From Guillardia theta CCMP2712 (taxonomy: Eukaryota > Protista > Cryptophyta), in the NCBI RefSeq assembly GCF_000315625.1, contig NW_005434414.1, positions 1-40,031 on the forward strand: DNA of 40,031 nt, written 5' to 3'. The notes below the pieces were generated by a model that did not search any database, had not been told where the DNA came from, and worked only from the letters and a program-made list of their open reading frames with translations. Positions 1-40,031 of this stretch are shown piece by piece. The first letter of the stretch is position 1, and the number at the start of each line of letters is the position of its first letter. The position numbers were made by a program, and so were the translations under genes.

Positions 1-711
1 GTAGTCCCATTTCTTCAAGCGATCGAATCCTGATGTAGGATTTTCTTCTCCTGCAATGATGAATTCCATTGGGCTATCGTAGATTGCTTTCTCCCATCCC
101 GAGGCGACTGCTTGTTTTCCTTGCTTTGCCATTTCCTTTGCCTCTTGAATGTGTCTCTGAGATTCTTTTGCTAGTTGGAGTCGGATCCTGATTCCCCTCC
201 CTTCGAGTTTCTTCATGCAAGTGAGTAACCGATCATGTAAGTCCTCCAGCAGTTCGTCTTCGTATCGCATGGTATCCATTCGCAACGTATTTGTCATAAA
301 GCGGTGGAAACGTGTGGACTGGTACATTATTGTGACTTGATTTCCCCTTTTGATCTGTATTCCTTCCTCAAGGACATGTTGCAGAAGTAAGCCAATTGCG
401 ATTGTGTTCGCTCGAATGATGCTGCACTTCCCATTGATTTTCATCCCTCCTCCTGACGTCATCTCTTGTTGTTGGAGAACATATCCTATTCGCATGGATC
501 TGTTTTTTCTGCCCTGCATGATGTCTCCTTCAATAGCTGCTGTGAAATGCCTTCCGCCTTGATGATTGCTGCGCGGCTGGATCTGATCCCTTCGTCTGTT
601 ACACAGCTCCTCATACGTTGGGAGGATGTTGTCCTGAAGTTGGTCTCGTAAGTATGTTGGGAGTTTGTGCCCAACTAGTATCCCAACTCTTCTACAGTTT
701 TTGTCAAGCAC
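1..711 (-). pseudogene. third segment of the polyprotein, with a degenerate RNase H-like fold; open to the window edge
   Basis: Manual translation: ..HFTAAIEGDIMQGRKNRSMRIGYVL..GGGMKINGKCSIIRANTIAIGLLLQHV..VTIMYQS..IRLQLAKESQRHIQEAKEMAKQG.. No stop from 711 to 1. Confidence 0.65.
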
Positions 712-1904
712 CTATTCCCTGTCCTCCAGAAGTTTGCTGCATAAGCTATTTGAGCGCCTTTCGGGATCCGGCTGATAATTTCAAAACCTTCTGGTATCTC
801 ATCAATGTTATTCTTCCATCCTATCAGAATGACATGTATTGTATCCAGGATTTGTTCACGAAATCTCTTTTGTTTGTCCATCCAAACCACCACTCGTTGC
901 AGTTCCCTTGCTCTCTTCTTGTCCAGAGCCTGGGGATGTGTGTGTAGGGTAGGCCAGTTACGAAATGTACTGATGTCGCATTCTGTAATCTCCGCTAAAT
1001 GTTGTAAAAACTCGTATGCCAATGGTTGTGTTTTTTCTTGGCGAACCTCTGATACTACCTCCTCGAGTTGTTGCCACCATGCTGTAGCTTCTGTTTCGCC
1101 GTCGTCCAATGCATTAACTATTTCCAGCAGCAGATGGATGCTTTGATTGCAGTCTCTTCGGTTATTACCGTCCTCTTCCCTTGTTGCAGATGCGAAGGGA
1201 GCCGAGTCCAGCGACGCTTCCAACCATTCTATTGGTGGATCCACGGTCTTGCTTTCTTCAATTTGAGATCGCTCAAAGATGGCTATGTTCCCTTGAACTT
1301 TGAAAGGTATGTTGCTTGTAGTGTAACAGAATCTTTCTTGCTGATTCCCTCCTTCATCATAACAGGTGGGGTCATGTTGGAGCCACCGCCTCAAAATTAC
1401 CCGGGTGCAAGCCTTCGTATTCGTTTCCTCTCTCCCTTGGTCCGGTCTGGCTAGTTTCTTGTGTGGCTGAAGTTCATGTGGGCTAGCCTCCCTTTTTCCT
1501 TTCCTTCTCTTGTTTGGGGGCTTCCCCTCCTCCCTGGCTGGCCTTCTTCTCTTCCCTGTTCCTGCCTGCTCAAGTCCGAGTTTTGCCCAGATGACATTCG
1601 CTTGTAGATATTGTGCGAGGATTTCTTCTGCTTGTTCCCTTTGCTTTGGGAATGGCCAGAGTCGCACGGGCAGGTGCAGGGAGATGCCCTCGGTATCTGG
1701 GACGGGTAAAATACTTGTCATGGAGTGGAAGCCTACTTGGGGCAGTAGTCTCCATGCCTTTGCAAAACTCTCCCAGCCTTGCCGAGCAGGAGATGTAGGT
1801 AGGGAGTTTTCTCCGGACGGCAGGGAGTTTTCTTCTGAGAGCATCTTGTCCTCCAGGTCGTGTAAGATGGCTATTGTCCCCGGTTTCATCTTGCTTTCAA
1901 TCAT
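675..1904 (-). pseudogene. continuation of the RT polyprotein after a frameshift near 1900-1925; unknown domain with basic NLS-like cluster
   Basis: Overlaps the RT ORF stop (ATGATTGA). The frame is open upstream of its ATG (..TISWEMIESK). Contains GKRRRPAREEGKPPNKRRKGKRE. Confidence 0.7.
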
Positions 1905-4419
1905 TTCCCAACTGATGGTGGTCTGCGCTCCAGATTGCGAGTCTTTCCGGTCCTCTCATCTCTTCGTTCTCTTTGAGTCTGCCCGATCTGATTTCTCGTT
2001 GTAACTGGTTTATTGTTTGACACCCCCATTGGTTGCACCATGATGTTAGTTTGTGGATCAGACTGCTTTTGATATCATCATCCACCCTGCATTTCTTATT
2101 CGTTTCTTTCTCTAGATACCGAATCGCCGCCCTTCCCAAGATGGGTGCTGGATGGGGGAGTTGGAGGCCTCCTCTGTCCCAAGGTAGGTGAAAGATAGCG
2201 TTGCTTGTACTCTTGCTCAATCCCATAGCTCTTTTGAATGCTCTGGTCCAGAGGGTATCTAAGGTTTGTAAGTCTGACCAAGACCAGCTCACCAGTACCG
2301 CCGAGTATCTAAAGATATTGACGATGCCTACCTTCACCAGGTAATATTTTTGGGCTGCCGAGTAAGCAGATGATTCAATCAGCTTTGTCAGTTCTTTTGT
2401 CTTCTCCAAGATGTGTTCTTTCTCTCCCCACGTGAAGGGGCAGGTGTGCGCCTTGTTGCCTCTTCCTCCTGGTCTCCACAAGCTGATCCGGATCCCTAGA
2501 TATTTGAACCATTTTGTCGGTGGTAGGTTCACAAACTCCTTGTCAAAGAACTTGATGTTTTGTGTTCCTTGGATCTCCCTCTTTAGCCGATAATCAAAGC
2601 TGGTGATTTCAGATTTCTTCGTGTTCAGTTCTAATCCACTCCATCGACAGAATCGTTCTACCACTTGAACAAGCGTTTTCATCTCTCTCACTGAATGTGC
2701 TATCAGGACAAGGTCGTCTGCAAATGACAGATTATTAGGGTGTTGAGTTGCAATCTCGTTTTGTTGATCAAGTTGTCTGGACAAGATGCTGAGCAGAAGA
2801 TTTGTTTTTGGTGGACTCGCGGGGCTGCCTTGAGGTAATCCCCGGAGGAGCGGGATTGCTGCTGTATCAAACCTCTCAGTCTGGATTTGCAGAGCTATGC
2901 CTTGACTGCAGCTGACTGCGACGTCGACATCGCGCTGGTGGAATCCATATACCTCCATGATTTTTGCGATGGATTCAACCGCGACGTTATTGAAGAAGTT
3001 GGCAAAGTCGAGGTATAACAGTATAATGTTGTTTTGACTGCTCTGGGCCTCCTCGATGATGTTAAGTAGTCTATGACCTTGACGGATCGTCCCGCCCTCG
3101 GGTCGGAAACCCTCTTGGTTATCTGTTAACAGCTTGTGCCTCTCAGCTGCTTTTGCCAGTCTGTGTGCTATCACCGCTTGGAAGATTCGCGTCACCGACG
3201 AGAGGATACATATAGGACGCATATTTTCCAGAACATGACAGAGCTCGTTTTTTGGAAGGAGTCTGACTCGTGCTAGCATGTTCAACAACGTTTTGTCTCC
3301 TGTCAACGCTCTACTGATCACTTTTCCTATCTCCTCCTTTGCGCTGTCAGGTAAAGCTTTCAGGATCTCGTTTGAGATCAAATCCATGCCTGCTGCCTTG
3401 CGATTTGATACTTTTTGAATCCAAATCTGAATTTCTCCTGGCTCCAGGGGAAAAGCAATTTCTATTTCCCTGGTCGGGTGTTGATCAATGTTCGCGGGAG
3501 AGTTGAATTCCGGTGGTTGGACGGAGGTGAATGATTGACACTGTTTGCAGAAGAAGAGGATCGTCGTTTCTTCGTTCTTCTGACCTTTGTCATATAGCGG
3601 GATCAATCGTCCTCGTGTTTGACACTCCGCCTTTGCGCAGGTTCCATTCGTCGTGCAGCCGTTGACTGCGAAGAAGGTTGCCGTGTGGGTTTCATCTTCG
3701 AGTTCGCTAGCCAATCTCATAGGGAGAAATTGCTCGATGTTCTTGTATCCTTCTAGGCGCCACCCTCCTGGTTGTGGGAGCAGTTCCCGAATGATTTGTA
3801 CAATCAAATGTGCTGGCGCCACGGTGAGGGAGAGCTTCTTTGATGTTTGATTTCCCGCCCCGAGGACCTCAACGTGCAGTAAGGTTTGATGTTTTGCATT
3901 CCAAAAAGTTTTGCTTGATTCTTTGGAGCTGTTTTGCAGGAATGCTTCCATCAGCGGATCCAGGTCCTGTAAATACTCTAGCTCTGACCGCTGCAGCGCT
4001 GGTTGGAGATCGCTCCATGAGGTGAGTTCAATTGTATTTGGGTGGCATTTCTCTGGCAGTTGGCTACTCATTGGGGCTTTGGGCTTATAGTCTGATTTCT
4101 TCCCCATTGCATTCTGGGACTCTTTACTCCCTATCGTGCCCAGTCGTCGTCGGCGTTCCTCGCAAGCTTTCAGGAAGGTTTGTTGGTCCTGTTCGGTGCA
4201 GATCTCCTTGAATTTGATCATAGTCTCTCTTAGTTCGGCGTTGATACTCGACTCCCTGTGTGCACGATCAATATAGTCTGTGATTTCTGATGCGCTTCTC
4301 AGATCCTTGCGAAGTTGCTTAATCTTCCTTTTCAGGTCCATTTGAATCTTCGATGAGTATCGCTTCCCACCTGAGGTTCGTAGGGGGATTTCCTTAATGG
4401 GAAGGGCAGTTGTTATCAA
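1897..4419 (-). CDS. non-LTR reverse transcriptase ORF, N-terminally truncated, no APE endonuclease visible
   Basis: Motifs KAAGMDLISNEILK, NMRPICILS, NQEGFRP, LYLDFANFF, GLPQGSPASP, LSFADDLVL, KYLGI, LPWDRGGLQL. First ATG is at 4341; the frame is open up to the TAG of the telomeric repeat. Confidence 0.95.
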   Translation of the reverse strand: MITTALPIKEIPLRTSGGKRYSSKIQMDLKRKIKQLRKDLRSASEITDYIDRAHRESSINAELRETMIKFKEICTEQDQQTFLKACEERRRRLGTIGSKESQNAMGKKSDYKPKAPMSSQLPEKCHPNTIELTSWSDLQPALQRSELEYLQDLDPLMEAFLQNSSKESSKTFWNAKHQTLLHVEVLGAGNQTSKKLSLTVAPAHLIVQIIRELLPQPGGWRLEGYKNIEQFLPMRLASELEDETHTATFFAVNGCTTNGTCAKAECQTRGRLIPLYDKGQKNEETTILFFCKQCQSFTSVQPPEFNSPANIDQHPTREIEIAFPLEPGEIQIWIQKVSNRKAAGMDLISNEILKALPDSAKEEIGKVISRALTGDKTLLNMLARVRLLPKNELCHVLENMRPICILSSVTRIFQAVIAHRLAKAAERHKLLTDNQEGFRPEGGTIRQGHRLLNIIEEAQSSQNNIILLYLDFANFFNNVAVESIAKIMEVYGFHQRDVDVAVSCSQGIALQIQTERFDTAAIPLLRGLPQGSPASPPKTNLLLSILSRQLDQQNEIATQHPNNLSFADDLVLIAHSVREMKTLVQVVERFCRWSGLELNTKKSEITSFDYRLKREIQGTQNIKFFDKEFVNLPPTKWFKYLGIRISLWRPGGRGNKAHTCPFTWGEKEHILEKTKELTKLIESSAYSAAQKYYLVKVGIVNIFRYSAVLVSWSWSDLQTLDTLWTRAFKRAMGLSKSTSNAIFHLPWDRGGLQLPHPAPILGRAAIRYLEKETNKKCRVDDDIKSSLIHKLTSWCNQWGCQTINQLQREIRSGRLKENEEMRGPERLAIWSADHHQLGND

Positions 4420-4430
4420 ATTGATAATGT

Positions 4431-4440
4431 CTAAACCCTA
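4431..4440 (-). repeat. telomeric repeat remnant (TAGGGTTTAG)
   Basis: ctaaacccta lies between the RT unit and the tail of the ORF1 unit. Confidence 0.8.
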
Positions 4441-4611
4441 TTATTATTATGTGAGTTTATTAGAATGCTAGAATGTTGCTCGGCCTCGTTGTGGGCTTTT
4501 GCAATTTGATCCTAGTCTAAAGAGGCGCGCGAGCACTGGGAGTACACGGCCTACAATGCGAACCCTGCTTCTGAGGCGTCTTTCTACTTTCTACTTCTGC
4601 TGTCTTCTCTT

Positions 4612-4826
4612 GGCTTCCTCAGCCTCAGTCAGGAGAGTTGCCTCTCCTCACCTTGGCCTTCGGTCGCCACCTACTCTACCTCCATTCAGCTTCCTCACCC
4701 TCAGTCAGGAGAGTTGCCTCTCCTCACCTTGGCCTTCGGACGCCACCTACTCCTCCTCCATTCAGCTTCCTCAGCCTCAGTCAGGAGAGTTGCCTCTCCT
4801 CACCTTGGCCTTCGGTCGCCTCCTAC
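4612..4826. repeat. 76-bp tandem repeat, ~3 copies, in the 3' UTR of the ORF1 unit
   Basis: tcagtcaggagagttgcctctcctcaccttggccttcgg starts at 4625, 4701 and 4777. Confidence 0.9.
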
Positions 4827-4851
4827 CTTCTCTCCTTACCTTGAGCTCAGC

Positions 4852-7020
4852 TCAAGCTCGGTACGGGCTCGCCCCGTCTTCTTCCTCGCCCTCGCCTTGC
4901 TCTTCCTCCATGTCTTCCTCTTCTTCGTCATCTTCCCTCATCTCCACCCGCAGTCGGTCCTTCTTGTCCACCTTCAGCGAGCAGGCCAGCACATGCATCT
5001 CTGCGAATTTACTCAGTGCTATGAACAGGAAGCTAAGAGATCGACGCTCTATGTCGTCGCTCTCCGCCTCCTGCTCAAGCTCAGCAGCTGCCGTTGCCCG
5101 TGGCGAGAACGCGCTGCCCCTCCTTGCCTTCTTGCTCTCTCCTTGCACGCGAGTCCAGCGCTTGCTCTGCAGCCACTTCCCCAGCTTCTCCTTGAGAACG
5201 TTGCGTCCCACTCCCTGCTCCTCTGGCGTCTTCGCCCACTCTCCCAGCGACATGAACTCCAGGCTCCCCGGAGAGTAGAAGGTGTCGTGGAGGTTGCCAA
5301 CAGCCTTGTCCAGGACCAGCTTGATCGGCTCGCTCGTCCCCGCCTCGTTCAAAGAAGCTGCATCTTCGATGACTGCTGACAGCTCGCTGACAAGCTGCAT
5401 GTCCTCTTGGCTTGACGGAGATGCTGCCTCCATTGTGATCCTCTCCAGGTCTGTAAACTCCAGCCACTCTCCCTCGCTTTCCTCCTGTCGCTGCGCTGCG
5501 TCGCTGGTGCCCCGCTGACCAGCCGCCTCAGGCTCCTTGTCGAAGCCGACTGCTTCGAGCTTGGTGGCTGCGCCTTCGAGATAGAAGGGCAGCTCCTTCA
5601 TCATGCATCGAGCATCCTCCGTGGAGCCGAGGAGGATGCATAGCTTGGACCCGTTCCAGGACTTGGTGTTCAAATCCTCCTCCATGTCGATGCCTTCAAC
5701 TTTGATCTCGAGCCTGTTAGCGATCTCCAACAGGACTCTCTTGACTCTTGCGATGGACGTGTTGCCGCCGTTGCACAGCCCCTCCATCTCCTTCCTCGTG
5801 AAGCGACCAGATGCCGCCGTCGACTTGATGATGATCTTGATCTCCTTGCCGTCCTTGCCGCCTGCCTTCTTCTGCAGTCTTGATGCCTTCTTCAACTTAT
5901 TTCTGGACACAAAGCGATCGGCTGTCAACTCGACTGCGAGCGCCTCTCTGATCTTCGGGTCCTCGCTGAACAGAGTCAGGTGTACTCCCTCCATCGCTTC
6001 GCTCTCTCGGAAAGCTCGAAATGCTGTATCATTCGCCTCTGGGGAGCTCGAGGAGACGATCCACTCCACCTCCCTCTGTCTCCAGATGACGTTGGCCCCT
6101 ACAGCGACGAAGCCTTTCTGACCTAAGCCTTTGTGGACTTGCTGTCCTGGCGCCCCAGCGACCAGCATGCCTGCCAGCGGCTGGAGTTGGACCGCTGCAA
6201 GGGACTGGCGCAGCAGCTGATAGCGATAGACGGCAGCTATCTCAGCCGTTGTCATGCCGCCCAAGGTTAACAGGTGGGTCAGCTCTGCCAAGCTGCCCCC
6301 TTTGCCCCAGGGTCCTCTCTTGGCTCGAATCTTGAAAGATCGATCGTGCACGATGCTCACATGTACAGCTGTGAACTTGCGACCATAGATCGCGAAGTCC
6401 TCTCTTCCCTGCCAGAGCTTCTCCGCTTGTGCATTGCGGAGGAAGGAAACAGTCACCGGGATCTCCTCAGCACTCGCTATCTCGGGTCTATACGGAGCCT
6501 TCCACATGATTGCTTTACTCTCTTGCACTGAGTCTACGATCAGTCCGATCTCTTCGAATTTCTTCTTCAGCTTCTCTTCATGGTTGACATACACCGAGGA
6601 GATGCCCAGGAGAGTCATGGAGATGAAGGAAGTCACCTCGTTGCCTGCTGAGGCGGTGTATGTCTCGACCTTCTCCTTCTTGGCTTCTTCAATCTGCTTC
6701 ATAAACCATTCTCTGGATGCGTCACTCCATCCAGTCATTGCTTCTTGTAGAAGCTCACGTCGTGCCTGCTGACATGTCGAGCGGATGGCTTCTGCGATAG
6801 CGTCGGGGGTGCATCCCTCCACAGCCTTGCAAGCCTGGGCTGTCCTGCTGTTAGGATAACGCTTCGCGAAGCTCTTCACCCTCTCGACCAGATCAGCTTC
6901 GAGGACAGAGGCATCCACAAGTCCGCTCTGCGTGTATTGGCATGATCTCTGATACAGCAGGTTGCGAACACTCTCATCATACTGAAGAACCATACTTAGA
7001 AAGCTATTTGAAGTATACAA
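4852..7020 (-). CDS. ORF1/gag-like protein with RRM-like folds and acidic C-terminus (frame open upstream to ~7107)
   Basis: Intact 722-aa ORF. ISMTLLGIS-EEKLKKKFEEIG-VDSVQ-VTVSF-AQAEKLWQ-IYGRKFTA fits the RRM beta-alpha-beta-beta-alpha-beta pattern. A second copy lies at 7921-8560. Confidence 0.7.
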   Translation of the reverse strand: MYTSNSFLSMVLQYDESVRNLLYQRSCQYTQSGLVDASVLEADLVERVKSFAKRYPNSRTAQACKAVEGCTPDAIAEAIRSTCQQARRELLQEAMTGWSDASREWFMKQIEEAKKEKVETYTASAGNEVTSFISMTLLGISSVYVNHEEKLKKKFEEIGLIVDSVQESKAIMWKAPYRPEIASAEEIPVTVSFLRNAQAEKLWQGREDFAIYGRKFTAVHVSIVHDRSFKIRAKRGPWGKGGSLAELTHLLTLGGMTTAEIAAVYRYQLLRQSLAAVQLQPLAGMLVAGAPGQQVHKGLGQKGFVAVGANVIWRQREVEWIVSSSSPEANDTAFRAFRESEAMEGVHLTLFSEDPKIREALAVELTADRFVSRNKLKKASRLQKKAGGKDGKEIKIIIKSTAASGRFTRKEMEGLCNGGNTSIARVKRVLLEIANRLEIKVEGIDMEEDLNTKSWNGSKLCILLGSTEDARCMMKELPFYLEGAATKLEAVGFDKEPEAAGQRGTSDAAQRQEESEGEWLEFTDLERITMEAASPSSQEDMQLVSELSAVIEDAASLNEAGTSEPIKLVLDKAVGNLHDTFYSPGSLEFMSLGEWAKTPEEQGVGRNVLKEKLGKWLQSKRWTRVQGESKKARRGSAFSPRATAAAELEQEAESDDIERRSLSFLFIALSKFAEMHVLACSLKVDKKDRLRVEMREDDEEEEDMEEEQGEGEEEDGASPYRA

Positions 7021-7107
7021 ACCTCTCGCTTGCAGCTTCCTTGGCGCCCTGGCAGCTTCCCCTACACCACGCGTGCAGCCATGGTGACCACGCGTGCAGC
7101 CATGGTG

Positions 7108-7158
7108 CTAAACCCTAAACCCTAAACCCTAAACCCTAAACCCTAAACCCTAAACCCT
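7108..7158 (-). repeat. telomeric (TTTAGGG)7 tract
   Basis: Perfect (aaaccct)n. Confidence 0.97.
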
Positions 7159-7371
7159 GAGCTGCGCCTGCCTCCTTGATGCTAGGCTTGTTTTCCTTCC
7201 CTGCCGCCTGTGCTCCATATGTGGCTTGCCCCTGTGCCGCGCCTGCCCCCTCACCTGCCCCCATCGGACTAGGTCGACTCGCTTCCCCTTCTTGCCGTCC
7301 ATAGCATGTGTTGCACCTCCATCAGTTGCTTGATTGCTGCTGTCTTGATGCTTTCCCATTCCGTGTCTTCC
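7159..7371 (-). mobile_element. fragment bounded by telomeric tracts on both sides, no tail
   Basis: 213 bp between two tracts; origin unknown, probably an element fragment. Confidence 0.4.
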
Positions 7372-7399
7372 AACCCTAAACCCTAAACCCTAAACCCTA
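7372..7399 (-). repeat. telomeric (TTTAGGG)4 tract
   Basis: aaccctaaaccctaaaccctaaacccta. Confidence 0.95.
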
Positions 7400-7778
7400 G
7401 TAGTAGTAGTAGTTGAGTTTATTAGAATGCTAGGTAGGTTGCATGGCTTGTTATCACCTTGCTCTATTCTAGTCTAACAGGGATCTCGTGACCTGGCAGT
7501 TCGGCCCGACTTGGCTGGCCCCTATGGCAGCCGTGCTTCTGCTCTGCTCCCTCCTCTGATATACTTCAGTGGTCTTCCCCGGCCCCAGCCAGTGGAGTTT
7601 CCTCCGCCGGCCTTGGCCTGGGTCGTCCGTGCTTTACTTGTGTTGCTTCCTCGGCTCCGACACACCTTGGCGGTCTCGGCCGGCCTTCGGCCAGTGAGTG
7701 GATGATGGATGAGGTGGCAGGTGGGTTGTGGATGGGTCCCTGGGACTCACGTCCCTTCCCCCGGGCCTCGGTCCGGAC
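7400..7778 (-). mobile_element. 5'-truncated 3' end of a related element with (CTA)n tail
   Basis: tagtagtagtagtag-ttgagtttattagaatgctag..ctagtctaa is homologous to 4441-4520. Confidence 0.8.
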
Positions 7779-7806
7779 AACCCTAAACCCTAAACCCTAA
7801 ACCCTA
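7779..7806 (-). repeat. telomeric (TTTAGGG)4 tract
   Basis: aaccctaaaccctaaaccctaaacccta. Confidence 0.95.
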
Positions 7807-7889
7807 TTATTATTATTATTATTTGAGTTTATTAGACTCTTAGTCGAGAATTTCATAGCTAAGAACTATTGCTCTTTGCTCATCTCTCG
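7807..7889 (-). mobile_element. very short 3' end of a third element variant with (TAA)n tail
   Basis: (tat)6-ttgagtttattaga is shared with the other two termini, then the sequence diverges. Confidence 0.75.
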
Positions 7890-7920
7890 CCTAACCCTAA
7901 ACCCTAAACCCCAAACCCTA
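7890..7920 (-). repeat. degenerate telomeric tract with TTAGGG and TTTGGGG variants
   Basis: cctaaccctaaaccctaaaccccaaacccta. Confidence 0.9.
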
Positions 7921-8560
7921 GTCCGATCTCTTCGAATTTCTTCTTCAACTTCTCTTCATGGTCGACATACACCGAGGAGATGCCCAGGAGAGTCATGGAG
8001 ATGAAGGAAGTCACCTCGTTGCCTGCTGAGGCGGTGTATGTCTCGACCTTGGCCTCCTCCATCTGCTGCATAAACCACTCTCTGGATGCGCCACTCCATC
8101 CAGTCATTGCTTCTTGGCGTCGGGGGTGCATCCCTCCACAGCCTTGCAAGCCTGGGCTGTCCTACTGTTAGGATAACGCTTCGCGAAGCTCTTCACCCTC
8201 TCGACCAGATCAGCTTCGAGGACCGAGGCATCCACAAGCTCGCCCTGTGCGTGTATTGGCATGATCTACGATACAGCAGGTTGCGAACACTCTCATCATA
8301 CTGAAGAACCATACTTAGAAAGCTGTTTGTTGAACTATACCAAACCCTTGCTCGCAGCTTCCTTCGCGCCCTGGCGGCTTCCCCTACACCTGGCGCGCAG
8401 CCATGTGCCCGAAATACCCGGCGCTGCAACCCTAAGGCCCGCCAAGGTAACAGTGCAGCAGGCAAGGACCTGGATGTCGCAGTAGAAGTTGTGGGTTCTG
8501 GTTGATGAAGCGATTCCGAGGGAGGAGAAGAAAGAATTCTCCGTAATGCGGGTTTTCATT
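7921..8560 (-). pseudogene. decayed, 3'-truncated copy of the ORF1 N-terminus
   Basis: Highly similar to 6543-7085 but with frameshifts and deletions (about 52 bp and 9 bp). It extends further 5', with a possible ATG at 8559. Confidence 0.88.
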
Positions 8561-8699
8561 GCATCATTTTAGGAATTGACACTCTGGTGATGAATTGCAA
8601 ATGAAGCTACGCGACAGACAGCCGAGTCAAAAACAAGCAGTCCATCATCTGCGTCACCCATCGAGCCCTCCCTCCGATGATGCTACGATCAGCGAAGCA

Positions 8700-10917
8700 G
8701 AGAATTCTTTTTAAGCGACTGTTTGGGGAGGCGGTAGGATCTCATTGTTGCTCGACCACGTGAACCCATGGTTATCAGTGCTTTCTTGGGAGGAGTGAAC
8801 GTCGAAAGCTTACACCATGTGTTGGCCTGGCTTTTATGCGATGCGCTCAGAAAGCATGGAGTTTGTCAAGGAAACACTGCCATCGGTGTTGAATAGAGAG
8901 ATCTTGCTGAGGCGTCGGTACATGTTCTCCAGCTTTGCCTTCTCCTCCTTTGAACATCATCGGTATCACCAACTTCAAATCAGCATTTTCACGACTTACA
9001 ACCAACACTGAATGGATCCGCATTCTTGCCTGTTCCTTAGGTCACGTCTCGCCTCGTTTCTCGCCACTTGACTCACCATACGCATCGCCATCACTCGTCT
9101 CTCCATATTCTTCTCACTGAGTCAGCTCCTCATGCTTGTCTGGCCACAATGATTCACCTGCAGATTCGTATCGCCTGCCTTCACGCCGTTCCCCACCTCA
9201 TCTGGAGCATTGACATCAAAGGAGCTGCTATCAGAAGGGTTCAGCACCTTGCTCCAACTCGAGGAAGACAAGCATCTCTTTCGCATCGGCGGGCCTCAGC
9301 AGCGGATCCTTATTGACGATGAGCCAAGTACTTGTGCTAGGAAGTGCCTCACCTTTGCAAGAGCTCTCTTGTAAAGGAATGAGGTACTCCGCGAGATTGG
9401 TGGGCCTGAGCGAGGTCACAACATCAGAGTCAGCCCCCTTCTCTCTTACTTTGTTCGAGCGTAAGATCCCGAGGCTCTCCTGCTTTGATCCCTTGTGCCT
9501 TCCGTTAATCCAAGTGGAGCAGCGCATGCCAATGAATACAGTGTATCATGTCTTCCATCTTCTCACTGATTTCAAAGGGAAATTCCCCTGCGAGCAGGGG
9601 TCAACATGTCAAAGGCGGGAAAAGAACAACCTGACAACATGTGATATAGAAGAATTCCAACAGCCCAGATATCGATGGCTGTCATATGACATCCAGTTAA
9701 GCAAACAAGACAGGCAAACACAACAACGACCAGTGGAAGCATGCTTTCCCTCCAGCAATTGTTCAGGAGCGAGGTATGCTGCGTCTTGATGCTTTAGGGT
9801 TTCATGAGCTACTTCAAGCATTCTCAGCAGTCATCGACCTTCGATCTTCTTGCAATTCCTTGGAATGATCATCAGCTCGAACATACAAAGGAAAAGAGAC
9901 ATTACGTTCGCCAACTCCATGTGTAAAAGAGAAATTGATGAGCTGTGCAGAAATAAAACTCTGAATCCTCAACACATACAGTGATATCTTACTTTGACAA
10001 ATGGTGCCATCTTTGCAATCATGATGTTGGAGGGATTGATACCGCAGTGCACAATCGCTAGCACGCTGATTTAGAGAAGAAAAAAGATGTATGAAATCAA
10101 CACCTCGCGCATGTAGAGCAGAAAGACCCTTTAGCACTCCTCGTATGATAGCTACCGCCTCCTGTCACATGAATCATGAGGCAAGCAACCGTCAGGATAA
10201 ACCCGATGGAGGAACTTACATCTTCCGAGAAACGCGTGTGGATCTTCAGCAAAGCGTCCAAGTCACTACACAGCACTTTCAAACTAAAAAGCTGAGCGCT
10301 TCCTCCTCTGAGAATGCTTCACACCTTCCTTGGATCGCTTCCATCCTCACATAGGTTATGCCCTCGGCAATGGAGTGCATTTCGAAACATCTGCGCACAC
10401 AAGTCAGTAGGAACAAAGGCGATCAAGATCAGTACTGAGCGACGTTGGGATGCTCTAGTTGACCCATGGCCAGATGCCTTTCGAGGAAAGTTTGATGCTC
10501 GCTTAGAGGCACCTCTCTGAAAACATCTCACTCTTCAAAATAAATAGAAGCAATGACGGCACTTGGGAACAATCTTCAATACAACAGAAGCTCGATCACT
10601 TGAACTCTGGAAAACACTCAGTTTCTCATTCTCTAAAGTTCATTCGTCACATGTGCAAGGATCAGAAAGCGACTCTTCGTTCTCTTTATGTTTCTCAGCC
10701 ATGAAAGATTCGTGTCAATCGTCCTTAAAACATCAATTGCCTGTAAATTGAATGATTCATTTGCATTGAAACTTTTCTCAGCTGATCATCTCTGTACACC
10801 CTCTGACCCTCCCTCATCCGCTCCTCAGCTTCTTCTCCCTCTTCGCTTGATCCTCCTCTCATGTTCGTCTCTTACGTCGTTTCGGTCGCGCTTGTCGGCC
10901 ACATTGGCATCCACCAT
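8700..10917 (-). CDS. multi-exon protein kinase-like gene, predicted pseudokinase (3' end approximate)
   Basis: Joined exons give VVLKIVP, DLDALLKIHTRFSEDEAVAIIRGVLKGLSALHAR, IVHCGINPSNIM, VKLINFSF, YLAPEQLL and AIDIWAVGILLYHMLSG. Confidence 0.8.
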
Positions 10918-11008
10918 GCCGTTCGGGTCAGCCCTTTAGTCAAGTTGACCCCGACGATAGCTGATTTCAATCGATTTGATACTTGACAAAGTCTGCACTT
11001 TCACAAAG

Positions 11009-14000
11009 ATGCATCGGAGGGGTGAGTGACGAAGAGGAGGAGGAAGGAGAGGAGGTGGAGAAAGTCAAGAGAGAGAGAGAGGAGGAGAGAGGAGAGAGGA
11101 GAGAGGAGAGGGAGAGAGGAGAGGGAGAGAGAGAGAGAGGAGGAGGAGGAGGAGAGAGAGAGGGAGACAAGAGAGAGAGAGAGGAGGAGGAGGAGGGAGA
11201 GGAGGAGGAGGGAGAGAAGGAGGAGGGAGAGAAGGAAGAGGAGGGGGTGTGGGAGGGAGGAGAGGGAGACGAGGGAGAGGGAGACGAGGGCGATCACGGC
11301 TGTGAGGATGAGCACTATGACGATGAGTGATATGAGAGCAATGGAGGAGGAGGATGAGAGGGGAAGAGATAAGAAACAGGGGGTGAAGCAAGAGTTCGCT
11401 TGTGGACTAATTGTTCAGATGGATCAAGCACTTGATAAGCATGTGCTTGTGCTTGATGAGTCTGGTAGACTCAAAGCAAAAGAGCTTTGCGGATCTCGGC
11501 TATGAAGGAGTTGATCTGTCCAACCAGGGAAGGTAAACTGCTTCAGAAGATCAGTGTACCCATGCATGATCCTGCTGCAGGTTTGACGAAGCACTCATGC
11601 TCTTCTTAGAGATGGAACGCATGCAGCCACTGGATGCAGAGGTCAGTGAAGGTTGTGAGATAAATGAGAGGACAGTGAAGGTTGTGAGATAAATGAGAGG
11701 ACAGTGGAGGATACGAGTGGGGCTAGTAGGATAGTAGAGGATACGAGTGGGGCTAGTAGGATAGTAGAGGATACGAGTGGGGCTAGTAGGATAGTAGAGG
11801 ATACGAGTGGGGCTAGTAGGATAGCGGAGGATACGAGTGGGGCTAGTAGGATAGTAGAGGATACGAGTGGGGCTAGTAGGATAGTAGAGGATACGAGTGG
11901 GGCTAGTAGGATAGTAGAGGATACGAGTGGGGCTAGTAGGATAGCGGAGGATACGAGTGGGGCTAGTAGGATAGCGGAGGATACGAGTGGGGCTAGTAGG
12001 ATAGCGGAGGATATTAACTTGGGGTCAGAACCTTGTAAACATCGCGATCTGCCTGGAGAATCTCAACCGGCTGGATGAAGTGGAAAGATACTTGCAGAAG
12101 TGATGGATGCCGTCCTCCACCTGCTCCTGCTCCCTTGACTGCTTCCCAGGGCTACCAAAATCGAGCCGAAGCGCGAAGACGCCTGGAGCATGCTGGGGCA
12201 AGTGTTTGTCAGGAGAGGGCAGGCAAGGAGCTTTGAGGGGCATGGCATGCAGACTGACGGCTAGGATGCAAGATCGACTCTGCTCTGGTAGCCTACAGCA
12301 AGGCTATCAAGTTGCACCCCAAGGCAGACATGCTTTACTTGTAAGAGGGAAGGTTGGAGGAAGAGAGATGCTCTTGGGAAGCGAAGAAGAGCAAACGTGG
12401 GAGGATGGGAGAAAGAAGATGAGACAATAGGATGAGACAATAGAAGAGAGAGATCATGGAAGAAAATCGAAGGTCGGAGGCTAACTAGCTAAAATGACTT
12501 GGATATCTACAGTGCGCGTGGCAATGCTCATCAAGCAAGGGGAGATCACTACAGCGCTTCTGCGTATGTTGCGGGCTGCTCTGATCCCTGCCTTGACTCG
12601 CTTCCGGCAGAGATTTCTTGCAGGCGACCAAGATTCAAGACTCCAACTATCAGGTGCTTGGTACAGTAGCACTTGTGTTGACGGAGGCAGCTATGAGGAG
12701 GAGGAAGAGCAAGAGGAGAAGAAGGAGGAGGAGAAGGAGGAGAGCCTGAGTCTCTTATCTCGTTCCCTGCAGGCGTGGAACAACCTTGGCAGCGCGTACA
12801 TGAGTTTATCCCAGAACGAGGAGGCGATCCAAGCTTTGCGGAAGACGCTGACGTTCATCCCAACCCATCCTATCCCTCTCACAAACCTCGTCATCACTGA
12901 GAACAGAGTCTGCGAGTGGAGCCGCAAGTACAAGCATAACAAGTGAGATGATACCTTAGGCTTTGATCTGCTCGAAGTGTTTGCGATGTGCTAGAAGATG
13001 AGTTGTGAGGCTGGGATAATCTTCAGAACGTCATCTCATATTGTTTCTCCTCAGGCTTCTCCGGAAAGCTCTCCATGAGCAGCTGGCTCAGCGACGCTCT
13101 TTGGTTGTTCCCTTCCATGCCTTGTGAGCTCTTCCTCCTCTCGCGTACTCCAGCTGACATGGTGCTGCAGCGAGTTCAATTTCAGCTCAGACGAGCACAA
13201 GAGGAACGCTCAGATGTGGTCGAGGACCGTGGAAGAAAAAGTAGAGCAGAAGCAAGTCCAAGTGAGGCCGTTGACTTGCAACAGGTTGCATACCTCAACC
13301 GCTTTGAACCGGGAGGTTCGAAACTGGCAGGGAAAGGTAGCAGATTGAGAATAGGTTACTTGTCGGGATCCGGTGAGCCGCTCAGTCAAAACCCGGCATC
13401 AATGCTTTCCTTTTTGAACTTGTCTTCCCTCTACTTGTTTCTTATGCCTTTGCACGGCTTATCTTGTTCTGAATCTTTTCTCTCCTCTTTCTCCTTAGGC
13501 CTCTTCTCTTCCTGTTTCTCTACCTTCATCTCCTTGAGCTTGACTTGACTTCTTTAGCTTGACTTGACTTCTTGGGCTTGAGTTGACTTTTCCTCCGCCC
13601 AGGGTTTCACAACTCCACCACCACCGCTCGGAGCATGAGGAGTCAATTCTCAATGCACAATCGGTAGGAGGAGCCGCCGATAATAAAGTCGATTGAGAGG
13701 AGTGCAGCATGTCGGTAGACGTCTACTGCTACGCTGCTCAGGGCGATGATGGTTCGCCTGTTCGCGCTGCGATCAAGCGAGGATGCGACAAGTAGGCGGA
13801 GAGAGCAACAGGTCCTTGATTCCTGACTGAATCCTTCCATGCAGGTTCGTGGAGCTTCAGGGGAAGAGCCATCAAATGGTTCACATTTTTCTCCTCCCCT
13901 CTCTTTCCTCGCGTTCATCTTTTCTACCCTGCCTGCCCACCATACCATCCAACCCACTTCTTGCTTTCTCTTTATGTCATTCTTATCTTTACTCCTTTTC

Positions 14001-14835
14001 AAGTCAATCTTATCTTTACTGCTCTTCAAGTCATTCTTATCTTTACTGCTTTTCAAGTCATGCTTATCTTCACTTCACTTGTTTCTGCCCTTCACTTGCT
14101 CAACCCTCGCTCACCAACAGAGCAGATGGCAGAGAGAATAAGAGATGACAACATCAACGTTCTTATCGACCTCACTGGCTACACTATGAACATGCAGACT
14201 GAGGTGTTCGCTATCGGTCCTTCTCCAATTCAGGTCCTGCAAAATTTCTCCTCCCATTTCTTTCCTTTTGTTCCATTCTCGCTTTGCCTATTGCCCTGTG
14301 CTAGGGAGGATGCATCCTCCTCCTTCAACTTTCTTTCTCCTCCTCCCTTCTTCCTTCTTCATCAGAACTGCTCAAAACCCCCTCAGGTATCTTTCCATGG
14401 CTTCCCAGGCACTATGGGCGCGGGTTATATCGACTACTTGACATCTGACCCCTTCACAACTCCTCCTGTAAGGTTTTCTCCTTCACTCCCAAGGATCTTT
14501 TGAATTTCTCCATCGCCCTCCCTGTGTCTTGTAGATGTCTCTTGCCCTCCTCGTTACATCTGATACCTGTTACATTGGTAGGACTATGCCGAACATTACA
14601 CTGAGCGACTCGTCCTCCTCCCCAACACCTACCTCACAAACGATCACCGGCAGAGCCGCCGAGAGGTCACAAAGAGGAAGGAGAGGGGGAGGAAGGGGAT
14701 CTGCTGCTGCTGCTGCTGCTGCTGCTTCATCGAATTCAGATTGACGTATCCTCCAGGTCTACCTGACAGGCGATGATCCCATTCATGGACCCAAGGTGTG
14801 AGGAGCTGCTGGAGATGAAGATGGAGCTGATGGAA

Positions 14836-14866
<31 letters not shown>

Positions 14867-16999
14867 CAATGACGATGATGGAGACGATGATGGAGACGAT
14901 GATGGTGGAGATGGAGATTGAGATGATGATGGAGATGATGATGGAGATGATGATGGAGGTCGTGATGATGAATATCCTCTCAAAGAATGAGAAAGTGCGG
15001 AGGATCACGTCTGATGATGAACAGCCCACCAGGAGAGAGCTAGGTTTCGACGACGATGACATCATTCTCGCATGTTTCAATCAGGTCAACGCTCATGCTG
15101 TTGTCGTTTGTCCTGACAATCGAACTCAAATCATGCCATTACAGCTTTACAAGATAGAGCCGGAGGTCTTCGATGTGTGGATGAAAATTTTGAAACGAGT
15201 CCCCAGGCAATGCCTTCATCCTAGTCCTCCTCCTCTATTTCTCCTCTCCTCTTACTTCCCTAGCCCTCCTCCTCTATTCCTCCTCTCCTCTTACTTCATC
15301 CTAGCCCTCCTCCTCTATCCCCCTCTCATGGACCTCCTCTAGCCTTCATCCTTGGATTGCTCCAGTGCAATCTATTCATCTCCTTGCTCTTACTTTCTCT
15401 CCAGCGCCAAGTTGTGGTTCCTAGAGTTTACCAAGCAGGGAGTTGCGAACCTCAAAAAATCTGCTCAGGTTTGAAACAGAAGCTTTCCTTCCTATCAAAT
15501 TGAACATCCTCCACACACTCCATCTCCTCCTCTTCCTCTTCTTTCTCCCCCTTCTTGCTTCCTCTCCCACTCAATCCGCCACTTCATCCATTTTCTTCGT
15601 TCCTACTCCATCCTTGCCCTTCTCCTTTTCTTCTGGGAGTTTCTCCTCCTTGTTGTTTTCTCTTCCTCCTCTCTCAATCTCTTTGTTTCTTAGAAGCGAG
15701 GAGTGGACCCATCGCGCATCGTCAGTCACGAGCAGTTTCCTCGGTGAGAGCAGGAGGGGGAGATGATGACGATGATTTTTGCGCCTGCAGGGAGAGAGAA
15801 TTTCGAGTGAAGGGACTGGCTGATGTTTTCTTGGACACTCCTCTCTTCAACGCACACACTACTGCCGGTACCATCCTCTTCATCCCTCCAGCATTCCTCC
15901 TCATGCTCTTGCTGTCCTTTCCTTTCCCACCTATCCTTCCTTGATCGCTCTCTCCTCTCTCCTCTCTCCTCTCTCTGCGTCTCTTTCCTCTTCTTCTTGT
16001 TCTGCTCTCCGTCTATTGATCTTGCTCCCATGGCAGGCGACGTTCTGTGGAGCGGAGTTCCCATCCTGACACTACCAGGTAAACCAAGAGGGACGGGAGG
16101 CTCGAAATATCAAGACAAAGTTGAGAAGGAAAGAGGAGGAATCAGTCAGTCAGACAGTCAGTCAGACAGTCAGTCAGGCAGGCAGGCAGGCAGGCAGGCA
16201 GGCACAAGAGGAGGGCAGGAGAGTTTGGCTGGTAATGACGCGAGGAGCAGGAGAGAGTTTTGTACAGAGAGTCGCATCGGGGATGGTGAAGTCAGCAGGA
16301 ATGCAATGGATGGTCACGAGAAATCTCCTTGACTATGAAGAGCTTGCGGTCAGACTCGACCCTTTCCTCCCCTTCCTGCACTACCACCTCGTCATTGTCC
16401 TATTCCTCACCTTCCTTTGCATTCTCCTCCTCCTCCTCCTCCTCCTCCCACTTCCCTCACCCCCCCTTCTCTTTAATTTGCTTCCTCAGCGTCTTCAGGT
16501 TGTCCGTCCTATCGTATTGAGTCTTTTTGTGCAGGTTGCCCTGATACAGCGGAAGGAGCGGGCGAAGAGCATCAAGGGAAGGTGAAGGGAAGGGAAGAGA
16601 TGCGGGAAGTTGAAGTTGAAGCAGACTAGAGGATACAAGAGATGAACTTCCTCTCTTCGACACTCAACTGCTTACTGTAATGTTGACTTTGTCTCCTGCT
16701 CCTTCTCCTGCTCCTTCTCCTTCCCCTCCTTTTCCTCCTTCTCCTCTTGCCCCTGACATGGCGCAGGAGGAGTTTGAACGAGGACTCCTGATGACCTGGG
16801 AAGTCCATGAGGCGATAGGAGCTGCTTACAATATCGGTACAGCAGCTGGGGGAGGGCTGGAGGGAGGTTGTGCGGGGAAGGGAAAGGGGAGAGGGGGGGA
16901 GGAGGGGCGAAAGATGTGCGTGTAGCTGAGATGGTTTCAGTGGTTAGCAGGTTGGGTGCAGATCGCAACATATTCCCTGATGGCAAGGTCGCATCCTAG
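11009..16999 (+). CDS. TPR-containing O-GlcNAc transferase-like glycosyltransferase (GT41, OGT/SEC type), multi-exon; start uncertain (11009 or ~11420)
   Basis: TPR AWNNLGSAY. Catalytic-region motifs [105 protein letters not shown] and LPLFDT. Confidence 0.9.
11030..11290. repeat. GA-rich low-complexity tract (likely intronic)
   Basis: Mosaic of gagag and gag repeats. Confidence 0.9.
11644..12013. repeat. intronic minisatellite: 2x 29-bp unit followed by ~10x 30-bp unit
   Basis: cagtgaaggttgtgagataaatgagagga x2, then gaggatacgagtggggctagtaggatag(ta/cg) x~10. Confidence 0.95.
14816..14970. repeat. (ATG/GAT)n microsatellite, probably intronic
   Basis: gatgatgatg and gatggag runs; these generate the spurious poly-Met ORF. 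Confidence 0.85.
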
Positions 17000-17012
17000 A
17001 CGAGTGAGGTAT

Positions 17013-17125
17013 GGAAAAGAAGGAACGAAAACTTGAAAAGAAGGATCGAAAACTTGCATCGAAAACTTGAAAAGAAGGATCGAAAACTTGCAACGAAAAC
17101 TTGGAAAAGAAGGATCGAAAACTTG
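17013..17125. repeat. short tandem repeats downstream of the GT41 gene
   Basis: gaaaagaaggatcgaaaacttg-like unit x4 with interspersed cgaaaacttg. Confidence 0.8.
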
Positions 17126-17566
17126 GTTATGATGAGTAGCCGGGTGTCATTCAGTCTCTCAATAAAGTAGAATCCTCACAGAACGATGATTGCAGTCGCC
17201 ATATCAATGTACTTCGAGACATGCCGTTTGCGGAATCTTTGATCAATCGTTTGGCTGCGGAAGCGAAGGAGGATGACTAGGGAAACTACACGAGGCCTCA
17301 CAATGAAGGACTCAATGCACGGTACTGCGATGAAGTTCTGAAGCAGAAGAAGATCTAAAGCAAGATACAACAGGGAGAGATTCCTGCAAAGTAGCTGAGG
17401 CGTGGAGAAGGAGATTACAGCATCTTGCAGACGACCTTGATGGCCATCTTGAAGGAACATCGCAAGGAAACAAGACAGTTGAAGTGACAAGTGTTACAAG
17501 TTTCAATCTCAGCAAGACTTTCATCAATCACTATGAGAGTCTCTCGATTCGAATACGTATCTTTTG

Positions 17567-20118
17567 TCATCCCTTCTTGCCAGCGTTCCCCATAGCTCGT
17601 ACGCAGAACTGAGCTGTCTGTGTCTTCGCCTCCTTCTGCTTCTCTGAGACAAGGAGGGTCAGTCGGGTGGCCGCCTGGTTCTCCGGCTCGATCTCTAAGA
17701 TGCTCCTGCAGTCCCGTTCCGCCTCCTCGTAGTGACCCAGCTCCAGGTTCGCTTGCGCTCGCCTGAATTTCGCCTTGATCATGTTCGTTCGAATCGCAAG
17801 CGCTTGACTGCAGTACGCGATAGTTTCGTTGTACTTGGCCCGCTTGTAGCACACGGTTGCTCTATTCGTCAGCAGTAGAGCCCTTTCGTCCCCCACTATC
17901 CGCCGATGCTCCCTCGAGCCGTCACCCTCCTCGCACAGCAGGAGGTCAAAGGCGCTTTCATAGAAGCTGTCAGCTTTCTCGTACTCGCCCGACGTGAAGA
18001 ATTCGTTTCCTCGCTCTCGGCGTATCTTGACGTGGCGCATCAGGTCCTCGAACTCCATGCTCCACGACGGTTTGACGTTGAAGATTTGACACTCCCACAA
18101 GATGTGCTCTGACTGCCCGAGCTCAGGCAGCAGAGGCTTCAGACTAGGACCGACGCTCCTCGCTATCTCACCGGAGATATCGATCACAGCGTGCTGCCCC
18201 TCCTTGAGATGTACCAGCGCGTCCTCGATGTACCCGCCCAAATCTCCGTCTCCAATTATGACGGTGAAGTTTCGAGCAGGCATGAAGACGTGACCTGCAG
18301 ACGTTGATCCCTGCCAAGCACGTCAGCTCTTGTCAACGCTCGCCAACTCCCTAAGAGACTCACATGTAGCACGAGTGTGACGATGGACAGGTCTTGTATA
18401 TGCGTGAGAAATGACAGAGGAGCTCCGATGATCTTGAGGTTCACTGCCCCTAACTTGTCGCTCTGAAAGAGTTCAAGCTTGACATCCCAGTCGACAAGCT
18501 CGACGTAAAACTCCAACTCGTCATATGGGAGGTCTGGATAGGCCAGGTTGAAATACTCCCTTTGTACGGTAATCCTTGTAAAGAGTAAGGCTGGAATGCG
18601 GGGAGATATCATGGAGAAGAGACAAACCTTGAGATCGATCCCTTGACGAGCTCTTTGCCAATAGCTAGCGCAATGCCGTGAGGTAGTCTGCCCGACAGCT
18701 CTTTGTAGTCGTGACGAGTCCCCGTGTGATTCAAAAGATATTCCTTGAATTCGTCCGGGCAACGACTCTGACATCAAGGGGATCAATAGCATGAAAGAGT
18801 GTCATAAGAGCTACGTCGCGAATCCTCTGATCAGCCAGCTTTTCCTCGGGACTCTGAAAGTTGTCTTGATCTGCGACAAGTTTGACTGTTGTCATGATCC
18901 CACCGGCATTGCTTGCAGACCTTGTAAGTCATTTTTGTAAATCTCATTGTTGGAATCGGGGAAGGAGCTCCGAAGGATAGTGAACGTCTCTTCATTGAGA
19001 GATTTGAACAGCATCCTCCCCTTGCAATCTTTGATCACATTCGCAATATTTGTGAGCAGCTGACCTGATGTACGACGATGTATGTTAACCTGACATCAAC
19101 TTCATCCCCCAGATTTGTGCTGAAGGGAGTTTTCCAGTTGACACTCGCATCGAAACTCGAATGCCGCGCTTCCCTGTTGAGCAGTGAGCATACAGACTGC
19201 ACAGCAAAAGAGCTGAGCTCACGGTGAAGTCGGGACAACTGTTCCATTTGCAAGGACCTGAACAACGTTTCATCTTGAGAGCCAACAGCATTCTGATCGC
19301 AATACATCGGGCCACTGAGTTATGTATGAGAGAAGTATGCTTCCTTTGCCATTCTTCAAGATGTCTTCTCCTCCGAACCGTAGCAGCTCTATCTCCTGTC
19401 AAGGAAACAGTCGACCGAGCACCACAATCAGCGAGCTTACCAATGTCACTGTCGCATTCGGCGGCACCAGCCCGTCTTGAGCTGGACATGAACGAGTCAG
19501 ACATGATGCGGAAGCCAAGAGTACTTGCATCCTCTGGTTCCAAAAGCGCAGCCATGTTCCGCCTAGAACAGGTACAGTCATCCCACACCCACTTCCTGGT
19601 TCGAGGCTGCAGTCACACCTTGACCAGGACCCTGTCTCCGCAGCGCATCCGCTTCAATGCAGACTCGATAGCTTTGATCTGTGAGGGCAAGATGAGACGA
19701 CTGCTCGCACACCATTTCACTGTACATGACATCCATGTGTGCGACCTCTTTCGTCCACCATTGCAGTTGCAGGATTGCCTCCGAAGGTGTTGTTGAACAC
19801 ACGCTTCCCTTCTGTGAGGTATCCCTTGTAGTTGTAGAAGACCACACAGGGGGTGGAAGGCAATGGCAAGCCTGTACCTCTCTTGACGTACTTCATCTGC
19901 TGCTCTCAAGATAAGGCCTACTAGTCAACTTGCACGGGTGGGTTCCTTACCATCCGTGGGGGTCCTGAGGGTACCGAGCTGCCGCCTCGTAACCGGATGG
20001 CATGAGAGGGCAGGGTAAGGAGGGGAGGAGGGGAGGGAGCCACGAGGTGTGAGAGGTGGGATGGACAAGCAAGACATGCGAGCAGCACGTGGACGATCAT
20101 CCAACTTCTCCTCCCCAT
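17567..20118 (-). CDS. multi-FKBP-domain plus TPR immunophilin-like protein with N-terminal signal peptide, multi-exon
   Basis: FKBP-like segments IESALKRMRCGDRVLVKV, DELEFYVELVDWD and FTVIIGDGDLGGYIEDALVHLKEGQHAVIDI. TPRs GNEFFTSGEYEKADSFY, LLTNRATVCYK and KAKFRRAQANLELG. Hydrophobic N-terminus. Confidence 0.8.
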
Positions 20119-20360
20119 CCTCGAAGCGACTGCTCAGGTCCCCCTGAGCATTCCCAGAACCCTCGGCGTATGTGGACATATGAGTAAACTTTCTGGTACA
20201 AAACCACAAGTGCCGCCGGGCGGCCCGGTCCATCAGTGGGATCTGGTCACGTCGCCGGGCCGCCGAGCGTGACCACATGTAGTGTAAAAGCACCGCGACA
20301 GCTCTACAGTACGGAGGCTCATGCTGGGCCGCTGGGCAGCAGAACCGACTTGGCAGTGCG

Positions 20361-20630
20361 CAGTGCCATATAAGTTGAACGTGTCATTCAGTCACAGTGA
20401 AGGGAAGTTTGGGAACTTAGAGACGCCTGAGGCATCCCAAAACCCGGCTGAAAACGCAGCGCCATATAAGTTGAACGTGTCATTCAGTCACAGTGAAGGG
20501 AAGTTTGGGAACTTAGAGACGCCTGAGGCATCCCAAAACCCGGCTGAAAACGCAGCGCCATATAAGTTGAACGTGTCATTCAGTCACAGTGAAGGGAAGT
20601 TTGGGAACTTAGAGACGCCTGAGGCATCCC
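20361..20630. repeat. 96-bp tandem repeat, ~2.8 near-identical copies, intergenic
   Basis: gccatataagttgaacgtg starts at 20365, 20461 and 20557. Confidence 0.95.
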
Positions 20631-20659
20631 AGCAGAGGCCGGGAGGCTCCCGGACGGAC

Positions 20660-22959
20660 TTAGAGGGCTGAAGATCCGCGCTCATAGGAGGGGCAGTCAG
20701 CCTTGCATCGTTCCCAGGCAGTGTCAATGGCAGAGAGGACCTGGAAGGCGTCAGCTCTAAGACATTTGACCGCGAGTTTGACCTCCGGCGACAGAGCGTT
20801 CTTATCCTTGAGGGCCTTGAGGTTCGAGTCAAGCTGCTGCTCGCTGCTCGCCCCGATGATGATCGCGTCGCCATCCTGCGAGAAGAAGAGAAGGACAGTC
20901 AGGGAGTGAGAGTCAGGGAGTGAGAGTCAGGGAGCGAGAGTCAGGGAGCGAGAGTCAGGGAGGGAGAGTCAGGGAGGGAGAGTCAGGGAGGGAGAGTCAG
21001 GGAGGGAGAGTCAGGGAGGGAGAGACAGGGAGGGAGAGACTGGGAGGGGGAGTCAGGGAAGGTGAGTCAGGGAAGGTGAGTCAGGGCTAGACTAGAACAT
21101 GACTGGCAGCTGACAGCTCCTGCTCTGCTGCATGCGAGGGGGAGAGAGAGGAGGCATAGCAGGCAGCAAGTCGGGGCAGGTTTATCACCTGTAGCTTGGA
21201 GTGGTGCAGGAGCCATCGGAAAGCCGCGGAGACCATGCTGAAGTGATGAAAGCTCAGAGATGAAAGTTACAGTAAGACTCCGCAAACCTTGTCTGTTCTG
21301 CATCGCACGCCTTCTGAATGCTGAGATCACGTGTGTCAGCTTCCCATTGTGAAGCACAGCAAACGTGTTTTCACCTCTCTGCAGCATCGAAGAAAGAATC
21401 CTTCCAGAACCTGGGGGAAAGGTCAAAAATGACATCATGTGTAACAGTCACGTGATACGTCAAACATAGTCAGACATGACAATTACGTAGAATGTCATAT
21501 ACTTGAGTCGATTACAGTCGAATGTAACAGTCACATATGATTTCGAATGTAACATTCGCAAGTATCCAAGATGTCGTGGAGATCAGAGGCAAGAGTAACT
21601 GAGAAGGCAGATAATCGCATCATACACGACAGATGAATGTGATGCTGAGCAACAACAGGAAGATTTGATCGAAACATCTGAAATTCACCTGTCCTTGTAC
21701 ATCTTGTTGTTTTGAAATCGACCAGCCGACGGGTCTTCATTTCTCTGGTGTTTGCCCGACAGAATACCGCCAGCAAGCGGGTTGTAGCAATAGAAAGAAA
21801 TGCCAAGTTTCCTTCATCCCAGCTCTCAGACATCAGCAGCAGCGTGAACAAGATTTTCAACCTCAAGCAGGGCAGCAGCTCCCGTTCTACCTCTCTTGTC
21901 ACTGCATTGTACATCCCCTGATACACCTGATGAGACTGTGAGATACCAACACTCACTACATCTACATCACAGTCGGAGAGAGGTAGTTGTTCTTCGAGCA
22001 TATCTGATGGATGTAGCAAACTTCCCATGCCTTCGATGGCGCAGTGACACACAGAAACGATTGCAAAACAAGACTGAAATGAGTTTGCACCTGAAAGTTC
22101 GATAGCCCCAGTGCCTGTACAAGGTCAGACGAGAGGAAGTGTTAAACGTTTCTAGCCACCTTGATCTTCCCTTCTTTGTGCAGCTGGTTCACGGTAGCGA
22201 GTGTGTCTTCGATGCGCGTAGCTGGGACGAGGAGAGAGGCAAGTCAAGATAACAAGCGAGAAGGTGAGGAAGAGGAAGCGGGGCAAAGAGGGGGGGGCGT
22301 TTGACAAGATGGGGAAGTGGGGGTGAAAGGGGGTTAAACCAGTGTCAGGAGCATGCAGGTAGAAGAGGTCGATAGAATCTCGCTTCAAACTCTTGCAACT
22401 TGTTTCCACCTGAGCAACACGAGATCATGACAGAAATGTGACATCTCATAACAGAAACGTGACATCTCACCTTCTTTCGAAGCTCTTCCGGTGACAAGCC
22501 GCCATTGCCATTCATTGTCATCCCCTGCCACGGGCCTGCACCACCTGTCAACCCAGCAACACAAGCAGCGCAGCGCCTGACCGGCTTTGGTTGCGAGTAC
22601 CCCAAGTCGCTTGGCTCTATGAGAGGAATCAGACTAGAGGGAAGCTCGGATATCGCAGAACCTCTCAGTGTCGGGTCCCAGCAAAGCTCCAATCATCTCT
22701 TCTGTCTTCCCTCCCGCATACGTCAAGGCCGTGTCAACGTCCTGTACCGACTTGTCACCATGCCAGAGCTCGGGCCTTGCGAACCTTGTGTCCGGCATCG
22801 AAGAAAGCATCGAGCATCTTTCCCGCTACTTGGTTTTCAATCTTTGATGACGAATAACTCCAGCCGAATGTCATCGTTCCCAGGATAACCTAGAGCAACA
22901 TCAGCAAGGGCTGGGCACAGGCTGGCAGGCAGGCGATCTACCTGTATGTTTGTGCTCAT
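20660..22959 (-). CDS. aldo-keto reductase, AKR7 (aflatoxin B1 aldehyde reductase)-like, multi-exon
   Basis: VILGTMTFGW, VDTALTYAGGKTEE, IDLFYLHAPD, LGLSNF, YQGMYNAVTREVERELLPCLR, FYCYNPLAGGILSG, SAAFRWLLHHSKLQ, GDAIIIGASSEQQL and AWERCKADCPPYER. Confidence 0.92.
20896..21086. repeat. 13-14 bp intronic minisatellite (agtcagggagggag)
   Basis: About 14 degenerate copies inside the last AKR intron region. Confidence 0.9.
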
Positions 22960-23306
22960 GGCGCAGGAGACGGGAGAGGATGCTGGTCTCTTACGAAGCT
23001 GAGAGCGGAGGAAGCTGCTTGCGTGTGTCTGTGCTCGAACCTGCAGGTGCCGCACTGATCCCAGGCAGGCAGGGGGGAGCATGTGGTAGGGCAAAGGGGG
23101 GATCGCCTTTATATGTCCCCGGTACAAATTATTGAAAATTTTACTACCACACTTTAAATATTTTTCTTGAAATAAGTTTTAAGATGAGTGTGTTATGGTA
23201 CTGATATTATATATATCCATAGCAAACTTGTTTTATAAAGGACAGCACAAGAAGCTACCTGCCAAATAGGATGAATGTTGGGCAGCATATTTTTGCGACT
23301 CTAGGA

Positions 23307-26880
<3,574 letters not shown>

Positions 26881-27323
26881 GAAGAAGAAGAAGACCTCTC
26901 TGCAGCCTATTACGCAAACGCAATCAATCACATGGTAAAAGGTCTGTGTTTGTGATCTGACATTGACTTTCTTTTCATCAGTTTGCATTCTTGCAAACTC
27001 TGCTGCAAGAGCAAGAAGATAACTTGTTGGTGTTGGAGGATGATGTTGTTGTCTGTGAGTTGATAGGTGTAGATGTTCGATGATACCTGACAGGACGTGT
27101 TTGCAGCACCTCACATACAACACGATCATCAGCTGCATTCAATCCTGGAAGAAATATTTGAAGAGATGCCCCAGGTAACAGGCTTCGCATGACTCCGTGG
27201 ACTTGATGGGACTTGAATGATTACTAATCATCGTCATCATCAAAAACAACTTTGTTAACATCATCATCATCATCATCACCACCACCACCACCACCACCAC
27301 CACCACAACAACAACAACAACCA

Positions 27324-27693
27324 NNNNNNNNNNNNNNNNNNNNNNNNNNNNNNNNNNNNNNNNNNNNNNNNNNNNNNNNNNNNNNNNNNNNNNNNNNNNN
27401 NNNNNNNNNNNNNNNNNNNNNNNNNNNNNNNNNNNNNNNNNNNNNNNNNNNNNNNNNNNNNNNNNNNNNNNNNNNNNNNNNNNNNNNNNNNNNNNNNNNN
27501 NNNNNNNNNNNNNNNNNNNNNNNNNNNNNNNNNNNNNNNNNNNNNNNNNNNNNNNNNNNNNNNNNNNNNNNNNNNNNNNNNNNNNNNNNNNNNNNNNNNN
27601 NNNNNNNNNNNNNNNNNNNNNNNNNNNNNNNNNNNNNNNNNNNNNNNNNNNNNNNNNNNNNNNNNNNNNNNNNNNNNNNNNNNNNNNNNNNNN
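27324..27693. other. assembly gap (~370 N)
   Basis: N run flanked by a (cat)(cac)(caa) microsatellite and poly-C. Confidence 0.99.
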
Positions 27694-28343
27694 CCCCCCC
27701 CCCCCCCCCCCCTTCCCTCCCTCCTCCCTCCCCTCGAACGCCTCTCTGCAGGACTGATCGTCTGGCAGCTTCCTGCCTGGTGCAGCTTAGATTGGATGAT
27801 GCATGCGGCGAAATATGCTAACGTTGACGAGTCGAGTCAAACCAAGGTGAGAGAGAAGGAGGGAGGAGGTGCAGGAAGGTGGTGTAGCTCAAACAATCTG
27901 TAAAATTCTGCCAGGTGTACTTCATCGATCCTCCCGTATTTGTTGAAGGAAGTAAGATTGGGATGATGAAGACAACGATAGAAACGTGACGTGCTCTTTG
28001 AACTGACAATGTACATACTGTAAACTTGATAGAAACACAGAATCTTTTGTTTCAAGATGATGTAACTTTACATGTCGACTGGAGAAAGTTGCTGGAGGTC
28101 CTAAATCGTTGTCATCATCATCATCTTCGTCGTCGTCAATGACGTTGTCTCCATCATCATCATCATCATTATCATCATCATCATCATCATCATCATCACC
28201 TCAATCATCATCTCAATCATCACCCTCAGTCAAAACGTCCACGTATGACATTCATTGTCTTTGCAGTTCTCTTCATTCTTGTCTTATCATTGTAACTAGA
28301 CGCATGTTAAAATCTCGACGACAAGAATCCTCGTCCTTCATCT

Positions 28344-30081
28344 TCACATGACCGACTCCCTCGACGGATCTCGCACAGGATGAGGCGCCAGCGCTTCTTC
28401 GTAGTCCGGCCAGTAGCTGTCCTTGAGCCCCTTGTACCTGGACGAGCGTTGGATGCCGAGCGAGGAGAGGAGAGTAGATGAGGGGAGGGGAGGGGAGGGG
28501 AGGGGAGGGGAGCAGAGAAGAGGAGCGAAGAGGAGGAGATGGGTGCAGAGCGAGAGCGGAGAGCGGAGAGAGAGGAGAGCAAAGGAGGAGCGTGCGTACC
28601 ACTCGATGGTCTTGGTCAGCCCCTGGCTCCATTCCACCTACGAGGAGGTCAAACCAGACAAGCAGGAGCTGCTCACGTCACCTCCGGCCTCCACCCGAGA
28701 TTCTGCAGCCTGCAGGCCACAGTCAGTCACGTCACAGGGCGTAGAGTCCAGCACAGCCCCGACTGTCGCGTCTGGGGGATCGACATGGTCGCTTATGAGT
28801 TGTCACTTAACTTTGACACCTCACAAGACGAGGAGAACAACGAAAGGCACACAACATCAACATCAACATCAACATCAACATGTATCTCCATCGTTCAGCC
28901 TCCTTCCACATCTTCTCCTCCTCCTCCTCCTCCTCCTCCAAGCACAACAGCTCACTTGGTGTCGTTGATGGCATAGCGAAGATCGTTGATGTTACGATCG
29001 TGCACGTGCTCAACCAGCTGAGACAGCAGCAGGTCAGCGCAATACCGTCAAGATGACAAACAAGGGCAAACCTCTCCCTCAGATCCAGCTGGGCGGAGAC
29101 CCTGAGGCAAGATCAGGTCAGGAGGAGGACACAAGGGGAGGACTGACGGAAGGAGGGAGGAAAAGAAGGAGAGGAGAGGAAAGGGAGAGGAGGAGGAGGA
29201 GGGAGGAAAAGAAGGAGAGGAGAGGAGAGGGAGAGGAGGAGGGGAAGGGGAGGGGAAAAAGGAGAGGAGTGGAGAGGGAGAGGAGGAGGGGAAGGGGAGG
29301 GGAAAAAGGACAGGAGTGGAGAGGGAGAGGAGGAAAGGAAGGAGAGGGAAAAAAAAGGAGAGGAAGGAGAGGGGGAAAAAGGAGAGGAGTGGAGAGGGAA
29401 AAAAGGAGAGGAAGGAGAGGGGAAAAAGGGGAAAAAGGAAAAAAAGGAGAGCGAGGAATGAGAGGAGGAGGGGAAGGGGAGGGGAAAAAGGAAAAAAAGG
29501 AGAGCGAGGAATGAGAGGAGGAGGAGTAGGAAGCATACCAACTCGCGGATGAGCTGGTGAGCGAGCTCGATCATGGAGATCTCAAAAGGGGATCCGATGT
29601 TGTAGGCCTGCGGGGCAGCAGGCTGGTCAGCCTCCCTACTCACCGCATCCCCCCGGCTCCTCTCCTCACATGGAAGGGTTCTCCACGGTGGAGGATGACG
29701 TCGAAGGCGCGAACAACGTCGTCGACGTGGATGTAGCTCCTGCGAGCCTCGCCCTTGCCGTGGATGCAGCACTTCTTGCCTCGGAGCAGACGCAGGATGA
29801 ACTTGGGGATGACTTTCTCCGGGTACTGGGCGGGGCCGTACACGTTGTTTCCTCTCGTGATGATGACGGGGAGCTTGTAGGACTTCATGTATGCCTTGGT
29901 GATGAACTCAGCAGCAGCCTTGGAGCACGAGTAAGGGTTCGTGGGTTCCAACATGGCGTTCTCCTCCACTCCGTCTCCCAGAACGTCTCCGTAGACCTCG
30001 TCCGTTGAGACGTGGATGAACCTCTTGATCTGCCAGCATCGATCAGCAGCTGAAGTTAGGGCGGGGACTGCCAATGTGCCA

Positions 30082-30123
<42 letters not shown>

Positions 30124-30712
30124 AACAGGAAGGAGGGAATCAACTCAGAGAACATAGCAACGAGGCAGAAGCAAGCCCACGTACAAGTGCACATACAAGT
30201 ACATAATGAACATTCACAAACACTCAATTCCAACACTGACGGGGGAGTAGAAGCAGCACAACGAGAAGCAGAGACAGGAGGAAGCGAAGGAGGAAGCGGA
30301 GGAGCAGGAGGAGGAGGAGGAGGAGGAGAAGCAGGAGGAGGAGGAGGACCTCGAATCGACGAGCGCACTCTAAGAGGGTGTGCGTGCCAAGAACGTTCGT
30401 CTGAGTGTGAGCCAGGGGGTTACCGAAGGATGCGTCGACATGGCTCTGGGCGGCAAAATGCATGACGGTGTCGATCTTGTGGAACTCCATGAGATGTGAG
30501 ACGAGGTCGAAGTTGCAGACATCTCCGCGGCAGAACGCGTAGTTAGGAGCAGAGGAGACTTCGGAGATGTTGTTCACAGAAGCACATCTATCGAGCACAT
30601 CGAGGTTGACGAAGCGTACTTCTGGGTACTTCTTGACCAGTGCCTTCAACACGTGGCTGCCAATGAAGCCGCATCCTCCCGTGAACAGAACGCTCTTCGG
30701 CTTGTACTCCAT
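28344..30712 (-). CDS. dTDP/UDP-glucose 4,6-dehydratase (extended SDR; RmlB/TGDS/RHM N-domain-like), multi-exon
   Basis: TGGCGFIGS, HFAAQSHVDASF, HVSTDEVYG, PTNPYSCSKAAAE (YxxxK), TRGNNVYGPAQYPEKVIPKFI and YNIGS. Confidence 0.95.
29120..29525. repeat. long purine-rich intronic low-complexity tract with internal duplications
   Basis: About 400 bp of almost only G and A inside the dehydratase gene. Confidence 0.9.
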
Positions 30713-31229
30713 CCTGCAAAGCTTTCAACGCACTCAAGGAAGAACTACACTCCTCTCGTGCACGGTCTTCTCTCAAACAATTTTCTGACGTTTCCCCCTA
30801 CCACCGACCAGCCTTGCCCCTTACGTGTAGTCGGGTATACCCCTTATCATCCTGCTCTCTCTATCCTTCTGTAGCTTGCTTCACTCTCCTTGTATCCTAT
30901 CCTCCTCTTCTTTTCTCGCACATTGTTAGCCCTCATAAATCCTCGCGTTCAAAAGTCATCACCATAGTTTCCTTTTCCTCGCCTGCCTTGCCCTGGACCT
31001 CATATCTTCTTCCTCATCCTCTTGCTCTTCCTCTGCCCATGATCATCACTGCCATTCTCCTCCTCATTTTCTCCTTCCTCCCTCCTCCTTTCCTTCTTCC
31101 CTTCCTGTCTCGCTTCTTGCATGGTCACCCCAACTGCTTGCAAGAACCCATCGTCACCCTACCCCACATTTATTACCCCACACCCCCTCTAAATCAATAT
31201 ACTATCAGATTACCCATCAAAATACTATG

Positions 31230-32800
31230 AAAAACGCCGGTGAGAAATTGTAAATGAGTACCCCTACCTCATAGAAATATCACCCCACCGTACCGAATCA
31301 GCTCACCCTGACGGGCGAAGTCCTACTACCCCACCCTACCTTTTTCCACAATGTCGTTTGTGAACCCGTCCAATTCAAAGAAATCACCTGGGAATGTACC
31401 CACCTAAAGTACCCCTGATTTTGGTGACCCCCTCGTTTCCCACTTGGACGTGATCCTGCTGGGAGTACCTCTACCCCAAGTTTACCCTGCAAACTACCCC
31501 TCAACTTCCAACCACCTCAAATGATGTACCACTACCCCTCCATTTTCCAGAAAGTACCCCTACCCATCACACATGGATCGCTTTCGACTCTTGCCACCTC
31601 ATCTGGCAGACTACACCACCGACTACACACCCCACCTACTCAATTACCACCTCTTAATACGAAAAATAGGGGGTAGTCCATGCGCCCCCCGACTGAGCGG
31701 CTTCGGAAGTAGTCTCATCAGCTGCGATCGGACCGTCTTCATTTTCAAGTCATCAGTACGAGGACAATCAGGAGAGTCGACTGGAGCCCGCCGCCGGCTC
31801 GGAGAGTCAGACGGCCTGAAACCGAGCCTGAGGAGATAGACAGCCTCGGATCGGACAGCCTGACAGACAGACGGCTGAGCCTGTGACAGCCTCGGACAGA
31901 CAGACAGACAGACCGTCGGCCCGACAGACAGACCGTACGGTCCGATGACGGAATACAAGTTTGTTAGACTTGTACTAGTCCAAAGTCACGCAGACATCAC
32001 ATCGACCTTAGTTGTAACAAGACAGTTTTTGCTCAAGACCGACTCGCGAGTTTAATGCACACAAAACCAGAATTGAGGAGCACATGAGAGATAGACTGTA
32101 TGCTAGGATGTGAAACCCAAGCATCCAGACATGAGAGGACCTTACTGAGCAAGACGGCTAGGAAAGCCCCCTCGTAAGTCGTCTTGGTTTACAGGAGAGT
32201 TTTGTTAACTCGGCACTATCTGACTAGACAGACCGTACGGTCGGACGCCGCTGTGACAGCCTGGCAGACAGACAGACAGACAGAGAGCCTGGCAGAGCCT
32301 CTCCGAGAGAGATCGGACCGTCGGACAGCCTGCCCGGCTGAGCGGCCTAAGTTCGGTTCAGACAGAGAGACAGCCTGGGAGAGACGGCAGGAGACCGTGG
32401 CAGAGAGACAGAGACTGCCTGACGGTTGGGGTGGCTGAGGGCCTCGGAGCAAGCCGGGAGCAAGGGAGCAAGCCTTGAAGGGAGCAAGAGGCTTGCCAAG
32501 TTGCCATGACTCAGTGAAGGGACTGGAGCCGCACTCAGTCACTGAGGGAGCAGATGACTCGGCCCGGGGGCCGCCGGCGCCGGACCGTGGGCCGTACCGT
32601 GACGGCGGCGCGGCGCGCTGCCTACGGTCCTCAGCTTGTGACGGTCACAGGCGGCTGACCCGGCAGTGGCAGCCTCGGCCGGGTACCGGGCCCGGGGACT
32701 CAGGCTCGCAGTGACGCCCGGCCCCCGGTGGCCGGGCCGGGTTGGCCGGGCCGGGCCGGCCGCGGCGCCGCGGCCCCGCCGGGCCATGACATACACTCGG
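31230..32800. repeat. putative interspersed composite repeat: TACCCC-rich, GACAGA/GACAGCCT mosaic and CCGG-rich palindromic blocks
   Basis: Recurrent short words, no credible ORF, located between divergent genes. Confidence 0.45.
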
Positions 32801-33313
32801 AATATTTTAGTTAACTTGGGATGGTTGGTGCGAAGAGGCGACTGAGATGGCGACGTTGGAGGGAGGGAAGTAGAGGAGAGTAGGAGAGAATGTAGAGCGA
32901 ATGGCGCGACAAGAGTAGATGAGGAGATCAGGAGAGGGGAAGAGGGGAAGAGCGGGGAGGAAACAGAACATGGAACAGAGGAAGGGACAATGAAGAAGGA
33001 AAGGGAGATACAGGTTTGAGCGGGGGAGGATTAAGTGAAACGATGACGGGAGAGATGAGCGAGAACGATCACTTCCGTTGGGTATACAAACATTGTTGTC
33101 TCATGCTTGTACAGATCGAAACAGACCGTCCGATGTTCCACACACGTAAGTTCAGCAGTGCTTGACAGGTAGTCCCAACACAGCTGCTCCTTTGGTGTTG
33201 ATTGTGTATGCTCAGGAGCATCTACTTGTCGAATTTCCTTGGGGTTGTATCACCAAGTGATGTTGCATATCTTTGCACCCTCATGCACTAACAAGGCCAT
33301 TCAAGACCTCAAG

Positions 33314-36300
33314 ATGAAATATTGTTTTCTTCTCCTCTTAACGCTGCGTTTTGCTTCCAACGTGGCTGCTCAGGTTGTGTTGAGTTGCAAACAGTCAGCA
33401 AGAATTGATGGATGATGTCTACAGAGATTTGTGGACACGTCGTTCAAGGTGATCACCTCCAAAGGGAACTTGAGTACGCTCGGCACCCCCCAGGTTGGAA
33501 GTGAAACCTGACATGGGAATGCCGCTGACTTGATCGAAAGAACGGAACGTATTTTAACCGCACCTGCTCCATCTCATCCTCCGATACTCTTGACTGCTCG
33601 TTCCCTACCAATCCCCTACCTCCTCTTCTAAAAAGGGGTGAGGAGAGCAGCTGGGTTGTAGCTGGAAGTGACTTGGCATGGCAGGCGATTATGAATGCCC
33701 GCAATCTTCCATCTGTTTTGTGGTGGCCGCGTACGGTGCAAGCGGGATCAAGTTCTCATTATCGAACGAGCTGCTTCAACAGGTTCAGTTGCAGGTGTGC
33801 TGTGATGAGACACTCTACATTATCCGTGTGATAACTTCAACAGAATGTGCAAACACAAATACAACAGAAGCTTCCCGGGCAAGAGCCGAACCCTACTGAT
33901 GGAAATCTGATTATCTATGAGTTTGCGATCTTGTAAGCGCTTTGTTTTCCTGACTGTTTCATGATCTTTGGATTTGCTTGCAGCCCGCAGCAGCAATTCC
34001 TTCAACCGTACAACTTGAAAATATTCTTTGAAACCGTTCCGTTTAAAGAAAGGTGTCTGATCCAACAAACCGTTGCTTCTTGTGATTTCTTGATGTAGGA
34101 GATATGTCAATCTCTATTACGGCTCTCCTCCGTACAATATCCAGGTAATGGACAAGTGACAAGTGCGATGAATTTTACTATCATTGTTCAGTTTTCGCAA
34201 GTGACCGGCCCGTTCATACCGATCAGCAGCATGACAACTGCTCCATTTCAAAGCATTCAAGGTTTGTCATGGAGCAGTGGGTCCTTGAAGAGCTAATGCA
34301 TCCTTATTGTTTGCTGGCGACAGTCCGTATCCGCGTGTCTCACCACAGTTTCTACGACAACGTCACCATTGGGGGACCGGAGCAAATAAGTATGATCTCG
34401 TTCATTTCGGTTCTGGTTGACTTGTGTGGGTTTCTTTCTCCGTGGTATCGTTTCTCTCGTGGGCATGCATTGTTTCGTCAGGCGGCCAGGTTGGTCTCGA
34501 GCGAGCTTGCGTCTTGTGTCCTGACAGCATCTGCAGAGCGTGAGCTTGTACTTGAATGGAACATATGGGAATTTCTCGTGGCGGACGTCGACGATGTGCG
34601 TCGGTGGCATACAATCGGATGGAAAATGCCCTGATGGGGTAGAGCTATTGAGTCTCCCTGGACAACTTGCGCTCTGACCATGCTGATTAGCTTTGGGAAC
34701 GCCAATTTGCATTCAAGCCTCAGTTGTCAACCTACACTCTTGTAACCGAATCCTCTTGCGTGACGAGCTCGAGCTCATGTGCTCTACAGAGCTTCGGCCA
34801 GTCCAAGTTTCCTCAAGGGATATACTCGACATACCTTTCTCAAAGTCCCTTCAACGTTGCAACCTCGAAGGACTTCGTTGTGCAAGCAGATCTCAAGGTG
34901 AAGGGAGTGCGTGAAATCGGCTCTGTCTGACGCAGTTGGTAGTTATCAAGTTTCATTGACTCGATCCTTCAAAACAATGGTACACGATAGGGACTCTCAG
35001 CCCACGAGGGTCCGACTGTTTCCCTTGTATTGATCTTGCACAAAGATCCTCAGTTCAACGACGAGGTTCGACTAGCCTTTGTAAATTGCCCAATGAAGAC
35101 GGTACGTCTAAGTTTTTTTGCCTGCACGACCTTGCTGAAGCTGTCTCAGATGACGTTGTATGCTATTACTGCGGTGAGTTTGTTTTGGTAAGATGTGAAA
35201 TACCTGTTTGTATTGAGCACCTTTCGAAACAGGCCCTGAATGTGACTCAAACCTCCAACCCTGGAACAGTCTTTGTTGTTTCGTCTGTGAGAGCTTGACC
35301 TTCTGCAAGTGTGCGAGATTTTGAAAATCCTGCAGGTCGCAATAAAGGTTTCAGGGAAGTTAGTGGAAGGAGCCATAGCGGTTCCAACGTAGGGTGTGCC
35401 TGTACTGTGGGAAGTTTGTTCACTCCTTTTCAGGTTTCAAGCGAGGTACTCAGCAATGGATGCCAGCAACAAGTTTGACTCGGTAAAATTTGACGTGAAA
35501 TTATCTCTCATGAACTTACTCCCTTCACCCCACAGCCTCAGGTGCCTTGATCGCCTTCGACCCTCGTTAAATGTCTCGAACTGACAATGATCATAACAGT
35601 ACGGCAAAATGACGGTAGACTGGACACCGCGACAGGGGCAGGTAGACCGAGTGAAGTTGTGCAGTAGCAAACTGACGAGCGAATCGTTACAGGAAGGATA
35701 CACCTACAACTTCTGCTTCAATGTGACCCACCCAGTCACTCACTTTTCCAACATCAGGTCCCGACCGACCTCATGGCGTGCCGTTGGGCTGACTTGACCC
35801 GTCAGGTGTCTTGGTGTGAAGGTGGTGAGGTGCCAGTATTGTACGCTCCAGGCCGATACCCTCCTGGTGGGATTCACGCGTTTACTGGCACTGATCCCCA
35901 TCGACCGCTGACGAGAGTTCCCCACAGAAAGTAGCGACAAAGTTTCACACAAACTGGCTCCAGCTGTGGTCAGCAAACAGTGAGCCAGGTGAAGCCGTTG
36001 GAAACTCCCCCGACTTGTCGCTCACTGTCGTCTCAGTCTTCCCCATCGATTCGCCGAGCCAGTTCCCGTTGGACATCTCGAACCTCCAGCCACAGACTCG
36101 CATCACCTTGGGGCCGACGTACGTGACCAAGGTGAGCGAGCGAGCAGGAGGGCTGGGCTCCCCTTACGCTCCTATAGGTCTTCGATGACCTCCCTGGAAT
36201 TGCTGCGAGGTTTCAAACGACCGTCGACCGACTGCTTGAGGTGAAGCCTCCTCTTCAGCCATCTCCTCTCGATGAGCTGCGCTGCCCGTCACTACCACCA

Positions 36301-36596
36301 GCCCGCTCCTCCTCCTCTTCCTCCTCCCTCTTCCTCCTCCTGCCTTCCTCCCTCCCTTAGCTCTTCCTCCTCCTCCTCCTCCTCCTCCCTCCTCCTGTGC
36401 TCCTTCTCGTGTGAACTTCTTTCAGGTCAACCCAGACATCAATGCCAAGGTTCAAGCCCCCATGGATCGAGCTGGAGCTCCGATCCTGCCGTCCCTGTCG
36501 ATCGGGCAGGAGGTGTCGCTCTCGTTTCTTCCCCTTGCGCGTCTTACCTGCTTCCAGGTTTGCGTCATCCCACCGATTTGCCCCCAGCCGCCCTAG
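33314..36596 (+). CDS. secreted protein with two C-terminal LysM domains, multi-exon
   Basis: Signal peptide MKYCFLLLLTLRFASNVAA. C-terminal CQYCTLQADTL..KVATKFHTNWLQLWSAN and YVTK..DDLPGIAARFQTTVDRLLEVNPDINA..LSIGQEVCVIPPIC. Confidence 0.8.
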
Positions 36597-37256
36597 ACGG
36601 GAACTTCAACGGTTCCCTCCTCCCTCCTGTATAGATCGAGCAGCTTCTGTCTCGACGTAAGTTAAGTTAGCGACCCCCTTAGCATTCGCCCCTGACTAGC
36701 AGGGAACATCCTGTTACAATATTCATCCAACGAGTAGATCAGGCTCTGAAACCTGTTGTGTGCTGCCTTCGCTTATTTCCTCAATATGGATCGGAGCCTT
36801 GAGTTCGGGCCCGGGACGACTCGCCAGTCAACGTACTAGTACTGACTGAGTACTGACTCCAACTTAGCTTTGGGCAGATGGAGACTCCGACTCCGATCAT
36901 TCTGTCATCGCTGATCACGGCGCCGAGTCTGGGCAGCCGGGGTCCGGGCCCGGCGACCGGGCCCGGGGCAGGCGTGGCCGGCGGTCAATCATGCGGCTCT
37001 ACCCGGTGGGGCGAATGTAAGGGTTGACTTTTTTTTCGAATTTTTTGGGAGACGGTTGAAAATTTCATGGCGGGCTCTTGCTTGCGGCGAGCGATCAAGG
37101 GGAAGAGTGTGAGGGCGAGAAGGAACCAGCCGCTGCCTCCTCTTGCTCCTTGACCAGCCTGCCATCATCCTCTGTTGACCGATTCACATCCTCACTCCTT
37201 CCCTGGCTCCTCTTCGAGCTTCAGTCAGTGCCTGCTGTTGCTGTTGAGAAGGGAAC

Positions 37257-40031
<2,775 letters not shown>

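Follow-up and report, generated by a model that had tools for sequence, protein, structure and literature searches.

In Guillardia theta CCMP2712, a cryptophyte rather than a green alga, the telomerase-type repeats at the ends of the chromosomes have, in our reading, been invaded repeatedly by a community of repeat-specific non-LTR retrotransposons, in which elements that encode only ORF1 (families H and H2) would be mobilized in trans by autonomous families (A and B). We assign this reading a probability of about 0.85. It starts from an array at the beginning of contig C260, which opens the window, i.e., the whole stretch of 40,031 nucleotides that was analysed. Positions 1-8440 consist of six retroelement segments arranged head-to-tail, with telomeric-repeat tracts between them that read CCCTAAA on the plus strand, where a two-unit pattern was matched 11 times against 0.01 expected. 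The initial annotation had described six co-oriented minus-strand segments, and all six are borne out among the following features:

1-4431, minus strand: family-A (subfamily A') Dualen-type copy, 5'-truncated, with two frameshifts, running off the contig start (RVT_1, tblastn).
4431-4440, minus strand: 10-bp telomeric-repeat remnant, from the H tail to the truncated 5' end of the A copy (direct reading).
4441-7107, minus strand: H, full-length ORF1-only non-autonomous element (sequence, ORF, genome copies).
4452-4520, minus strand: predicted 3'-terminal hairpin of H (conserved blocks, minimum-free-energy folds, pair probabilities).
7108-7157, minus strand: telomeric-repeat tract of about seven units (direct reading, pattern count).
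7158-7373, minus strand: family-A fragment, truncated on either side, with the end of ORF2 and the beginning of the 3' UTR (matches on C90, C245, and C64 to the 3' regions of A).
7374-7398, minus strand: telomeric-repeat tract (direct reading, pattern count).
7399-7778, minus strand: H2 copy, 5'-truncated, 3' UTR only, terminus CTAATAAACTCAA(CTA)4 (same as the H2 3' end on C64).
7779-7803, minus strand: telomeric-repeat tract (direct reading, pattern count).
7804-7883, minus strand: family-A copy with extreme 5' truncation (last 80 nt), terminus CTAATAAACTCAAA(TAA)5 (sequence).
7884-7920, minus strand: telomeric-repeat tract with one variant unit (direct reading, pattern count).
7921-~8420, minus strand: older H copy, ~92% identical, unit positions 25-566 only (5' part), 3'-truncated (blastn of the H unit).

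Two copies within the window are 3'-truncated and capped by repeats. Telomeric repeats sit directly on the 3' break of the older H copy at 7921-8420, which fits terminal erosion followed by healing by telomerase, and the family-A fragment at 7158-7373 breaks off distally at an internal CAGGG, again with telomeric repeats as its cap. The short A copy at 7804-7883 is identical to the terminus of a complete A 3' UTR on C64.

As had been proposed from the sequence, the unit at 4441-7107 encodes only ORF1 and carries a tail of its own. Its single ORF (722 aa, 4852-7020, minus strand) is preceded by a short 5' leader, in which a 21-nt unit is duplicated (7066-7107), and is followed by a 3' UTR of ~410 nt containing 76-bp tandem repeats (~4600-4830). 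The unit ends in AATAAACTCACA(TAA)3 joined to TAGGG, with the (TAA)3 tail at 4441-4449 and CTAATAAACTCACA as the terminal module. In the genome, at least 62 full-length copies with 96-99% identity were scored from 671 first-look candidates; because the assembly is an older one, built of scaffolds with gaps, all copy numbers given here are lower bounds. Sixty of the 62 copies are free of stops. The copies lie close to contig ends (≤5 kb in 43/62 and ≤30 kb in 60/62), and in 60/62 the 3' end points towards the contig or chromosome end.

The boundaries of H are precise. All copies begin at a common start position, preceded by a variable count of 19-22-bp repeats, and 26 of the 28 3' junctions among those listed join CTAATAAACTCACA(TAA)n straight to the repeat at its TA|GGG phase. 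What varies is the length of the tail, the length of the telomeric tract, and the neighbour downstream, which may be a long telomeric tract, another H copy, the 5' end of an A or B element, or a member of a further family; H-H tandem arrays also occur. Of the ORFs examined, 30/30 are intact, with indel lengths in multiples of three, and pN/pS is 0.13 in this set, which was drawn from the best-scoring copies and is biased towards intact ones; the value fits selection on active source RNAs. Independent retroposition of the ORF1 unit and telomere targeting, both claimed by the initial annotation, are upheld by these copies. At the level of sequence, H is confirmed as a real, separate, independently retroposed, and highly amplified ORF1-only element, which presumably gives rise to transcripts of its own with defined ends and may still be transposing.

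Families A and B are each ~10 kb long, with an ORF1 of ~720 aa and an ORF2 of ~2,500 aa in which a putative C48-like peptidase, an APE, an RT, a CCHC knuckle, and an R2-like restriction-like endonuclease (RLE) follow one another; by this order of domains, the layout is the Dualen architecture. Full-length B elements on C64, C15, and C176 have an ORF1 of 716 aa, one stop, and then an ORF2 of ~2,502 aa, the junction being UAA plus 9 nt followed by the in-frame AUG that opens ORF2. A full-length A element on C270 likewise has its own ORF1. Among the sampled loci there was no family-A copy with a fully intact ORF2, the copies examined being 5'-truncated or frameshifted.

The individual domains are supported to different degrees. 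The APE (Exo_endo_phos), N-terminal to the RT, scored 31.9 bits in family B against a cut-off of 24.5, and 20.2 bits, under the cut-off, in family A; RVT_1 was detected in ORF2 as well. The motifs CCPxCx8Hx4C and IPDG-x13-E are invariant in 7/7 copies of families A, A2, and B. A low-confidence model of the ORF2 C-terminus (pLDDT 49) resembles the C-terminal region of R2Tg and R2Bm (VIA-align Z of 12.1 and 11.3, next ≤7.9), and Foldseek matched the same model to R2 proteins with E=2e-4. A PDB sequence search of the C-terminus gave no match, and the ESM Atlas features returned nothing. The combination of a CCHC knuckle with a predicted restriction-like (PD-(D/E)xK) endonuclease in one ORF, which marks Dualen/RandI elements, is thereby indicated by motifs and model. 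Peptidase_C48 stayed under its cut-off (E=0.0017, 18.7 bits against 20.7), with H..W and NCG motifs visible by eye. Between RT and RLE, Pfam gave no RNase H match, and RNase_H is carried by the closest clusters of the ESM Atlas (score 0.91). No SET domain was seen.

The RT segment of the window (RVT_1, E=7e-30) belongs with family A. It aligned by tblastn to aa 668-1510, 1510-1923, and 1916-2157 of the A ORF2, in a reference frame lacking about the first 166 residues of that protein, and the three parts lie in three different frames, with frameshifts near 1912-1925 and 684-708. The RT had been taken for a separate, 5'-truncated unit beyond a telomeric remnant, and so it is: the copy starts at about aa 668 and the remnant spans 10 bp. 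Because it is 5'-truncated, this copy lacks an ORF1, a C48-like region, and an APE of its own, and it runs out at the start of the contig before CCHC/RLE is reached. Copies that are 96-99% identical over the alignable parts were found on C486, C141, C214, C154, and C28. At three loci of the same subfamily (C141, C214, and C181) the ORF1-to-RT spacing is constant, with ORF1 ~2,370 nt upstream of the point at which the window copy starts; the copies on C141 and C214 were judged to be full-length from their coordinates.

The ORF1 proteins tie these elements together. The ORF1 of H can be aligned along its whole length with those of A, B, and H2, with an identity of 30% to B (E=1e-69), ~30% to A, and 58-61% to H2. 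H is the most abundant of the four families; besides its copies there are ~20 copies of H2, ~9 full-length B ORF1s, and ~19 A ORF1s; nine copies of the B ORF1 are 99-100% identical. A profile search of 1.84 billion representatives yielded only 56 relatives of ORF1, and the named relatives, from a separate search, belong to Guillardia and Hanusia. P0026 turned out to be a gene-model variant of H2. Dozens of GUITHDRAFT_* 'hypothetical proteins' cluster at G. theta scaffold ends because of these elements. As to function, the ORF1 had initially been called RRM-like. A search of Pfam with the H protein gave no match, but its AF2 model, of low confidence (pLDDT 56), alternates strand and helix in the best segment (up to ~83), and Foldseek placed the multi-RRM proteins Prp24, NONO/SFPQ, and U2AF65 at the top (E=7e-5, TM only ~0.1-0.2). 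The model thus lends weak support to the RRM assignment, in that the ORF1 of H and H2 looks like a multi-RRM-type RNA-binding protein.

A 3' signal common to the ORF1 unit and the RT elements had been postulated, and a candidate is found in the last 19-24 nt, the only part over which the UTRs of H match those of A, B, and H2, and in a predicted hairpin. The tails are (TAA)2-7 in H (n=34), (CTA)4-7 in H2 (n=6), (TAA)5-6 in A (n=3), and (CTA)4 in B (n=2), and 42 of 45 tail-repeat junctions are at the TA|GGG phase. H has the CTCA..(TAA)n end in common with A, whereas the 17 nt upstream of it (TCTAGCATTCTAATAAA) are common to B and H2 instead, and the assignment of a partner to H by its terminus is ambiguous. 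In the predicted hairpin, a UCUAA box immediately preceding the tail would pair with a UUAGA box that lies ~70 nt upstream and so close the stem; these boxes are conserved in 4/4 families, the four lineages on which the hairpin evidence rests. The closing stem is present in all four minimum-free-energy folds, with pair probabilities of 0.6-1.0, and 11-14% of interior shuffles still form it. When the four 3' ends were aligned with MAFFT, RNAalifold gave no consensus structure, the stem being seen in single-sequence folds only.

Several other explanations may be considered for this arrangement. The window itself, with an RT segment lacking ORF1 and an ORF1 unit lacking RT, suggests a truly bipartite system of mutually dependent halves, and the initial annotation had accordingly placed ORF1 and RT on two separate RNAs. 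That claim does not hold, since the RT of the window is merely truncated, and full-length B (C64, C15, and C176) and A (C270) elements, as well as the window's own subfamily at C141, C214, and C181, have ORF1 upstream of ORF2. Full-length copies with ORF1 refute the bipartite reading, which we consider very improbable, and the system is instead one of autonomous elements with ORF1-only dependants. Still less credible is a single composite element, in which ORF1 and RT would be joined by a telomere-like internal spacer. Only the 10-bp remnant separates the two in the window, but the window junction recurs in 0/27 other H 3' junctions, where the neighbours are diverse and H-H tandem arrays exist, and the composite reading is thereby refuted.

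H might also be a family of subtelomeric host genes, or a duplicated segment that recombination has carried from one chromosome end to another. Subtelomeres often exchange sequence, H copies are 98% identical, and their retrotransposition is deduced from the genome sequence. Recombination would, however, have to account for exact common 5' and 3' boundaries in spite of variable tails, tracts, and neighbours, for the telomeric repeats that bound every H copy individually, and for 5'-truncated sister-family copies in the same array. With the homology of the ORF1 to that of bona fide LINEs and the low pN/pS in addition, a host origin is quite improbable. Somewhat better placed, yet unlikely, is the idea that H and H2 are not long-standing lineages but arose recently from the present A or B by internal deletion, as HAL1 did from L1. 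The shared layout of 5' short tandem repeats, ORF1, 3' hairpin, and trinucleotide tail would agree with it, as would the homology of the ORF1s. The divergence of the H ORF1 from A and B and its greater closeness to H2 argue against it, as does the restriction of UTR similarity to the terminal nucleotides; four ORF1 searches of the own genome, in which only the best candidates were scored, returned no autonomous element with an H-like ORF1, which weighs little. Attachment to chromosome ends in the manner of Penelope-like elements of the Athena type was excluded by the orientation, by the LINE-type RVT_1 with an APE, and by the lack of reverse-complement repeats at the 3' ends.

Under the preferred reading, i.e., repeated invasion of telomerase-type repeats with H and H2 mobilized in trans, positions 1-8440 would be the inner part of a chromosome-end array. 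All elements would have their sense strand on the G-rich strand and their 3' end towards the chromosome terminus. An endonuclease encoded by the elements may nick the C-rich strand inside a repeat; the C-strand 3' end so exposed, at ...CCC or ...CCCTA, would then act as primer for reverse transcription, with the trinucleotide-repeat tail of the RNA as template. In the case of H and H2, each RNA would be coated in cis by the ORF1 protein that it encodes and copied in trans by the ORF2 protein of an autonomous family, which would recognize the tail type and a terminal module of ~20-24 nt (CTAATAAA...) that closes the 3' hairpin; the tails would pair H with A through (TAA)n and H2 with B through (CTA)n. 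Telomerase would still be active and would re-cap eroded elements. We infer the nick site, the endonuclease responsible (APE or RLE), and mobilization in trans. A more speculative extension, which we regard as rather unlikely, takes H and H2 for independent partner lineages of long standing, in co-evolution with particular autonomous Dualen families via a tail/hairpin code, which would form, together with telomerase, a functional part of the chromosome cap. If this were true, it would be a second, convergent HeT-A/TART-like mutualism in a telomerase-positive protist and not simple parasitism of the repeats.

Telomere-specialized retrotransposons are classic selfish elements that inhabit, and even replace, an essential chromosome structure, and the well-studied cases are few: Drosophila, the silkworm, and a few fungi. 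The G. theta system would add a deeply separate eukaryotic lineage, the cryptophytes; another LINE group, the dual-endonuclease Dualen type; and an ORF1-only dependant that is abundant, is under purifying selection, and coexists with active telomerase. The conserved terminal hairpin and the tails that differ between families, (TAA)n versus (CTA)n, offer a testable hypothesis for how a LINE RT chooses its RNA in trans. With two endonucleases per protein and a defined 7-bp repeat as target, the G. theta elements may also lend themselves to determining the strand that each nuclease cuts.

We found no publication that describes this system. Cryptophyte Dualen elements (Dualen-1_GCr as well as Dualen-5_CCu) have the same ORF2 domain set as A and B, and the parts of that report consulted do not mention telomere targeting, a separate ORF1, or an ORF1-only partner (Lescot et al. 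2016, PMC5029228). A 2025 survey described LINE/Dualen as expanded in all cryptophytes but G. theta (PMC12747079). The cryptophyte elements and Chlamydomonas Dualen/RandI have very long ORFs, as do the G. theta families, with C48 peptidase, APE, RT, (RNase H), CCHC, and RLE in an order that the G. theta ORF2, with its putative C48-like region, would follow.

ORF1-only derivatives of LINEs and telomeric pairs of autonomous and non-autonomous elements are both known outside Drosophila, the former as mammalian HAL1 and the latter as MoTeR1/2. HAL1 (half-L1) resembles H in being a non-autonomous LINE that has retained an ORF1 under selection while borrowing the ORF2 protein, but its copies are dispersed and not telomeric, and contemporary L1 gives rise to it repeatedly, whereas a deep divergence separates the ORF1s of H and H2 from all autonomous ORF1s of the G. 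theta genome. MoTeR1/MoTeR2 of Magnaporthe and FoTeR of Fusarium also insert into telomeric repeats and have variable short 5' repeats, and MoTeR1 and MoTeR2 are an autonomous and a non-autonomous member with common termini; they differ in being CRE-like with an RLE only, and we know of no conserved ORF1 in MoTeR2 that is homologous to that of its partner.

The closest systems are SART/TRAS and HeT-A/TART. SART1 and TRAS1 of Bombyx mori (R1 clade) depend on an endonuclease, insert in one orientation and at a fixed phase of the repeat, as do the G. theta elements (42/45 tails at TA|GGG), and leave the host its canonical repeats; as in G. theta, the sense strand of SART1 coincides with the G-rich one. 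They belong to another clade, with an APE only and poly(A) tails in place of the RLE, the C48-like domain, and the (TAA)n/(CTA)n tails, and to our knowledge no ORF1-only partner family has been described for them. HeT-A, TART, and TAHRE of Drosophila (Jockey clade) combine autonomous elements with ORF1-only dependants, and the likeness to G. theta extends to head-to-tail terminal arrays of several coexisting families whose commonest member, HeT-A, encodes only Gag/ORF1 and obtains RT from partners with both ORFs. In Drosophila, however, the 3' ends face the centromere and the elements replace the telomerase repeats, whereas in G. theta canonical repeats are still being added and flank every element. 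The 3' ends of the G. theta elements face the terminus, so that an endonuclease nick is needed instead of priming from the chromosome end, and their RT partners are elements of Dualen architecture with two endonucleases and with (TAA)n/(CTA)n tails in place of oligo(A).

On the + strand, positions 1-8440 of the window carry CCCTAAA tracts (11 matches to the two-unit pattern, against 0.01 by chance), which set apart six minus-strand segments. The window spans the initial 40 kb of contig C260 (46,147 bp). As C-rich repeats occupy the top strand where this contig starts, the left side is the terminal one on the chromosome, and the 3' end of each of the six segments is directed towards it. The initial annotation had read the anatomy of the array correctly, and the feature as a whole is real and robust. 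Protein names in the ORF1 family assign the host genome to Guillardia theta CCMP2712, which belongs to the cryptophytes rather than the green algae. Subtelomeric host sequence in the window includes a minisatellite (30 bp x 10.5, 11698-12013), a 1-kb stretch of 31% GC (27001-28000) and a perfect (AGC)70 microsatellite (38393-38604).

The ORF1-only element H (window 4441-7107, minus strand) contains a single ORF of 722 amino acids, for which no match was found in Pfam. A search of its own genome gave 671 first-look candidates, from which at least 62 full-length copies were scored at 96-99% identity; 60 of these 62 have stop-free ORFs. Comparison of the unit with 30 loci by blastn showed that its boundaries are common to the copies, which start at about unit position 18-48, after a variable count of 19-22-bp tandem repeats, and mostly extend to position 2667. 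H-H tandem arrays are common among these loci. At 26 of the 28 H 3' junctions listed, CTAATAAACTCACA(TAA)n passes directly onto the telomeric repeat, the other two having extra or variant bases; the (TAA)n tail comprises 2-7 units, and the telomeric tract after it has from two units to upwards of 12. What lies downstream varies (further repeats, another H, the 5' ends of the RT-encoding families A or B, and others), and the junction between H and the RT segment in the window recurs at none of the 27 other H 3' junctions. Therefore, a single ORF1-RT element, of which H would be one half and whose copies would all share the same ORF1-tail-RT junction, is excluded. The 3' UTR of H holds about three 76-bp tandem repeats (window 4600-4830), the count of which differs among aligned copies.

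The contig end faced by the 3' end of H is at most 5 kb away in 43 of the 62 copies and at most 30 kb away in 60. Two copies, C46:485186-487351 (+) and C72:438898-441069 (-), are located away from the faced end, one lying 96 kb into its contig, the other pointing away from a contig end close by; interstitial arrays or misjoined scaffolds could account for them. All of 30 full-length H ORFs are intact, with indels that are all multiples of three, and their pooled pairwise pN/pS is 0.13, in a set of best-scoring copies that is hence biased to intact ones. The low ratio and the intact ORFs indicate that most differences arose in lineages needing ORF1 function.

The RT segment of the window (1-4431, minus strand; family A) has an RVT_1 domain but no domains upstream of it, and the segment carries two frameshifts. 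By identity to this RT, the genome contains family A (73-100%), family B (about 50%) and additional families at about 58-62% and 44-47%; as the latter have matches on C82, C65, C39, C329, C30 and C7, the telomeric community is larger than A and B, whose ORF2 proteins share 45% identity across 2,134 aa. Full-length copies of B (C64, C15 and C176; about 10.3 kb, with telomeric tracts at both bounds) and of A (C270) have their own ORF1, and ORF1 copies number about 19 of A type and nine of B type, the latter at 99-100% identity. In the window's RT subfamily, the loci on C141, C214 and C181 each have an ORF1 further upstream, about 2,370 nt before the position at which the window copy starts. The RT elements are thus not ORF1-less, and the proposal of a split of ORF1 and RT onto separate units was wrong; the window copy has simply lost about 4.7 kb from its 5' end. 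Another 5'-truncated family-A copy, on C90 (L033 6282-9716), abuts a Ty3/gypsy pol ORF (RNase H-integrase) with no telomeric tract between. The full-length organization and ORF2 features are as follows:

Full-length family B, order: ORF1 of 716 aa, then UAA, 9 nt and an in-frame AUG, then an ORF2 frame that stays open for about 2,502 aa
APE, family B ORF2: Pfam 31.9 bits, above the cut-off of 24.5
C48 peptidase, ORF2: E=0.0017, slightly under the cut-off
CCHC and RLE (restriction-like endonuclease) motifs, ORF2: CCPxCx8Hx4C and IPDG-x13-E, both without variation across seven copies from A, A2 and B
RLE fold, ORF2 C-terminus: low-confidence model (pLDDT 49), closest to the C-terminal region of R2Tg (Z 12.1) and of R2Bm (Z 11.3)

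Generic PD-(D/E)xK nucleases match the RLE model at Z 7.9 or less. The presence of APE and RLE within one ORF is the hallmark of Dualen, and the description that suits the system best is one of telomeric-repeat-specific LINEs of Dualen type, accompanied by abundant dependants that carry only ORF1. Cryptophyte Dualen elements with this set of domains, C48 (here a candidate) among them, have been published (PMC5029228). The spacing of the family B frames (L035 3486-3503; C64:10527-10542) suggests termination-reinitiation or readthrough.

The ORF1 of H aligns end to end with those of A and B (about 30% identity, E=1e-69). A second ORF1-only family, H2 (about 20 copies), is 58-61% identical to H, and at C321, C210 and C223, for example, the space is too small for ORF2. 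The initial description of ORF1 as RRM-like finds weak support in its model: the best-modelled segment alternates strand and helix and the top Foldseek matches are multi-RRM proteins (E=7e-5), but with low TM and a pLDDT of 56 overall. This very narrow family has just 56 representatives in a set of 1.84 billion proteins; a Hanusia phi transcriptome contains a 37% identical homologue, and a fragment with 98% identity is present in a different MMETSP transcriptome. On C245 (42669-43719; L032 4670-5720), the H 5' end (unit 40-520, including the first 144 codons of ORF1) is fused to the N-terminal region of a family-A ORF2, a chimera that could have arisen when reverse transcription switched template from A RNA to H RNA, or by recombination.

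The UTRs of H match those of A, B and H2 only in the last 19-24 nt. All four families keep two boxes: UUAGA, which is about 70 nt upstream, and UCUAA, which is right before the tail. Pairing of the two closes a terminal hairpin in each single-sequence fold, with an interior unalignable among families. This hairpin is a candidate RT-recognition element, predicted from four lineages only and with a stem kept in 11-14% of interior shuffles. The tail is (TAA)n in H and A and (CTA)n in H2 and B, and 42 of 45 tails join the repeat in the same TA|GGG phase. One family-A subfamily (86-90% identical; L045 4380-4573, C2:1296379-1296572), without the CTAATAAA module or a trinucleotide tail, has its 3' terminus, ..CCCAACTAA, joined directly to the repeat. 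At the 5' end, each family has family-specific short tandem repeats (H, 19-22 bp, L001-L030; A, 26 bp, L043 2750-2880; B, about 20 bp, L034, C64:12700-12757) that vary in number among near-identical copies and may be promoter monomers or stuttering at the RNA 5' end.

More than half of H's words are present in several small same-species assemblies, which are probably RNA although none is recorded as such, suggesting that H is transcribed. About 60% of H 31-mers also occur in freshwater, lake and runoff metagenomes (runs X2-X14); G. theta being a marine species, this is unexpected, and close relatives or contamination are possible sources.

Because the sense strand of the elements is the G-rich strand, first-strand synthesis would have to be primed by a C-rich-strand 3'-OH, which is present only after an endonucleolytic nick; we infer insertion by nick-primed reverse transcription. 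Erosion of elements whose 3' ends point to the terminus, followed by telomerase healing, would leave 3' truncations capped by repeats. Two window segments, an H 5' part (7921-8420) and an A fragment (7158-7373), are 3'-truncated with repeats directly on the break, as expected of this process, which argues that telomerase is active and that elements are sometimes at the very end.

A 2025 survey found LINE/Dualen expansion in all cryptophytes but G. theta (PMC12747079), and our literature search found no publication on telomere-targeted Dualen elements, or ORF1-only partners, in cryptophytes. The orientation of the elements is like that of SART1, whereas HeT-A/TART and Athena have the opposite orientation and prime from the chromosome end, unlike the nick proposed here.
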